Of a DNA stretch of 64,000 nucleotides, positions 1 to 64,000 are shown one piece after another. Numbering within the stretch: position 1 is the first letter of the stretch; each line of letters begins with the position of its first letter. Origin of the DNA: Lepidodermella squamata. Its lineage: Eukaryota > Animalia > Gastrotricha. Below the pieces are notes generated by a model. That model made no database searches. It saw only the letters and a list, made by a program, of their open reading frames with translations, and was not told the DNA's origin. The stretch is from assembly GCA_047495785.1 (NCBI GenBank), contig JBLDXI010000009.1, positions 1,302,001 through 1,366,000 on the forward strand. The letters are read 5' to 3'. The translations under genes and the position numbers were made by a program.

Positions 1-454
1 AGAAACAATTTCAAATTCATGAATAATGATAGAAATTCGAGATTTCAGGTGCATTAATAAAATTATCGGCACCTAAATATCAAATCTAGTTGATGTCTGT
101 ATTCGATAAAATTAGTCGATTTTGGCGTTATTCCTATAATTAGGATGAAGGTTCAATTTTTTAACAATAATCGTCTAAAAACTGAAATCTCACTAAATAT
201 AAAATATAAACAGCATCAGATGTTGCTGACGTGGATACTTTTAACCAATTTCCAGACGGCTCAAGTGCAATAGCCTTGATCTAAAAAAATCATTTCGGAT
301 TCTCTTCAATAAGGATTCGGTTTGAAAATTTCGAATGCAATCAAGCGTGTATTGTTCATTGACTCGATTATCAGGTCATGCAAAGCTTCAAGTGGATACT
401 GGAATTTTTACTGACAGCAAATTTGAATAAGGACAATATTTATAACAACATTAT

Positions 455-2336
455 TTATACTGAGATACTCGAGTAAGCACTGTTAGTAGTTATGTCAAGG
501 CCATAGTCCTTTCGCGCATTAGATTCCGATGAAGCCCGATTTTCACTGGAGCTGGACGACTTCTCTCGCATTTCGACACCCGAGTCAGCAACAGGCTGAG
601 CTGTCCGGCAACAAATCATGCCCTTAGCCAGCGTCAACCACTGCCGATTAGATCCGCAGTAGATGAGTGGAGAGAAGAGCAGGAATGTCATAGCGATTGC
701 ATCGTATAGAGATTGAGATTCTTTGGAGATCAGACCAGTCAGTTCTAGCGATCCCCAATCTAGCTTATTATAGGTCAAATGCCAAAGGCTAAAAAGCGCG
801 CCGCTAAGCTGCGAAGGGAGCCATAACAGAACGAAAGCAGCTAGACAATAAAAACACATCAAGGTAGCTCGTCGAGTTTGCCGAGCTGTGTTGTCTTGAT
901 TTGCCTGGGCGACACGCGATTCTGGCAAAGGACTGAAAATCAAATGGTTGAAATGAAACTTTGATAGATTATGGAAATAACTCACGCTGAATGGACCTTG
1001 CTTCTCCGCCGAATAGCGCGGCGACTGATTGGCTGAGTTGATGGTGTTACGCTGTTGTAACCAGCAGTACCAGCTCCTAGTTCCTGTCGATTTTCGAGCC
1101 GCTTTCTCAATACAAGCAAGATTTTCCCATAGACAAAGCACAGAATGATGCCTGGAATGAAGAATTGCGTTACAGGAATGAACAGCTTGTAGCAGTCTAT
1201 CAGGGTGAACAGAAGCTCGTACGACCCAATCGCGAAAGAATCGACCCCGCAAATCAGCGAATAGCCGCGAGTTTCGGGTCCTAGACTCACACCCTTTGAC
1301 AGGAATTAATATAAAAATGGCATTCAATCTCAAAACTTACGTTAAAGTACAACCCTGGGGCGCACATCACAAGCGACAGAAGTAGGATACCTGCGACTAG
1401 CCTGCGAGCCCGTTTTCGCGATAGCTGACGTTGGCTGTCCAGCGGGTTGCAAATGGCCTGATAACGCTCGTAGCCGATCAGCGCCAATGTATAAACGGTT
1501 GTGACTAAACTCAGCTCGCGTAGAATTGAGAAAACGCGACAAGTTACATCCGCAAACCACACTGGATGCGATAGTAACCAAGGTGGGGAGTTTTCAGACA
1601 TTGCCCTCGTCATCTGATGCCAATTTCATTTAATTTTGATTCCTTGAAATTTTGTGATTTCATACCTGAATAGGCAAACGAAACAAAGTGACGACCAAAT
1701 TTGATATTGTCATGGTTACAACGAAGATATTGGTGACCGTTTGCAGCTGGGCGTATTTGGCCCAAGCCAATACTAGAAGACCGTTAACTTGAAGCAAAAA
1801 TTTTAAATATTTTTAGTAAAAAAAGAGGGTCAAAACTAACGAATTAAAGAGCATGGAATTGTTAGGCTGTACAATATTGTAGCTAGCAATACTTGAATAG
1901 GCTTGAAATCGGGTGTAAAGGTGGCATCGCGTAGTTCGAATGTTGTCTGAACCGTTGGGCAAGCGTAGAAAGTTTCGGTCGAGTTGCAACCTAGTTCACT
2001 CGGCGTCGGGGCGAAACATGAGCACTTCCCGGCTATCATAACCAGGCCCAAGCAACCCTCGACGATTTCGGCGTCGAACAAATTTCGCCAGAAGTTGAAC
2101 ATGCTCATCTCATCTCCAGTTGAGTTGAACGGCCAGTGAAGCCAGCAAGCCGCGTCTCGCCCCACGTGTCGCGCCCAGGAAACTTGTGTATGGAAAATCT
2201 GGGCAGACAGCAGGAGATTAAGATCGGTATCGTTCGATGAATTAGCCGACGTTATGATGTCTTGGAGCGTGAGATTAGCTACCTTGCTCTCGAGCGCTAG
2301 AAGGCTCGCCACATCGTATTGCTTCCAAATAGGCAT
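455..2336 (-). CDS. Class A (rhodopsin-like, peptide-receptor-like) GPCR with Cys-rich N-terminal ectodomain, paralog 1; 5 exons
   Basis: Spliced ORFs give TM2 LQTVTNIFVVTMTISNL, TM3 C...LALIGYERYQAICNPL, TM5 FFIPGIILCFVYGKI, TM6 CLAAFVLLWLP, TM7 FSPLIYCG; short GT-AG introns separate the pieces. Confidence 0.9.
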
Positions 2337-2873
2337 TTTAATTCTATTTCCAATCGATGAAAAAATCTACTGCTGCGATTCGAATTTTATCGTAGCCATC
2401 GTATCTTCGGACGATTCGGTACAAACTACCTGCGTCACTGTAAAATTTGTACAAGAGCCCTTTAATTATTCTTCATATTATGCCATATTAAGCATCGTCT
2501 GATGTCGATGATAACGTTTAGAAATGACTGCTGTTCTTACTACGTCATTCACCCAGTATTTATTTCCGCCATCTCACGGCGAAATGTGAATAGACGCCGC
2601 GTGATACCAAAGTGTTTTTTTATCTCTCATCTCGCCTTTTATCAACGAATCGAAATAAAAATTGCAGGTATTTTTTCAAGTCAAAAAGCGCACATTTTCC
2701 TGCATGGTTACTGAAACTGTAAGGAGGTTCGCTTGTTGGCTGGTAAAAGGGATCAGTTTACTTTTATTTGCTTGAACGAAGATTTCATAATTGAACGGAA
2801 AGGAAAAGAAATTTAATTACAAAATGAATTTTTGAAACATTTGAACATCGATTCTCGGCTGAATAGAGATCTA

Positions 2874-3220
2874 CAGCGTGTCCCATATTAGTTGCGCAAT
2901 CAGCATTTTTTTGTGGGAAAATGAACCAATCTTTCGAAACTAGCCTTACCGGGAAAATCTTTCGTCCTTTATCATCAATCCGCGATAAATCGAAAAATTA
3001 TAAGTTTACCGGAGAAAACCCGGAAAATCCCGATGGTAACTGGTTCGGTAATTTTCGGTATTTTACCCCGGTGAGCCATTTTTCACCGGATTTTTTAATC
3101 TAATTTACAAGTGAGATACTTGGCTACTATTCTCACGGCGTTATAACATTTTTCGCCATGATTTTAGAGTTTGTAATCCCTTTTCCTCTTTTTTGCGTTT
3201 TACTTATTTGGGACACGCCG
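2874..3220. mobile_element. Degenerate Tc1/mariner-like MITE
   Basis: Left end TA|cagcgtgtcccatattagt; right end reverse-complements to cggcgtgtcccaaataagt; no coding capacity; right TA duplication not preserved. Confidence 0.55.
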
Positions 3221-3231
3221 TCCATCAGTCT

Positions 3232-5125
3232 CTAAATGATCTGAGTGTTGGTTTCAACTGATGACCGATAAGACAGGCTATTGGTAGAGGTCATCTTGGC
3301 CGAATGATCAGTGGTAATATGGCCTGAGGAATCGACCCTAGAACTAGACGATTTTTCTTGCATTTCAATCGACGCCACTTCTTTCTTCGATGCGGTACGG
3401 CAGCGATCCGAGAAACAGAACATATTGCGCACCAATGCCATCCATTGGCGATTGGCACCGCAGTAGATGAGGGGCGAGAAGAACGCAAAGGTGGTTGAAA
3501 TCGCATCGAACAACATAGCGTTGTTAGGGTTAGCATATACAACAAGATAACCAGATTGCAATTCCGGGAAGTACCATTGCAAGCACACAATGGCTTCATT
3601 CAGTTGAAGAGGAAAACTCAGCAAAACGAAAGCAGCCAAACAGTACAGACACGTGTACGTTGCACGACGCGTTTGTTGGGCTGTCTTTTCAAGTTGTGCC
3701 TTCTCTGCCTGAGCGGATTTTGAAGTAGAAATTCTGAAAATAAATCGAGCTTCAGTTATGAAAATTTGTAGCAACAGGTTGTTACTCAGGATGAATTGCC
3801 GGTCTTCTTCGCACATTGTTCAATGCGGATGAGTTCGCTGGATTTGAGTTTTTCCTAGAATTCCTTACCACATTTAGATTAGCCCTACGCTTTAACGTGT
3901 ATAAAATTCTGCCGTAGACGACACATAGGATGATTGAAGGAATGTAATACTGCGAAATAGCTTCGTAAGTGCGATAGCCAATATACATTGGCATGAATTG
4001 CTCCCCTGAATACTCCGTATTTAGAATTGAACCACAATAAAGTTGATAGGATGTGTAGAACTCTTCGAGATAGACACCCTTAAAAATTCGAAAAATTTCT
4101 ATTAGGTCACATGTTTACAAAATCTCACATTGAAAGCCACTGTTGGTCCGCATAAGATAATGCACCATACCCAAACTATGATTGCCACCCTATAGGCTCT
4201 TCTCCTCGAGAGTTGACGTTGGCTTTGAAGAGGGTTACAGATAGCTTGATATCGCTCATAGCCAATAACAGCCAGCATGTAGATGGAAACGTTCATTGCC
4301 AGGGTTCGGATGATGGAGAATGCCCTGCAGGTCACATCACCCAGCAATAAAGGCCAGTCGAGATACCATGGTACATTATCAATTCTGACAATCAACTGGT
4401 AAGCCTGTTTGGAAGAATTTGGATTTAATGACACGAAACCGAGCTAATCTTACTCTGATTGGCAGTCTGAGAACAGCTAGTCCAACATTCGCAGCAATCA
4501 GATTGAAAATAAAGAAATTAGTAACAGTTCGAAGTTGGGGATTTCGCACCCAAACGACCATCGAGAGACCGCCAACTTGAGAGACAGCTTATTCAACTAT
4601 TGATAAAATGTATCGAATGCACTTACAAAGTACAGAGCAAGGTATGGTGATTAGATAAATCGCAATAGCTGCCGTCATTTGCCAATATTGGTGAGACGGC
4701 GGGAAGTAGTCATCTCGAACTGCCGGCCGCAAAATGTTGTCATGGCAAACTCGAACAGTGTCGTTGGTGCTACAGGACAGCTGCGTAGTCGGATCAATCT
4801 CTCTGCAAAAGCAGTCGTAAACTTTCCAGGAATAGAGGCCGCACCCCTCGGGAATTCTCGAAGCGTAAATATTTCGACGCAGCCTCATAAAGTCTTCGTA
4901 ACCCTTCCAAAATCTTGACGAGTTGAACGGACTCCTCAGCCAACACGCATTGTCACGGCTTTGCGCAATGGACCACGAAAATACCTTGAGAAACATGTAG
5001 ATGGCGATCTGCGTAGTCTTTTCTGTCTCATTGGTGCCATTATCCTGCAAAATCTGGTCAGTTGTCAGAAGACTGTACGTTTCGTTAAGCTCCAAGGCCT
5101 GTCCCACTAAAAAACTTTCATGCAT
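3232..5125 (-). CDS. Class A GPCR with Cys-rich ectodomain, paralog 2; 5 exons
   Basis: LRTVTNFFIFNLIAAN, GYERYQAICNPL, YYIPSIILCVVYGRI, CLAAFVLLSFP, FSPLIYCG; same exon layout as paralog 1. Confidence 0.9.
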
Positions 5126-5849
5126 GTTTCCTAACTCGTGTTAATAAGTGTTTATCAATCAGTGAGATTTCTATATCGATGTTTTTTTTCACCTGCATGT
5201 ACGTCAACGATGTCTGCGCCTGATTTTTCACGGCTCGCTAAATTTTTTAATCAGCTGGGACAATTTTATCCGAAATTCATAGCTGATTGCCCAAAATTAA
5301 ATAGGCGACTGTGTTGTGATGCTATTAATAATTGTTTCTGGAAATAAAACGAGGGAAATTATGTAACGGAATTGAATTCTTCAAAAATTAATTTGACTTA
5401 AAAAAGTTCACATTTTCGATCAGGTGAAGTGTCCAAAGAGCACCGAATCAAATGTACACCGCTTTATCTAATGAGGGGAAATAATCAGGATCTAATAAAA
5501 GACTTTGCTTTATCGCCGCATTGACGCTTTGATAAACGGCACCAAAAACTGGCTCATTTTTATCTACGTATTTGACTATTTCCACGACGGACAAATCCTA
5601 CCCTAGTTTTGACCCAACTTTCCTGTCATTTTATTCAATTTGTGTTCCTCCATAGGTATAAGAGGACTCCTAAAAGTTCCGTGACACTAATAGGTAATAA
5701 TGATTTCGCTTTCCCCATTACTAGGCTCCAGCGCTATTAAATAAATACAATATTCTGGTCAAATTTTAAAGTCAACACTAATTGTTGTAATAATGTCTCA
5801 ATTTACCATATCACCCGACGTAAGTATACCAGTTTTAAGTTTTACAAGG

Positions 5850-6806
5850 ATTAGCTTCTGAAAGTCACGTATTCCAGTTAGCGAAGCTAAGAGATGAGCT
5901 GCATCGAGAGCTTTGGCCAATGATCGCTCCTGAGGGCGACTCATCTATTAGTCCTGATGAGAAAATTGATTGGCACTTAAAAGACGGTACCTCAAAAGAA
6001 ACAACTGGTCTTGTTTACAAAGCAACATCGCCCAAGCTAGGAACAATTTGGAGAATCGACGTACGAGTTTTGGCCATCTTTTTATTCAAATTATTAAAAA
6101 TTCTTCACATGGTTTCAAGGTAATCTTAGACTTGTCAGTTGATCGATTCCACGAAATCTTTGCCGGTCAGACTCGAAAATTGGACTGGGTTCCGCAACTA
6201 GGTAACTAGGTGCTTTGATCCTAGTTGCGCTAAGAATTAATGCTTTCCCTAGGTGACTACGAGATAATTGAGTCGGCTCCAGATGGTAGCTACGACGTTG
6301 CATTCAACATTTCTAAGATTGGCTTCGGTGTTTCGGACAGGTTTTGCTGATAATTTTGATCGCACATATATGGAAAACGATTTCTCATTCTTCTCTTAGG
6401 GATTTCATCAATATTCAATTTCACAGAAGACTCGAGGACGGATCCAGCTATACCTTGATGACGGCTTATCCGAAAGAGCATCCAAAAGATCCGAAGGATC
6501 CACACCGAGTTCGGTAAATAAACTAATTTCTTCCAATTACCCCTTTATAACATAGTTTTTATTAGGGGAGCTTACCTGCCAAGTGGAACACTGATAACAG
6601 CGATCCCGGGTCAGCCTAACAAATGTCATTACACATTTGTGAACAACTTCGATTTAAAGGTATCAATCTCGATCCAAAATTCGAACTTTGTTTATATTCT
6701 TTTGCAGGGGTACATTCCGCGCCGAGTCATCAACATGTTCACTTCTAGTTTTATGGTCGTGTATGGCAAGGCCTTGATAGCCGAGGCGAAAAAATTTGCC
6801 CAGTGA
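5850..6806 (+). CDS. START-domain lipid/sterol transfer protein (STARD3/4/5-like); at least 6 short exons, 5' end unresolved
   Basis: Manual splicing gives ...IWRID|VILDLSVDRFHEIF..RKLDWVPQL|GDYEIIE...GVSDR|DFINIQ...HPKDPKDPHRVR|GAYLPSG...PNKCHYTFVNNFDLK|GYIPRRVINMF...KKFAQ*; RDF, VRG and DLKGxIP are START hallmarks. Confidence 0.85.
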
Positions 6807-6870
6807 TTCATCCATCATCAATCAGCGACAATTATGTAACGCAACTCGATTAGTATGTGTATAACAAAAT

Positions 6871-7284
6871 GACCGTTAACAAGTGAAAAGTGGGGTTTGG
6901 CGAAATTGTTGACATCGTGAGATTTTGATGCCGCTTTCAAGATCAATGAACGAGAAGTCGAACGATATCAAAAAGAGGTTGATAGTCATCAGGGTTTCTG
7001 GGGAAATGGGCTTCAAAGTTTACGGCTTTATAGTTTATAGCTTATTTCGAAAAATGCGCGCTTAAAAAAATAGATTTTATTGCGCCAATCAATGATTCAT
7101 CGCGCAATAAATTTATTGTGCGCAGTCGAAAATTGTTGGGGGCTTTCTTATTGAGGTCTGAATCTGGAAAATTCAAAATCCTCATGAAAAAATTAAGTGA
7201 GAACAGCTGTGAATACAAGAATCAACACTCTTTTGGCCATTTGCTAGAAAATACGCCAAACCTCACTTTTACTTATTAACGGTC
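6871..7284. mobile_element. MITE-like element with about 31-bp terminal inverted repeats
   Basis: gaccgttaacaagtgaaaagtggggtttggcg at 6871 versus reverse complement of right end gaccgttaataagtaaaagtgaggtttggcg; non-coding interior; no clean TSD. Confidence 0.7.
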
Positions 7285-7413
7285 TAACCATTTATTTGAA
7301 AATCCGATGAGACATTGACATTAAAAAGCTGAAGTTTCATATAATGGTTTCTAACACGAGAAAGACATTGGCAGTACACCTCCATGTACCTATATAACAT
7401 GAGAATCGACATT

Positions 7414-10400
7414 TTAGATGACGTTGCCATTTCCAACTGCAGGTTCGGCTAATTCGATTTGAAATACTTGATTCGACGATCCGATGATCGTACCCGGGCC
7501 TCCGCCATTGTTCGGACGCGTTTTGTTGATTTTCTCCTTTTCCTTTTTACCCGAACTGTTTTCGACCATATTAAGGATTTGAATTCGATTGCGCAGATTA
7601 GGCTGGAAAAATACGAAATAATTAGTTGAGAAAATTAAGCTTCAATTAAAAAGTTACCCAGAAAATGAACGTGAAAAGCCGATAGATGTATACGGGCAGG
7701 ATGATTATTATGACCACAGCCAAGGTGACTAGCCAAAAATTAGCTGATGACCATACAGCCAGAACGACGCCGTAGTTCTCGTAATCTGTCCTAGACTGGG
7801 CCAAAGCAACGCTGAACAGAAATTGGAAAACGAAGGCTGTTGCTAGGCTCAACAAGGGGGTGATGTTCAGCACGTTCCAATGTGCGGTTTCGATGCTGAC
7901 CCGAACGGTGACTACAATTACCACGCAAGTCCCAACCGCAATTCCCATCGCCGCTCGGCTATTCGTTATCACGTGACCATCCGTATACGCGAAATCAGCG
8001 AAACCGTGTTGCATCAGGAAGAAAATGACAAGCGAATTGACAATGCCTTCGACTATTGAGAACAGGAAATTCCGCCAGTTGAAAAACTGGTTCGTCAAAC
8101 CGGGTTGGTAGAGTTTCGGGTATTTTACGGAATACTCATCAGGGACATCTTTTTCAAAGACGGCGTAGTAAAATACGCAGGTCGATGTGTAGAACAAGTT
8201 GAAGCATGTGATGAAGTAGGTGTCGTACAGCGAGGCGGCTGAAAAGCCGCAGAAGATGCCGAACCATAGGTGGCTGGTTGAGAATGCCATGGTTTTGTAG
8301 AAAAAGAAGCGCATGAAAACGGCGATGCGGTAATAGGACCGCCGGCCATGAACCAGCAGCAAACGTTGAAGAAAGCGAAATTGAGCAAGGGCGAAGTCTG
8401 AGGAAAGCACGGCTTGTCTACCCTCATGTCCCGAAATGCCAACACCAACGTGGGCTGTTCTAATCATACTCCTTAAAATTGAAAAAATCGGTAAATTGTT
8501 CATGAAAAATCAAATTAATCTAGAGACTCACACGTCATTCGCGCCGTCTCCAATCGCAAGAGTAACAGCTTTTTTCTTCCTTTTGACAAGGGCGACTACC
8601 AAGCCCTTTTGAAGCGGGGTTACCCGGCAACATATCACTGCCTGGCACGAGCAAGCCACGCTTAGAAATTCATCCTCCAAATCCGGCGATAACGCATGCG
8701 TCAAGCTATTCCCATTGATAATCAGGGCAAAGTGGCTTTCTGGAGGAAGAGGTACCACTGTTATGCCGTTGCCGTTCAAGAAACTAATGAAAGAAGCATC
8801 AGGCCTGAAGTTTATATCAGTTGGGGTTGATTGTTCCAGCAGTTGCTTCGTCGTCGCCAGCTGCCGTTCTACGTCCTGAAATGTCTCGCCATCGATGACA
8901 AACTCGCGCGTTGAATCAGTCAACATGCGACACGAATGGCCAATGTTAACAGCAGTTTCCTGGCGATCCCCTGTTAACACCCATATCTTCATACCAGCCT
9001 GGCCAAGTTTCATCACAGTTTCCGGTACACCCTCCTGCAGGTTATCTTCAACGGCCGTCGCGCCGACTAGGGTTAAATTTTTTTCGATTTCAGAATAAAG
9101 CTCCATGAGCTTCGCCTCGCGATCCTCTAGTAATAAGCTAGTTTCCTGGAACTTTGCTAGCCATGGGTACCATTCGTCGTCAAGGATACGCTTCGTCGCG
9201 CAGCATAACGTTCGCAGACCTGCGCTCGCGAAGTCATGCAATTGGTCCTTGGTTCGAGATAAAACGTCAAAGTCTATGCTATTCCGGTCAAGAAGCGGCA
9301 AAACAGACGAATCAGCGCCTTTGCAATAAAGCCGTCGCTCACCTTGCCTCATAACAATTACCGACATTCTTTTCCTTATGTTATCAAATTCAAGAACGTT
9401 CAGTAGTTCGTATACAGTGTCCTCGCCAAGAACTCGAACCGTCACGCTTGAATGCGTTCGGTGCAAGTAGACGAAACCGAAATTCCGAGCCGCACCCACG
9501 AGCGCGGCTTCATCCGGCGATTGAGCTTTGTAACTCAACCTATTCGTCGCCTTGTCAACTTCCGCGTTAATCGTATGGCAGAGTGATAATAACAGGAAGA
9601 AATCGCAAACGGACGCTGAGCCGTTTCGAATTTCCTCCAACAGTGTGGCGTCGTAGAACTTGAAATTCGAATCGTAATAATCTGGTTCGTGCTTCGAAAA
9701 ATCAATCGCCGGATGAGCCATTTTGCTGCGATGATGCTGCTTTTTGCCTGATGTTATCATTGTGCCGTAGCATCGCCCGTTAATTGAGCACATGTTGAAT
9801 GTCATTTTATTCTGCGTCAACGTGCCCGTTTTGTCCGAGAAAACGTACTCGATTTGGCCGAGGTCTTCGTTTAGCATCGTCGATCTCGCCTCAGCTCGAG
9901 TGTCCGTCTCGGCGTGATACATTAACTTATCAGCATTTATGAAACCCCGACTGAGAATAGCCTGTTAGGGAAATTAGATGAAAAGATTGGAAAACACCAA
10001 GGTGGTACCTGAATGCTTTCGAATGTAATGTAAAGCGCTATCGGCATCATTGTTTGAATTAAGATCAAGTAAGATGCCATCCACGCGATACCGGTCACAA
10101 ACGGGTTCACGGTCAATACACGAGGAATAGCCACGGAATAGGCCTTCTGGAAAGCTAGTCCAATACCCCGCTCGAAATCCCAAGATACAACAGCAGCGAT
10201 CACCATTATAGAAAACATGAAAGCGAAAATTCCGAAGAAAAACTTGTTCGACATTTTGTCGACATTTGTTCGTTTCAGTTTCGCTTTTCCAGAATTTTTC
10301 ATCAGTTTCGTTTGTTGGCCGGCGTAAATAACGATCCCGAACGCCCATTCCGCATTTCGAACGGTGCAACCTCGAAGTAAGAGATTGTCGTTGTTGAGGG

Positions 10401-11305
10401 AGTAGATATCGCCCAGCCAAGATAGGCGGCCATCGAAGCGTGACAGGTAGCAATTCGGGCCTTCGCATTGAATTTCTCCATTGAACGAACCAAGGCTTTG
10501 AATGTCATTTCCAAGCTTCATTTGCGTGATATCAAGGCTCATGCGATACTTCAAATTCGTCTCGCCGTCAAGATCGGCGGTTTCGATGAAGCAAATGCCG
10601 CTGTTTTCGCTCGAAGATAGCAGTAGTAAATCAGCCGGAACGTCCTCGTTATTTCGCAACGCAACAATCTGGCCGACTTTAATCGACTGCCACTCGACTT
10701 CTTTGATAAGGATAGACCCGGTTTGTTTAGACTTGGTGATTATTCGTGCCTTTCGCGTGTTTATCCGCCGATCAGAACGGTGCCGCACGAGATCATCTGT
10801 GCCGTATTTGAAGGCAGTTAGCAGGAAAATTGCTCCGATCGCCAGAAAATTCGGCAAAGGGGAATTCGGCGAAATAATTGGCAAGGACTATTGATAAATT
10901 TAAATTACCGATATCAAGTCTTCTCAAACAATTTACCTGTAGGATTAGGATGATAATGAAATAAACGTTAGCTATCCGCAAGCATTGTTCCAATAGATTC
11001 AATGGTAGGAAAGTGAGCAAGGTGTATCGAGATGTCCTGATTTTGTTGTTGCTGTAGTACCACTTCGAATTGAATTTCGCATCCGCGCCACGGATGGTGC
11101 GAATATATTGGCGTTCATCCTCACTTTCTCGCCCGAATAGCAGCCGGAAAATTTCTCTCGGATGCCATGGCGAGGGTGGTGAGCGGTTCAAATCAGCCTT
11201 AGAAGCCGCAGCCGCTGGCAAGGAGGTTGATGACGAGGAATTCAGATGTTTGTTAGGGAATAATATCGAACGCACAGCAGCGATCGGATTATTAGAATTC
11301 GACAT
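7414..11305 (-). CDS. ATP8B-like: P4-type phospholipid-translocating ATPase (flippase), ATP8B-like, copy 1
   Basis: [63 protein letters not shown]...LLVHGR; last exon spliced to stop at 7414. Confidence 0.95.
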
Positions 11306-12524
11306 CAACTTTATCTATCATGTACATGAAAACACATGAATAAAACTCAAGTACAAACCTATGCACTTGACTTCTGCAAGAAATCGATGAGTATTAAAAT
11401 GCGTTCACTTTAAAAGCCAAGTATTGAAGAGGCGAGTGAAGATGCCTAATGCAAATTGAAAGAAGAGACGCATATGCTGACCGAACTACTGTAATAAACA
11501 ACTTGAGATGCAGAAGTAGATCACCTTTAATGATGGAAAAGCGGAAAGATTTCGCACAACTTTTAGTTTTGGAAATACGATATGACAACACCGAACTGTC
11601 AACACGTTAACCTTGAATAAAAGGTAACACATACTCGTTTTTTTAATGTATCAACACGTGAATGAAAATAAGTATAAGCTTCAAAAAAACGTTATCGTGA
11701 GCGCCTTAGTAATGTTTTCCAAAGGGTCCTATGGAACAAGGCATGAGTTTTCATGCGGCACCACGCCTTCATTCAATTACATACGTGTTGATTCAATTCT
11801 GGTCACGCCGTCCGCGTTGACAGTAAGGGTGCGTTTTACTTGAATTACCTTCCACGTAATAGGACATCCGTCATCCCTGTCAAGCTCAATCCGTCACGCC
11901 TTGACCCAATCAAAATGTCTATTCGCAGAGTGTCTGGTTTTGATAACACAATTAAAAAAGAACCGGATTAAAAATGAAGGTATTTTATTCTTCAAGAGTC
12001 TTTCGTTTCCTATATGAAAGCCGAAAGAGAGCGCGAATCAGCGAGCATCAGAAGTCTGTGTAATCGATAGGTAAATATATATTGATGCTGTATAATAAAT
12101 GATGTTATTGTGAGGTGCTCATTGAACAATAATTAGTTTTGTCAACAGCAATTATCGTCTTCATTTCCACGCCGTCATAACAATAACAAATGTCGCGAGA
12201 CACGCCTCAATCTCCGCTCAACGCACCGAAGTCGCTCAATTTATATAGATGAGGTCTCGCCACATTTCAGTTAACACTAATATAGTAACACGAAGAAATA
12301 ATCGATACGTTTATATAGTTTCAAGTAAGAACTCCGGAGTGATGCGAAAGACTCGAGTTTCATTCTCTTCGAACATTTTTTACAGGGATTGAATTAGCCA
12401 TCATCAAACTCTAACAATTTTAATTGTTTACCGACTAAAATTCAGCTCGTCAATAATTTCAAGAGAAAATAAGCGCACAAAAAATTGAACTAAACCGGAG
12501 TAGAAAATTACTATGATATTTGTT

Positions 12525-15500
12525 TCACAACACATCGTCATTCGCGGCAAGTCTTGCCCGCGCGTCAGATGATTCATTCACGTTAACAATCGGCTTTCGC
12601 AATTTTACAGTCGAGCCGTTTTGTTGGTGCTTCATTGGACAGTCGGGTTTAGCCGCCACTTGTCGATAGTCGCTTGGTCCCTTTTTCTCATGGGCTTGCA
12701 GCACGCGAACACGATACAGCAGATCAGGCTGAAAAATCGGAAAAAATTTAAATCAGCCATCACTTAGCCATCAAATATTTATAAGTGTCAACTGCTGTAA
12801 AAAAAATTAACTTGAAGCTAAAAAAATTGTCAATTTATTCACATTGAAATTAAAATTTTAATTTTAAATTTTAATTAAATTAATTTAAAAAATAAAAAAA
12901 TACGCAAAATTGTTAAGGAGGATTTTTTAAATTTGGCAAAAATAAAAAAATGAATATCTTACCTTTGTAACATTGATGAGGAATCGGATGAAAATGACCG
13001 GTAAGCAGCAAATCGCGACGGCTAGAACTGCGACGAGCCAGAAGTTGGGCGATGCCCAGACCGCGGCCGCCACTCCGATATTTTCCGAGTCGTACTTTGA
13101 GGCGATTCGCGCAATCACGTACTGGCAGACAAACACGCTGAAAACGCTGAAAAATGGCCCGATACTGGCTCGCGACCAGTGAGTCGTCTCTAAACAGCAC
13201 CGAATGGTGACGACAAGAACGAGAACAGTGCCGAGGGCGATGCAAACGGCTGATTTGCTCGTCGTAACCGGGTCGCCGGAGTAGTGCGTAAAATCGGCAA
13301 AAGCGTATCGAACGAGGAAAAATGTGACCAGCGACGTGAAAATGCCCTCGAGCATTGCGATTAAAAACCGGGTAAATGTAAAGTAGCGACCTTTCAGACC
13401 GGGGTAGTAAGTTTTCGGGTACTTTTGCGCGTAGTACTCGTTTAGATCCTGCTCGAATAGCGACAGGTATAACAGCGGAACAGGCGTGTACATCATGTCG
13501 TAGGCAGTAATGAACCACTGGTCGAAAATCGACGTTCCCGACCAGCCGCAGAAAATTCCGTACCAGAACTGGCTGGTCGCGTAAGCTAGCGTTTTGTAGA
13601 AGAAGAATTTGAGGAAAGTCGCCATTCTCAGGTAGTTCCACCGGCCGTGTACCAGAAGCAGTCGCTGGAGGAAGCGGAATTGGGCAAAAGCGAAATCAGA
13701 TGACAAAACCGCTTGCATTCCTTCATTTCCAGAAATTCCAACGCCGATATGCGCAGTTCGAATCATGTTTCTAAAAAATAAAATAAACGTTAAGAGCCAG
13801 GAACAACACGAAATCATGTCTACACTGAATATTTTGAATCTGCCCTCCACGTAAAGCTTGAGGCTAAAACTTAGTCTCAAGACTTAAAGCCGAAGTCTAC
13901 CCTAAAATCATCAATGTTCAGAATCTTCCGAACTTTTTTGCCTATTTTGTTTTGGTATGTGAGATGTTTCTTGAATATAAATGACCGTATGGACATAAAT
14001 TCAAATTGCTCAACCTAGAAACCAGAGAAGGGGATCCAGATGGAAGAAGTTGATACATCTGACCATTGGATACTCGCAAATGTCCGTTCACTTCGACTAG
14101 GAGCAACCAGTCTTAACGAGACGACCGATTTCGCTGAATTCCGGTCTCGCAGTATTTTACATCAGTACCTCGATTGCGACGTCAACATCGAAGCACTGAC
14201 GCAATGGCTTCTCGGACGAGTGAATTTCACAGGCTCGTTATGTGACTTCTATACTCATGATTTGACTTTGATTGGTTGATGCAGCATACAGCTAAAATTT
14301 GTTGAATTTACTTTATTTTATTTGCTATTGCTCATGTCAGGTACGTCTTCCGACTGAAACTGGACGATGATCTGAATTTCAGCTTTTTTCTCCAAGCTGG
14401 GTCAGGTGGAGCCTATTTGTGCGAATCTTCGGACCTGAATGCACGATTCAATGCGCACATAAACCGCTATAGCGCTGCCATCTGCTCTACCGGAAAACAA
14501 GCGTGGCCATACTACGGCGCTATCGGAAGGCGTCCTACTCCGAAAGACCCTTTCAGACTGTTGTAGGACACAGTTCAGAGGGTAATTTGACCTCATCAAA
14601 TGAAACACAAGCAAGTAAAAAGTTGCCAAGCATGATTTGCAAGTTTCCAAAGGAAACAGTCATCAGATGCGAATTATAACATTCCATTTCATGTTATTTA
14701 AGTTATTTGAACAATTTGCTTAACGTTTGGTACCTGTTTTTCGATATTTGTACTACATGCAGCATTTAGCTTATGTGGTTTTTTAAAGTATTGGTCTTCC
14801 TTTCTCATATTTGTTTTTCAATGCTACTACATCATTTCAAAAGTTTCATACGCAGTTTTCCTTTGTTATTCATTTGTTGCGGGAACTTAAGAACTTGAGA
14901 ACTGTATAACACTCTGTCATCCCCTGACTCTCTGAGCAACTAAAATTCACCGGATTACGCGCCATTATATAGGCCTCTAGGAGTCTAAGCCGACTTGTAT
15001 CAATATTTCGAAAATGACTGGGTCGGCGTTTGGCGATACGGCCAACAAACTGTCCATCTAGAATTCGATTTCGAACTTAGGAGAATGGCCTCATCATGGA
15101 CCTTCAAAAAGAGCAGAATCTGATGGAAGAGAGGGTGGCCGACTTCCGGCTCTGCCGCGATGTCTCGCGATGCTCTGAAAAGAAATATCTGGACGCAAAC
15201 GATGGATCTCAACCCCACTGTGCTGTTAAATCGAGCCTTACATTTTTTATTCTTGGTGGCTAGACTTTAGGCGAAATATCCCGCTATATAGCCGCGGCCA
15301 GCCGATAAAAACACAATTTTTGCTACTGAACTGTAAACACTAGTTCCCAGCAATTTGGCTTGCGTTTCGGTTAGACTTTGATCGATTCAAGTGACTTCCA
15401 GTGACACTGGCCAAATTTTAAATTAAAATTCGTCCTTCTTTTCTTCATTCTAGTTATCATGAAAAACCCTCATCACGGCTTTCACGAAATTTAATTTCGT

Positions 15501-18500
15501 GTGCGTGAAGTTTGGTACTTTTCCAGCTATTTATATAACTAATTATCACCCTTGAAAAATATCGTGGTAAGAAAACTCTTCAGTAACAAAATTAACGGGG
15601 TAAAATTAATGCAATTAAAGCTAAAAATATAAAAAATGGGTCCTCCTTTTAGCGGAACCACATTTTGGAATTTTCTAGTGCCCTGAAATCGTTTTTCGGA
15701 TATTTCTTGCGGGTCAAGATTGGCCACAATAATTCTACAAAAATCACCAGTAAATTCAGCGCAACATTCTCTATAAGACAGAGTGTTTAATTCAGAATTC
15801 ATACTTATCCTAAAATTCGTAGAATTATTCAAAAAAGGACTCGGAGGAACATTTTTCGACTTTTTTCCGCAAAAAGCAAATTTGGTTCCGCTAAAAGATA
15901 TTCTATACAAAATGGACAAATTCGAAGCTTACACATCATTTCCTCCATCACCAATAGCCAGAGTTACGGCGTTCTTCTTCCGCCTAACCAGCTCAACGAC
16001 GCGCCCCTTTTGCAGCGGAGCAGCTCGGCAGCAGATCACCGTCTGACACGAACAGGCCACCTTGAGAAACAAATCTTCCAGCGGTTCAGTCAACGCGTGA
16101 AACAAGCTATGGCCGCTGATAATCAACGCAAAATCAGTTTTCCTCGTCCGCTTCACGCCGCCGTTCATGATGAAAGCTCGAGCCGAATCTGTTCGCTTAA
16201 TACCATTCATCGCATCGGCCTGAGCTCTTCGTTCAATCAAATCGAGCGCATCGCGAAGTTGCTGGTCAACCCCAGGGAAGCACTCGGCATCGACGATCAG
16301 CTCCTCAGTCGAACTCCTCAGCATATTACAAGACTGGCCGATGTTAATCGCAGTTTCCTGCTTATCCCCGGTTAGAACCCAGATTTTAATACCCGCCGCT
16401 GTCAGATTCGCAATCGTCTCCGGGACGCCTTCTTGCAACTTATCTTCAACCCCAGTCGCGCCGATTAAAATCAAATTCTTCTCAATGGCTAAACAGCAGT
16501 CGTAGATAAGCTCCTCACGGTCCTCGAGAGATTTACTCGCCGCCTGGAATTTCGAGTTCCAACTCGCCCATTCCGCATCGTCGATATCTCGATAGGCGCA
16601 GCATAACGTCCTGAGACCACTACTCGCGAATTCGGTCAAATGCTGCCGGGTCCGATCGACCATACCCCGTTGGCTGTCTTTCAACAGAGTTAAAATCGTC
16701 GAATCAGCACCTTTGCACAACAAACGACGTTTCCCGGTCTCATCCTCAATAACTACAGACATTCGTTTCCTCGTAGTGTCAAACTCGAGAAGGGCGAGAA
16801 TTTTATACGTCCTTTCTTCGCCTAAAACTTCGAGAGTTAGTGTCGAATGAGTTCGGCCTTTGAACACAAAACCGAAATTCCGAGCCGCGGAAACCAGGGC
16901 GGCTTCATCCGGCGACTGGGCTTTGTAAGCCAGCCGGCCATTTTCGTCCGTTTCCGTGTTCAGCGTGTGGCAAATTGCGAGTAACAGGAAGAAATCGTGG
17001 CAGTCGCCGTTGCGAACAGCATCGAGCAGACTGTGGTCGTAGAACTTGAAGTCCCGTTCATGAAAAGTAGGCTCGTGCTTCTCGAAATTAACCCGTAATT
17101 CAACCTCATTTTCCGCGCATAAATACACGTGCTCGCCGGTTTTCGGGTCCCGGGGCTCGCCGTACGCGACCCCGCCAATCGAGCACTTATTGAAGTTCAT
17201 CACGTTCTGGGTCAACGTGCCGGTTTTATCCGAAAAAATGTACTCGATCTGGCCGAGATCTTCGTTTAACAGCGTCGACCTAGCCTGGGCTCGAGTATCT
17301 GTCTCAGGGTGGTACATATCCTGGTCGCCGTTGATGAAATAGCGACTGAGGAAAATTTGAATAAATTCAATTGTTGTGTACAGCGTGACAGGTAGTAGAC
17401 GTTGCACGAGTAAGAAGTACGACAGACATTGCCAAATTGCGATTTTGAGTGGGGAGGCGCCTTCGATTTGCATCCACAAGCCGTAAGCCTCCTTAAAATG
17501 CAGACCGATGCCGCTTTCGAACAAATAACCCTGAATAGCCGAGGTCGTCAGAAGAATTACCATAATGACAAACAGACCTAAAAAATCAAAGAAAAATTTG
17601 AAAGAAATCTAGAACTTGATTCAACTTACCACAAAGGTACTTATTCAGCTGCTTTTCCATTCGAGTGCGCTTATACAGTGTCTTACCGGCGTTTTTCATC
17701 AGTTTAGTCTGACGGCCGGTGTAAATTACGAGCCCGTAGGCCCATTCAGTATTTCGAAGGGTGCAACCCCGAAGTAGAACATTCGTATTATTCAACGCAT
17801 AGGTCTGACCAAGCCAGTCGAGACGGCCGGTAAAACGGGTCAAATGATTATTCGGGGCATCGCATTTAATCTCACCTATAATAAAAAAATTAATCATTTT
17901 AAATTTAAAATAAATTTAAGGTGGAATTACCATTAAAAGATGCCAGTTGACTCAAATCGTCAGCCATAGCAGATGTGCACGAAACGGTTTGTCGAAACTT
18001 GAGGTTAGTTTCGCCATCCAATTCAGCAGTATCAATGTAGCACAGGCCATTAGCCTCGCTAGACGACAGCAGGATCATATCAGCGGGGACAGCCTCGTTT
18101 TTGTTGAGTTTCACAACTTGACCGACATGGATTTTAGCCCACGTTGTCGATTTCAACTGCTGGCTGTCTGTGTCTAAAATTGTGGCCTGGCGATTGTTGA
18201 CGCGACGGTCGGATCTGGCACGAAAAAAATCATCGACGCCCTGCCGGATAGCAGTGACGGACATAATAACACCTACAAATCAAATTACGGGGTAATAAAA
18301 TTATTCATGAAACCGAAAATACTCACTTAGGACGATTGCTTTCGGCAAAGGACCGATTGGCGAAATGAGAGGAATAGCCTGAAAAATAATAAAATTATTT
18401 AGCGAATTTTATAATTTTTTCTAAATTTTTGTTACCTGTAAGAAGACGAGTACGAGGAAGTAAATATTGGCTGTGCGAAGGAATTGCTCGAAGAGATTCA

Positions 18501-18987
18501 GCGGAATAAAAGTGTAAATGTTGTAACGCGAGGTTTTGATTGAATTATCACAGTATTTCATCTTGGCGTTGAACTTGGCGTCGCTGCCTCGAACAACGCG
18601 CTGCGATTCCGGCCGGTCGTGCGGCTCGAACATGCGGTAAAAAAGATGCTGCAGGCTCCATTCCCGCCACGACGCATGGCTGAAGAAAGAGCGGCGCCAT
18701 GGCTTCTTGCCGATGTCGAGCTCAAAGTGGCGCCGAGCTTCCGACGCCGTTTCACTAACCGGGGTAATGGCGGCGATTGACAGAGCCGACTGCGACGAAA
18801 TGCCATTCAGGTGCTGAGTTTTCGTCGACAGAGGCAGCAATTTCTGCTTCGCGGCTCGGTGGTCGTTTTCTAAATCTCGCTCCTCTACATGGCTGTTATC
18901 AAAAGCGGCAGCCTCCGGTGAGTGATTTCCGGTGGCCGGGCAGTGATTGTCGTTATCTCGCTCGTCATTATCGTCTCCAGCTGCCAT
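12525..18987 (-). CDS. ATP8B-like: P4-type flippase, ATP8B-like, copy 2 (contains a roughly 2.15-kb intron at about 13771-15930)
   Basis: [44 protein letters not shown]|[23 protein letters not shown]; last exon ends at 12525. Confidence 0.95.
15646..15897. repeat. Inverted repeat pair (MITE-like remnant) in the long flippase intron
   Basis: cttttagcggaacca at 15646-15660 and its exact reverse complement tggttccgctaaaag at 15883-15897. Confidence 0.55.
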
Positions 18988-20653
18988 TCGTTTGAACAAG
19001 AAAATCAGGCAACACGAAACGGAAAATCACGTTAAACACATGTTTCTAGAAATTTCTATTAAAAAAGAAGTAGCATGAGTACAAATTCATTCATAAGAAT
19101 AAATACGAGCAGCGACATACTCACGCTCTATCACTGACCAGTTATATGAGCAGACAATGAAACTACAAGGGTAATAACCTGCGTAACTCATCGCCGGAAA
19201 TGTCGGTTTTGGGTATAATAATGAGAGAGGTTAAGGTAAACAGAACATCATCACAATTTATTCGTCGTTATAATACATATTATCGTGGCAGTCGACAAAC
19301 ACGCGGTGGTGGATCACAAAGCTCAGCCAAGTGATGTAGAGACAGTTTAGCCGGTGAGAAACGTGCTGTTTTAGGAGGCGTGTAACTACGCCAGCTACTG
19401 GTTGATGGGGCAGATTTTTTCAGGGTCGAAATGCCGAAAATGGCCTACATACGCATACAGCAGAAGTGAAGCAGAGTATTGACTGACTATACACAGATGT
19501 GTGTGTGCGTATATGTTGTATGTGCGTGGCTGCTATAGCAGTATGTGTGCTTTTAATATATATCGTGTATCGTGTATATCGTAAGCAATTTTCCTCTTCT
19601 GAATGCGAGCACGTTTTTTGCATTTGGCTTGCCAATGCGGCGCCGCGCCACGCGCTTCATCCTGTACTATCAACAAAAAATGGGGTATTACGAGCACGCG
19701 ATTCCAACAGCGTCGCAGAAGAGAAGGTCAAAAAAATTAAAAGACCAATTTTCTTTGGACGTTTATTGCCCTTGCCTCCTCGACAATACATTAGAATTTC
19801 TGGAAAACAAACCTGGAAAACATTTTTACAATGTAAAAGGTTTACGATCTGAGTCACACCTAAAGAATAGCATGCATTGTTTGTCGAATTTTTATTTCAG
19901 CGAATAGGGGTAAATAATAAGTCAGGGGATAAAGTATTTGTAATCACTGAAACCATCGAATAATTCCTAGTTAATCCATAGGATTCTGGATCCGATTGTC
20001 TTCGGGGCTTCAAAAATCGCTCGAGGGTTTCTACCTTGTCGTATTTCTTTCCGGCTCGATGCGCACTTGATAACACTTATATCATGCCGGCCGTGACGCG
20101 TAGGAAAACCCCGCGAGCATCTGCGACGAAAATGTGATCAAAACAAGCGGCTTATCGAGAGGGATTTTTTCTAATCTAGATGCGGACACCTGAATCGATT
20201 TTTGCTCAATTTTTTGCCTAAAGGAAAATAATTTTATTTACAAGGAAAATGAAGAAATGATGGAAAAAAATCCTCTAGCTTTATTAAAGGACCAGGAATC
20301 CTTTGGCCAAAGTCTCAAGTGCCAAAATTAAAATTAATCGGACTCGTGATAGCGTAATGCCGGCGGGATTTGATTACTAGTGTCTTGTGAAAAAATCTTA
20401 ACAACAGAATCCCGCCAGGAGTAAAACCGGCTGAAATAAGCGCAACAAAATACTGCTGTTATCCTGCTTAATTCAGTATATTTTTTGAGCTGAAATGTCG
20501 ATCGCAACAACGATTCTATAAACGAAGAGAGCTGGGAAAAATTGAGCTTGAAAATGCAACGGTACTATGTTAGGATAATTTAATTCAATGTTCGCTCTGA
20601 AACTGAAAGGTGATTTAATATTTATTGAACCAATAGCTATTGAGTCGACACTA

Positions 20654-23050
20654 TTATTCGTGTTCATCCTGCGGATGGCTCTGTCTTTGGCTCTTTCTCA
20701 GAATCAGCGACATAGCTTGCCAGTTGATAATCGCCGAAGTTACAGTTGAGCTGAATAGTAGCAAAAATGCCATCAAGATATGCTGATTCAGGGCATTGTT
20801 AATGACATTAAGAGCAAGCACGCCGCCAACCATGAGCGAAGCTTGATTTCCAACAGCTTGGCGAACGTACTTCATCCCCATCGCTTTTTCAGCCCGTCGA
20901 AGTTGGTAAGCCAACAGACCTGAAGCAAGCAGTAAGACGGCATTCATGACTAATAGAGCTATTTCGAATGCATGCGAAGTGTTGGAGTAGCAAGCGCCGA
21001 TATAGCTAATTTTGAGGACATCATTCTCGACATCATTCACGACTTCTCGCTGCGTCTCAAAGTAAAGAGACGGGTCAGTTGCCATCCATGCCAAGAGTGT
21101 AATCAAAATCGCGATGAGATAAATAAAGAATAAGAGAAGCAAAAGAGATTCTCGGATTGGTACATCCCTATTACTAGATGTGTGCCGAACGACTCGATGC
21201 TCAAAATACGAACTGGAATCCGTGGAAACCTTAGGATTCCGTTGTGTTGAATTTGTCGAATTTGTAGTATTTGCAGTATACCATGTCGTCCGCTGATTTC
21301 TTATAGACTGCGATGATTTCCGTCGATTACTCGCGGCTTTTGCAACGTAAAGCCTGACGTAGAGGAAAATGTGTATCCCAGAGAGACCCAACACGGCAAG
21401 AGATGTCCTGGCAATGCAGAGGACATTCGCTTCCCTAATTTTCATCTGAGTCGAATAAAGAACCGCTGATAAATTCATGAAAATACACGCAAGTGTGGTA
21501 ATGCTGATTTTGGTCTTAGGGTAATCTTGCTGAATTTCCTGTAAATTGCGATGCGCAATTTTGAAGCCCGCCATCGCTATGTTTAACAAAGACACAAAGA
21601 TTGCCCAGGCTAGGACAACTCCAAAAACAACCTGAGGAACTTCATGATAGTCGTACAGAATTTCGATAGAATCTTTTGGCGGTAAGCCAGTCTTCGTCTT
21701 CCAACTTATTGGCTGTGAACTCTTCATTTCGTAGTCATCAATGCCGTAACCCGAAGCGTTGGACTTCCTTAAAAGTCTAGCTAATATTTCATAGCCACTC
21801 GATCGCGACCATCTCATTACATATTGCACTTCATCATCCATTTCGAGTCGTTCGGAATATTTTACGAAGCCAGTTCTAACCCCGGTGTAGGTAACTTTCC
21901 CGACAGTTGCGTTTACAACGTTCAACACCAAGTTCGGATTAGTTTTGTAGTCTCGCAGTGAAAGGTTCATTGTTTTCAACACCTGTTCTGCTTTGTCCAA
22001 CGTTACAGCGGCCTGAAGAGCCATGTCGTAGCAAATGTGCCGGCGATCGTAATCGCCGCTTCGCGAATTGTTCATCGCCTTATCCGCTAATTCTTCAACT
22101 TGATTGACATCTAATCCGAAAAAACTGCTCGGGCCATTGTTCGCCATCGCAACTATTGCAGGACCAATGCTGAACGTCAGCTCTGCTTGAGATCGCAAAA
22201 TTTCAGGTGTACAGCCGGCTGGCAAAGCTGGTAAAGGGTCCATAACTGGTTGGTTATTCGAATCGATGATGAATACGTATTTCGGCCCTGATAACCCGAA
22301 ACGGTGAGCCCAGCATAAAAACTTGACTGTATTTCCAACATCCGAAAATTGGGCGATAATAATTCGAGCTCCGCTGTCTCTCAACATGGCCATTGAAATG
22401 TCGTCCACGTCAAGAAATGCGTTGAAGAATTGAATGTCGAATCCTAATTGTTGGCTGAAGTCGTAGAAAGCAAGGCCCATTTGAACGTTGAAAATGTTAG
22501 CGGCATGCATGAACACCGCAATTTTCTTCCATGTCTTCTGTTGGCTGATGAAAACAGCCCTAACAAGGGTTGTCATCTCACCCGATGGGCGAACCCGGTA
22601 GAAATTAGGATAGACCTTACGATTAGCTGTGAAATAGGGTGCAGTACAAGCCGATGCGATTGTAGCCATTCCGAGGTGATGAACGACCTTGCCAAGACTG
22701 TTGCAGCCTGGGGTGAAGGTCGAGCCAACTGTTAAGGGTGATTGAAACGCGTTCATCTCGGTATCGAAACTTCGGGAGAATTTGACAGCTTTCGAAACTA
22801 ACAGATCACTGTTACGAGTTTCGTCTTCGAAAACTGGTTCAATGGCGTAATCTGGCAGGATATCGGTTCGATTATTTGCCAGTTTCGTGACAAGTTCAGT
22901 TACAGCTCTGCAGTGCTTGCCATCGCGCGGTTCTGCCCCGGTGAAGGCCATAGTGAATAGCAATTTCAAGCGATACGGTTTGCTAATAGCCAAAACATGT
23001 GTTATTGGCAAGACGAAACTCAAGAGGACGATCACCCTTAATTTTTCCAT
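20654..23050 (-). CDS. Intronless class C GPCR, GABA-B-receptor-like (Venus flytrap plus 7TM, no Cys-rich domain)
   Basis: Signal peptide MEKLRVIVLLSFVLPITHVLA; NNRTDILPDY, YPNFYRV, WKKIA, ARIII, GLSGPKYVFII, PPKD; seven hydrophobic segments with AWMATDP at the end of TM4. Confidence 0.88.
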   Translation of the reverse strand: MEKLRVIVLLSFVLPITHVLAISKPYRLKLLFTMAFTGAEPRDGKHCRAVTELVTKLANNRTDILPDYAIEPVFEDETRNSDLLVSKAVKFSRSFDTEMNAFQSPLTVGSTFTPGCNSLGKVVHHLGMATIASACTAPYFTANRKVYPNFYRVRPSGEMTTLVRAVFISQQKTWKKIAVFMHAANIFNVQMGLAFYDFSQQLGFDIQFFNAFLDVDDISMAMLRDSGARIIIAQFSDVGNTVKFLCWAHRFGLSGPKYVFIIDSNNQPVMDPLPALPAGCTPEILRSQAELTFSIGPAIVAMANNGPSSFFGLDVNQVEELADKAMNNSRSGDYDRRHICYDMALQAAVTLDKAEQVLKTMNLSLRDYKTNPNLVLNVVNATVGKVTYTGVRTGFVKYSERLEMDDEVQYVMRWSRSSGYEILARLLRKSNASGYGIDDYEMKSSQPISWKTKTGLPPKDSIEILYDYHEVPQVVFGVVLAWAIFVSLLNIAMAGFKIAHRNLQEIQQDYPKTKISITTLACIFMNLSAVLYSTQMKIREANVLCIARTSLAVLGLSGIHIFLYVRLYVAKAASNRRKSSQSIRNQRTTWYTANTTNSTNSTQRNPKVSTDSSSYFEHRVVRHTSSNRDVPIRESLLLLLFFIYLIAILITLLAWMATDPSLYFETQREVVNDVENDVLKISYIGACYSNTSHAFEIALLVMNAVLLLASGLLAYQLRRAEKAMGMKYVRQAVGNQASLMVGGVLALNVINNALNQHILMAFLLLFSSTVTSAIINWQAMSLILRKSQRQSHPQDEHE

Positions 23051-24095
23051 TCTGATATCGTTTAAGAATTTCCTAGGCGCAAATAATAGCAAAAGGATTC
23101 ACTATTCTGATGGCTGGTCATATAGTATGGAATTCTGAATATATTGCTTGTATAAATTTAGATCTTAGGCTAAGGCAGTTTTTGAGATTAGGAAGCTAAT
23201 TTCAAGCTTAAGTGAGGAATGCCTGACTTTGTGCGTCCAGTGACCGTGCACCATTAGATGCGCGGGAGGGGAGAAACCGGAGAGATGTAAACCAATACTT
23301 TGCCACTTTGCCATATCATTCGATTTATTTTCGCACAATGCTTAAAACAATGCCATCCGTTGTATTGGATTGAAATAACCTTTTTGTACATTCTCGGTAC
23401 GCAATTCTACGCAATTCGAGGGGTATGCCGTCTTGTTCAGCAAAATTTGAACGAAGATTTGAGACATTTTTCAGTTGATATGTTGGCGTCCTATGCAGCT
23501 CGTCGGCATTAAGCATGCGAACTTCCTGTTGAACATTTTCTCATCCGACCTGCCACGAGAGCGTGATGAACGTGTTTCGTTACAAGTTTTTACCAGGCTC
23601 CTCTCGAAATTATTTGCTCAGTAACTAAAAAAATTCAGATTTGGCGCGGGGTATGAGGAAGTCTATTAAAAGGTCATATTCAACACCGAAAACAGGAAGC
23701 TCTGAGCTTATTCCGGCTATTAGGTATCGGCATACCTTAGTTCGGATAAAATCGCGAATTTCAAGTCAGGTATTTTGCGTTTTATTGTGAAACTCAAGGA
23801 ATCATCATTTTTGGCAATAAATTGTAAAAAAATGCGAATAATAAACGCGGATAATTGCACAGTAGCGAGAGTCACAGTATCATATACCAAATAAATTAAA
23901 GCCGGAATACTATTCGAGTCAATTTTTAGCGAGGTTTCACCTCTTATTCGCTGCACAGCAGCTAAAACCGTAATAAATTTTTCTAGCATTTTTTACCAAT
24001 TTTTCGAAATAAAAAAAATGATTAGCTTCTATTTACAGTCAAGCGGATTTGCGTATATACTGGTTCAAGCGGAAGTTTCTGAGAAATTTCTGTTT

Positions 24096-25171
24096 TCAAC
24101 GAATTTTCGTCGTCGCGTTAGGTGACAGACCGCCGAAGCCGATGTCGACGAGGGCAGCTTGCGAGCCGCAATAGGCCTGGTTTCCGAGGGCGGCTTGTCC
24201 CATCGCGTGTTGGCACTGTTGTTGCTGTTGCTGTTGGCGGATGCAGGCGGCGATAGCTGATTCATAGAGGGCGGGGTCAAGTTTCGCCGACGACGTAGCG
24301 TTGATGACTTCGGTCGACTCGCTCTTCGACGAGTGGCGAGCGGCGATGTAGTAGAAGCCGGAGGTTGCCAGCGAGATGATGCCGCCGATGAGCGAGAAGT
24401 AGAAACCGAGATCGGGCACCATGTGAATGCTAAGCATGTAAATTGTACAGAAAAATTAAAAAATCGTACCCAAAACAAATTAAAATGATCGAAAAATCAA
24501 CATAAAATTGAAAATAAATCACGAATAGAAAGAAATCTACTTACTTAGAAAGGTCGAGGTTGAACTTGTTGCCGAACATGGCTGAGCCACTGAGGATGAG
24601 GGACGGTTCACTGGTCAGTTTCGCAGTGGCGTATGAGCAAGAGAAGATCGAAAGCAGGCCAGCGATGGCATTGCAAACGCAGAACCCGGCGACACTGACT
24701 GTCTTGTAGCGAGGTCCGAAGCAAAGCAACAGCCCACCGATAGACATGGCGAAGAAATAGAACACGGGGCTCATCAACGAACAGGCTTGAACGGCTTTCC
24801 ACCAATCTGTGACGATAATGAAAATTAGATAATAATCTCAAATTTTGATCTCGAAACGCACCAGGGAGATGGCCGTGGATAGGGCAAGGGTAGCAGGCTG
24901 TAATCATCAAATCATGACCGTAGTGGCCAGTTTGCATGTCGCGTGATTCACTGCACAGTTTGATTTCGCAGCACCGAAACAGCCCAGCCTCGTAGACAAT
25001 CTGTTGAAGGTAGCGCTGGTCACGTGGGCAACGCGGGTCGGTTTGAACGGCCAAGTTCGGCCCGGATGAGCTGGTCACCATGCGGGGCAGGGAGACACTG
25101 ATAATTTGAGCGACCATGGTCAGCGCGACTTTGCACAAGCAGATGACAAGAACAACTCGAACGCCACCCAT
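24096..25171 (-). CDS. Claudin/PMP22/EMP-superfamily tetraspan membrane protein; 3 exons, poly-Q C-tail
   Basis: TM1, then GLFRCC...C loop; spliced DWWKAVQACSLM, TM2-TM3, then DLGFYFSLIGG TM4. Confidence 0.7.
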
Positions 25172-27604
25172 GATTTATATTGCTGTATACTTACGACGAC
25201 TTGGTATTAAATTAAGCTATAATTGAAAAGACAAAATGCTCGATGAGGTCGCGTGTTCGAGATGAACAGGCTTATATAGCTAGTTAGTTAGGGTTTGATA
25301 GCGATCTTATCGCGGTTATGCCTGACAAGCCGGACATTTAGCCGCTGGTTGATCGTCAAGCGGTAATTGTAAGCGCTTCAACGTCGGACGCGGAATAGCG
25401 CGTTCGTTAATTAAGCGCGCTTAATGACCTTGACACGCCACTTTGATAAGCGGCGCGCATTTTGACGCTCACCACCGCGCGGTCTATCAAGAAAGTGAGA
25501 CGACGACGACAAGGCACTGGCGCGAGGCGTCGGTCATGTTAGCTAAATTTAATTGAAACTGAAAATAATGGTTGTAAAGCTACACTAAATGAGCGCCTTA
25601 ATTTTGGCGCGAGCTTGTTGTGAATTTGAAATGAGACGAAAACAAACAACCCGGAAAATTCTGTTCAACAAGGCATTTTTAACAATAATAACAAATTTAA
25701 TTGTACCGGTGATGTTAATCGCGAGCGGCAATAACAGAGAGCGGGTTTCTTTTTAAGCGCGCCGCCGCTCGACGCGCATTAAAAAGTTTGCAATCTCCTG
25801 GTGCGCGCGCGCGCAGAAAAAACCGCGGGAATATTTTTGCGCAATATTTTCTCAACTGCGGCGCGCGCGCGCAAAATATTGCGACTGCTGTTTTTGCGAC
25901 TGACTGCCGCGGCTCGAGCGCACCAGTTGCACTGGAAGCCGCGCGTAAAAAGTGCACGCGACACATTGAGTGGCGGCGAGCATCGACGCGTGACCCCGGT
26001 GCTGAGTCGCAACTACCAGGCGGCGAGCACGCGCATCACGTTTCGAAATTGCCTATTGCCTATAAATAACGTCGCGAAATGAGCAAGACCAGACGCAAGC
26101 GATAGCCAAGCAATTATCGGCTCAGGCAAGCGGGTCACCTTGTCGCTCGCGAACTTGACACGGCAATTGTCGTCGTGTCAGACTCCCGCGCGCTCAAATC
26201 GGGCAGCTTATTACTAAAGGCAAATATTGTTACAAAAGTTGCGCGTTTGTGTTGCTATGCGTTGTCGAAGTTCTAAATTTATTTAAACAACAACATACGC
26301 GCTCATCGGTGTGTTTGCCGACGCCTAGGCCGTGCTTTCGGCATTTAAAAACAGCGCGTGCCTTCAAGAAAGGCGCGCGCGTTTTTGATAATGAGTACGA
26401 CGCTGCAATTAATAAAACAAGCTAATTAAAACATGTAATCAAGTCAGCGATAACTTTGCATCATCATCCTAATTTTGACTTGTGTCGACGTAATTTTTAC
26501 CCGAGCGCGTTTATATAGTCCGGGCTATCACTGGTGCGTGATAGGATCGTCAAAGTAACTTGTCATTCCCACGCGTCTATTTTGACACGCTGCTCATTTT
26601 CGTCGCCGTCTTTTAACAACCGTATATGTATGTGAACGAGCCTCGGCTCATCTGAGTTTAATTGCTGGCGCGAGAGGCGATCGTATCACCTTTGATCGGG
26701 CCTCGTAGTTTTTATTGCGGCGGCCACGGAAGAGCGCGTCTCACTTGAGCGCGGCGACGAGTCCTCTTCACGCCAATTGCGCTCGTATCATCGTACATGA
26801 TTTGATACCATCTCGCTCCCCGTCATGTGTCCCGGAACTCAAACACATTCCCACAAGTAATTACACTAGTGTTATTGCTGTGCAACAACAGGTAACAAAA
26901 TACGGTATATGTTACACGCATTATTTTATTACCCTCGGCGCTCTGCACAGGTAATAAAGAAAAGTGAGCCTGCGGTTGGGTCGGGTGAGTAAATAAATAA
27001 CCCGTGTGTATGTGTGTGTGTATCAGCGCACGTGTTTAATGTTTGCGCGCGCAGGGTTAGCGAGTGAGCGCGCACTGGCAAGGTGACTCGTGACTCCTCG
27101 GCAGCTAGCCTGCTCGCTCGGCAGCTATACACTCGTGTCGTCAACAAGTACGGGCAATTTCTCAAGTAGTCGACGCATAAATCAAACAGTTTGGCCTCTC
27201 AAGAATTCGGCTTCTGCTGTCAAGCCTGTGTGTGGTTGCAAGGTTTAGACGCCTCAGATCCCGTCAGTGTCAGTGATATTACAACAATATTCCCAAATCA
27301 AAATTAGACCCTTGTTCAAACTGGAAAATTAAGTTTGCTGCATTTGGCTGGATTGGAACCCTCGAGCTTACAAAAAGAAGAGTGATAATGAAAGAATGAA
27401 CTGTATAAAAAGTTGGATAAAACAATGCGATCCAGGTGAGCGAAAAAAACCGCAGCATTTCTATTGACTATTACGACCTTACACAAATAGAAAAAAATGC
27501 GCTCAGGGTTGACAGGAACAAATTCTGCGCAGTGACAAGAACATCTGCGGTCTATAAAAGAAGCAAAAACCAAACACACCTCATTACTATTTTGATAACA
27601 AAAA

Positions 27605-29247
27605 ATGCTGTATTTGGCACTAATTCCCGGCGCTGCTTTTCTCTACGGCTCGTATCGGTATTTTCTGGACAAAAGATTCAAATTACCTCCGGGTCCGACA
27701 CCAACGCCTTTCCTCGGCAACGCTCTGCTTCTGCCTGACGCGACTAATCCAAAGTCGAAGAAAACGTGGGAATTTTTCCGCGACCTCGGCGAACAGTACG
27801 GCCCAATCAGCACGTTCTACCTGGGCCAGTTTCGCACTATTGTTCTCAACGATGTTGAATTGATTCGCGAAGCTATTGTAAATCAGTCGAAAGTGTTCAG
27901 CGGTAGAGCTACAGACTATTTGCCGTCATTCGGCCCGCTTCGCAATGGAGTACTCACTACAAGTGGCGAAAAATGGCGAAAACACCGCCGTTTCGGCCTG
28001 AAAGCCATGAGAGATTTCGGTATAATTCAAATTAATTTTCTTATAGCGCCGAAATTCAAAAAACGACTTATTTTTATTAGGAATGGGAAAGGATGTGATG
28101 GTGACTAAAATTTTGTTCGAAGTCGAGCAGCTTATTGATGAAATGTCGAAGCAAGCGACCAAGCCTTTTGACCCTCGGGAGCTTATCGCCAATGCTGTTT
28201 CAAATATAATTTGCGAATTCGTCTTCGGTAAAAGGTGAGTCGTCACGTTTAATACGCGTTATAAAATTCTAATTGATATAATAATAACAGATTCGAATAC
28301 GGTGACCCGGTGTTTCAAAAAATGTTACATAATATTGCTGCAACAGTGAAAAATCTTACCGGCGAGCGGAAAAAGTTTTTTGCTTTCCCAATTCTGGCCA
28401 ATTTCAGTGTACCATATGAGGTAAGTGAAATATGATATTTATATCAAGGTTTTTACTTTAATCTCGATCACAGACAAGTAGCCATCTGGAGATTGTCGAA
28501 TATGTGGAGAAGATGCTGATCAAAGCCATCGAAGACCACCGGGCCGACTACGACGCGGAGAATATTCGCGATTTTCCAGATTTATTCATCCAAATGGAGA
28601 GCGATCCCAACGAAAAGTTGTCTATTCGCGATTTTACCTTTGTCATGGTTGACATGTTTATCGCTGGCACTGAGACTACGGCAACTGCGCTGAGCTGGAC
28701 CCTGATTCACCTTGCAACATATCCAGAATTCCAGAAGAAATGTCACGATTGTGTTGACGAATTCTACGACACTGATAGGCAACCAAGCGTGGCTGATCGG
28801 CCTCATCTGCCCTACCTGGATGCTGTAATGTGCGAAATTTTGCGCAAGGTCAGCGTCGCCCCGCTTGCTTTGTACCACTCAAACCTCGAAAACCACGCCA
28901 AAGTTGCGGATTATGACATACCCCCGAATTCGGTGGTCATCTACAACGTCGCAGCAGTTCATCACGATAGTAAATACTGGCAAAGTCCAGACGCTTTTAT
29001 CCCAGAACGCTGGATCGATGAAAACACTGGCAAATTGCTGAGCCATTCATCGCATTTCATGCCATTTGGCACTGGGCCTAGAGTCTGCCTAGGCGAAGGT
29101 CTAGCTCGGGTCGAATATTTCCTGTTTTTCGTATCCATCTTGCGAAAATTTTCTTTCAAATTGTCGAAGCCGATCAATCTCGATGAATATCTGTCCGGAA
29201 TTATCAATTTAGCTCCTCCCTTTGAAATAATTCTGGAATCGCGCTAA
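27605..29247 (+). CDS. Cytochrome P450, CYP2 clan (CYP-A); 4 exons
   Basis: PPGP, WRKHRR, AGTETT, EILR, PERW, PFGTGPRVCLG; tataaaa about 50 bp upstream. Confidence 0.95.
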
Positions 29248-29324
29248 AGACTTTTTATTTTCTTTAATAATTCAACAGTTGCTATGGAAACAATAAAAAT
29301 TTCCGGAAGCTTAATCAGATCGTT

Positions 29325-32300
29325 CTATGGCTTAGTTTTCAAGAAATTTTGATCTCGACTTTTCAAATAATTGAAGACTCTAATTTTGTAATCGTGGTCA
29401 TGCTTCGTTGAATCCAAATCATCGTCGCTTTCCTCGAAGTCAATATTTTCAAGCCAAGCAGCGTTCCGCTCATATATCTCGATTGTACGCTTTTTACCGG
29501 CGTGAGCTTTGGGATCCAGATTAGCTCCATTATCCAGCAATAATTTAACAATTTCCCAGCTTTCTTTCGAGGGCATTCCTGCAGGTAAAAATAGCTTATT
29601 ATATTCTATATAATCAGAATTTCTTACTTTCATTAAGCAAGAGCTGTAGCGCTGTTTGATGAGAAAATTTCCCTCTTTCGACTTGCAAATTAACATTAGC
29701 ATTAAACTCCGTGATAAGCATCCGGACAACGTCAATCTGTAGCCCAATCACAGCACTTTGCAGTGGCGTCAAACCGTTGTGATCGGCAATATCGACAATA
29801 GCAGGCGCGCGGATTAAACTCAGCCTAACTACTTCGACGTGACCCGTTCGAGCGGCGTAATGAATCGGAAAATCGCCCTTACTATCGCGCGTAATTGCCA
29901 TGGCAGGCTGTTTGTCGCAAAGCAGCTCGAAAATTGCAGCTTTACCTTCGTAGCAACCGGGCATAATCGGCACGAATAAGCATCGTTCGAAGTCCAGTTG
30001 CGAAATTTCGACGACCTTAATCTCGGTTTCCAATAAACAAGTGAATGCAAGGAATCCTTTAAGGTGGTTTATGGCTAATTCATCCCCGATCCAATGGCTG
30101 GCTAATATCATGCTGTTTTTCTTGCCGAATCCTTTCGATGAGACAACGGCCCCTCTATCTATCAGTAATTTCGCGATTTCATAATGGCCGGCTAATGCGG
30201 CTAGATGTAGAGGTTGATTTCCGTGGATATCGAGCGAATCCAGCTTAGCACCGGCTGTTATTAGCAAATCAACGACCTCGAAAGAACCGGCGGCCGCAGA
30301 TAAATGGAGAGGTGTCCGGCAGGAATCTTCAACATTGCTCGGCGAATCGATTTTCGCGCCATTTTGAATCAATACATCAGCAACGTGAGATTTGTTGTAG
30401 ACAGCGGCTATGTGAAGCGGAGTCCGGCCTAGTTCCGCATCACGGGAATTCACGGCACGTCTATCAGCCCTCAGCAACCGTTCGGTAATTCTTGTCGAAC
30501 CGCCTTTTGCAGCTTTTCGAAGTAAATCATCAATTTTCGCTGAGTCATCGCTGTGATTTTCGAACAGCAAGGAGAAAACTTCGCTTGACCCGTTTTCGGC
30601 CGAGAGCATCATTGCAGTGGCGTTTTCATCCATAGGATGGTCACTTGTCGCGTTGACATCAATGCCTCGATCAATCAAAAGTTTAGCAGCCTCAATATGG
30701 TCACCTATCGCAGCTAGATGAAGCAAATTTCGGCCGTTAGAGCAACTACTCTTCAGCAATTTCGAATCGCATTCAAGTAGAAAAGAAACCGCTTGAGCAT
30801 CGCCTGTTCTGGCGAAGTAGCAAATAGCGTTGTCACCATTTGCTGTCCTAACGTCTCTATTTTTGTTAAATAACACCCTGAAAAAATGGAAATTATATTT
30901 GATTAGGAATAGAAATCTTCCCTCTTACTTGGCGCATTTGAAGTTTTTGTGAATAATTGCCAAATGAAGTGCTGGAACTTGGTCGAAGTCAGTTTCAAGG
31001 GTCAAAATCGCGACATCCGCTCGGCATTTTTCGCCGATCAGAACTCGAGTTGTTTCGGCATCTCCATGACCAGCTGCTACTAAATGAAGCGCATTTCTGC
31101 CCAAATTATTTCTCGTCGTATCTGCAGCTATCCCTAATTTACACAACATCGGCAAAATATCGACTCTTCTCGATTTCGCCGCCAGATGTAGTAGCGAATT
31201 CCCATCCTGATCGACCATCTTGAGATTCGCCCCAAGTTCCAATAGTAGTTTCGCCATTTCCCCGTGGCCCTGGGCTACTGCGATTTGTAAGGCTGTGTAT
31301 TCTTCGCCATTCTTCCATACGGTTTTGGACTCGAGATCCATGGTACGATCTTGCCCCATCTCCTTCACAATTTTCGTCGAATTCGAGGCAACTGCTGCGT
31401 GTAAGGCATTCCTACCGGTCACGTGGCTAACAGCAGCCATATTAGCCCCTCGATTTTTTAGAATTTCTACCGCATTTCTGCTCGAAGCAACGAGAACCGG
31501 CGTTTCGCCATCATCGTTTTGAATTTCCAACAATAAGCCGTCTTTCCATTTTGAGAGGAATTTCAGCGTTTTCCCGTTGTCTAGCATTGCGGCTAGATGG
31601 CATGGGGTGAGGCCCGTCTTACCTCCGAATTTACACCTTGCCATCACATCGGCGTCGAATTCTTTCAAAATCATTTTGACAAACGCTGCTTGGTCGTGAG
31701 ACGTCGCCCAATGAAGAGAGTTGCGTTCTGACCCGTCATCGATTTTATCATCCAACAGTGACTTGCCGCATTTTAGCAGCAGAACTCGGCCGACTTCAAC
31801 GTGGCCAAGACGAGCCGCGAGTAGGAACGGCGTCTCTGATTGGCCATTCACATCCTCAGCCGAAGCGCCCGTCTCCAGCAGAAATTCAACAACTTCTGGC
31901 TGATTGTTTTTCACAGCTAAGTGGAGCAGTGTCGAGTTTTCGTTGTCCACATTTCGCTGACGGGCAATCTCGGAACTTGTGACCAATTCTGTCACTCCAA
32001 CTAAATCACCAGTTTCCACCGCGATGATCAATGCGGAGTTCTATAAGAATCTTAGCTAAATGCGAGCATTTCAAAAAATTTAAATGATTACAAAATTATT
32101 TTTCTGATTATTTTCTTCGTCTTCCCAATGTTTCCGTAACGTTTGAAGGGTTGATAGAAGCGTTTCGCTGTCTTCTTCATCTTTGCACAAATCGCCCATC
32201 TCATCGCCACTCATTTCTTTCAACTTGGAAGCAGCTAATTTCTTACCTGTGTAATTTTTTTTTAAATTATAGCTATAATATTCATCAAGGATTATACATT

Positions 32301-33584
32301 TTAAAAACGAGCAGACACGCTGGACTTCTTCGTGGTCCAAGGCAATGCAGTTTCGGACAAGGTCCAGTTCGTAACGCTGAGTCTCGTCGTTAGCAAATCT
32401 TTCAACAAGAATAGGATGCGCTATAATTTTCGATAAAGAAATCCGATCACTTGGTTTTCGCTTCAGCATTGACGAGACAAGCTCCCGCAATTCCTTACTA
32501 TAGGGCTGAGGAAGAGGGCTTGCATCTTTCCTTCCGAATTATTCACATTTAATTTTTCCACAAATAATTTGAATAACAGTTTATTACTTTGAGAAGAAAG
32601 ATCTGAAATAAAGAAAAAAAATCATTTCAATATTGGGTTAATAATGCATGGGAAACCTACCCCTTAATAGTCTTCGAATCAGGAAACTGTGGGGTGAATA
32701 TCATTTCAGAAAAATGAAAGAGATTGGAAACCGAATTACCGGAAGTGACAAGGTACAAAGCTGGTAGATGACAACTCCGAGGGACCAAATATCGAAAGCC
32801 TCCGTCAGTTTCGATTTAGCGTCGAAATACTCTGGGGCGTAGTAGAGCAGATGTCTCTCATTGATAGCTTCTTGCTTCAGCCGCTTCAACCAAGGAACAC
32901 AACCGAAAGTGGTAAGGATCATTGAATTGTCCTCTTTGTTGTAGAAAATGTTCTAGGCCAGTATGCGAATTATGAAAAATTGAAAAATATGCTGAACTAT
33001 TACCGTTGCTTTAATATTTCCATGAATAATTTTCGGCTCGTTTGAATGTAAGATAATATTCAAGGCAGAAGCTAGTTGACCCAACCAAAGCCAAATCTGT
33101 ATATAAGACTCAATTTATAATTGAAATCCTGATTAAAGCTATACATTTTCTTCTGGAAACTTTTCATCTTTGGATCTTTGGCTTATAAAAGTTGCAAGAC
33201 TATCATCTGAAGGAGAAAAATTCTGAATTCTCCACGAATTTCTTAATGCAACATACCCTCTTGAAAAATCGCTGAGAAAATGTTTAGACAGCCAGTTTCT
33301 GAAAAGCTTGAATTTTGTAAATTGTTCTATCACTAAAGATACTGACTACCATCAGCAAAATAATTAGTTGGAGCTTGAAGGTTGTCATGCCGAATTGAGT
33401 CAATTATCAGTTGCAATTCTTCAACGGCCGATTCTTGATTTTTAGCATTTTCGAAGTGTTCCTTGGTTTGAATTTGTTTCAGCGCGAATTCTGCGTCATC
33501 GGTTAATCGCCGAACTCGTTTCGTAACACCAAAAGCTCCAGGCTTACCATCATCAAAGTGACCTAAATCGCTAAAATCATCCAT
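29325..33584 (-). CDS. N-terminal (pseudo)kinase, NEK-like fold, followed by a long ankyrin-repeat array; multi-exon
   Basis: GAFG, ALK, spliced IIHGNIKAT|NIF, TFG, YYAPE, DIWSLG, KPSDRI; many TPLHxAA/LLxxGA repeats across about 29600-32030. Confidence 0.85.
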
Positions 33585-34105
33585 ACGGATTTTACCACTA
33601 GCAAAACGGTAAAGCCGATAGATTACTGCTATACCTTAGCCTCTGTTAAATTATTCATCAGACCTTTTCAAATTGAATATTGAATATTGTAGTCGTTATT
33701 AATCAATCCTGTATATTGATTACCGTTGCTCATTGATATTTGTTTTCTTCCAACTCGAGATGACTCATCACCGGCTGCAAAAAAGGCACATGCGTACAAT
33801 GGTTTTTTTACCGATCATCTCAAGAGCCGGTCAAGTACAGCTGCTGTCTTGGATTAATAAGGCAGAAGAGACGCGAACAGCGTAGGCTGAGAATTAGGGT
33901 GGTTTGATAAAAACAATAGCTACCTACTATATTGAGACTCTAGCCAAAAAAGATGACACAAAAAATGCACCGAAACGCGGGACTATAAAGAGCGTTAATT
34001 GCGCGCTTATCATATAACCCGTTTTTCGTCTTTATTATTACTATAAATATTATCGTTATTGTGCTGTATTTTTCAAATCAGGCCGAAGCGACGACTTGAA
34101 GTGAA

Positions 34106-35511
34106 ATGGCAGCGTTTTTGTGTTATGCTATCCTATTAATAGCCCACTTCGGCTCAATTTCAGCTAATGGTAACTTGAATGAGAAAATAATTGAATTTAA
34201 CGTAACGACTTGAAATAAATTTAAGGCGGCTTTTTGGCATATCTACGCCAAGCCCAGACCAGCTCTGGAACCCATCTGCCAGCTGGTTCCTACTACGGCC
34301 AACCTCAGTACCAACCTCAAAATGAACACGCAGAGCCTGCTCATCGCCCGGCTGTTCCGCAGCACCCAGTCACCCCGCACTACAACCAGGAGTACTACGA
34401 TTTCCAATATTCCCAACAGCAAGCCTGGACCAACAGCAACTACCGTCCAGTTATCATCCCGATCAGGCCGGTCCCTCCGCCACCGCGGCCGCACGAGTAC
34501 TACCCGATCCCCCCGATTGATGTCCCAGCCGAAGAAGTGGAGCCACCGAAGAAGAACTCGACCCGTCGCGTCACCACAGTTTCGCCTACAACTGTAAATC
34601 GCCACCAATCGAGCAACGTAACTGAGCATCAAACTACAACTCCGGCGGTTTTGACCACGAACTGGCAATGGAGTGAGAAAAACGAGACGATTCACGAAAA
34701 TAACGCGACCATCATCGACGAGCCTGTTATCCAGTTCGAAAATACTACAGTTGCCATTGAGGTTGAAAATCAAAATTCAACCCAGCTTAACGTCACGGAG
34801 CATTCGGAGGTTGACAGCCATAACTCCACCCAAGCAGCTAATTCAACGGTTACTATTTCGGCTTCAAACAGCACGGAATCTAATAACCAAACTATTTTCC
34901 GAGTCAGGCGAAGCAAAGATCCTCTCGAGGAACTGGGCGCTGCTTTCCATGCCTTGAACAACCTGAGCAATGGCAGCCTTGAACGTGTCGTTAACAAGTT
35001 CTTCGACATGGCTTCTAACCTATCCGACGCTATTGAGAATGCGACAACCGTTTTCAACATGACCCTCCACGACTGGGATGTATCGAATAATGAAACAAAG
35101 TCAACCAACCTAACAAGCCATGGCCATAAGTCGAAGCTCCTTTCCCACGGTATGGACCGCATCGGAATGGGGTCTATTATGGTGAATGAAGCTTCAAACG
35201 GCTCACTAGCTCAAAATATTTCGCTTTTCGTAAATAACGCCACGGTTCGAAATGAGACGATTGATAATCTGAATTCGACCGTGCAAAACGCGACTAGTAA
35301 CGGCCACCTTGCTAAATTATTCGCCAAGCATCACATTGAGGGTGACGCTTTCGCTCAGCATAACATGACCAACACCACTTCCTGGCCACCGAAAATCAAC
35401 TCAAGCAATTTTACTACTGCTTTGCCTGATATTAAGAATTTAAATTTGACAACCATCGTCTTTCCAACTACGACCCAAAAGGCGAAAGTGACGACTAAGC
35501 AGGACCATTGA
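34106..35511 (+). CDS. Secreted P/Y/Q-rich, Asn/Thr-rich glycoprotein of unknown family; 2 exons
   Basis: Signal peptide MAAFLCYAILLIAHFGSISA, one phase-1 intron, long ORF with about 29 NxS/T sequons (hand count) and an RVRR site. Confidence 0.8.
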
Positions 35512-35940
35512 GATAGGAATCGAAATATTCGGCAACGCATCCGGTTCATAGATAAACCGGTGCTCATCACGCCATCCCGAAAGTTGAAATGTATTCCCCA
35601 TCACCTTTGTACCGTTCATCGATATTTCAGCGTAAAAACTATAGCAAACAATGCCTTTCCTGCGTTGATGTATGAAATAAAAAAGACAGATTATTGCGAC
35701 TTGTTGGGATACGCAGTATCATTATTTTTGAGATATAAATCATAAGCCTATGTATTGACACAAGGTAGATTCTGGGCGTTACTTTATTATACGCATGCCA
35801 GCAAGGTATGTAATTGCAGGCAAATATTGAATTTATGCATATAAGCCTATAACTGCAACATCGCCACCTACTGAATACAGTTGGTTGCGTGATTTTTGTG
35901 TAATATCAACAAGAATTGGCTGCAAAAATCAAATGAAATA

Positions 35941-37725
35941 ATGAGAGAACAATTAATTTGCCGATTAATTCCAAGTGTCATCACGGTATTAACTGCGACT
36001 ATCGGGATGAAAGGTTAGTGTCAAAAATCACTTGAAGCTCTTAGAAATTTTTATTATTTTTCAGCTATTCCAATGATCCGTGCTCAAAGTAGGAATAATG
36101 CCAATTTCATATATTGTAATTTTTGGGCTTATTTCCAAGGTCTTCCTCGCCAACAGCTCCTTCCCCTGCCCAGCAGCATGGCTCAAGCAAAATTCGTTGA
36201 CTCGCTATCATTCGGACCCGAGAGTTTAGCCGATATCACCAACGACTGGCGAACTAGCTGCTACGCCACTTTGAATCGAACAACTAATAGCGCCCAACTG
36301 AGCCGTCCAGATGGCAGATATGTCGTAGGATCCATCTGGAGCAAAGAGGTATCACCTCTAAAAATACCAAGTCCGGAGATGATTGAGTATTTTTTATAGG
36401 CGATTCCACGAAATTATTCGCATTGGCGATTGGAGATGAGATTTCGGCATCAAGACGCGCCACCTAAGGACATAGCTTTTTATTTAATCGCCCTCCCCAA
36501 CGGAACAACACCTGAAAGTAACATTTCCCCCATTTCTTTGCAAAAAAACATTCCAATTCCGCACAGATTGCATTGACGATGGTCTATATGCGATGCCTCC
36601 GGGTAGAACGGGTCTGGGAATTCGGTATTTCGCGAGAACTGGCGTTGTCTACGGCATATTCACTAATTTAGAGGCTCAAATAACGGGGGGCTTGTCGCTG
36701 AATTGGAACAACATTGCACAACAAGGCTCGGCGGCCGATCGAATGACCTTCGATAAATGCTTCATTGGCAGCCCGGACGAAATGACACGTTATGGCCGCG
36801 AATTCATCGCCATTATACAATATTTTAACGAAAGAATATCTGTAAAAAATTTCCCTTGCATTTCGCTGCCACTAAAAGTTGTTTTCTAGCTCACCATTGT
36901 TCCAACTATGGCAAAAGACGTGGCATTGGACTGCTTTGAGCAAGTCAGAGTTGATTTCGATAGTTTGCTAGCTATCAATCCGTGGCCTGTTTACATCGGC
37001 GTCGCGGGTGGATTAGATAACGATCTGTTGGCAATTTCCGAGCTCAGCTTTTTCAATCTTGTTGAACGAGAGTCTCAAACTACGAAAGACGCATTAGCAA
37101 CTTCTAAAACAACTACTCCTACAATAGATACAACAGGATCAACAGCAACGTCAAGCTCGACTACTTCGACAACTGAAGGCATGCCGACTACAACCTTTGA
37201 AGAGTCGACCACAGAAACAACTGAAATCCATAGTTCGAGTACGACTGAAGCCGTTACCAATGGCTATTACAATAGCACTACAGCCTTGATAACTTCAGGT
37301 AATTTCTCCACCTCTACCCTGCCATTGAGCAATACTACAACAATGACGACGACCAATCGAGTTGGGTCAAGCACTACAATACCTCCATTGTCTACGATAT
37401 CCCCATTTTGCACAAATTCGTTTGGTGACCAGTGTGGGGGTGCGATGTTTCGGGGCCAAACATGTTGTACGCCCGGGCTGGTTTGCTCACCAGTAGTCGG
37501 AGGTTCTTCGAAGTGCGTTTTGCCAACGATTTCAGTGACTGCCACTCCGCCTAGGATTACGAGAGTGTCGACGCCGAAAGTGACGCTCTCAACTGCCCCA
37601 GAGAAAATCACCCCTCAAAGTACACCTGTGGCGATAGCTCCAGCTAGTAAGTTTCACTTTCCGATTTTTTCAATAATTTTAATAATTTCCAATAAAATTA
37701 ATTATACACTTTTTTGCCAGATTAG
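35941..37725 (+). CDS. Putatively secreted L-type (ERGIC-53/VIP36-like) lectin domain + Ser/Thr mucin stalk + CBM1-like module
   Basis: Spliced: SLSFGP...W...VGSIWSKE|AIP..HWRLEMRF...TGLGIRYF...C...IIQY...C...YIGVAG...ISELSFF; Thr-rich run; CTNSFGDQCGGAMFRGQTCCTPGLVCSPVVGGSSKC at 37409-37516; start codon and last exon uncertain. Confidence 0.72.
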
Positions 37726-38000
37726 ATGGGTTCTGAAATAAGAATAACCCAAATTGTCCTCTGAAGTACTCATATGTATAAGGCTCGACATAATTCAGGA
37801 GTAACTTCGCTTTTTTAGTCATTTGAGAATATGGATGTCGGGGTTTTGAAGCCCGCATCAGCAGGATGCTTTTCGAACCGGATATTATTCATATTTCTCT
37901 CTATAATTGAACCGCACGGGCTAGTCGCGTTATTTTTCATTTAAATTAGCCAACCGCGCTGTAATTTGCGATTTAGCTATGTGTCTGTGACTTTTTGAGT

Positions 38001-40341
38001 ATGTGGACGTTCCTGATTTTGACATATTTTCTCTCACCTAATATCTGTGGCGCAAACTTGGCTCAGAACAAAACAACACGTCTCCGTGTTTTGTTTCTCT
38101 CCCCTATTGCCTTCATCGACCCTCGCCAGGTACTGGCAGGCACAGTCGCGATGGGTTATGTCGCCGATAAGGTCAACTAGACCCGACATTCTTCGCGATT
38201 ATTTCGTCGAGTTCGTGCCTGTTGATGAGTACCTCGGTATACGGGCAACTACGAGCCTAATTTCATTCCGGCGAGATCTGTCAGCCCTTCAATCGCCTAT
38301 AATAGCAGGCCCGGCTATCACAAACGGCTGCAAGGCTATTGGCCCGGTTTTGAAGTACATTCAAACAATTTCGCTTTCAACTTTCTGCAGCGCGCCGTTT
38401 TTATCCGATCCTACTTTGTACCCGAATTTGTTCCTATCACAATCTACCGCAACTAGCACCGCCCTATCTATGGTAGCTTTTATCAAAAATATCGGATCTT
38501 GGAGTCGAGTAGCTTTATTTGCGACGACTTCGAATATTAAAGACTTCTCAACCGCACTACTCCTTAATGATCAACTGATTTCAAACCGTGTAGAGGTCCC
38601 TCTTTTCGATATTATCAATGACGTAACCCCAGAGATAATCAATGGTCTGAAACTGTCTGGAATCAGAATAATTATCATTTCCAACGGAAATTCTGTTCTT
38701 GTCCCCCAGTTCCTATGTGAGGCGTTCAAAGCAGGAATTTCGGGTCCCCGTTATGTTTTCCTTTCTTTCGCAAATGGATTTTCCCTTGCACCTCGGCCCG
38801 GCTGTACTGTCGCCATGCTTCATGAACAGGCAAAACAAATGTTTTACTTTGGAAATGCAGCTAAACCTAGTAGTTACGATCGAATCAGTGATTTAGGTGA
38901 TACTGCTGGGGATTTTGAACAATTCATGGGCCGAGCTACAAATTTAACAATCGATGCTTATTTGACTGCATTCCAGCTGCGGGACACTCTAGTAAACGTC
39001 TTGATTGCTCTGAATGAGACTGATAGGCGACTGAAATCTGAGTTCAATCTCTCCTTGCATGATTACCACTCTAAGCCTGATTTTGTCGCTGAAATCGCTC
39101 GGGAAGTTATCCTGGCTAGTGAACCCATTGGGCTAAGAGTTGGACGAACTTCGTACAGCAAAAATGGCCTGCTTCTAGGCGATATTCAAGTCGTCACACA
39201 ATGGGATCCTTTCGCAGGCATGCGAACCCTCTATTCTGTCCATCAAAGTTTAAACAAGTCTTTTAGCGATGTTGATCTGCAAGGATTTTCGCTGGAAAAA
39301 GTAGCTGAAATTATCTGGCAACCACCTTTAGATCGGCCTCGTGTCAAACGTCTGGCGTTGTCAATCCCACGGGCTATTTTCGTCGTTGAGTGGATTCTAA
39401 TCGCGGTTGGAAGTGCTATAATTATCATAGGTCTAGGACTTATTTTAAGGAACAAGCCTGCTTCCTGGAACTATCGATTTTCAAAGTCGTACTCACTACT
39501 CGGTTGCTTGTGCTTAAATGCTTCCTCCGCTCTGTTCGCCGTTGATCGCTCGACAGGAAGCTCAGGAATAGTCATGGCCGCCTACTTCCTTCTCGGAGTT
39601 GGGATATCAGCAGTTTGCGGACAAATCGCTAGCCGTCTTTATGCGATCAATTCTCACGTGAAGAAGAGCATTAAAAATAGCCACAGAAAATCGCGCAATA
39701 CGGTGAGTCCGACTTCTAACAAAATCAGACCGAAAGCCGTTGTCATATTTCGACACAATTCAGCCGAAATCATGGACGTCCAAAGTCTGAAAATAGGTTT
39801 TGTCATAACTCTACCTAGTTTAGCTGTTTTAATCGGATGGGTGGCCAGTCACAAATTTGTTTGTCTCGAAAAATCTGATGAAATGCCGATTTACAACGAG
39901 TTGTCTGATACTGTTCAAGAAACGTGGTTTGTCAGTTGTTTGATGGCTCCTAATTCCTTGACAGGCTGGTCCCTTCTAAGTTCAGTAGGTGTTGCTCAGT
40001 TCTTGCTGCTATTGTTTTCATTGATGATTGCATTCCACCTTAAACAAGTCAAAGGAGTCGCTGCGAATTGCCCGGAATTTTACGCAATTGCTATCTCAGC
40101 TATAGCAAGCGCCACTCTTTTACCTGCTGGTCTCTTGATAGCTCTGATTCTTGATGAGACTAATCGTCAAGCGGCCATAAGTCTAGCTCTGATCATTTGG
40201 TCTCTCTTTGAATCGTTCACGTTACTTTATCATGGTATTAACAAGAAGAAAGTGATGGCCTATGTGAAATCTCACCATCGCGTGAATAACGGTGAAAGTT
40301 TTGTAGAAGGGTCAACCACAGTTGGACATTTTGATCACTAA
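38001..40341 (+). pseudogene. Intronless GABA-B-like class C GPCR with a frameshift near 38178 (pseudogene or assembly error)
   Basis: Signal peptide and first flytrap strand in one frame end at VADKVN* (38180); RPDILRDY, YPNLF, WSRVA, IRIII, GISGPRYVF and 7TM continue in another frame. Confidence 0.75.
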
Positions 40342-40402
40342 ATTCAGTAGATTTATCAAATAAATTCAGCAAATTTTTAATGATTATTTTGCCTCATTTT
40401 AG

Positions 40403-40960
40403 GAGTCATAACCCTGATGCAGGTGAAGACAATAAAAATGGAAGGTGTGGATGTGGATCTAAATGGTTTGAAGGACGTTAACAGCGGCACTTATCGAGCA
40501 ATTCGCATGGTTCTATCGGATCAAATGCGAAGAATTTACGACAAAGCAGGCCTAACTGTACTCTTCATCAACGTTACAAGCATCAGTTTCATGTAAAACA
40601 GCTTCCTTAATACAGCAGATCGATCAATTTCTTTTTATCAGGTCTCCGTCAGGTGAATTTCTAGCTCTAATAGACGCCACAATCGACTGTGGCCTTTCAA
40701 TCAAGGACAAAGACGGCTTGAATTCTAGTTTGGCCAGCGCAGTCGCTTCATTGATGGCTGATGGCGCTTTTGATAACAGTTTTGGCCGGCAGTCGCCTGT
40801 TACGCTGGAAATTGTTCACTTCGAATTGGAGTATGCGAGACAGCCTGAGGAAACGGCTGTTTCAAGTGCCTTTGCTCTGTTATCGGGTGACGAAAGACAA
40901 CGCGTCTTGTTCAAAATTATATTTCTGTATCATTCCAGTAATTACCTGTTCAAACATTAA
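40403..40960 (+). CDS. Two orphan exons encoding a SEA-like domain; possible 3' end of the lectin-CBM1 gene
   Basis: Acceptor ttttag at 40402, 49-nt GT-AG intron 40593-40641; joined reading LKDVNSGTYRAIRMVLSDQMRRIY...VLFINVTSISFM|SPSGEFLALIDATID...LASAVASLMADGAF resembles the SEA pattern by eye. Confidence 0.45.
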
Positions 40961-41114
40961 GCTTTTGCAAAATAAAGACAAAATGAAAAAACTTCTGATC
41001 ATAAGTATTTGTAGGAGAGCTAAAACAGCAGGTCAAATCTAGTTTCTAAATGGCATCAAAGCTTATCCCACCTTAAACAATTATAAAACTGAATTTAAAT
41101 TATGTCAAAAGTAT

Positions 41115-41187
41115 CGAGGCTGCCAGGAGTCGAACCTGGAATCTTCTGATCCGTAGTCAGACGCGTTGTCCATTGCGCCACAACCCC
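41115..41187 (-). tRNA. tRNA-Arg-ACG: tRNA-Arg, anticodon ACG
   Basis: GGGGTTGTGGCGCAATGGACAACGCGTCTGACTACGGATCAGAAGATTCCAGGTTCGACTCCTGGCAGCCTCG: 73 nt, stems pair, A and B boxes present, TTTT terminator a few nt downstream. Confidence 0.97.
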
Positions 41188-41538
41188 GCTCTACGTATCA
41201 TGCAATAAAACCGGCTCATACTGACCAGGCCGGCCCACTCAACGTCGGTAGCCATTCATAATAATAATGATGGGCCATGTGCGTAATGAAAAAAAACGGA
41301 ACAGCAGCAGCTGTCTACGCTCACAACGTGCTTACATTCATTCGCTTAGCACGAGGCAGCTCTCATTATTATCATCGACGTACACAGCTGCTGAAGTTAT
41401 CACGAGCATTGATAACCTTCCGGTGACCTCCCCCACACCGGTTTTTGCACTACTGGTGCATTCAGCTGTTGGCATGCATATTTACCGTTAAATCGGCTGC
41501 ACATTTTCCTGATATTTTTAGGTTTACTTTTGAGGAAA

Positions 41539-43252
41539 ATGCAGTGGTGGGACTTTTTTCTTTACGGATATGCGTGGCTTTTGTTTTCTTTCATATTTTA
41601 CGGAGCTCATCGATTCATTTTCGATCGATTTTTGTACCGATTACCGCGCGGACCAACGCCATTACCATTTATCGGTTTGATAAATTATGCTTTATTTATG
41701 AATAAAATCCAAAATTTAAATTTATACCTAGGTAATGCGTATTTGATGGGATCAGATCCGAAAAGAAAGCCGTGGCATGTTTTCAGGAAATTATCTGAAA
41801 AATACGGCCCATTATTCACGTTCTACTTCGGCCAAATTCGTGTTATTGTTCTTATGGATGCCAAAGTCATTCGCCAGGCCCTCGTTACCCTGCAGAAGCA
41901 TTTCAGCAGCCGAGCGGACAATTTCTTTCCAGGCTACGAAATCCTCGCCCAAAGCGGCGTGGTATCATCAGATGGCGATGTTTGGGCGAAAAATCGCCGA
42001 TTTTGCGCCAAAGGCCTTCGCGATTTCGGCCTTGGAACCAACTCGATGGCCAGTCGAATTCAAGACGAAGCCGCCGTTGTTCTACAACAATTCGAACAGC
42101 AAGCGGACGGCGTTAACATTCACTCAGGGAAAACTGTAAACAAAATCCTTAACAACGGGCTGTCAAACATCATTTACGGCCTGATTTTCGGTCAACGTCT
42201 AGCTTACGATGACCCTAAATTTGTTGAATTAATTCACCAAACCGAGCAATTTTTCGAACGGCCATTTAAAGACAACGCGATTTATTTCGCATTACCTATC
42301 GCTGCCAAGTTCGATTTACCGCCCCAGGTCGAGGACATTCAAGGCATTGGGAATTTGATTGAGAAGCAACTCCTAACAGCGATCGAAGAACGAAAATCCA
42401 ATTTTTCGTCGGATAATATTCGCGATTTTATCGACGTTTACCTAAGCGCGGAAAATGAGCCAGTTTCATCTGAAAATCAATTAAACTTCCATCACTTCGC
42501 CGCCAGTATGCGAGATTTAATGATTGCTGGATTTGAAACAACGACAGCAACGCTTTTGTGGACTATTTTGTACTTCTGCAAATTGCCAGAGCAACAATTG
42601 AAGTGTCAGGCGGCGGTCGATAAGGTGATAGGAACTGATCGCTTGCCGAACCTAGCCGATCGCGCTGATTTGGTGTATTTGGAAGCAGTTTTGAATGAAA
42701 TTCTACGATATGTTACCATTGTACCCTGCCCTGTCTTTCACGCTGTCAAGGACGTAGGTGTCGAACTTGAAGGTAATATAATTTTCTGAATTTTCACATT
42801 TTAAAAATGTTCAAATTAAAAAATTTTAACAATTAAAATTTAAAATTTAAAATTTTTTTTTTTATGAATTGTGAGCCATTAATTTTAATTTTTTTACAGA
42901 TTTTAATATTCCGCCTGAATCAGCTATAAGCTACAATATTTGGAATGTTCATCACGACGTTGAATATTGGAAAGACCCAGAAGAATTCCGGCCCGATCGC
43001 TGGATTGACCCAGATAGCGGCGCGCTCTTGACCCACTCGACGCACTTTTTCCCATTCGGCCTTGGTCCTCGAGTTTGTCTCGGCGAACAACTGGCGCGTC
43101 TCGAGTACATCATCTTCCTAGCCGCCATCATTCAGCGCTTCAATTTCGCTTTCCCGCACAGCGACTACGCCGTCGATTACGATGGTGGACGCCATGGGGT
43201 GACTAATGTCCCGCCTGAATTTGAGGTCGTCATCACACGCCGTCCATTCTGA
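41539..43252 (+). CDS. Cytochrome P450, CYP2 clan (CYP-B); at least 3 exons
   Basis: PRGP, WAKNRR, AGFETT, EILR, PDRW, PFGLGPRVCLG; a short upstream exon near 41474 is possible. Confidence 0.94.
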
Positions 43253-43728
43253 GGCGTATTTGGACAAAAAACCAATCTCCTTATCACTATACTTGCTCAC
43301 CGCGTCTATTTTTAGCCGCATGATATACGTGTATTGAGGCTGAAATTTGAGTGAATAAAAACGTGAATACCTCCGCGTTTTTTTACACGTTTTTTTCCAC
43401 GTCAATGGCAAGGATTCTTGTTGGCAGGCCGCCCGTATCCGAATGCACAGAAGTCTTACAGATAAAGCTGCTATCTAATCTCGACACAGTTTTATTTTGC
43501 AGCTTCTCGCAACGGCGACGCTTGTCATCGTCAGCCGCGGCAATGTCTCTCTTATATTTGGTGTGGCCACCCACTCGTTCGCACCGAGAAACCCACGATT
43601 GGTTTTTTAGCAAAAAAACGTTTGCACCCAGCCTAAGAAAAAAATGAGCTGATATAGCAGCAACGGCGAACTCACAGACCGCCGCACTTTACTAATTCCT
43701 TTCATACCTAATCATCGTATTTAGGGTG

Positions 43729-45356
43729 ATGAATTATATGGACGGACTGGATATCGATGTTGCGGTGCGGTTTTTCAAAGATTGGTGGCACTGTTTAATC
43801 CCAGGGGTTGCCCTGTTCTATGGCACGAAGGCTTATATATGGGACTTTTTCTACCGACTACCACCCGGACCTACACCACTTCCGTTTATAGGTCAGTTTC
43901 AAGTATAGCCATGAGACATTGAGGTCACAACATTTTTTAAATAATTAGGCAGTACATGGGTTTTTTCGCTCCAGCCAAAACGTCAGAAATTCCCAGAGAC
44001 GATGACAAGATTAGCGAAACAATACGGCCCTGTTATGACCTTGTATATGGGACCGACGCGCATGATTGCGCTCAGTGATGCGAAAATTATTCAGCAGGTG
44101 TTGGGAGAGCAAGGGAAAAATTTCAGCGGCCGTTTGGAGCGTCGATTGCCCGGGCTAGAGACAATGGGGGAGGGCATCGTGCTGGCGAATGATGAAGTCT
44201 GGCGGCGAAATCGGCGCTTCGGTCTCAAGGCTATGCGCGACTTCGGAATGGGGAAGGATGTTATGGTGACAAAAATTCAAGAGGAAATTCGCCATTTGTT
44301 GGCCGATCTTGAGGTTTCGGCGGCGAAAGGCGAGAGCATTTTCCCGCGTTTTCGACTGGCCAATGCGGTTTCAAATGTGATTTGCTCATTGGTACTCGGA
44401 CGGCGCTACGAAAGCAATGATCCGCAGTTTTTGGAGCTGTTATCGAAATTGGATACCCTGCTGAAAGCTGACAATTCCGAAATCGCGACAATGACAATGT
44501 TTCCATTCATGAAATATTTCCGCGTACCAAGACAGGTATAATAATTATTGCCCTAATATTCGCATATATCTAAATTTATTTGTAGGTGAGGAGGCTCAAT
44601 GAATTTCATAAAATTTTGGTCGCAATTTTGAAAGACTGCATCATGGAACATCGGCGCGATTTTGATGCGAACAATATTCGAGACTTTCCAGACCTGTTCA
44701 TCCAGGCCGAGATGCAGGGCGAACCGATGAGTATCGACAATTTCGGCCACATCATGTTCGACATGTTCGGCGCTGGCACGGAAACTACTACAACAGCCCT
44801 AACCTGGACGCTGCTTTTCCTCGGCAAAAATACCGACGCCCAACAGAAGTGTCACGAAGCTCTCGATGCGGCTATTGATACCGATAGATTGCCAACACTT
44901 AAAGATCGGCCGAAATTGGTGTATCTAGACGCTGTTTTTCACGAATCCCTGCGTCTGGCCAGCACTGTTCCACTCGGGTTGTTCCACTCGAATTTGGATT
45001 GCGCGCAGAAAATCGGCGACTACGACGTGCCGCCTAACACCCTGGTGATGTACAACGCGTACAAGCTGCAGATGGACCCTGAATATTGGGACAGCCCCGA
45101 GTCGTTCATACCCGAGAGGTGGCTGGCTGAGGACGGGTCGCTGTTGAAGCATTCTACCCACTTCCTCCCGTTCGGCATCGGGCCGCGCATTTGCATGGGC
45201 GAGTCACTCGCGCGCACCGAATATTTCCTATTTCTTGCCGCTGTTCTACAACGGTTCAGCTTCGACCTGCGAACGCCCCGAGTTTCCGTCGAAGACAGCC
45301 CGGAGGGCGTTGTAAATGCTTGTCCCGAGTACAAAATTGTGCTCACTCGCAGATGA
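43729..45356 (+). CDS. Cytochrome P450, CYP2 clan (CYP-C); 3 exons
   Basis: PPGP, WRRNRR, AGTETT, ESLR, PERW, PFGIGPRICMG. Confidence 0.95.
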
Positions 45357-45726
45357 AGTGAGATTGAGATTTATTTTTTGGCTTCTCTCATTGCTATCCC
45401 GGTCCTCATATTATAATTCACCACACACCTTTTCCACTAGCAATTTGCTCAGTGCCAAAGGCAATAAAAAATCACTGAAGTGAAAAGTGAACAAACATAT
45501 AGCAATCATCCAGGTGAACAAATTTATGGTTGAAATAGATCGGCAAATTGTCCCTGAGCCTTGGCAAAATGCTAATGGAAAATTTGTTTAAAATAATATA
45601 TTGCTCTGTTATTACGGCTTGAGAAGCTGATGATGAATAAAACGATACGGCTGCTTGTAATATGAATGATCTCATCTCTTATTTAAATTCAACCGAACCC
45701 AATTAGGGATATTTCCAGCCTGTGCT

Positions 45727-45743
45727 TATCAAGCCAGACATCA
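45727..45743 (+). promoter_or_regulatory. Conserved upstream motif TATCAAGCCAGACATCA of the class A GPCR family
   Basis: Identical 17-mer at 47963-47979; related minus-strand copies at 5209-5224 and 2500-2514; each lies within about 180 bp upstream of a paralog ATG. Confidence 0.55.
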
Positions 45744-45802
45744 TCAATAGCCGATTCAAAATTTCAGGAAAAACTAACCGAAAATTCAATTTTTTGAAAA
45801 CT

Positions 45803-47623
45803 ATGGAAGCAATTGAAGTTGGGGAGCTGTTCAGCTTGAATGAAACAGTGCATTCGCTTACACCAAGCGTGATTCTGTCCGAAAGTCGATCGAACAGCGC
45901 TAATTTGAATGTATCGCTAGTTGCAGCGGCGTTTTTCTTCCGCGAGTTCAATTATGTCCTGGCAAAAGGTCGCGACTATGCCTGCTGGAATCGCGATCCC
46001 TACAACTCGACAAGATTTACCCGGGATTTCGTCTTCCCATTCGCAGCCCTAGTGAGAAATCTCGCGGCAGACGGAGTTTCACCTGGTTGTAATCCCGTAT
46101 CGATGATGGTGTATGACTGCCTATGTCCAAGTTATACCCCCGATAACCTCGGCTGTAGCATGAACGATTCGATGATGATATGTGTAGAATGGTCGTGGGA
46201 GATTCCGCGATTGTCAGACTTCTTCTTTTCTCCACTGGCACAGTGGCAAAGGCGTGCCGCAGCTGGGCTCTACATAATAACGATACCTCTTTCTGCCCTT
46301 TGTGAGTGACCTGACCTACTTTTTCCCGATTTTACTCAGACGTTTTATTACAGTGACAAGCCTTGCTATTTATGTCTGGGCTCGAAATCCATCGCTGCAA
46401 ACAGTGACCAACATTTTTGTCATCAATTTGGTATGTGCGAACCTAGCAGTCGCTGTAGTGAGGTTGCCCATGGAGGTAAACGATTTTTTGCAATAAATAC
46501 CGCTCTCAACTTTTTCCCACGAAGACATACAAATTGATGGCAGATACTGGCGAGTCCTTTCCGTGGTTTGTGATAGAGCCCATTTGGATATCGGATGCCC
46601 TTTGCAGGCTTTATGCCATCCTCCCTTCGATGTCTATGGTTGTTTCGGTCAACATGTTGGTTCTTATTGGCTATGAACGCTACCAGGCGATTTGCAACCC
46701 GCTGCAAAGCCAACGCCAGCTTTCGAGAAGACGAGCCTATAAGCTTATAGCCATCACCTGGATATGGTCATTCCTATTCTGCATCCCACCGATGCTTTTT
46801 TACGTGAGATAAAATATTTTCTCATTTTTAGAAATTTCGAGTTTTATGATTTTTAGTCCGTCAAGCTTGGAAATACATTACTGGGTTATCAACTTTATTG
46901 CGGACTGGCGCCCCATAATCTCCTAAGCGAACTGACCTCGGATGGCATGTTAGCAATGAGATCAGCGCAAAAAATTATCTATTCAGTGACACAATTCTTC
47001 CTACCATCCATAGTGCTTTGCTTCGTTTACGGCAAAATCCTAATAACTTTGAAGCGAAGAATGAACCAAAGTCTTGTTGAAACGTTGAACAACCAAGAAA
47101 GTTTGCCAAGTGGCTCAATCAACGCTATGTAAAATTACTTTTAAATCTGGAATTTCTCTGTAAATCACCGATTTTTTTTATTCACAGGGCGTCAACTGGC
47201 CGAGAAGCGCATCTGAAGCAGAAAGCACTTCGCCAGACTCGTCGGGCAACCTTGACTTGCTTCTTCTGCCTCGCCGCGTTCGTTCTGTTGTGGCTGCCGT
47301 ACCATGCCTCTGAAGTTCTAATGGCCATCGCCAACTACTCCCCTACCTTCACGTTGGCGATATATTACTACTCGGCATTTGCGATGCCGGAGAATGTTGT
47401 CCTGTACTACGCCATCGCAATGACTTACTCCGTTTTCTCGCCTCTGATCTACTGCGGAGCGAACCGTCAATGGGTGGCGCTTCTGAAGAAAATGTTCTGC
47501 TGCAAACGCTTCGGTTTCAAAACTGAAGGTGACGATGCGACTGATACGCGAGAAAGCTCGGTCAACTCGACATCGAGCAATAAACCATCCACTAAAAAAG
47601 TGGCGCGAAAGTCTGACGATTAG
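45803..47623 (+). CDS. Class A GPCR with Cys-rich ectodomain, paralog 3; 5 exons
   Basis: LQTVTNIFVINLVCAN, GYERYQAICNPL, FFLPSIVLCFVYGKI, CLAAFVLLWLP, FSPLIYCG. Confidence 0.9.
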
Positions 47624-48060
47624 CGATTATTGTCGTGTAAATTAACGCGAAAAATACGATCGATCTATAACACTTGTTTTGTTGGCTAAACGTATTTTTG
47701 AATAAATTTTCTGGTTTCCAAAAACCCTCGAAATGAATTTTTTTATCTCGGCGTTGATTCACCGGTATTAAAGGTTGGTTAATGAGCCAGAAAATGATAT
47801 CCGAAATCGGCTAAAATTATCGTCAACCAAATATAAATCCTTCGAAATGGTATTTCGAGTCAATGGCAGCTTAAGCTCCATTAATTTGCCAAGGGGAGAA
47901 ACAATTAATTAATTTTGATCAATGGACCGGCAAACAATTTTCAAATCTAGATTTTGTTAAACTATCAAGCCAGACATCAGGACAGGCGCGATAATTGCTC
48001 ACGTTCACGATTTATTCGGAAGAACCGCGCGCTTCATTATTTGTGAATTCATGCGAAAAA

Positions 48061-49850
48061 ATGTTCGAATTAGAAACTATCGAAATCGGCGAGTTTTTCA
48101 AGTTGAACGAAACGTATCCTGGCCTGACACCGATGATGGTATTGTCTGACAACGCAACGACGATGAACAGCACGCGCAAGAACAGGCTGTTGGAAGCTGC
48201 AATGTTTTTCCAGATTTTTAATTACGTGCTTGAAAAGGGCCGAGAAAAAGCGTGTTACCAGCGCTATCCCTTCAATACAACGAGATTTATGACGGGCTAT
48301 CCGGCCGAATATGCAATTAGGAGGAACATGATCGCGGAGGGTGTTGTAGAGGGATGTGGTTTCTTTACCGAACCGATCTATAAGTGTCTTTGCACAACGT
48401 ACGACGAAAAACTCGGGTGTACTATGAATGATACGACGCGTCTATGCCCTAAACTATTTTTAACCAATCCGACAATGAAAGAGGCTTTGGCCGAGTCACC
48501 ACTGGCATGGGAATATTATGCGGCCGCTTGGCTCTATATAATCACAACACCTTGCTCCTTTATCGGTGAGTCATTGCGAATAGAATTTGTGAAGGGTTTT
48601 AAATGGCCTAATATTATAGTGAGCAGCATCGCTATCTTTACTTGGTTAATAAATCCACAGCTTCAAACTGTGACCAACATTTTCGTCGTGAATTTGATCT
48701 CGGCCAACCTTGCATTGGCTGTTATAAGGCTTCCAGCTGAAGTAAGTAGTCAAGCTTTTTACTTTCACCCAAGGATAAATCGATTTCACAGGCATCCAAA
48801 ATTATGAATCGATACGGTGATCAAATTCCTTGGACTGAATTCCATCCGATTTTGCTGTCTGATATCTTCTGTAAAATGTACTCAATCATCCCTGATTTTG
48901 TGATGATTGTTTCGGTGAACATGCTGGCTCTTATTGGCTATGAGCGGTATCAAGCAATTTGCAACCCTCTGAAAAGCCAACGTCAACTATCACGTAAGAG
49001 GGCCTACAAACTGATCGCAATTGTCTGGATTTGGTCCCTAATCGCATGCATTCCATCAACCCTGTTTTACGTAAAAAAAACCAGAAAATTATTTGCTCTC
49101 CTCTGATTTTAGTCTTTCCGAAGTCTGTTACCTTATCAACATTGTCGGAGGGGTATCAACTATATTGCGGGCTGGTTTTCGATGCTATTTTCAGCAATTT
49201 TTCATATTACGATTTCGTCACTATGAATTTGGCTCACAAGCTAACGTATGGAATAACGCAATTCTTCATCCCCGCCGGCGTATTGTGCGCCGTCTACGGT
49301 AAAATTCTAGCAACCCTGCGGCGAAGGTTGAACAAATGCAACAGCATCTCGGTTCAAAGGCACCGTGAGAATCCGGCGAATGTCGAGAATTTTCATCCCT
49401 CATCATCGTAACTTTAATTATCCTTATTCTCTAGTCATCTTTATGCTTTTTTCACACAGGATAGACAATGGAATCCTTGAACGAGATGCCAAGCAAAGGG
49501 CGAAGACGATTCAGCAAACTCGACAGGCTACTCTGACGTGTTTTTTATGTCTCGCTGCATTCATCTTGCTGTGGCTGCCGTTCGAAGTATCCCAGATTTT
49601 GTACACCCTTGGGTATTACCTGCCTGATTTGGCGCTATGGAATTATTACACATCGCTAGGCGATTGTATTACACTGTACAACGCCATTGCCATGACGTTC
49701 TCATTTTTCTCGCCGTTGATCTACTGCGGTGGTAACCGCCAGTGGTGGGCTGCCATCAAGCGGATGTTCCGATGCAAATGCCGAGATGGCGATTCGACGG
49801 AGACTTCCCGCGAGACTTCCACCAATTCATCGGCATCGCATGTGGATTGA
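48061..49850 (+). CDS. Class A GPCR with Cys-rich ectodomain, paralog 4; 5 exons
   Basis: LQTVTNIFVVNLISAN, GYERYQAICNPL, FFIPAGVLCAVYGKI, CLAAFILLWLP, FSPLIYCG. Confidence 0.9.
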
Positions 49851-50665
49851 TGGTTGCACTTGCTGTAATAATATCCAGAAAATCATGCGATTATCATGCG
49901 AAAATTATTTCCCATTGACTTGAAGTTTATTTTAATTTAATTTCAATTCAATTAATAAATAAAACTTTCAATGCTAAGCAGAAAATTGAGCTGAGACAAA
50001 CTTAGTTGGTTAATGTGCGAAAATGTGACCTGATTTCATTGTCAATGAGGTCAATGAGGAAAGGGACTCTTCTATTTCGGCCCTTCTCTCTATTATAAGC
50101 TCCTAGAATTTCTGGTTGTACCTCGGGAACGAATTTTGGCAACGTGAAGTACATCTGATCTTGTAAGTACTAGGTCTCATGCTTTCATGTGAATAAAAAA
50201 CCCTTCAATTTGGTGCTCACGCGAATTTTTTCATGGATGAAATTGTGGTTTCTCGAGGGGCCGCCCGAACTTGCGTAGCCGCTAAAAAAACCCTACTTGT
50301 AATCATTCCGGTTTCAACCTATAAAAGAGCCGGACAAACTCACAATTTCAATCATTTTTCGTTCTACTTCGAGTCCGCCCAGGAACGGGAAGTCTTATTT
50401 CTCCGAAGTTTCTCTGAAGTGTCCCTTCTGTCATAGCGCCCCAGTTTTTCAACCCCGATGTCCTTCCAAAGTCAAGACAGTGACAATACATGGCGACTTG
50501 ATTACTACGCGTCATCTATAATGGGCCGCGAAGTCTGCTGATAATTTGTAAACAAAATTGTTGCTCGAAGGTCCCGTTTTCCCGAAACTTTCTGCGATTT
50601 TCAGTCGAATCACTTGGATGTTATATGCCTCGCTCTATTTTTTAATAGCTCTTTTTAAACTTGAA

Positions 50666-52301
50666 ATGGAGAAGGCTGCCGAGGACGTTCTGTCAATTTC
50701 TGGTGACTTTTTGAAAACTTGGTGGTACTTGTTGGCTCCGGTTGTAATCCTATTATACGGTTCGCATGTGTACATTTTCGATTGGTTCCGTCGCCTCCCA
50801 CCTGGACCGCGGCCTCTCCCATTCGTAGGTAAGGATTACCTTTCATTTACATTTTTTCACGGATTTTATTTAATTTTTTAAAAGGAACCACGTACCTTAT
50901 GGATGACGATATTCGAAAGAAGCCTTGGTGGCTGTTCGATGAGCTTGGCAAGAAGTATGGCCCGATCTATTCGTTCTACTTCGGCCAAATGCGGCTAATT
51001 AACCTGAATTCTCCGGAACTAATTCGAAAGGCGCTTGTTTCCAAGGCGAAGCAATTCAGCTACCGCCCGCATTCATTCATGCCTGGTTACGAAGACCTAC
51101 CACCAGCTCTTGCCATAACTGCTGATGGCGAGGCATGGGTCAGAAATCGCCGCTTTGCCCATAAAGGCCTGAAAGAATTCGGTCTCGGTACGAATGTAAT
51201 GGTAAGTAAAGTTCAAGACGAAGCTCAAGCGTTAGTTCAAGAACTTGACCGGCGAGTCGGAACGGTCGAGACGAAGCTGCGAGACCTTCTTCAATTCGCT
51301 GTATCAGACATTGTCTACGCTTTGGTTTTCGGAGAACGCGTCGACTACGATGACCCAACTTTTGTCGAGGTTGTCGATCTGCTGACAACGTTTTTCGAAA
51401 GGCCCTTCAAAGAAAGTGCTGGCCATCTCGCATTTCCATTCCTCGCAAAGCTGAAAGCTACCCCGCAAGCGAATGACCTGAAAAAAGTTGACATTTACGT
51501 TAAGAAAATGCTTGAGAAGGCTATCACGGAGCGACGACAAGTGTTCAGCCCTGACAATATCCGCGATTTCATCGACTTGTACTTGGCTGACGAGGATAAG
51601 AATGGCATCTCTCCTGATACTTTCGTTTCAATTACACGTGACTTTCTCGCGGGCGGAACTGAGACAACAGCGACGACTTTGAACTGGACCATTCTGTACT
51701 TCTGCCAATGGCCGGAGTATCAGAGAAATTGTCAAGAAGCTATCGATCGAGTTATCAAAACGGATAGCATGCCGGGCTTGGAGGATAGGAAGAATCTGGT
51801 CTATATCGATGCGATAATGTGCGAAATTTTACGGCATGTCACAGTCGCTCCTAGCAGTTTGTTCCATGCTACAAAATTCAGCCCTGTCGAGTTCGAAGGT
51901 AATTTACTGAAACCTTATCCGAGCTAGTTTGTAATTATTTTGTGTTTAAAGGTTATGTAATTCCTCCCAACACTGCAATCCAGTATAACATTTGGTCAGT
52001 TCACTACGACAAGGACTATTGGAAAGACCCGGAAGTTTTCCGACCAGAGCGGTGGATTGCTGACGATGGCTCTCTGCTCACCCATTCGTCCCATTTCATG
52101 CCATTTGGCGTTGGCCCGAGAATTTGTGTCGGTGAGCAGCTAGCTCGCATGGAGTACTTCATTTTCTTCGTCGCAATTCTGCAGCGATTCAGCTTCTCTT
52201 TTCCAAGTAAAGATTATACGGTCGATTTCAATGCCGGTCGATTCAATCTTACCCACATTCCACCGCCTTATGATGTTCTCATCACTCGACGTCAATTTTA
52301 A
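50666..52301 (+). CDS. Cytochrome P450, CYP2 clan (CYP-D); 3 exons
   Basis: PPGP, WVRNRR, GGTETT, EILR, PERW, PFGVGPRICVG. Confidence 0.95.
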
Positions 52302-53144
52302 ACAAGACAATCTGACAAGACAAGACAAGTCTTAAAAATAATTCTTTATCAAAGATCGACCACCATTCATTCGATAATTTTGCAATAAAGTTGGCGTGAA
52401 ATATATACTCTAACCCATTACTCATTAATGATTGGTAACTTGATGAATTTGCATGATTTCATATGATGTATTCCTGAGATTTGTTTACCAGGTCTTTATA
52501 ATGCGGTTTTTGCGGTGAGATAGGAATAAGGCAATTCGAAAATGGAGATGAATTTAAATGGAAAATGGATTAGATGGAGAATGTACAATGGAAGTTTCAC
52601 CAGCAGATTTTCCTCTCCTGGCCGATTTTCACGTGTAAAATTTTCATGAAAATCATCGTCCTAAATTTTGCGAGCTGGTTCATTCTCGAGTGAAATAGTT
52701 ATGCGCCACTTCGTCTCGATCTTTTTTACTTGGATAGAACAAATTGATTTAATCGGTTTTCCTCAAGGATTTGACATTGGTAATATGAGGCGCAGCCGAG
52801 TGTAATGAACGCGAAGACAAAAGCTTCACAATTTTCGAAGTTTTTTCCACTGTTACACTACTTACACTATTACACGAGAATTTTCAAACATTTTCCTTAG
52901 GTATTATTATTATTATTATGTTTATCGACCGCAATGACCGTAATTACTGCTAAAATACTATTACTATAATAGAAACTGCGCTAACGTCGCCTGTAGTATA
53001 CTGCCATACAAATGACAGCCTGAAATATTAGAATTGACACGCACACGTCGGAAACACGTTTCCATCACATCACAGCGAGATCACACTGTTTGTTAGCTGG
53101 TTCGAAATTTACCTCATTTCATTTTCGAAATTCACACCTGAAAG

Positions 53145-54620
53145 ATGTTGCTTGTCATCGGTGCGATTGCCGCGTCAGTCCTAGCCCTGAATTACATCAA
53201 AGTATACCTCAGCGACAAAAGATACCGACTCCCTCCTGGCCCTACGCCAGTTCCATTCTTCGGAAATCTCTTTCATCTATTCGCTGATGGGAAGAAGCCT
53301 GTGCTATGGAAAACCTTCGCGGAACTAGCCAAAAAGTACGGCGATGTTATAACGTTCTACATGGGCCCTATTCGAGTGATCGGCCTGAATGACGCCAAAA
53401 TCATCCACCATACTTTGGTCGATCAAAGCAAGACATTCAGCTGGCGGCTCGATCGATTAATCCCAGGCTTCGAAACGGCTGGAAACGGCATAGTTCTCGC
53501 AAACCACGAAATATGGCGCAAACACCGCCGTTTCGGACTGAAAGCCATGCGAGATTTCGGAATGGGCAAGGAAGTCATGGTCGTTAAAATTCAGGAGGAA
53601 GCTCGTCATCTGCTGACTGAGTTCGAAAATGCTCTTCGATCGGGAAAGCCATTCAATCCTCAGTCGATTATTGTTAACGCGGTATCTAACATGATTTGCT
53701 CACTGGTTTTCGGGGATCGCTTCGAGTTGAAAGATGCGAGGTTTTTGAGGTTGGTCAAATATGTCGAGACCTTGGTCGGCAAATCACATGCTGAGAGTAC
53801 ATTATTCATAGTATTTCCTTGGTTATCTAAAATCGCAAGACCCAGCCAGATGAAGATTTTCCATCTACTGAAGCAGGAGGTTCAAGAACTTCTAGCTACT
53901 TCAATTGACGATCACAAGAAAGACCATGACCCGGAAAATATTCGCGATTTCCCCGATCTTTTTATCGAACAGCAATTGAATGGCGACCCGCTTGACCTTG
54001 ACGAATTCGTTGACATCATGATTGACATGTTTGTGGCTGGAACTGATGCAACGACAAACTCAATCCACTGGACTTTGCTGTATTTGACACTGTATCCTGA
54101 CATTCAAAAGCGCTGCCAGGATGAAATAGATAGCGTTATTGATACAGATCGATTGCCAACCTCAAGTGACCGGCCTCGGCTGGTCTACCTCGACGCAGTC
54201 ATGCATGAGGTGCTGCGGCATGCCACGATTATTCCGACCAATTTGATGCATTCAAACGTGGGCGAGCACGGCCAAATCGCTGGCTACGACGTTCCGCCAA
54301 ATTCCTTCGTGCTGTACAACACAACAGCGTTACACCACAACGCAGAGTATTGGAAAAATCCGGACGTATTCGACCCGGATCGATGGATTGATGAAAACGG
54401 GAAATTACTGCTCCATTCGTCGCATTACATGCCGTTCGGCATCGGCCCGCGTGTTTGCCTCGGTGAAGGCCTTGCCAAAGTTGAGTATTTCATATTCGTG
54501 GTCGCCATTTTACATCGGTATAACATCCGATTGGCTACACCAGGTGCTCGAGCTGAAGACGGTAGCCACGGTCTGGTGCACAAGCCGCCATATTTTGAAA
54601 TCGCAATTGAAAACAGATAA
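53145..54620 (+). CDS. Cytochrome P450, CYP2 clan (CYP-E); single exon, 491 aa
   Basis: Complete uninterrupted ORF with PPGP, WRKHRR, AGTDAT, EVLR, PDRW, PFGIGPRVCLG. Confidence 0.96.
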   Translation: MLLVIGAIAASVLALNYIKVYLSDKRYRLPPGPTPVPFFGNLFHLFADGKKPVLWKTFAELAKKYGDVITFYMGPIRVIGLNDAKIIHHTLVDQSKTFSWRLDRLIPGFETAGNGIVLANHEIWRKHRRFGLKAMRDFGMGKEVMVVKIQEEARHLLTEFENALRSGKPFNPQSIIVNAVSNMICSLVFGDRFELKDARFLRLVKYVETLVGKSHAESTLFIVFPWLSKIARPSQMKIFHLLKQEVQELLATSIDDHKKDHDPENIRDFPDLFIEQQLNGDPLDLDEFVDIMIDMFVAGTDATTNSIHWTLLYLTLYPDIQKRCQDEIDSVIDTDRLPTSSDRPRLVYLDAVMHEVLRHATIIPTNLMHSNVGEHGQIAGYDVPPNSFVLYNTTALHHNAEYWKNPDVFDPDRWIDENGKLLLHSSHYMPFGIGPRVCLGEGLAKVEYFIFVVAILHRYNIRLATPGARAEDGSHGLVHKPPYFEIAIENR

Positions 54621-57600
54621 TCAGCAGTATTTTAATGCGACAATAAAACTTATTTTTTTGTAGTATACCTGTGAAACGCGAGATAATGTTAAGCTAGGTT
54701 CACGAACTTTGCGACTGCGCGAAATAATCGAAATAAAATCTAAACAATTTTCTATCAAATGTGTGGGGTTCTCTTCCGAATATGTGGGGTTCTCTTCCGA
54801 AAATAATCAAAATAAAGCCTATAGCTTATAGCCTATAGCCTATACCTACACGAATAAACCAGTGTTTTCATGGTCAGCCTTTGATCTTGAGCGGTCGTTT
54901 TATTATTATTAATGACTACTCGACTACTCACTCAAAACAGGCGATTTTCCTTGGAGGAACAGACATTACTCCTATCACTCCAAGCGATTTTCACCCTCGC
55001 GACGCGACATGCGACAAAATCCATTGTTCTTTCTGTCCCTCGCTGTTACGCAACGGCCGCCCAGCCCTATTGTTCGGGCGCGTCGCTGAGTCCGTGAACA
55101 CCCTAGCGTGTTGTCGCCCATTTTGGCGAATTTCTCAACAACAAGCCATATGTCATTCGACAGGGAAGATTCAAGTAAATGTATCTCGAAATGATAAACA
55201 GTATATGAAATACATAGTGTGCAAACCAAATTTACTTGGGAAAAATGTTAGCTGCGCAGATGCGCAGACGCGGAATCGAATGTACACCCTCACAAGAACT
55301 GCTTGTCTCTTCACATCACTCGGCACTCATTTTTGACGCCGTATATTCTTATTTTGGTGAGCTTGGCGGCTAGCTGCCCCTCTTGCCACCAAGAATCTCA
55401 AGAAATCCGTATTCAGGGAGTTCAACTCGGGTTCTAACGGGACGAGGATGCGCTGCGCCGTTGTTTTCAGCTCGAATCAGCTATGCTGCTGGAATTTCCG
55501 TCTCCTAAGCCCCACGATCTGCCGAGTCAGTAACTATCGTTTGATCACCAAGACATGGATCTCCTTGCACTCATGTAAGGCATATTTTATAATTGCCGTT
55601 AATACATAAAATGGAAATAATGCAACTAAAGCAGTTTTAACGGCGACCTGGAAATGTTTTCCGCTTTCGAAACACAGAGAAAAAGTCGCTTCGCTTCCGC
55701 CGATTTTTACGGACATTACGCAGCATTCGGGGCGTTATCTTTGCTACTGCCTCGGCGATGCGCTGTTAAGGTCTTCAAGCGATCGAGTCGGCAAACCGTT
55801 GTATACTTGAAATTGCACATAACCCCGCAAGACGACGCCCAATGCCTAGTCAAATCAGTTGGATTAGAAAGTGATATTTAATTACAGTTAAATTGGTTGG
55901 TTTATTTTCCAGATACAAGGTTATTACCTTTTTTGCGCGTTTGACCTCATTGCATGAATCTTTATGAACATTCGTTGTCCCAGAAAATTTTGCTAACCTT
56001 CAAGTCGTCAAATGATTGCTGAGTTTTTCAAATGAAAAATATTTCTCGCGGGCAATACGAGCATATTATTCTGCTGAAAGAGCTTCTTGATACCAGTTAG
56101 AAGGTAATGAGTATAGAATTTTAGGTGTAGGTACGATGAATTTAAACATCACATGCATTCTGTCATATCTATCTTGAACCTCGTGATTTAATTTACCGGT
56201 TTATCAAAAGCGATCTGCTAAAACTAGTGATAATGATTGAAGGTAGAGGATGCAATTGAAGCAGCAGAATATCAGCAGAATTAGCAATGATATAGCATCG
56301 GCGATAAAGGGTGTAAGACAGATTTTTTCAGTGTTCCACTTTATAACGTCCGTATAATGCTGCCTATCATTCATTGCTGCGGTTTTTTGCCTCGTGCACG
56401 AATCGTGACAGGCTATATTTAGGCTCATATTATTTTACGGACACTGTGTAAACACTCTATACAAAGCTTACTTTGAACTGGAAATTTTTTGAATGTGGTT
56501 ATCTTAAAAAAAAACGCCACACGTAATTTCTACCAGAACCATTCTCATTCAAAAAGCTGAACAGCGGATTGAGAACTAACGTTTTTTGGACATTCTCCAA
56601 CATCAAGAATGATTGAAGCATTTTTGCACACTGCAGCTTCTTCGCTGAAATCATGGTGGTATTTGGTACCACCCTGTGCGTTCTTCCTATATGGAAGTCA
56701 ACTCTACATAATTGACTGGTTTCGGAGACTCCCGCCAGGGCCGCATCCTCTTCCCTTCATTGGTAAATATCCCAGCCGAAGTTTCAAGGCTCTGTTCTTA
56801 TTTCCTATTATTATCAGGCACGTTTTATCTGTTAAGTGATGACATCAGACAGAAACCTTGGCGGCTATTCAAAAAATTGGGCGATGAATACGGTTCAATT
56901 TATACATTCTATTTTGGTCAAATTCGCACGGTTGTCCTGAACTCCTCCGATGTCATTCGGAAAGCCCTGATATCACAAGCGAAGGAATTCGGCTACCGCA
57001 CCGACTCATTTATGCCTGGGTTCAGTTCTATAACGTTTGGAATAATTGGTGCAGATGGCGAACTTTGGATTAAATATCGTCGGTTCGGCCACAAGGGCTT
57101 GCGAGACTTGGGAATGGGGACTAATGTCATGGTGACTAAGGTTCAGGACGAAGCTGCTGCCCTCTGCGCAGAAATTGATAGCCGCATCCTCGGCAAAGTC
57201 GAACACAACTTTGACAAAATCTTTCAAACCAGTGTTTCTGACGTGATTTATTCCATGTGTCTGGGCCAGCGGTTAAATTACGACGACCCCAAGTTCACCG
57301 AGCTGCTACGATTGACTACTACCTTTTTCGAACGGCCGTTCAAAGAAAACGCCATTTTCTTCGCAGTGCCTATCGCCGCGAGGTTCAAACTTCCACCGCA
57401 GATTGTCGATATCAAGAAAATTGAGAACTACGTTCTCAAGCTGGTCAGTGAAGCTGTCGAAGAACGCAGACCTGTTTTCCATCCTGATAACGTGAGAGAT
57501 TTTGTCGATCTTTATTTAAGTATGGACGATAAGACGGGAGTGTCCGTGGAAACGTTCGCCGCTATCATGAAGGACATGCTGCTAGCCGGCTCAGAAACCA

Positions 57601-57925
57601 CGGCTACAACCATTCTCCAGACCGCCGCAGCTGATTGGCCAAAAAAATGAAATTTTGTCATTTATTAAAATTTGAAAACACTCGATTTTAGAAATACAAC
57701 GACATATATCTTGCCTAAATATACAAGAATTTTTGATTTTACAAATGGCGGTCACCACGAAGACGCGTTCGTTTTACGGATGCTTCCGCTTTCCTCGCCG
57801 ACGGACAACGTTATCCTGGGTTTTAGTGCTTCAGAGGTCGTAATCGTCACTCATATGCAATTTGAATGCTGTTTTTTGCTATCAAACTATGATCCACATC
57901 ACATATCAGCATTTTCATTAAAGAA

Positions 57926-59904
57926 ATGTCCAGTGTTGTTAAAGACAAGTGGATAGAAGAGTTTTTTGGTGACGAATATGCGAGTTTTAAGAAGCATGGC
58001 GAACTTTACCTCAAGTTTAATCGAGTTCGAAGTATATGCTACGACGGTGACACAGGACACGTAAATGGAAGTGTCTGGTCTTCATATCGGACGCATTCTT
58101 ATTCGGTGGAAGTATGTTTTCTCAATTAATAGTTAACAATTAATCATAAGATTTCTTCGAAGATGGATCTGGATGACAAGCTCGGCATTAAGAATGCTAC
58201 GTGTGGCTGCAAGCGTGGACTAGGACGTTGCAAGCACAAGGCTGCAGTGATGATGGCGGTCAAGTCATCGTTTTCAAAAACTGACAGGGCCTGGAGGAAG
58301 TTTTTCGAGGATATACCTAGCCTCGAGGGGAAAACGATTGAAATGCTCTTTCCTCCTAGGCAAACAGTTAATTTTCTTGAATAGCTTGTATAAAATCACC
58401 TAAAACACATATTTATTAACAGGTTTCTATCCCTCGCGAAGTTAAATTGAATGCTCTAACGAAGTTTTATTTGAGTCTTCAGAAAATAACGCGCCCTGTT
58501 CCGTACCTATTTCTTGTTACAAAGTTTGACGCAATTGTTTCGGACCCAATCGCTTTTGTTTATCTGCCTGAGGGTATTCGCCGCATTTGGGGCTGTACCG
58601 ATCCTTGTTCAAAATGCAACAAACACGATCGTGATCGTCTGAACGATCTGAGAAATTTGTTGCAAGTAAGCCCAAATCATCAACAGCTTGTCGCATTTGT
58701 GACCACGGGACAGCGTGATGAGCCGATGTGGTTTCGCGTTCGAGTCGGCAGACTTACATCTTCGATGATTCATGCAGTGTTCAACACCGTCAAATCGAAG
58801 AAATTTCTTGAGACTGGAGAGATGCCGAAATCAATGAAGAAGGTTTTCGGAAAATCCGATCTTAAAGTAAGAATTTTCTAGCTAATCATAAGTGAAGCCG
58901 TCAATTCAAGGAAAAGCTAAGAGATAGGTTACAATCGATGTTCTTTCGATGAGTTACTCTGCATTGTAGGCCGGGTTTCGTAAGGTCAAAGTCCAAAGCA
59001 TGATTCACGCTATTGAAATAATGCAGTTAGTTGTTAGCATATTTTTTCAAATTCTTCAGATTCTCCAGATTATTTAAATTTATCTTGATAATTCTGGGTT
59101 ATTTCAATAGTGGAATTTCTAAAATAGTTTGAAAAATCTGAAAAATTTGAAAAATAAGACTACACATAGAACGTTACAGAATAGTGCTATTTTTAACCGT
59201 CGCGCGCTATTTTTAGAGTTGTACTTTGACCCTGCAAACCCGGCCTACAATTTATTTATTTTACGTTCAATCATTACCTCGTGAACATTACGCATGATTC
59301 CCTCGTTATAGGTTTATTATTTTGTTATGTGAAAATTCGATTCAAGTATCGAAATGCTTAGAATGTGAAAGCGGTAAGATACGGCGTGCAGCACGAGAGT
59401 GATGGCATTGCTGCTTTTGAGAAGCTTGGTTTTGGTTCTTCTAAACACACCGGCATCTGGTTGCACTCATCGGGAATTTTCGGCGCCAGCCCTGATGGTT
59501 TAGTGCGAGATGACGCTATTTTAGAGGTTGAAGCTTTTTTTATTAATTTATTCTTAAAAATAGCTTGTTTTTGATAGGTCAAATGTTTGTTCTCCTGCAG
59601 GCCATCAAAGAAGCGAGCCGTAACTTTGACTGGTCAAATTCGAGCTGGTAAAGTGCCAGCCATCAAGTATTTGCGCGGCAAATATCACTTACAAGAGCGG
59701 CATCCCTGGTTTCACCAAATACAGGCGACACTGGTTTGCACGGGTCGACGAATTGCGTATCTTTTGCTGTGGACTCCTGATCAGCAATTGCTACTAACAA
59801 TACAAAAAGACGAAACCTGGGCGAACTCGGTCGATTTAATAATTGAATTTTATTGGCGCAATTTTTTTCCGTCATCTTTCAAAGTCTTAAAAGCTATGAA
59901 GTAA
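57926..59904 (+). CDS. Transposon accessory protein: SWIM zinc finger + YqaJ/lambda-exonuclease-like PD-(D/E)xK nuclease; 5 exons
   Basis: CGCKRGLGRCKH (SWIM); WFRVRVGRLTSS, YGVQHE, GASPDG, LE|VKC across an intron, HQIQ; exon phases are consistent. Confidence 0.85.
58963..59251. mobile_element. Foldback/MITE nested in intron 3 of the YqaJ gene
   Basis: attgtaggccgggtttcgtaaggtcaaagt versus reverse complement of right end attgtaggccgggtttgcagggtcaaagt; further imperfect symmetry internally (about 59041-59075 versus 59121-59156). Confidence 0.75.
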
Positions 59905-60034
59905 ATGTATTTAAAGACATAATATTTTGAAATGAAAGCAATTTTCATACAAATAAAAGTATAAAAAATGCACAAACTGTTTGTACCGGGTATAAAGTCG
60001 GCAGCTGAGAAAGACGAAGTGTTTAAGAGACAGA

Positions 60035-61674
60035 TTATTTCATCGTGACTACAATACGGGCTGTTGACAATGACATGAAGGCATCACTCATCTCATTTAT
60101 AATGGGTCTTTCCAAGTTCACAAGTGATGCCACGACGCGGACAATCGCTGTTGCATAAGGCCAAGTATTCAAATGAAAATACTGTAATATTTCATAAAAT
60201 TTCATTCGCCCGATCGCTCTCTCTATATGCACGCGGTTCCGCGCAACCTGCCTGGTATGTTCTATTTCATCTAAAGTAAATTGAGGTAAAAAAGCAAAGG
60301 GAGGTATGTTACATCCGACATGTCGGGGCAAGATATCCTCAATCAAGAAACCCTTATCGGCTAAAATAAAATGACCGGGATCTTTAAGATGCTTCAAAAG
60401 ACCGCCGTGAATGACAACTTTCTTATCACTAGTACTGCCCGGAAATAAAGGTGACACAAAATTAATAGTACCACAAGGGGCGATTGAAACTAGTAGTTTG
60501 AGCGTAGTGCCACCACGATAAGCGCTATACATTGGTTGTTTCAAGTTTAGATCTTTTCTGGGCTCGTCGCAAAAGAAATCAGTACAATCGATTATAAAAG
60601 TTGTCATTTCTAGAGAAGGTTTGAAGGAATTGGGCACAAAACTTGGATTTGTCGATTGCTCCAACGGAGGAGGTAATAAGAAGGCGTGGCTTAGCAGGTC
60701 GTCAAGAACCAAAATAGTGCTATTAAAAACATCCGCAGCAACGGTTTCAGAAATATCAAACATGTTAGCCAAAGTGTGATTTTTATGATTGAACCTCAGT
60801 TTAGCTAGAGTGAGATATAATTGATCACGAATCGGAAGAATTGAACATTTATATGGGAAATAATCTTTAACATCATCAAGCAGACCATGTAGCGCATCAA
60901 AAGTTTGCAAATCTACCATTCCTATTTCTTCAAGAAAATGCTTTTCTCCTCGTTCGAAACACTGTTGAGCAAACGACCATCGCGGCAAATCAGGATTAAC
61001 AGGAGTTGGCTTATATCCTACATAAATTGTCGAAGAAGCACCAGCAATAAGGCTGACCTCTTTTTGTAGTTGACCTTGCGTAACTTCCTCCAGAGGGACC
61101 ACCGTTGCTGCCACGTTATCAACATCGATTGGTTCAGAAACAACTTCACTCAATTCGTGCGTTTGTTGCGTTTCCCCCGAATCATGAGCAGCATTCAAGT
61201 CCATTGCTGCAAAAAGATCGCAAGGGTATGCGGTTGCTTCCTCCTGAGTCATTCCAGTTGCCATGGATGAAACGAAGTAGGCGTGCTCAGTCGCAATGGT
61301 GGGAACAGTATAAGAATGATCCGGAGGTAGAACTCTAAATTTATATAAAAATGTATTCAAATAGGGACCGATTAATTCCACTATCTAAGACATACCTAAA
61401 TTTATGCGGTGGCGATAATGATTTTTCCCCGGAAAGATCCATGAGCCCTCGATAGTGTACATCACATGCGCGATAGCCCCTTTTCCGAGCCTTCTCTGGA
61501 GTAACGCCTGTAATTCTAAACAAAAATGAATCACGGTCACTCAAAAATCATAGCAACACACTTAAGATATTTCAACCATTCAGCAGCTTCGCTTTCATTC
61601 TTTGGAAGTTTGACTCTGTGCAATCCTTTTCCACGAACTTGACAACTTCGATGGCAACAGTATGGAGCATTCAT
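60035..61674 (-). CDS. Transposase: THAP zinc finger + HTH + DDE_Tnp_4-type catalytic domain; 3 exons
   Basis: Spliced MNAPYCCHRSC...LP...W...CDVHY...VPTI (THAP); DQLYLTLAKLR...LANMFDIS (HTH); triad IIDCTD / LADKGF / VHIERAIGRMK. Confidence 0.9.
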
Positions 61675-63226
61675 GTTTATTAACATCACGAAACCCTAAA
61701 AAACATAAGTCATTGAAAACTTTGCCTGCGAGCCGTTCGTCAGGCTGTGTACTCTAATTGTAAAACTAATGTTGCGGAGAAAAACGCGTCTCCTCACTTC
61801 AAAGTTGCTAAACTGCTGGTCAATGAGTGTCTCGAACAGGTCAGCAACTCAACGCCAGATCGGCCGCTGAATCCTAAACGTCTCCGTAGAGATCGCCAGC
61901 CGGCAAAACCAAATGACCTTGCAATTTTGAAAATTTACATCTTTTTATTAATAACGTTTATTTTTCATTAGAAATTGATAATTTTATTTCGATTTTATTT
62001 TTTAATGCAAAAAACTGCGGCGACGGTCTGGAGAATGGGTTGGTCTATTCTCTACTTCTGTAAGTGGCCGGAACTCCAACGGAAATGCCAAGAAGCTATA
62101 GATCAAGTGATAAAGACCGATAGCATGCCAACTTTGGACGATCGGAAAAAGTTGGTCTACATCGATGCCGTTATGTGCGAAATTTTGCGATATGTAACAA
62201 TTGGGCCTAGTTCGTTATTCCACGCAACTAAACATGCCACAGTCGAATTTGAAGGTGAACTTAACATTCCACCCTTTTAAGTGATTTATACTTGTTTAAA
62301 CTAGGTTATCGGATCCCCCCTGACACCTGCATTCAATATAACATCTGGGCAGTTCATCACGATGAGAAGTACTGGAAAGATCCTGAAGTTTTTCAACCTG
62401 AACGTTGGATCGATGATAATGGATCGTTATTGAATCATACGACGCATTTCATGGCTTTTGGAGTTGGACCTAGAATATGCCTAGGCGAACAGCTTGCTCG
62501 ACTGGAATATTTTATTTTTGTGGTTGCAATGCTTCAGCGTTATGATTTTTCCTTTCCGACCGAGGATTACGAGGTGGATGAGGACAGTGGCCATCATAAC
62601 GTCACGAACATTCCGCCCAAGTTTGACGTTGTGATCACTCGACGTAATAACTAACATGATTGGTGCTTCAACGCGAATTATGTATATTTTTCGATCGGTT
62701 TTGTCATTTTTCTTTCAAATTTGTCAGCGTTAAGTGTGACCCTATCTATTATGGCTCGCGCGTCTTAATTTTCTATTGCATCCATCACCGGGAAACGAGA
62801 CCGCAGACATTTTACCTTAAAGTGATTAGGTAATTTTCCTGATACTTGTTATATCACTGAATACATTTATCGCTGTGTACTAAAATAAAACCACAAAATA
62901 ACGGCGTGTGATTATTAACCGGAGTGGTGAAGGAAAGGTTGCCTCGTGAAAGGCTATATTGCCTTTAGGCTCATATTTTTTGACGGACATACTGAACAAA
63001 CACTCTACTCAAAGCACAAATTCGAACTGCAAATTATTAGGGATGAAACGAAATTACAATTTTGGCATATTTCTGATTTTATTTTACTACCATCACCTGC
63101 TACGGCGCTCTCGGCGCGATTACATAGCCTCATAGACTTAGAAATTTATGATGCAATCAAAAATGTAAAAAGGCGATACATAACGGTAGAAAAGATAATA
63201 TGCCGTTTCCCTAAAAAGAGTGATGG

Positions 63227-63770
63227 TTATAAAACGACTTGTAGCCAGTCCCGTGGGTCGTGTGAGAGGCTCCGCTGGCTAGGTTTTCGAACTTCGCGTA
63301 AATGCCAAGCTGGGCACTTATCGGCAAGAACTTTGCGAACGTCTTCTGACGTTGGGCGAATACCACAGACGTAGTTGATGTAGTCCGCCATACCGAGACT
63401 TGCTGCTAAGCAGCGTTCGCCATAGCGTTTGAAAGCATCAAGGAAGACATCCTCAATGGAGTCGACTCCGGCGTAAGCGAATGCGTCAATTATTTCCGTT
63501 TCGAAGGGCAGATCAAACAAGGCTCGAAGGCAGTGGGCTTGAATTTCCGCCAGTTTTCCGACCGAGGAGGGCGCAAGGCAGCGAAGGGCAGGGGCTCCAT
63601 AGGCTACCAAGAACTCCGCAGGGCTGTTTTTATAAAAGAGCACACAAAGGTTTTTAGGCAAAACGTGCCGCTTGGCCAGGGCGGAGAGGGCGCCAAGGCG
63701 AGGCTTCAGTTTTGAGGCAATTATTTCAAGATGGTAATTCCAATTTAGCTGGGGTGTGAGGTATATCCCG
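63227..63770 (-). mobile_element. 5'-truncated non-LTR retrotransposon (LINE) remnant: RT thumb and C-terminal region
   Basis: GIYLTPQLNWNYHLEIIASKLKPRLGAL...LFYK...VAYGAPA...KLAEIQAHCLRALF matches the LINE post-RT pattern. Confidence 0.7.
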
Positions 63771-64000
63771 ACGATGTTGGTTTTCAGCGGTTGATGAAAC
63801 ACGCTTGTCCACGTTATAAAATTCCTTCTCGGCTGTATTTTTTCGATAAAATCATCCCAGCTATGTGTAAGGGCGCTGTTGATGGCATCAAGAACAGCCC
63901 GTTATTCAAGGCGGAAGATTTTTCTTTCACTTCCGACCTGTGGACATCGCGAGCTAGCTGTTGCACTTTCAGCTAATGAAGCGTCGATTTCTATGGTCAT
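63770..64000 (+). mobile_element. hAT-superfamily transposase fragment (degenerate)
   Basis: DDVGFQRLMKHACPRYKIPSRLYF..IIP...FSFTSDLWTSRA includes the first catalytic Asp motif (T-x-D-x-W); stop at 63976. Confidence 0.7.

What the first reader, a model, noticed from the sequence alone, without database searches (positions are those of the whole stretch)
10025..17410. ATP8B-backbone flippases carrying the glucosylceramide-type TM4 glutamine
Seen: TM4 is ILIQTMMPIALY (Gln codon 10054-10056) in copy 1 and [12 protein letters not shown] (17402-17404) in copy 2. Known: ATP8A/ATP8B have Asn four residues before the PISL proline, whereas Gln there (Dnf1/Dnf2 YQS motif, ATP10A/D) is required for glucosylceramide flipping. 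The cytosolic domains here look ATP8B-like. The near-invariant PISL is also altered (PIAL, PVTL), and TM5 YKN is YKT in both. Inference: an independently evolved glycolipid or novel-lipid flippase pair.
Basis: partly seen in the sequence, partly recalled or inferred. Interest (0 to 1): 0.72.

Follow-up and report, generated by a model that had tools for sequence, protein, structure and literature searches.

The report
ATP8B flippases with rebuilt lipid pocket
Two neighbouring genes of a little-sampled small animal encode intact lipid-flipping pumps of the ATP8B family in which most or all of the residues that normally grip the lipid have been replaced and then kept, so they probably move a different lipid, though nothing shows that it is glucosylceramide.

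Summary
Both minus-strand genes are complete, intron-containing P4-ATPases (1226 and 1282 aa). Both have Gln at TM4 Pro-4, PIAL or PVTL instead of PISL, and YKT instead of YKN.

They are the two most derived members of a six-gene tandem cluster. A metagenomic relative carries an orthologous pair with the same changes.

With the TM4 columns masked, the eight Gln-type proteins form one clade inside animal ATP8B. Holding them with the Gln-bearing fungal Dnf clade is rejected (p-AU 1.7e-5). All 229 database animal ATP8B proteins examined have Asn and PISL.

The change reaches beyond one residue. Of the six residues that contact lipid in human ATP8B1, copy 1 has replaced four and copy 2 all six. 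The catalytic motifs are intact, non-synonymous divergence is moderate while synonymous sites are saturated, and copy 2 is transcribed and spliced.

So convergent origin of the Gln and a remodelled substrate site are supported. Glucosylceramide transport is not supported: the other published determinants are absent.

The scan made the same point before, on the four upstream paralogues (s1-405067).

I rate this a new variant of a known kind, of moderate interest.

The parts
7414..11305 (-). Copy 1 (cluster member G5): complete P4-ATPase gene of 5 exons (11305-10937, 10887-10009, 9961-8532, 8471-7658, 7602-7414), 1226 aa. Its four introns are 47-60 nt, all GT..AG.
   Evidence: The model was built from ORF segments and splice sites and has a single terminal stop. 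DGET, DKTGT, KGAD, TGD and GDGAND are present. The best PDB match is ATP8B1. PF16212 hits the C-terminal exon at 237 bits. Contigs of the RNA-like run X1 cover it only patchily, at word depth about 6.
12525..18987 (-). Copy 2 (cluster member G6): complete P4-ATPase gene of 7 exons (18987-18436, 18378-18327, 18272-17931, 17875-17630, 17577-15933, 13770-12963, 12728-12525), 1282 aa.
   Evidence: The model has a single terminal stop and all introns are GT..AG. Spliced contigs of run X1 confirm intron 5 (15932-13771, 2162 nt) and intron 6 (12962-12729, 234 nt). X1 word depth is about 100 on the exons laid and 0 in the intergenic bins 11200-11799. DGET, DKTGT, KGAD, TGD and GDGGND are present. The best PDB match is ATP8B1 at 400 bits.
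10030..10065 (-). Copy 1 TM4 core ILIQTMMPIALY: Gln401 (codon 10056-10054) in place of ATP8B1 Asn397, and Ala in place of Ser403 of PISL.
17378..17413 (-). Copy 2 TM4 core [12 protein letters not shown]: Gln456 (codon 17404-17402) in place of Asn397, Val in place of the gate Ile402, and Thr in place of Ser403.
10846..10942 (-). Copy 1 TM1-TM2 loop LQSLPIISPNSPLPNF, interrupted by intron 1 (10936-10888). The TM1 Gln (ATP8B1 Q131) is kept. TM2 Thr143 and Thr144 are replaced by Pro and Asn.
   Evidence: Read directly from the DNA. The stretch aligns to ATP8B1 without gaps and at equal length.
18337..18441 (-). Copy 2 TM1-TM2 loop [16 protein letters not shown], interrupted by intron 1 (18435-18379). 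The TM1 Gln is kept. Thr143 and Thr144 are replaced by Pro and Lys.
8291..8308 (-). Copy 1 TM5 FFFYKT: the conserved Lys (ATP8B1 K957) is kept and Asn958 is replaced by Thr.
13590..13607 (-). Copy 2 TM5 FFFYKT: the Lys is kept and Asn958 is replaced by Thr.
13479..13505 (-). Copy 2 TM6 AYDMMYTPV: ATP8B1 Asn989 is replaced by Asp and Ser994 by Pro. Copy 1 keeps both residues (CFNLFYTST, 8206-8180).

Best explanation
Both genes encode working P4-ATPase lipid flippases of ATP8B descent. They belong to a lineage-specific, tandemly expanded subfamily: six genes on this contig and at least two in a related organism.

The ATP-driven core is unchanged, but the lipid-binding groove has been rebuilt in steps. 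Step one is shared by all eight members: the TM4 headgroup anchor Asn (ATP8B1 N397) became Gln. Step two is shared by the sub-clade that holds the window's two genes. In it the PISL Ser (S403, the sensor of the phosphate or sn-2 ester) became Ala or Thr. The Asn after the TM5 Lys became Thr. The Arg that ends TM4 became Gln. The C-terminal G(Y/F)AFS autoinhibitory motif was lost. In the members whose TM2 could be read (the window's two genes and MG_A), both TM2 threonines that hand the headgroup over (T143, T144) are replaced; G1-G3 have each changed one or both as well.

The most likely consequence is a changed headgroup and/or backbone selectivity, and a changed regulation, compared with canonical ATP8B pumps. 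The pumps would work with the genome's single CDC50 subunit.

Shown: sequence features, phylogenetic position, conservation across two organisms, and transcription and splicing of copy 2. Inferred: that they flip lipid, and that the substrate differs. The lipid is unknown.
For: Gene integrity and catalytic motifs.

ATP8B identity.

Phylogeny: the eight Gln-type rows form one clade (support 100) on a stem of 0.40 inside the animal ATP8B clade (support 99), with TM4 masked. The genome's own Asn-type ATP8B genes (C41, C57) lie outside that clade.

AU test: a joint clade with the Gln-bearing Dnf-like group costs 108.3 log-likelihood units, p 1.7e-5.

Invariance elsewhere: 229 of 229 database ATP8B proteins have Asn and PISL.

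Lipid-contact residues of ATP8B1 (T143, T144, N397, S403, N989, S994; Cheng et al. 2022; review PMC11225554): copy 1 has changed 4 of 6 against a 15.5% background at equally conserved columns (P 6e-3). Copy 2 has changed 6 of 6 against 16.2% (P 1.4e-5). Its orthologue MG_A has also changed 6 of 6.

Conservation of the derived states: a second organism has the same gene order and the same Gln, PVTL or PLAL, and K-T states. dN is 0.30 and 0.45 while synonymous sites are saturated (pS 0.81).

Transcription: spliced contigs cover copy 2.

Loss of GYAFS: absent from copies 1 and 2, kept in G1, G2, C41 and C57.

Precedent: vertebrate ATP8B3 (P0103, 'ATPase IK') also has a non-Asn Pro-4, PMAM and YKT.
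Against: There are no functional data of any kind.

Human ATP8B1 accepts many glycerophospholipids through a water network, with almost identical side-chain positions for each. Side-chain changes may therefore alter kinetics rather than the substrate list.

Copy 1 has only patchy, low-depth RNA support, and its TM4 exon was only partly covered. The TM4 region of copy 2 lay outside the stretch on which reads were laid.

Run X1 is recorded only as 'RNA?', a guess.

No ATP10 sequence could be obtained for the tree.

The trees used approximate exon-chained models for the paralogues outside the window.

The tree is the quick search (SH-aLRT support only). The bootstrap search did not finish.
Confidence: 0.7

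Rival explanations
1. One reading: the Gln makes these pumps glucosylceramide or other glycosphingolipid flippases. They would have evolved convergently with Dnf1/Dnf2 and ATP10A/D, perhaps filling the place of an ATP10-type pump that this genome lacks.
For: Pro-4 Gln is required for GlcCer transport in Dnf2 and ATP10D, and Gln-to-Asn abolishes it. The genome holds 11 P4-ATPase loci and none is of the Dnf or ATP10 type. Several GT21-family loci exist, the family that includes ceramide glucosyltransferase. In copy 1 the loss of the PISL Ser, which in ATP8B1 senses the sn-2 ester, would fit a backbone without that ester.
Against: The Gln was shown to be necessary, not sufficient. GlcCer selection needs cooperating residues in TM1, TM4 and TM6. 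The TM1 motif here is QS or QA, as in ATP8B1, not GA. Pro-3 is Thr in copy 1 and Arg in copy 2, and Ser-to-Thr at Pro-3 of Dnf2 specifically lost GlcCer transport. The known GlcCer flippases in the alignment keep PISL. The same Gln is described as the hallmark of PC transporters, and the only effect of N397Q reported for ATP8B1 is lower PS-stimulated activity. The GT21 hits were not checked for being true GlcCer synthases.
Confidence: 0.1
2. The pumps are still ordinary broad-range glycerophospholipid (PC/PE/PS) flippases. The pocket substitutions would be compensated or near-neutral, and the expansion would serve tissue- or stage-specific expression rather than a new substrate.
For: ATP8B1 occludes PC, PS and PI in the same way through water molecules. 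The TM1 Gln, the TM5 Lys and the Pro+4 Tyr are kept. Tandem expansions often partition expression. The word depth of the laid contigs differs between copy 2 (about 100) and copy 1 (about 6) in one RNA-like run, although the tool warns that contig depth cannot rank genes.
Against: Single substitutions at these same positions (T143A, T144A, N397Q, N397A, S403Y, N989A, S994R) each lowered the PS-stimulated ATPase activity of ATP8B1. These positions do not vary in 229 other animal ATP8B proteins. The changes are concentrated at lipid contacts well above the background rate.
Confidence: 0.15
3. The genes are decaying or non-transporting paralogues under relaxed constraint, so the pocket changes mark a loss of lipid transport.
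For: Residues otherwise invariant are lost, including the PISL Ser and, in copy 2, Asn989. The autoinhibitory motif is lost. The clade sits on a long stem.
Against: Both reading frames are complete, with canonical splice sites and all catalytic motifs. The derived states are shared with orthologues in another organism across saturated synonymous divergence, with dN of only 0.30-0.45. Copy 2 is transcribed and correctly spliced.
Confidence: 0.05

Closest known systems
ATP8B1 / ATP8B2 / ATP8B4 (class 1b P4A-ATPases; human ATP8B1-CDC50 structures 7PY4, 7VGH, 8OX4)
   Same: These are the best sequence matches over every exon: 400 and 202 bits to ATP8B1, and about 45% identity to ATP8B2/4 for the orthologue P0011. 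The genes are placed inside the animal ATP8B clade. The TM1 motif LQ(A/S)xPxIS, the TM5 Lys, and the DGET, DKTGT and GDGxND motifs are shared.
   Different: Pro-4 is Gln instead of the invariant Asn397. Thr143 and Thr144 are replaced. The PISL Ser403 is replaced by Ala or Thr. Asn958 is replaced by Thr. In copy 2, Asn989 and Ser994 are also replaced. The C-terminal G(Y/F)AFS autoinhibitory motif is missing.
Vertebrate ATP8B3 ('phospholipid-transporting ATPase IK')
   Same: It is another ATP8B-derived paralogue whose pocket has drifted from the canon. Its Pro-4 is not Asn (Ser), PISL is degenerate (PMAM), and TM5 reads YKT.
   Different: It arose independently, as sister to ATP8B1 within vertebrates. 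It has Ser, not Gln, at Pro-4 and keeps Thr143. It is a single gene rather than a tandem cluster.
Dnf1/Dnf2 and ATP10A/ATP10D (GlcCer/PC flippases)
   Same: They share Gln at TM4 Pro-4.
   Different: They belong to a different clade (AU test p 1.7e-5 against the fungal Dnf-like group). The window genes lack the TM1 GA motif and the Pro-3 Ser, and do not keep PISL. ATP10 itself could not be put in the tree.

Membership tests
P4-ATPase (lipid flippase, P4A) | P-type phosphorylation motif DKTGT and the P4-type A-domain motif DGET | tested here: met
   Copy 1 has DGET at residue 230 and DKTGT at 459. Copy 2 has DGET at 287 and DKTGT at 514.
P4-ATPase (lipid flippase, P4A) | PhoLip_ATPase_C domain (PF16212) and full-length similarity to solved P4-ATPases | tested here: met
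   PF16212 scores 237 and 230 bits on the two C-terminal exons. All P4A structures are hit, and Ca-ATPases only weakly.
P4-ATPase (lipid flippase, P4A) | TM4 PISL motif | tested here: not met
   The motif is PIAL in copy 1 and PVTL in copy 2. The Pro and Leu are kept. The Ser is lost in both, and the gate Ile is Val in copy 2. G1-G3 of the same clade keep PISL.
P4-ATPase (lipid flippase, P4A) | Conserved TM5 lysine | tested here: met
   Lys is present in all eight Gln-type proteins.
P4-ATPase (lipid flippase, P4A) | CDC50 beta-subunit available | tested here: met
   The genome has one CDC50 locus (C1:2746785-2747612, 171 bits). Binding was not tested.
ATP8B subfamily (class 1b) | Phylogenetic placement inside the animal ATP8B clade | tested here: met
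   Shown by FastTree (148 rows) and by IQ-TREE quick search under LG+C20 (57 rows, TM4 masked). Support for the clade is 99-100, and named ATP8B1, ATP8B2 and ATP8B4 sequences lie inside it.
ATP8B subfamily (class 1b) | Asn at TM4 Pro-4 (ATP8B1 N397) and the two TM2 threonines (T143, T144) | tested here: not met
   Gln at Pro-4, and Pro-Asn (copy 1) or Pro-Lys (copy 2) in TM2. 229 of 229 other ATP8B proteins have Asn.
ATP8B subfamily (class 1b) | C-terminal G(Y/F)AFS autoinhibitory motif | tested here: not met
   The motif is absent from both modelled C-termini and from all frames of their regions. It is present in G1, G2, C41 and C57.
GlcCer flippases (Dnf1/2, ATP10A/D) | Gln at TM4 Pro-4 | tested here: met
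GlcCer flippases (Dnf1/2, ATP10A/D) | Membership of the Dnf/ATP10 clade | tested here: not met
   The AU test rejects a joint clade with the Dnf-like sequences (delta lnL 108.3, p 1.7e-5). No ATP10 sequence was available. None appeared among the best hits.
GlcCer flippases (Dnf1/2, ATP10A/D) | Cooperating determinants: the TM1 GA motif and the Pro-3 Ser of YQS (Dnf2) | tested here: not met
   TM1 reads QS or QA. Pro-3 is Thr or Arg. The determinants are taken from Roland et al..
GlcCer flippases (Dnf1/2, ATP10A/D) | GlcCer transport activity | not testable with these tools
   This needs lipid uptake or ATPase assays.

The most novel reading that the evidence does not exclude
The derived sub-clade (copy 1, copy 2, G4 and their metagenomic orthologues) has left glycerophospholipids altogether. 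On this reading, the loss of the sn-2-ester-sensing Ser403 and of both headgroup-anchoring threonines, with Gln at Pro-4, would make them flippases for a sphingolipid, glycolipid, ether lipid or other amphiphile. The substrate switch would have been built from an ATP8B scaffold independently of Dnf and ATP10.
Probability: 0.2. Interest if true: 0.7.

Novelty: new variant of a known kind. Interest (0 to 1): 0.45.

Why it matters
How P4-ATPases choose their lipid is still debated, and most of the evidence comes from point mutants of a few yeast and human pumps. This cluster is a natural series with the same ATP8B backbone. At one end are canonical Asn-type genes in the same genome. In the middle are Gln-only members (G1-G3). 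At the other end are members in which most or every ATP8B1 lipid-contact residue has been replaced and then conserved. Expressing the series would test directly which of these residues set headgroup and backbone selectivity. It would also show whether the Pro-4 Gln is enough to open an ATP8B pump to glycosphingolipids. The practical limit is that the host is an unsampled animal lineage and no function is known.

Tried and rejected
1. ATP10 reference for the tree: none was obtained. ATP10 did not appear among the best 150 representatives or the best 120 hits of three word-index searches. A motif scan of all 526 fetched proteins found none. The Dnf/ATP10 test therefore rests on fungal and holozoan Dnf-like sequences only.

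2. Bootstrap ('careful') tree: it did not finish in two 300-s runs. The quick tree and the AU test were used instead.

3. Organism identity: not resolved. The canonical paralogue C41 has one 74% hit, in an ENA metagenome, and at most 48% identity to any named animal. Earlier scan notes gave no taxon.

4. dN/dS as a ratio: synonymous sites are saturated (pS 0.81), so only dN and the qualitative statement of constraint are given.

5. Structure prediction of the pocket: not attempted. A joined spliced model has no reference. The single-exon pieces separate TM1-4 from TM5-6, and the two metagenomic products together exceed the size limit of the complex tool.

Searches used single exons by reference. 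Joined models were made only inside local scripts, for coordinates, motif checks and trees.

7. One X1 contig aligns only to 10059-10179 of copy 1, with unaligned ends on both sides, and the boundaries are not splice sites. This is unexplained. It may be a chimeric contig or a contig broken at a variant.


Full report
**Observation**

The window is G000:C9:1302001-1366000, part of a 121-Mb genome of 151 contigs with short introns. The minus strand carries two P4-ATPase genes in tandem.

- Copy 1 reads ILIQTMMPIALY at 10065-10030, with the Gln codon at 10056-10054.
- Copy 2 reads [12 protein letters not shown] at 17413-17378, with the Gln codon at 17404-17402.
- HMMER alignments to human ATP8B1 put both Gln residues on Asn397, four residues before Pro401.
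- The PISL motif is PIAL in copy 1 and PVTL in copy 2, and TM5 reads FFFYKT in both.

One detail differs: coordinate 10025 lies inside the TM4 coding sequence, and that exon ends at 10009.

**Gene models**

I built both models from ORF segments and canonical splice sites inside local scripts.

| Gene | Exons | Protein | Introns |
|---|---|---|---|
| Copy 1 | 11305-10937, 10887-10009, 9961-8532, 8471-7658, 7602-7414 | 1226 aa | four, 47-60 nt |
| Copy 2 | 18987-18436, 18378-18327, 18272-17931, 17875-17630, 17577-15933, 13770-12963, 12728-12525 | 1282 aa | six |

- All introns are GT..AG.
- DGET, DKTGT, KGAD, TGD and GDGxND are intact in both.
Searches used single exons by reference.

**Transcription**

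One public run (X1, recorded only as 'RNA?') behaves like cDNA.

- Its contigs skip exactly 13771-15932 (2162 nt) and 12729-12962 (234 nt), both GT..AG on the minus strand.
- It has no depth in the intergenic bins 11200-11799 or in the intron bin 13800-13999.
- Word depth is about 100 on the copy 2 exons that were laid.
- Copy 1 has only patchy contigs at depth about 6.
- The TM4 region of copy 2 lay outside the 6000 letters laid.

**The pair is part of a cluster**

A six-frame search of the genome found six tandem, same-strand paralogues on C9 between 1271 and 1321 kb. I call them G1 to G6; copy 1 is G5 and copy 2 is G6. All six have Gln at Pro-4.

| Member | TM4 core |
|---|---|
| G1 | LILVQTVIPISLY |
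| G2, G3 | LILIQTLIPISLY |
| G4 | LILMQQILPITLY |

The rest of the genome's P4-ATPase set is as follows.

- Two Asn-type ATP8B-like genes (C41, C57).
- One ATP8A-like gene.
- One ATP11-like gene (best PDB match ATP11C).
- One ATP9-like gene.

That makes eleven loci, none of the Dnf or ATP10 type. There is one CDC50 locus and several GT21-family loci.

**Relatives elsewhere**

An exhaustive HMMER search of 1.84 billion representatives with the 544-aa exon of copy 2 found a single protein sharing Gln and PVTL. It is P0011, 694 aa and 64% identical, from ENA metagenomes.

Its contigs (L034, L035; GC 39.5%) carry two tandem genes, in the same transcription order as copy 2 then copy 1.

- MG_A: LILVQQLLPVTLY, with FFFFKT in TM5.
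- MG_B: LILLQTLLPLALY.

In the tree MG_A is sister to copy 2. MG_B sits with copy 1 in an unresolved position. The duplications and the derived residues therefore predate the split of the two organisms.

Between the orthologues, dN is 0.30 (copy 2 against MG_A) and 0.45 (copy 1 against MG_B). Synonymous sites are saturated (pS about 0.81). That pattern indicates long-term constraint, not decay.

**Family placement**

- PDB matches: the A-domain/TM1-4 exon of copy 1 scores 202 bits to ATP8B1, against 150 to Drs2 and ATP8A1 and 135 to Dnf1. The large exon of copy 2 scores 400 bits to ATP8B1.
- Named hits: every source-named hit among the best 120 for P0011 that carries a subtype name is an ATP8B type, almost all ATP8B2 ('ID') or ATP8B4 ('IM'), at about 45% identity.
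- FastTree: in a tree of 148 rows, the eight Gln-type rows form a clade inside the animal ATP8B clade.
- IQ-TREE quick search (LG+C20 PMSF, 57 rows, 1061 columns, TM4 columns masked so that the trait cannot drive the result):
  - The eight rows again form one clade (support 100, stem 0.40).
  - That clade sits inside animal ATP8B (support 99), with a sponge sequence at the base and named ATP8B1, ATP8B2 and ATP8B4 within it.
  - The Gln-bearing fungal and holozoan Dnf-like group lies apart.
- AU test: holding the Gln-type rows with the Dnf-like rows costs 108.3 log-likelihood units, p-AU 1.7e-5.
- Wider sample: all 229 animal ATP8B-class proteins from two searches have Asn at Pro-4 and PISL, and all 220 readable ones have Asn after the TM5 Lys.

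The Gln is therefore a derived, convergent state within ATP8B. One limitation remains: I could not obtain an ATP10 sequence.

**The change is larger than one residue**

The published roles of the pocket residues in human ATP8B1 are these.

- The PS headgroup is held by Thr143, Thr144 and Asn397.
- The phosphate and glycerol backbone are held by Ser403, Asn989 and Ser994.
- T143A, T144A, N397Q, N397A, S403Y, N989A and S994R each lower PS-stimulated ATPase activity.
- The authors note that Gln at this TM4 position is typical of PC transporters (PMC9168909).
- Ser403 contacts the phosphate or the sn-2 ester carbonyl. That ester is needed for activation, and sphingomyelin does not activate (PMC10657443).
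- A review generalises the TM4 Asn, the two TM2 Thr residues and the TM1 Gln as the headgroup relay (PMC11225554).

| ATP8B1 residue | T143 | T144 | N397 | S403 | N989 | S994 |
|---|---|---|---|---|---|---|
| Copy 1 | Pro | Asn | Gln | Ala | Asn (kept) | Ser (kept) |
| Copy 2 | Pro | Lys | Gln | Thr | Asp | Pro |

- Copy 1 has changed 4 of 6. At columns equally conserved in Asn-type ATP8B, it has changed 15.5% (hypergeometric P 6e-3).
- Copy 2 has changed 6 of 6, against a 16.2% background (P 1.4e-5).
- MG_A has also changed 6 of 6.
- The TM1-TM2 stretch aligns to ATP8B1 without gaps and at equal length, so the TM2 assignments are secure.
- The TM1 Gln, the TM5 Lys and the Pro+4 Tyr are kept.

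**Order of events within the clade**

- G1-G3 have the Gln but keep PISL and YKN. G1 and G2 also keep the C-terminal GYAFS autoinhibitory motif.
- G4, copy 1, copy 2, MG_A and MG_B share four further changes. The PISL Ser is lost, the TM5 Asn is Thr, the Arg that ends TM4 is Gln, and no GYAFS motif is found.

The window's two genes are thus the most derived members.

Vertebrate ATP8B3 (P0103, named 'ATPase IK') is an independent precedent. It has Ser at Pro-4, PMAM in place of PISL, and YKT.

**Interpretation**

The best reading is a lineage-specific ATP8B-derived subfamily of working flippases whose substrate groove and regulation have been remodelled and then conserved. This most likely changes headgroup and/or backbone selectivity.

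The glucosylceramide reading is not supported beyond the single Gln.

- Roland et al. showed necessity, not sufficiency, and showed that residues in TM1, TM4 and TM6 cooperate.
- Here TM1 is QS or QA rather than GA.
- Pro-3 is Thr or Arg, and Ser-to-Thr at Pro-3 abolished GlcCer transport in Dnf2.

Three facts keep a non-glycerophospholipid substrate possible. The genome has no Dnf or ATP10-type pump, it has GT21-family genes, and copy 1 has lost the ester-sensing Ser. I put that possibility at about 0.2.

Two further rivals are less likely given the evidence above: unchanged broad specificity (0.15) and decay (0.05).

**Relation to earlier scan notes**

Note s1-405067 reported the same Gln in the four upstream paralogues, with a similar conclusion. 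My own searches agree with it and add the following.

- The window's two genes belong to the same six-gene cluster.
- They are its most derived members.
- An orthologous pair exists in a second organism.
- The AU test rejects a shared origin with the Dnf-type Gln.
- The lipid-contact analysis shows how far the pocket has changed.
- Copy 2 has splicing evidence.

**Verdict**

This is a new variant of a known kind, of moderate interest, because it offers a ready-made natural series for testing substrate-selectivity rules in P4-ATPases.

Noticed in passing
window 15646-15897 (inside intron 5 of copy 2): A 252-nt MITE-like element with 20-nt terminal inverted repeats (95% complementary) lies 35 nt from the intron's donor site. 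The genome search gave 436 first-look candidates; of the 40 scored, most of the full-length matches are 85-88% identical. Depth in a DNA run is about 100-fold above the flanking sequence.
   Followed up: partly
G000:C9:1271000-1321000 (window 7414-18987 plus about 31 kb upstream of the window): The six tandem Gln-type ATP8B genes form a graded series. G1 and G2 keep PISL, YKN and the C-terminal GYAFS motif. G3 keeps PISL and YKN. G4, G5 and G6 have lost all three.
   Followed up: partly
window 20654-23092 (minus strand): An 812-aa open frame encodes a class C GPCR (ANF_receptor plus 7tm_3) directly upstream of copy 2.
   Followed up: no
window 4102-5125 (minus strand): Exons of a rhodopsin-type GPCR (7tm_1, with an ERY motif) lie downstream of copy 1. 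The preceding 178-aa exon has no Pfam match.
   Followed up: no
window 10059-10179: One contig of the RNA-like run X1 matches these 121 bases exactly. It has 125 and 48 further letters that fit nothing in 10000-15999, and the boundaries are not splice sites. This is unexplained; it may be a chimeric contig or one broken at a variant.
   Followed up: no
L025 (G000:C41:48001-58000) and protein P0044: The canonical Asn-type ATP8B paralogue C41 has a 74% identical relative only in an ENA metagenome, and is at most 48% identical to any named animal protein. The source lineage therefore seems absent from annotated databases.
   Followed up: partly
G000:C1:2746785-2747612: This is the only CDC50 locus found in the genome, so a single beta-subunit would have to serve all ten P4A-type pumps.
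   Followed up: no

Follow-up and report, generated by a model that had tools for sequence, protein, structure and literature searches.

A CBM1-derived six-cysteine module with a retained scaffold and a replaced cellulose-binding face in a predicted lectin-mucin gene of Lepidodermella squamata

A locus of Lepidodermella squamata raises the question of what a fungal-type cellulose-binding module (CBM1) is doing in the middle of an animal gene, and whether it can still be regarded as a cellulose-binding module. The window, i.e. the whole stretch of DNA that was analysed, comprises 64,000 nt (GCA_047495785.1 JBLDXI010000009.1:1302001-1366000), and all positions are given relative to this window. 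An earlier note made from the sequence had described a CBM1-like module at 37409-37519 and had proposed that it was acquired horizontally, shuffled into a host gene and probably re-purposed. CBM1 modules with six cysteines are known in the form present in Trichoderma reesei Cel6A. The structure of the predicted host gene, the family membership of the module, its scaffold and binding face, its relatives in the same genome and in databases, and the readings that can be put on these observations are presented here.

The predicted host gene and its surroundings

The translation of positions 37409-37519 on the plus strand, CTNSFGDQCGGAMFRGQTCCTPGLVCSPVVGGSSKC(V), was reproduced exactly as it had been read before and is located inside an open exon. 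A model of seven exons was built around it by eye from the sequence and checked by script; the splicing is thus predicted. All exon borders of the model are of the GT-AG type, the predicted reading frame of 2,016 bases is uninterrupted and codes for 671 residues, the first four introns have lengths of 48-51 bases, and the join between exon 5 and exon 6 spans an intron of 2,756 bases. The predicted features are as follows.

35941..36013, plus strand: exon 1 with start codon and hydrophobic signal-like N-terminus, read by eye; donor GTTAGT following AAAG, frame in agreement with the spliced model
36065..36348, plus strand: exon 2, lectin-like head; GT-AG borders, 51-base intron, open frame
36400..36517, plus strand: exon 3, lectin-like head, with a W-R-L-E-M-R-F stretch similar to the one of paralogue L034
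36567..36841, plus strand: exon 4, lectin-like head; unique in the genome
36890..37646, plus strand: exon 5 (757 bases) with the last strands of the head, stalk, CBM1 and linker; acceptor ttttctag at 36889, donor GTAAGT at 37647
37073..37408, plus strand: Thr/Ser-rich mucin-type stalk, residues 312-423 (112 residues; 35% Thr, 18% Ser, no Cys), in the same exon and frame as the module
37409..37516, plus strand: CBM1-derived six-cysteine module of 36 residues, predicted residues 424-459; identified by translation, Pfam, phmmer against the PDB, alignment and column counts
37517..37646, plus strand: Pro/Thr linker of 44 residues (18% Pro, 20% Thr), ending at the consensus donor GTAAGT after A, phase 1
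40403..40592, plus strand: exon 6, first half of the SEA-like domain; phase-compatible with exon 5, 37-40% identical to L032, L033 and L034
40642..40960, plus strand: exon 7, second half of the SEA-like domain and C-terminus; aligns with the paralogue tail exons short of the transmembrane helix and LCCRR tail, end uncertain

In the predicted protein a lectin-like head is followed by the mucin stalk, the CBM1 module, the Pro/Thr linker and the SEA-like domain. The Thr/Pro linkers described in the earlier note were found on either side of the module, with the upstream one rich in Thr and Ser and the downstream one in Pro and Thr. The join of exons 5 and 6 across the long intron is supported by their compatible phases and by the fact that exon 6 lacks a start codon of its own that is joined to a signal peptide. 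Further support for this join is provided by three paralogues (L032, L033 and L034), in which the stalk runs directly into SEA-like sequence within one exon. These paralogues consist of lectin-like heads, mucin stalks and a SEA-like domain, have no CBM1, and end in a transmembrane helix followed by an LCCRR-type tail. The intron inside the SEA-like domain occupies the same position in all three paralogues and in the gene studied here.

The term SEA-like refers to position and weak similarity only, since the SEA domain of Pfam (PF01390) reached 14.0 and 15.5 bits in two of the paralogues, below its cut-off of 26.4 bits, and gave no score for the exons of this gene. Pfam searches with each head and tail exon gave no match. 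One head exon of a paralogue was matched to L-type lectin clusters of the ESM Atlas with values of 0.93-0.94, which is to be taken as a lead only. For exon 4, recognition in the ESM Atlas was below threshold, and its beta-helix matches, which were under 0.9, were discarded. The comparison of exon 5 with paralogue L034 by BLASTP was not significant; in a more permissive tblastn search the C-terminal strands of the head aligned weakly with L034. No membrane helix was recognisable in the predicted C-terminus, where the best 19-residue hydropathy window was below 1.0. A frame-shifted relic of a transmembrane segment downstream of exon 7 (...ICRRAK..., resembling LCCRR; window positions 40880-41042, plus strand) was considered and dropped, as it was supported by no alignment.

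The presence of CYP2-clan P450s and class C GPCRs in the window identifies the host as an animal, and together with the seven-exon predicted model this bears out the description of the locus as an intron-containing animal gene. As the module shares its exon with an intron-bearing gene that has animal-type genes on both sides, it is integrated in the host genome and does not represent contamination.

Several neighbouring features were recorded in addition. A single-exon gene for a class C GPCR (ANF_receptor and 7TM) is located at 38001-40341 on the plus strand, i.e. within the 2,756-base intron of the predicted host gene and on the same strand. Its signal peptide and N-terminus are out of frame with the main ORF, and comparison with its paralogue at 20654-23092 on the minus strand reveals a 1-base frame break with an in-frame TAG at about position 38177; this nested GPCR is either a pseudogene or the result of an assembly error. 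Just upstream of the host gene, an open frame of 425 codons (34234-35511, plus strand) starts with a Pro/Gln/Tyr-rich part, continues with N-x-T/S sequons by the dozen and was matched by no Pfam family; a tRNA gene (41115-41187, minus strand; Rfam RF00005, 58.6 bits) follows closely on the 3′ end of the host gene. The nearest relatives of the P450s of the window were encoded on ENA metagenome contigs (43-47% identity); CYP2 proteins of vertebrates and molluscs came next (32-37%). A look-up for an exact copy of the P450 of the window returned no entry. These contigs (L074-L076; ENA metagenome scaffolds, ERZ23486764 and others) have lengths of 11-17 kb, carry a P450 cluster with the 43-47% identity given above and probably originate from an animal that is distantly related to this one and inhabits the environment sampled.

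A CBM1 scaffold with a replaced binding face

Judged by its sequence, the module genuinely descends from the CBM1 family and belongs to its six-cysteine type. Its scaffold is intact and comprises QCGG, a glycine, the core aromatic as Phe, TCC and the six cysteines. The Pfam check that had been proposed for it was performed with CBM_1 (PF00734), which scored 22.0 bits on the exon 5 product, 23.6 bits on a 63-residue piece and 24.4 bits in a profile scan of the whole genome, in each case above the gathering cut-off of 20.6 bits. The match is restricted to profile positions 4-23 of 29, which was counted against the reading preferred below. In a phmmer search against all PDB sequences, the top eight matches were CBM1 chains, namely the Cel7A CBM and its Tyr-to-Ala mutants, the EG1 CBM and a CBM1-bearing xylanase, with a best E of 0.02-0.03 for the Cel7A CBM.

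An exhaustive HMMER search with the whole exon 5 product against 1.84 billion representatives returned 19 proteins at E<=1e-3, and all of them align in or around the module, their best stretches falling between query residues 133 and 251 (of which residues 174-209 are the module). Most of the matches were obtained through several tandem repeats, each sequence that was inspected proved to be a CBM1-repeat protein, and the top foreign matches to the module showed 43-44% identity. Moreover, the exact-spacing DNA pattern CGG-x7-CC-x5-C-x9-C was found at 26 sites in the 121-Mb genome and its reversed control at none. CBM1 modules account for 23 of these sites (this module and 22 others), and the remaining three are TGC/TGT simple repeats. 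The module is therefore real and no chance arrangement of cysteines. The six-cysteine CBM1 assignment of the earlier note and its CBM1-like cysteine spacing from QCGG onwards are thereby upheld.

The fold prediction that had also been suggested gave a divided result. With CBM1 modules aligned as a guide, the AlphaFold model reached a pLDDT of 88, the top eight matches of this model in a Foldseek search against the PDB were all CBM1 chains, and its superposition on 1CBH gave a TM score of 0.86 and an rmsd of 1.4 A, with an input alignment that itself consisted of CBM1 modules. A single-sequence AlphaFold control, in contrast, had a pLDDT of 72 and matched no CBM1, but only generic knottin fragments at E above 1. 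As the CBM1 fold was obtained with the guided model and not with the control, the fold evidence depends on the sequence evidence.

For the comparison of scaffold and face, the module was placed in an alignment (A1) with 27 others from its genome, and a column was defined as conserved if it was shared by at least 70% of those 27. From QCGG through the last cysteine the module aligns without a gap. It retains every one of the 13 scaffold columns (six Cys, Q, G, G, the core aromatic, here Phe, G, T, G), whereas none of the four face columns is kept (Y5, Y31, Y32 and Q34 in Cel7A numbering). For this split a Fisher exact probability of 1 in 2,380 was calculated, with a test that was chosen post hoc.

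In the CBM1 of Trichoderma Cel7A the flat plane that binds cellulose is formed by Y5, Y31 and Y32 together with N29 and Q34, H4 belongs to the same plane, and a cleft subsite consisting of T17, V18 and T24 also binds cellohexaose (PMC6374431). In the HMMER alignment to Cel7A, the residues of the module are F at H4, G at Y5, F at Y13, V at N29, G at Y31, S at Y32 and K at Q34. The flat face is therefore absent, with G, G, S, V and K in the places of Y5, Y31, Y32, N29 and Q34, and a Phe stands one residue N-terminal of the Y5 position, where it is aligned to H4. The replacement of the C-terminal N-x-Y-Y by V-G-G-S, as read previously, is reproduced by the gapless alignment (N29 to V, Y31 to G, Y32 to S). 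The same reading had put the loss at two of the three cellulose-stacking aromatics; the loss as such is confirmed, but its extent was understated, because all three canonical positions are non-aromatic. Given this face, the module is classed as CBM1-derived by descent, and it would not qualify as a functional type-A cellulose-binding module.

The divergence of the module from its relatives in the genome is correspondingly large by several measures. It is the most divergent of all modules compared (mean identity 0.37, best 0.44), and every other module has a partner with an identity of at least 0.49. The closest module in the same genome is at most 46% identical by local alignment and 44% from Cys to Cys, and no close paralogue of the module was found in the genome at protein or DNA level. 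Among the modules with exact spacing it is the sole face-less one, and with 24.4 bits it is the weakest of all CBM_1 matches in the genome.

Relatives, origin and possible role of the module

The search for further CBM1 copies in the genome, which the earlier note had called for, yielded 30 CBM_1 matches over the cut-off, this module included. At least 29 other, canonical CBM1 modules are thus present, located on GH9 cellulases, mucins and other secreted proteins. They follow signal peptides on GH9 cellulases, on mucins, on Cys-rich repeat proteins and on one protein with an unnamed C-terminal domain.

Two GH9 cellulases (L003 and L004; G000:C25:1116954-1117487 and C19:471015-471227) have two or three N-terminal CBM1 modules with Thr/Ser linkers. 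The GH9 homology of L004 was confirmed, and its best 120 GH9 relatives among 5.8 billion proteins carry CBM2 or CBM3, and CBM1 in none of the 120 cases; the combination of GH9 with CBM1 seems to be unusual. The protein with the unnamed domain (L015; G000:C3:1454245-1454469 and downstream) is composed of a signal peptide, two CBM1 modules, a Thr-rich linker and a C-terminal domain of about 180 residues. A tandem gene pair (L021 and L022; G000:C10:1647998-1650337) encodes proteins with a signal peptide, one CBM1 and Cys-rich CCPG...YDP repeats.

Concerning the way in which the module entered its host gene, the claim of shuffling was sustained in part. The paralogues lack CBM1 and have the SEA-like tail in common with this gene, which fits an insertion; the boundaries of the module are, however, free of introns, so that classical exon shuffling does not apply. 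A second locus (L024; G000:C19:2625641-2628718) gives a further sign of an exchange of heads on mucin stalks in this genome. Its first frame encodes a C-type-lectin-like head, a Thr-rich mucin and the tag ...KILKLLLKYGVP..., and the adjoining frame encodes a signal peptide, two CBM1 modules, a Thr-rich mucin and a similar tag (...ILQLLIKFGVP...). From these frames it looks as if CBM1 modules had replaced the lectin head on the same kind of stalk.

Outside this genome, the best matches to the module that bear names include two proteins called 'CBM1 domain-containing', from the rotifers Brachionus calyciflorus (CAF0963311.1) and Adineta steineri (CAF0846845.1), and a protein of the fungus Serendipita; metagenome or Tara-type sequences make up the rest. 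According to PMC6509783, which cites Szydlowski et al. 2015, the bdelloid Adineta ricciae is the only case outside fungi of a GH45 protein with such a module. CBM1 in animals was therefore documented already by the rotifer CBM1 proteins and the Adineta ricciae GH45; its rarity in animals, on which the earlier note had placed weight, stands, but its novelty does not. No orthology of the rotifer CBM1 proteins to the gene studied here was detected by exhaustive HMMER. The module of the Adineta steineri protein (P0010), which ends in ...RSQLSSIC, has lost the C-terminal aromatics, as has a CBM1 module on a Logan contig (P0013) that ends in ...PGLVCQSFGPERSEC; face-less CBM1 variants hence recur outside this genome.

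Orthologues were searched for in three ways, and none was found by word search, exhaustive HMMER or metagenome scan, a result that was counted against the preferred reading. The word-index protein search with exon 5 gave no match in a length window of 139-441 residues, which would miss full-length relatives; the metagenome scan with exon 5 gave 600 pattern matches, of which none was confirmed; and the exhaustive HMMER search with exon 5 among 1.84 billion proteins returned matches for the CBM1 region only and nothing for the head. The architecture of lectin-like head, mucin stalk, CBM1 and SEA-like domain is absent from all database matches, and a literature search gave no description of CBM1 in an animal lectin-mucin protein.

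In identity, the module stands about as close to the other modules of the genome (at most 44-46%) as to the top foreign matches (43-44%). As it has only 36 residues and these identities are alike, the horizontal origin that had been proposed is not demonstrable for this copy. We infer that a canonical CBM1 of this genome was most likely duplicated into the stalk of a gene of the lectin-mucin-SEA family. The host would be a secreted or surface glycoprotein of 671 predicted residues, with the module placed in a Thr/Ser/Pro stalk of the O-glycosylation type. Afterwards, every residue of the disulfide wedge would have been retained, and the cellulose-stacking face would have been exchanged for small or aliphatic residues. 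From a retained scaffold and a replaced face, a compact, protease-resistant knot without canonical binding to crystalline cellulose would be expected, and its role might be that of a rigid spacer or of a new binding knob.

With modest confidence, and on the strength of sequence comparisons, we lean towards the reading that the module is a CBM1-derived, disulfide-locked knot which has probably lost canonical cellulose binding and may now act within a lectin-mucin glycoprotein, be it as a spacer or as a knob with new binding. The gene context supports this reading, as the paralogues have the same order of domains and the same intron position in the SEA-like domain, without CBM1. The re-purposing proposed in the earlier note is likewise favoured by the pattern of a kept scaffold and a lost face. 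A bolder version, in which a neofunctionalised, cellulose-blind CBM1 scaffold presents a new ligand surface in a lectin-type receptor of a lineage that adopted CBM1 as a general extracellular building block, appears unlikely.

The alternative that survives best, though we consider it somewhat unlikely, is that of a decaying relic, in which the gene or the module is no longer under selection and the face has drifted away, with the scaffold surviving for lack of time. The weakest CBM_1 score and the greatest divergence of all modules in the genome would be in agreement with decay, as would the failure to find an orthologue; moreover, a predicted C-terminus lacking the membrane anchor of the paralogues (transmembrane helix and LCCRR tail) and a frame-broken GPCR in the long intron would fit a degenerating locus. 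Drift that erased the whole face and reduced identity to about 37% should, however, also have hit the scaffold, where no position out of 13 is changed, and all seven exons are open over their full length with canonical splice sites.

Compared with the knot reading preferred here, it is quite unlikely that the module still binds a carbohydrate, be it cellulose, chitin or another glycan, by means of substitutes such as the Phe before the Y5 position, a Val-Val pair or an Arg, and forms a two-site receptor or adhesin together with the lectin-like head. In its favour, this Phe adjoins the lost first aromatic and is aligned to a residue of the flat plane, the cleft subsite of CBM1 offers a second place for binding, and CBM1 is widely used on extracellular proteins of the genome; nevertheless, the three stacking tyrosines and both polar face residues have been replaced, and the genome has no second module in which all of these are missing. 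That the module is no CBM1 but a convergent, cysteine-rich, knottin-like motif of the mucin stalk is highly improbable, for although the single-sequence fold control found generic knottin fragments only and the Pfam match covers two thirds of the profile, QCGG, the glycine and TCC are present, the spacing after CGG is that of the exact-spacing CBM1 modules, the Pfam score exceeds the curated cut-off and every inspected significant match in the PDB and among the 1.84 billion proteins is a CBM1.

In textbooks CBM1 figures as the cellulose anchor of fungi. Its presence in an animal is in itself no news, as rotifers are already on record. New is the natural experiment, in which the scaffold is fully preserved and the cellulose plane erased within an architecture not seen among the database matches. 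If the module is expressed and conserved, it would show that the CBM1 knot can be put to other use, either as a neutral spacer or as a scaffold for new binding, and the genome would contain its own negative control for work on its many canonical CBM1 modules. Should the module be a relic, it would be a record of domain shuffling among the mucin-stalk proteins of this lineage, and if the neofunctionalised reading is true, it would be the first metazoan CBM1 knot re-purposed beyond polysaccharide crystals.

Comparison with known systems

The predicted host protein resembles SEA-domain membrane mucins in having an ectodomain, a Thr/Ser-heavy stalk and a juxtamembrane SEA-like domain, and in its paralogues a transmembrane helix and a short basic tail follow as well. 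It differs from such mucins in that SEA is a weak Pfam match in two paralogues and gives none here, and in that this copy shows no recognisable membrane helix. The rotifer CBM1 proteins named above are encoded by animals, as is this module, but they are small secreted proteins of one to three modules or a cellulase, and none of them combines a lectin-like head with a mucin stalk and a SEA-like domain.

With the other CBM1 modules of its own genome, the module has the six-cysteine framework and the Thr-rich linkers in common. Those modules directly follow a signal peptide, often stand in tandem and are 89-96% aromatic at the three face columns, whereas the present one is single, internal and face-less and is no more than 44-46% identical to any of them.

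As in fungal cellulases, the module is placed beside Ser/Thr/Pro linkers; in contrast to fungal CBM1, which is found at the end of a glycoside hydrolase, it is situated in the middle of the stalk of a lectin-headed animal protein. With the CBM of Trichoderma reesei Cel7A (1CBH/1AZ6) it shares QCGG, the glycine, the core aromatic, TCC and a gapless cysteine spacing from CGG to the last cysteine. Unlike the Cel7A CBM, it has G, V, G, S and K in place of Y5, N29, Y31, Y32 and Q34, which amounts to a natural triple tyrosine knock-out.

Follow-up and report, generated by a model that had tools for sequence, protein, structure and literature searches.

A lectin-head, mucin-stalk gene of the gastrotrich Lepidodermella squamata that probably continues past an interposed GPCR into a SEA-type module

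The locus described here, in a window of 64,000 nucleotides (the whole stretch of DNA analysed, in which all positions are given), belongs, as a divergent copy, to a lineage-specific family of lectin head, mucin stalk and SEA that the genome has in dozens of copies. Its two parts, now separated by a GPCR copy, seem to descend from a single gene and probably still form one, a divergent family member with the GPCR in a long intron and with a secreted product; we hold this reading with modest confidence. Its exon anatomy and phases, its domain homologies and the architecture of its family are documented below. That the exon end at 37646 still splices to 40403 we infer, and think probable. The product would consist, in order, of a signal peptide, a head of L-type lectin fold, a heavily O-glycosylated Ser/Thr-rich stalk, a worn CBM1 and a Pro/Thr linker, followed, after an intron of 2,756 nt, by a non-cleaving SEA-type module that lacks a membrane anchor. 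The GABA-B-like GPCR copy, intronless and by now frameshifted, would have landed in what had been an ordinary phase-1 intron preceding this module. At full length the product would be secreted rather than tethered; splicing to the acceptor at 37720 would yield a shorter form, also secreted, that ends just past the linker. The features are as follows.

35941..36013, + strand: exon 1, start codon and signal-peptide-like hydrophobic leader; 24 codons and 1 base, phase 1
36065..36348, + strand: exon 2, lectin-fold head, N-terminal part up to and including the GSIWSKE motif
36400..36517, + strand: exon 3, lectin-fold head with the 'W-R-L-E' and 'D-I-A-F-Y' strands; ends in phase 1
36567..36841, + strand: exon 4, middle of the lectin-fold head; open and in phase, assigned solely because it lies between exons 3 and 5
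36890..37069, + strand: first 60 codons of exon 5, C-terminal strands of the lectin-fold head ('Y-I-G-V-A-G-G ... S-F-F-N-L')
37070..37405, + strand: PTS (mucin-type) stretch of 112 residues, exon 5
37406..37522, + strand: single degenerate CBM1 module, exon 5
37523..37646, + strand: Pro/Thr-rich linker (Ser+Thr+Pro 51%) ending in a phase-1 donor, exon 5
37647..37725, + strand: near option read from the sequence, a 74-nt intron (acceptor AG 37719-20), then Asn and TAG
37995..40341, + strand: GABA-B-like class C GPCR, intronless, frameshifted near 38179, with ANF_receptor and GABA-B receptor 1 matches
40388..40402, + strand: far acceptor read from the sequence, pyrimidine tract and TAG, phase 1
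40403..40592, + strand: SEA-type module, N-half exon, phase 1 in and phase 2 out
40593..40641, + strand: phase-2 intron of 49 nt inside the SEA-type module, position and phase common to L009, L013 and three L014 modules
40642..40960, + strand: last exon, C-half of the SEA-type module, non-hydrophobic tail and TAA
40971..40976, + strand: AATAAA, 11 nt 3' of the last exon's stop

As read from the sequence, the upstream part of the gene model is sound. The ATG at 35941 opens a hydrophobic leader (best 12-residue Kyte-Doolittle mean 2.03), and exon 1 ends in a G before the donor GTTAGT at 36014. The four introns of this part are 48-51 nt each, all GT..AG, in a genome whose introns are generally about 50 nt; the one 3' of the GSIWSKE motif has a position common to the paralog L009.

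What kind of domain is the head? The sequence-only reading had called it an L-type lectin, and this is likely for the fold, by way of paralogs, and fails for Pfam membership. Exon 2 finds the paralog exon L013 8195-7824(-) with phmmer (E 0.0067 in a database of 1295 open frames), and on further iteration of this type the equivalents in L010 and L009 join. Exon 3 aligns with two paralog alignments in hhalign, A5 (columns 8-38, P 1.8e-4) and A1 (columns 43-68, P 1.2e-3), and is the first non-family match of the head-family HMM (E 0.079). The head part of exon 5 matches A1 at columns 176-226 (hhalign P 0.0022), and A5 finds the same place with P 0.16. These three exons follow the paralogous head family in collinear order; exon 4, searched on its own, had no significant match. 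The Pfam L-lectin profile (Lectin_leg-like, PF03388) matched no exon at E up to 1 in a search run exon by exon, which is a less sensitive test, and a six-frame genome scan with it at E up to 10 found the canonical genes of C21 and C55 and not the locus. The canonical ERGIC-53/VIP36-type genes elsewhere in the genome have L-lectin scores of 1e-18 to 1e-29.

The fold assignment comes from an AlphaFold model of a single-exon paralog domain of the head family (pTM 0.75). The Foldseek matches listed for this model are all L-type lectins (best E 5e-7), and a second, independent structure aligner placed ERGIC-53 (Z 16.3), VIP36 (Z 15.7) and Emp47p (Z 14.9) above other ConA-like folds (Z 12.7 or lower), with an rmsd of about 2.9 Å to L-type lectins over about 187 residues. 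Similar strand motifs occur in ERGIC-53, VIP36 and Emp46-47p: G-S-x-W, W-x-x-E, D-x-A-F and a Gly-rich last strand. At the metal/sugar site, judged by eye and without a reliable residue-level alignment, the Asp of the 'D-x-A-F' strand is kept, and the Asp/Asn-rich metal loop is replaced and reads 'Y-F-A-R-T-G'. On sequence comparison, then, the head is a weak, strongly diverged, collinear homologue of the paralogous L-type-lectin-fold domains, the fold itself being modelled for the paralog only.

The head is followed by the PTS stretch, in which Ser, Thr and Pro make up 58% and there are three N-x-S/T sequons, and by the CBM1. Pfam CBM_1 (PF00734) matches the latter over profile positions 4-23 of 29, with 21.9 bits against a cut-off of 20.6; at 24.4 bits in the genome scan, it is the weakest of the genome's 30 CBM1 matches. 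Proteins that Pfam calls CBM1 arrays are found with phmmer at E 2.7e-11, and a Brachionus CBM1 protein ranks third among the database matches. All four conserved cysteines are present (QC, CC, VC, KC) and align with the CBM1 repeats of P0001, P0003 and P0005; the QCGG-type core retains its Cys pattern. On the binding face, Gly/Ser residues occupy the place of the C-terminal W/F-Y pair before the last Cys, and the aromatics that are left are those of the N-terminal Phe positions only. The proposed CBM1 is thus confirmed as to Pfam cut-off and cysteines, and qualified by the two missing binding-face aromatics. Among the matches listed, no other CBM1 place in the genome coincides with a SEA place.

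How does the gene continue from the linker? The exon that ends at 37646 carries one base, and its donor, GTAAGT at 37647, is in phase 1, as the sequence-only reading had stated. Two further statements of that reading are borne out. The near acceptor at 37720 leads to an immediate stop, AAT (Asn) and then TAG at 37723-25, and the acceptor at 40402 is in phase 1: two bases past its AG at 40401-02 complete the codon, A+GA reading as Arg, and the 40403 exon is then open in frame. For that exon, 37647 is the only sensible upstream phase-1 donor, and the phases match. A phase-1 acceptor just 5' of the first strand is also found in the L014 tandem modules and in the C19 gene. The near acceptor, on the other hand, is well formed and, in a genome with introns of about 50 nt, only 74 nt away from the donor; it may take most or all of the splicing. 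This intron would be longer than the other short introns of the gene. The strength and closeness of the near acceptor favour an alternative in which the incoming GPCR severed the ancestral gene. What is left of that gene would end at the near acceptor and encode a secreted protein of lectin, mucin and CBM1, with the SEA exons as unexpressed leftovers. We consider this unlikely, while giving it real weight. Neither AATAAA nor ATTAAA occurs for 811 nt past the near stop, which speaks against a gene end there, by a measure that is unreliable in this genome.

The interposed gene is, as claimed, a frameshifted, intronless class C GPCR between 37647 and 40402 on the same strand. It matches Pfam ANF_receptor (E 1.2e-9), its best solved relative is GABA-B receptor 1 (E 7e-7), and its translation, read by eye, has seven hydrophobic segments; Pfam 7tm_3 did not match it. 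Alignment with three paralogs places the frameshift (+1/-2) at about 38179, between 'KVN' and 'RPDIL'. The family has at least 60 intronless paralogs, of which the best is only 51% identical, so that the copy must be old. It was said to be nested in the last intron of the mucin gene; it does lie between the donor and the far acceptor, but since the SEA-type module holds an intron of its own (40593-40641), the intron in question is the second-to-last. Could the GPCR segment have been placed between the exons by a chimeric join in the assembly? This was considered because the likely source assembly used multiple-displacement-amplified DNA, and the likely source paper did screen for and remove chimeric reads from such DNA (PMC11660948). 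The same assembly is a HiFi assembly at about 83x (PMC11660948), which argues against an artefact. So do the contigs of a 2024 run, possibly from the same data, that hold 91% of the stretch's sampled words, and the flanks of the GPCR, which are ordinary intergenic or intronic sequence with no inverted or duplicated junctions. An artefact is highly improbable.

The exons at 40.4 kb are, from profile-profile links and from intron positions and phases common to paralogs, a divergent and presumably non-cleaving SEA module. The N-half is 37-39% identical to three C25 paralogs (E 1e-6) and keeps the three invariant residues of the module-family alignment A2; the C-half had a profile E of 0.00097 in the round preceding its inclusion. 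Against a canonical set of ten Pfam-level SEA domains from the same genome, hhalign gave the N-half family (A2) a probability of 74% (P 2.8e-5, columns 16-45) and the C-half family (A3) a probability of 91% (P 9.5e-7, columns 64-100). The best solved structures for A2 are MUC1 SEA chains, with a non-significant E of 0.27. Pfam SEA (PF01390) did not match the locus in either the exon search or the genome scan, and the C25 paralogs reach it at E 0.016-0.057 at best, over profile positions 18-44. The SEA-like domain made from two exons therefore holds as homology over both halves in the right order, and lacks a Pfam match at the locus. At the cleavage position the locus reads S-G-E-F-L, with Glu for the Ser nucleophile, where the canonical set has K-G-S-I-I; with G-E in place of G-S, the module should not cleave itself.

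The earlier suggestion of a weakly hydrophobic tail, and with it of an anchored isoform, did not survive. There is no TM helix in the last exon, where the best 19-residue Kyte-Doolittle mean is 0.96, outside the tail, against 2.7-2.9 for the TM helices of the paralogs, and there is no convincing GPI signal. An anchored isoform is unlikely, and, the tail not being hydrophobic, any full-length product should be secreted. The loss of the paralogs' anchor does fit a truncated gene, since it could reflect the decay of an unused exon, and a 'C-R-R'-type motif out of frame 3' of the last stop (about 40985-41042) may be the relic of the paralogs' cytoplasmic tail. The AATAAA after the last exon is weak evidence for a gene end, as such a signal is missing within 300 nt in several paralogs.

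That the two parts of the locus belonged together is clear from the C25 paralogs, in which heads, PTS, module and TM are all in one gene: one exon runs from the lectin-fold domain through the PTS into the N-half of the same module, and the next carries the C-half, the TM helix and a 'CCRR' tail. The C19 gene likewise has lectin-fold domains, a PTS and a Pfam-level SEA, one of 54 Pfam-SEA matches in the genome. The proposed order of L-lectin, mucin, CBM1 and SEA is thereby upheld at the level of homology, since paralogs join head, stalk and module, and not at that of Pfam, whose L-lectin and SEA profiles both miss. In the C25 paralogs PTS and module are not separated by an intron, so the long intron of the locus is not common to its closest relatives. 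Its CBM1, the loss of the anchor and the GPCR in between set the locus apart. No relatives of head or module were found outside this genome among about 1.8 billion representative proteins, with the exons searched singly, and none were therefore at hand for a conservation test. The same domain combination was not found in the databases and literature searched; the claim that it has no described equivalent stands to that extent, but within this genome lectin-mucin-SEA genes number dozens.

Are the SEA exons still in use? They look maintained: the frame stays open for about 170 codons, no family-invariant residue has been lost, the 49-nt intron inside the module has intact signals and the position and phase of the family, and the ratio of N-half to C-half divergence is similar to that between paralogs. 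Leftovers behind a GPCR copy this old should have decayed, and intact exons downstream of it are hard to explain without selection. The only sequencing run that is possibly RNA holds 5% of the stretch's sampled words. The exons might instead belong to another transcript, with its own start site or with a fortuitous phase-1 donor close to the 3' end of the GPCR, whose frame has several phase-1 GT dinucleotides in its final 100 nt and whose stop is only 61 nt from the acceptor. However, the GPCR family is intronless, an extracellular SEA behind the cytoplasmic tail of a 7TM receptor would be topologically senseless, and the paralogs always put the SEA-type module behind a PTS stalk. A free-standing start would have neither a leader nor part of the first strand: the frame of the 40403 exon is closed 7 codons 5' of the acceptor, and the earliest ATG, which falls within the first strand, would give no leader, so that these exons cannot stand alone. 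Such a transcript is improbable. There remains the splice across the GPCR, and a working gene that spans the old, broken receptor copy and secretes a protein of lectin head, mucin, CBM1 and non-cleaving SEA has, in our view, a little under an even chance.

Gastrotrichs are barely sampled. If the proposed gene is real, the lectin-head mucin family gains a member that took up a CBM1 and a member that is anchor-less and secreted, and a 2.7-kb intron with another gene inside it is tolerated in a compact genome whose introns measure about 50 nt. If the long splice is real, the locus would show how soluble factors that bind glycans or fibres can arise from a lineage-specific surface-mucin family. 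In both binding-type modules the usual binding site looks worn; either may still bind carbohydrate.

Among known systems, nested genes in animal introns offer the same arrangement, with a whole gene unit lying, on the same strand, between donor and acceptor sites of matching phase, but here the host splice is predicted, the guest is frameshifted and the introns of the host genome are otherwise about 50 nt. CBM1 proteins, which are fungal-type and cellulose-binding and include those of the rotifer Brachionus calyciflorus, share the Cys pattern and the QCGG core with the locus module, whereas that module covers only profile positions 4-23 and has a binding face without the C-terminal aromatic pair. 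The animal and fungal L-type lectins ERGIC-53, VIP36 and Emp46-47p (PF03388) give the paralogous head domain its best structural matches. The locus differs from ERGIC-53/VIP36 in having no Pfam match, while the true orthologues in this genome score strongly, and in its metal loop, whose Asp/Asn are, by eye, apparently replaced. The cargo-receptor layout of lectin domain, stalk, TM helix and short cytosolic sorting tail is not encountered here; the head leads instead into a PTS stalk, a CBM1 and a SEA-type module, with no TM helix anywhere downstream. SEA-bearing mucins of the MUC1 and MUC16 type have the same succession of PTS stalk and SEA-type module. The locus, in contrast, has G-E for the cleavage motif, no TM or GPI anchor, and the additional lectin-fold head and CBM1, which those mucins lack. 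With the genome's own lectin-head/mucin/SEA family, which includes the TM-anchored C25 copies, the locus shares the order of the domains, the exon structure of the module and the intron phases; it differs from this family in that it has one head only, has added a CBM1 and lost the anchor, and in that its SEA exons are displaced by a 2.7-kb intron that holds the GPCR.

The lectin gene is a variant of a lectin-mucin-SEA family that is present in the same genome on contigs C25 and C19, among 54 SEA matches genome-wide. The genome-wide scans covered the 121.2-Mb assembly in 151 contigs, with the window at C9:1302001-1366000; the published Lepidodermella squamata genome is described as 122 Mb in 157 contigs, with HiFi sequencing done on amplified DNA (PMC11660948). 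The exons of the gene, separated upstream of 37646 by introns of 48-51 nt, and the receptor gene that lies among them are as follows.

Exons of the lectin gene, the interposed receptor gene and the downstream module
35941-36013 (+): exon 1, ATG plus hydrophobic leader
36065-36348 (+): exon 2
36400-36517 (+): exon 3
36567-36841 (+): exon 4
36890-37646 (+): exon 5, final 60 residues of the lectin-fold head, Pro/Thr/Ser-rich (PTS) stretch, Cys-rich module and Pro/Thr linker
37995-40341 (+): GABA-B-like class C receptor (GPCR)
40403-40592 (+): first exon of the SEA-type module
40642-40960 (+): last exon of the SEA-type module

The PTS stretch of exon 5 has 112 residues, 58% of them Ser, Thr or Pro, and the Cys-rich module has 39. 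The splice sites read from the sequence are those of the sequence-only reading: the donor at 37647 (GTAAGT) is in phase 1, the near acceptor at 37720 leads to Asn and then TAG, and the far acceptor at 40402 is also phase 1 and opens in frame. The intron between the two SEA exons needs correcting to 40593-40641 (49 nt, phase 2), so that the last exon starts at 40642. All searches, alignments and comparisons were run exon by exon, which makes the detection of head and SEA homologues less sensitive, and the fold evidence was therefore taken from a single-exon paralog.

What is the head? The Pfam L-lectin model gave no match on any single exon of the lectin gene. When the entire genome was scanned in six frames, C21 and C55 yielded canonical ERGIC-53/VIP36-type genes (E 1e-18 to 1e-29), and this locus was not among the matches. 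Exon-wise phmmer searches of the head against solved structures also found nothing. As judged by these scans, the head is not a Pfam L-lectin member. In a set of 1295 open frames, exon 2 found an exon of a C25 paralog (E 0.0067). Exon 3 aligns with the start of the next paralog exon (hhalign P 1.8e-4) and residues 1-60 of exon 5 align with the end of that exon (hhalign P 0.0022); exon 4 had no hhalign match. These matches are collinear with the paralog, and one intron position is in common. When the paralogous single-exon domain was folded from a ten-row alignment (pLDDT 71, pTM 0.75), all Foldseek matches listed were L-type lectins, and an independent aligner placed ERGIC-53 (Z 16.3), VIP36 (15.7), an Entamoeba legume-lectin-like domain (15.2) and Emp47p (14.9) above other ConA-like folds, which scored 12.7 or below. 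An ESM Atlas feature search with the same domain returned only generic sandwich or CBM clusters, and a word search of public proteins with a paralog's 329-aa exon returned no match. From the paralog matches and the paralog model, the head very probably has the L-lectin fold and belongs to a lineage-specific family; by eye, the acidic residues of the metal loop appear to be missing.

The Cys-rich module of exon 5 passes the Pfam CBM_1 cut-off (21.9 bits vs 20.6). An exhaustive search of exon 5 against 1.84 billion representative proteins returned 19 proteins, every one of them matched via the CBM1 (top E 2.7e-11), with neither a self match nor a relative of the head. The ten of these that were scanned with Pfam were all CBM1 arrays, and a Brachionus calyciflorus protein is among the CBM1-array matches. 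Aligned with the CBM1 repeats, the module still has its QCGG core and its cysteines and lacks the aromatic pair preceding the last cysteine. It is a genuine, if worn, CBM1; about ten loci of the genome give 30 CBM1 matches, of which it is the weakest. Since CBM1 is so common there, its presence in the lectin gene is not a one-off transfer. (Arrays of up to nine modules per open frame occur on C2, and CBM1 is carried by C2:624750-639985 and about seven other loci.) Among the matches listed, CBM1 and SEA do not overlap at any other locus. At the canonical binding sites, head and CBM1 both look worn.

The downstream module is, by its family profiles, a diverged SEA domain. Three C25 paralogs share 37-39% identity with its N-half exon; in them a single exon spans the lectin-fold domain, the PTS stretch and the N-half, and the C-half lies in the following exon together with a TM helix and a "CCRR" tail. 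Exon-wise, Pfam SEA has no match at the lectin-gene locus and reaches E values of only 0.016 and 0.057 in the paralogs (profile positions 18-44); the two best matches of the N-half family profile among solved structures are MUC1 SEA chains, at a non-significant E of 0.27. The C-half profile gained a Pfam-level SEA from C19 at E 0.00027 and the last exon of the lectin gene at E 0.00097, each value coming from the round preceding inclusion. With ten Pfam-level SEA domains from the same genome as reference, hhalign placed the N-half family on columns 16-45 (74% probability, P 2.8e-5); for the C-half family the aligned columns were 64-100 (91% probability, P 9.5e-7). A word search of public proteins with the last exon gave no match. 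Because the cleavage position reads G-E instead of G-S, the module is predicted to be of the non-self-cleaving type.

Two other loci carry related modules. The C19 gene (C19:588000-597999, +) combines several lectin-fold domains with a PTS stretch and a Pfam-level SEA whose cleavage motif is K-G-S-I-I, and bridges the TM-type C25 group and the canonical SEA arrays. At about 4.35 Mb on C9 (4352000-4365999, +), at least one gene carries at least seven two-exon SEA-type modules in tandem, amid PTS stretches and Cys-rich domains, an interspersed layout likened to that of MUC16; a phase-1 intron leads into each module, and a phase-2 intron divides it.

The weakly hydrophobic tail, proposed earlier as a possible anchor, does not qualify as one: no TM helix was found in the tail after the SEA module, and the hydropathy maximum of the last exon is 0.96 vs 2.7-2.9 in the paralogs. 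Past the stop and an AATAAA, the second frame (40985-41042, +) has a short hydrophobic run followed by I-C-R-R-A-K, similar to the juxtamembrane C-C-R-R tail in the C25 paralogs; this may be what is left of a former TM helix and tail, or chance.

The receptor gene between the two parts is, as claimed, intronless, on the same strand and frameshifted. It has an ANF_receptor domain (Pfam, E 1.2e-9), and its closest solved relative is GABA-B receptor 1 (E 7e-7); a word search of the public protein collection gave no relatives at E 1e-10. Alignment with three paralogs places the frame break near 38179, between the "KVN" and "RPDIL" stretches, and a HiFi error is unlikely since the site is no homopolymer. 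Repair by a 51-nt intron was rejected, as the frame would still be wrong. The genome holds a very large family of such intronless receptors (on C54, C23, C42, C2, C10 and other contigs), with 62 copies scored among 1231 first-look candidates and open frames mostly of 750-860 codons. The top paralog is only 51% identical and there is no near-identical DNA copy anywhere in the genome, so that a recent insertion was rejected and the copy must be considered old.

Do the lectin-head part and the SEA exons form one gene? The family architecture sets the SEA-type module behind a PTS stalk, and a phase-1 acceptor just ahead of the first strand, as at 40402, is standard for the tandem modules and the C19 gene; the phase of the 37647 donor is the same. 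Seven codons above the acceptor the downstream frame is closed, and it lacks a leader of its own. The SEA exons have about 170 open codons with every family-invariant residue in place, and the internal intron retains its signals, position and phase; given the age of the receptor copy, unused SEA exons should have decayed by now. An AATAAA stands 11 nt past the last stop, to which we give little weight, as the spacing of poly(A) signals was inconsistent among control genes. Against a single gene stand the good acceptor just 74 nt from the donor, the loss of the anchor, and the absence of the 37647 intron from the closest paralogs. On balance, the long splice from 37646 to 40403 is moderately likely to be in use, and the whole reading, one lectin-mucin-CBM1-SEA gene spanning the GPCR, stands at slightly better than even.

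The surroundings include a 425-codon open frame (34234-35511, +) with many Asn-x-Ser/Thr sequons and a Pro/Gln/Tyr-rich start, which stops 430 nt upstream of the lectin gene's ATG. A tRNA-Arg gene (anticodon ACG; 41114-41188, -) follows the last SEA exon at a distance of about 150 nt, and a cytochrome-P450-like open frame of 419 codons, recognized by eye (41530-42789, +), begins 570 nt past the SEA exons.

Searches with the last exon, exon 5 and the paralog exon found no public protein matching the head or the SEA module. The combination of L-lectin fold, mucin stalk, CBM1, SEA and nested gene was not found in the databases or literature searched, and to that extent the earlier statement that no equivalent has been described stands; within the genome it does not, as the lectin-mucin-SEA family on C25 and C19 attests. 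Each of the five components is of a known kind. What sets this locus apart is its CBM1, the loss of the anchor and the GPCR lying in between.
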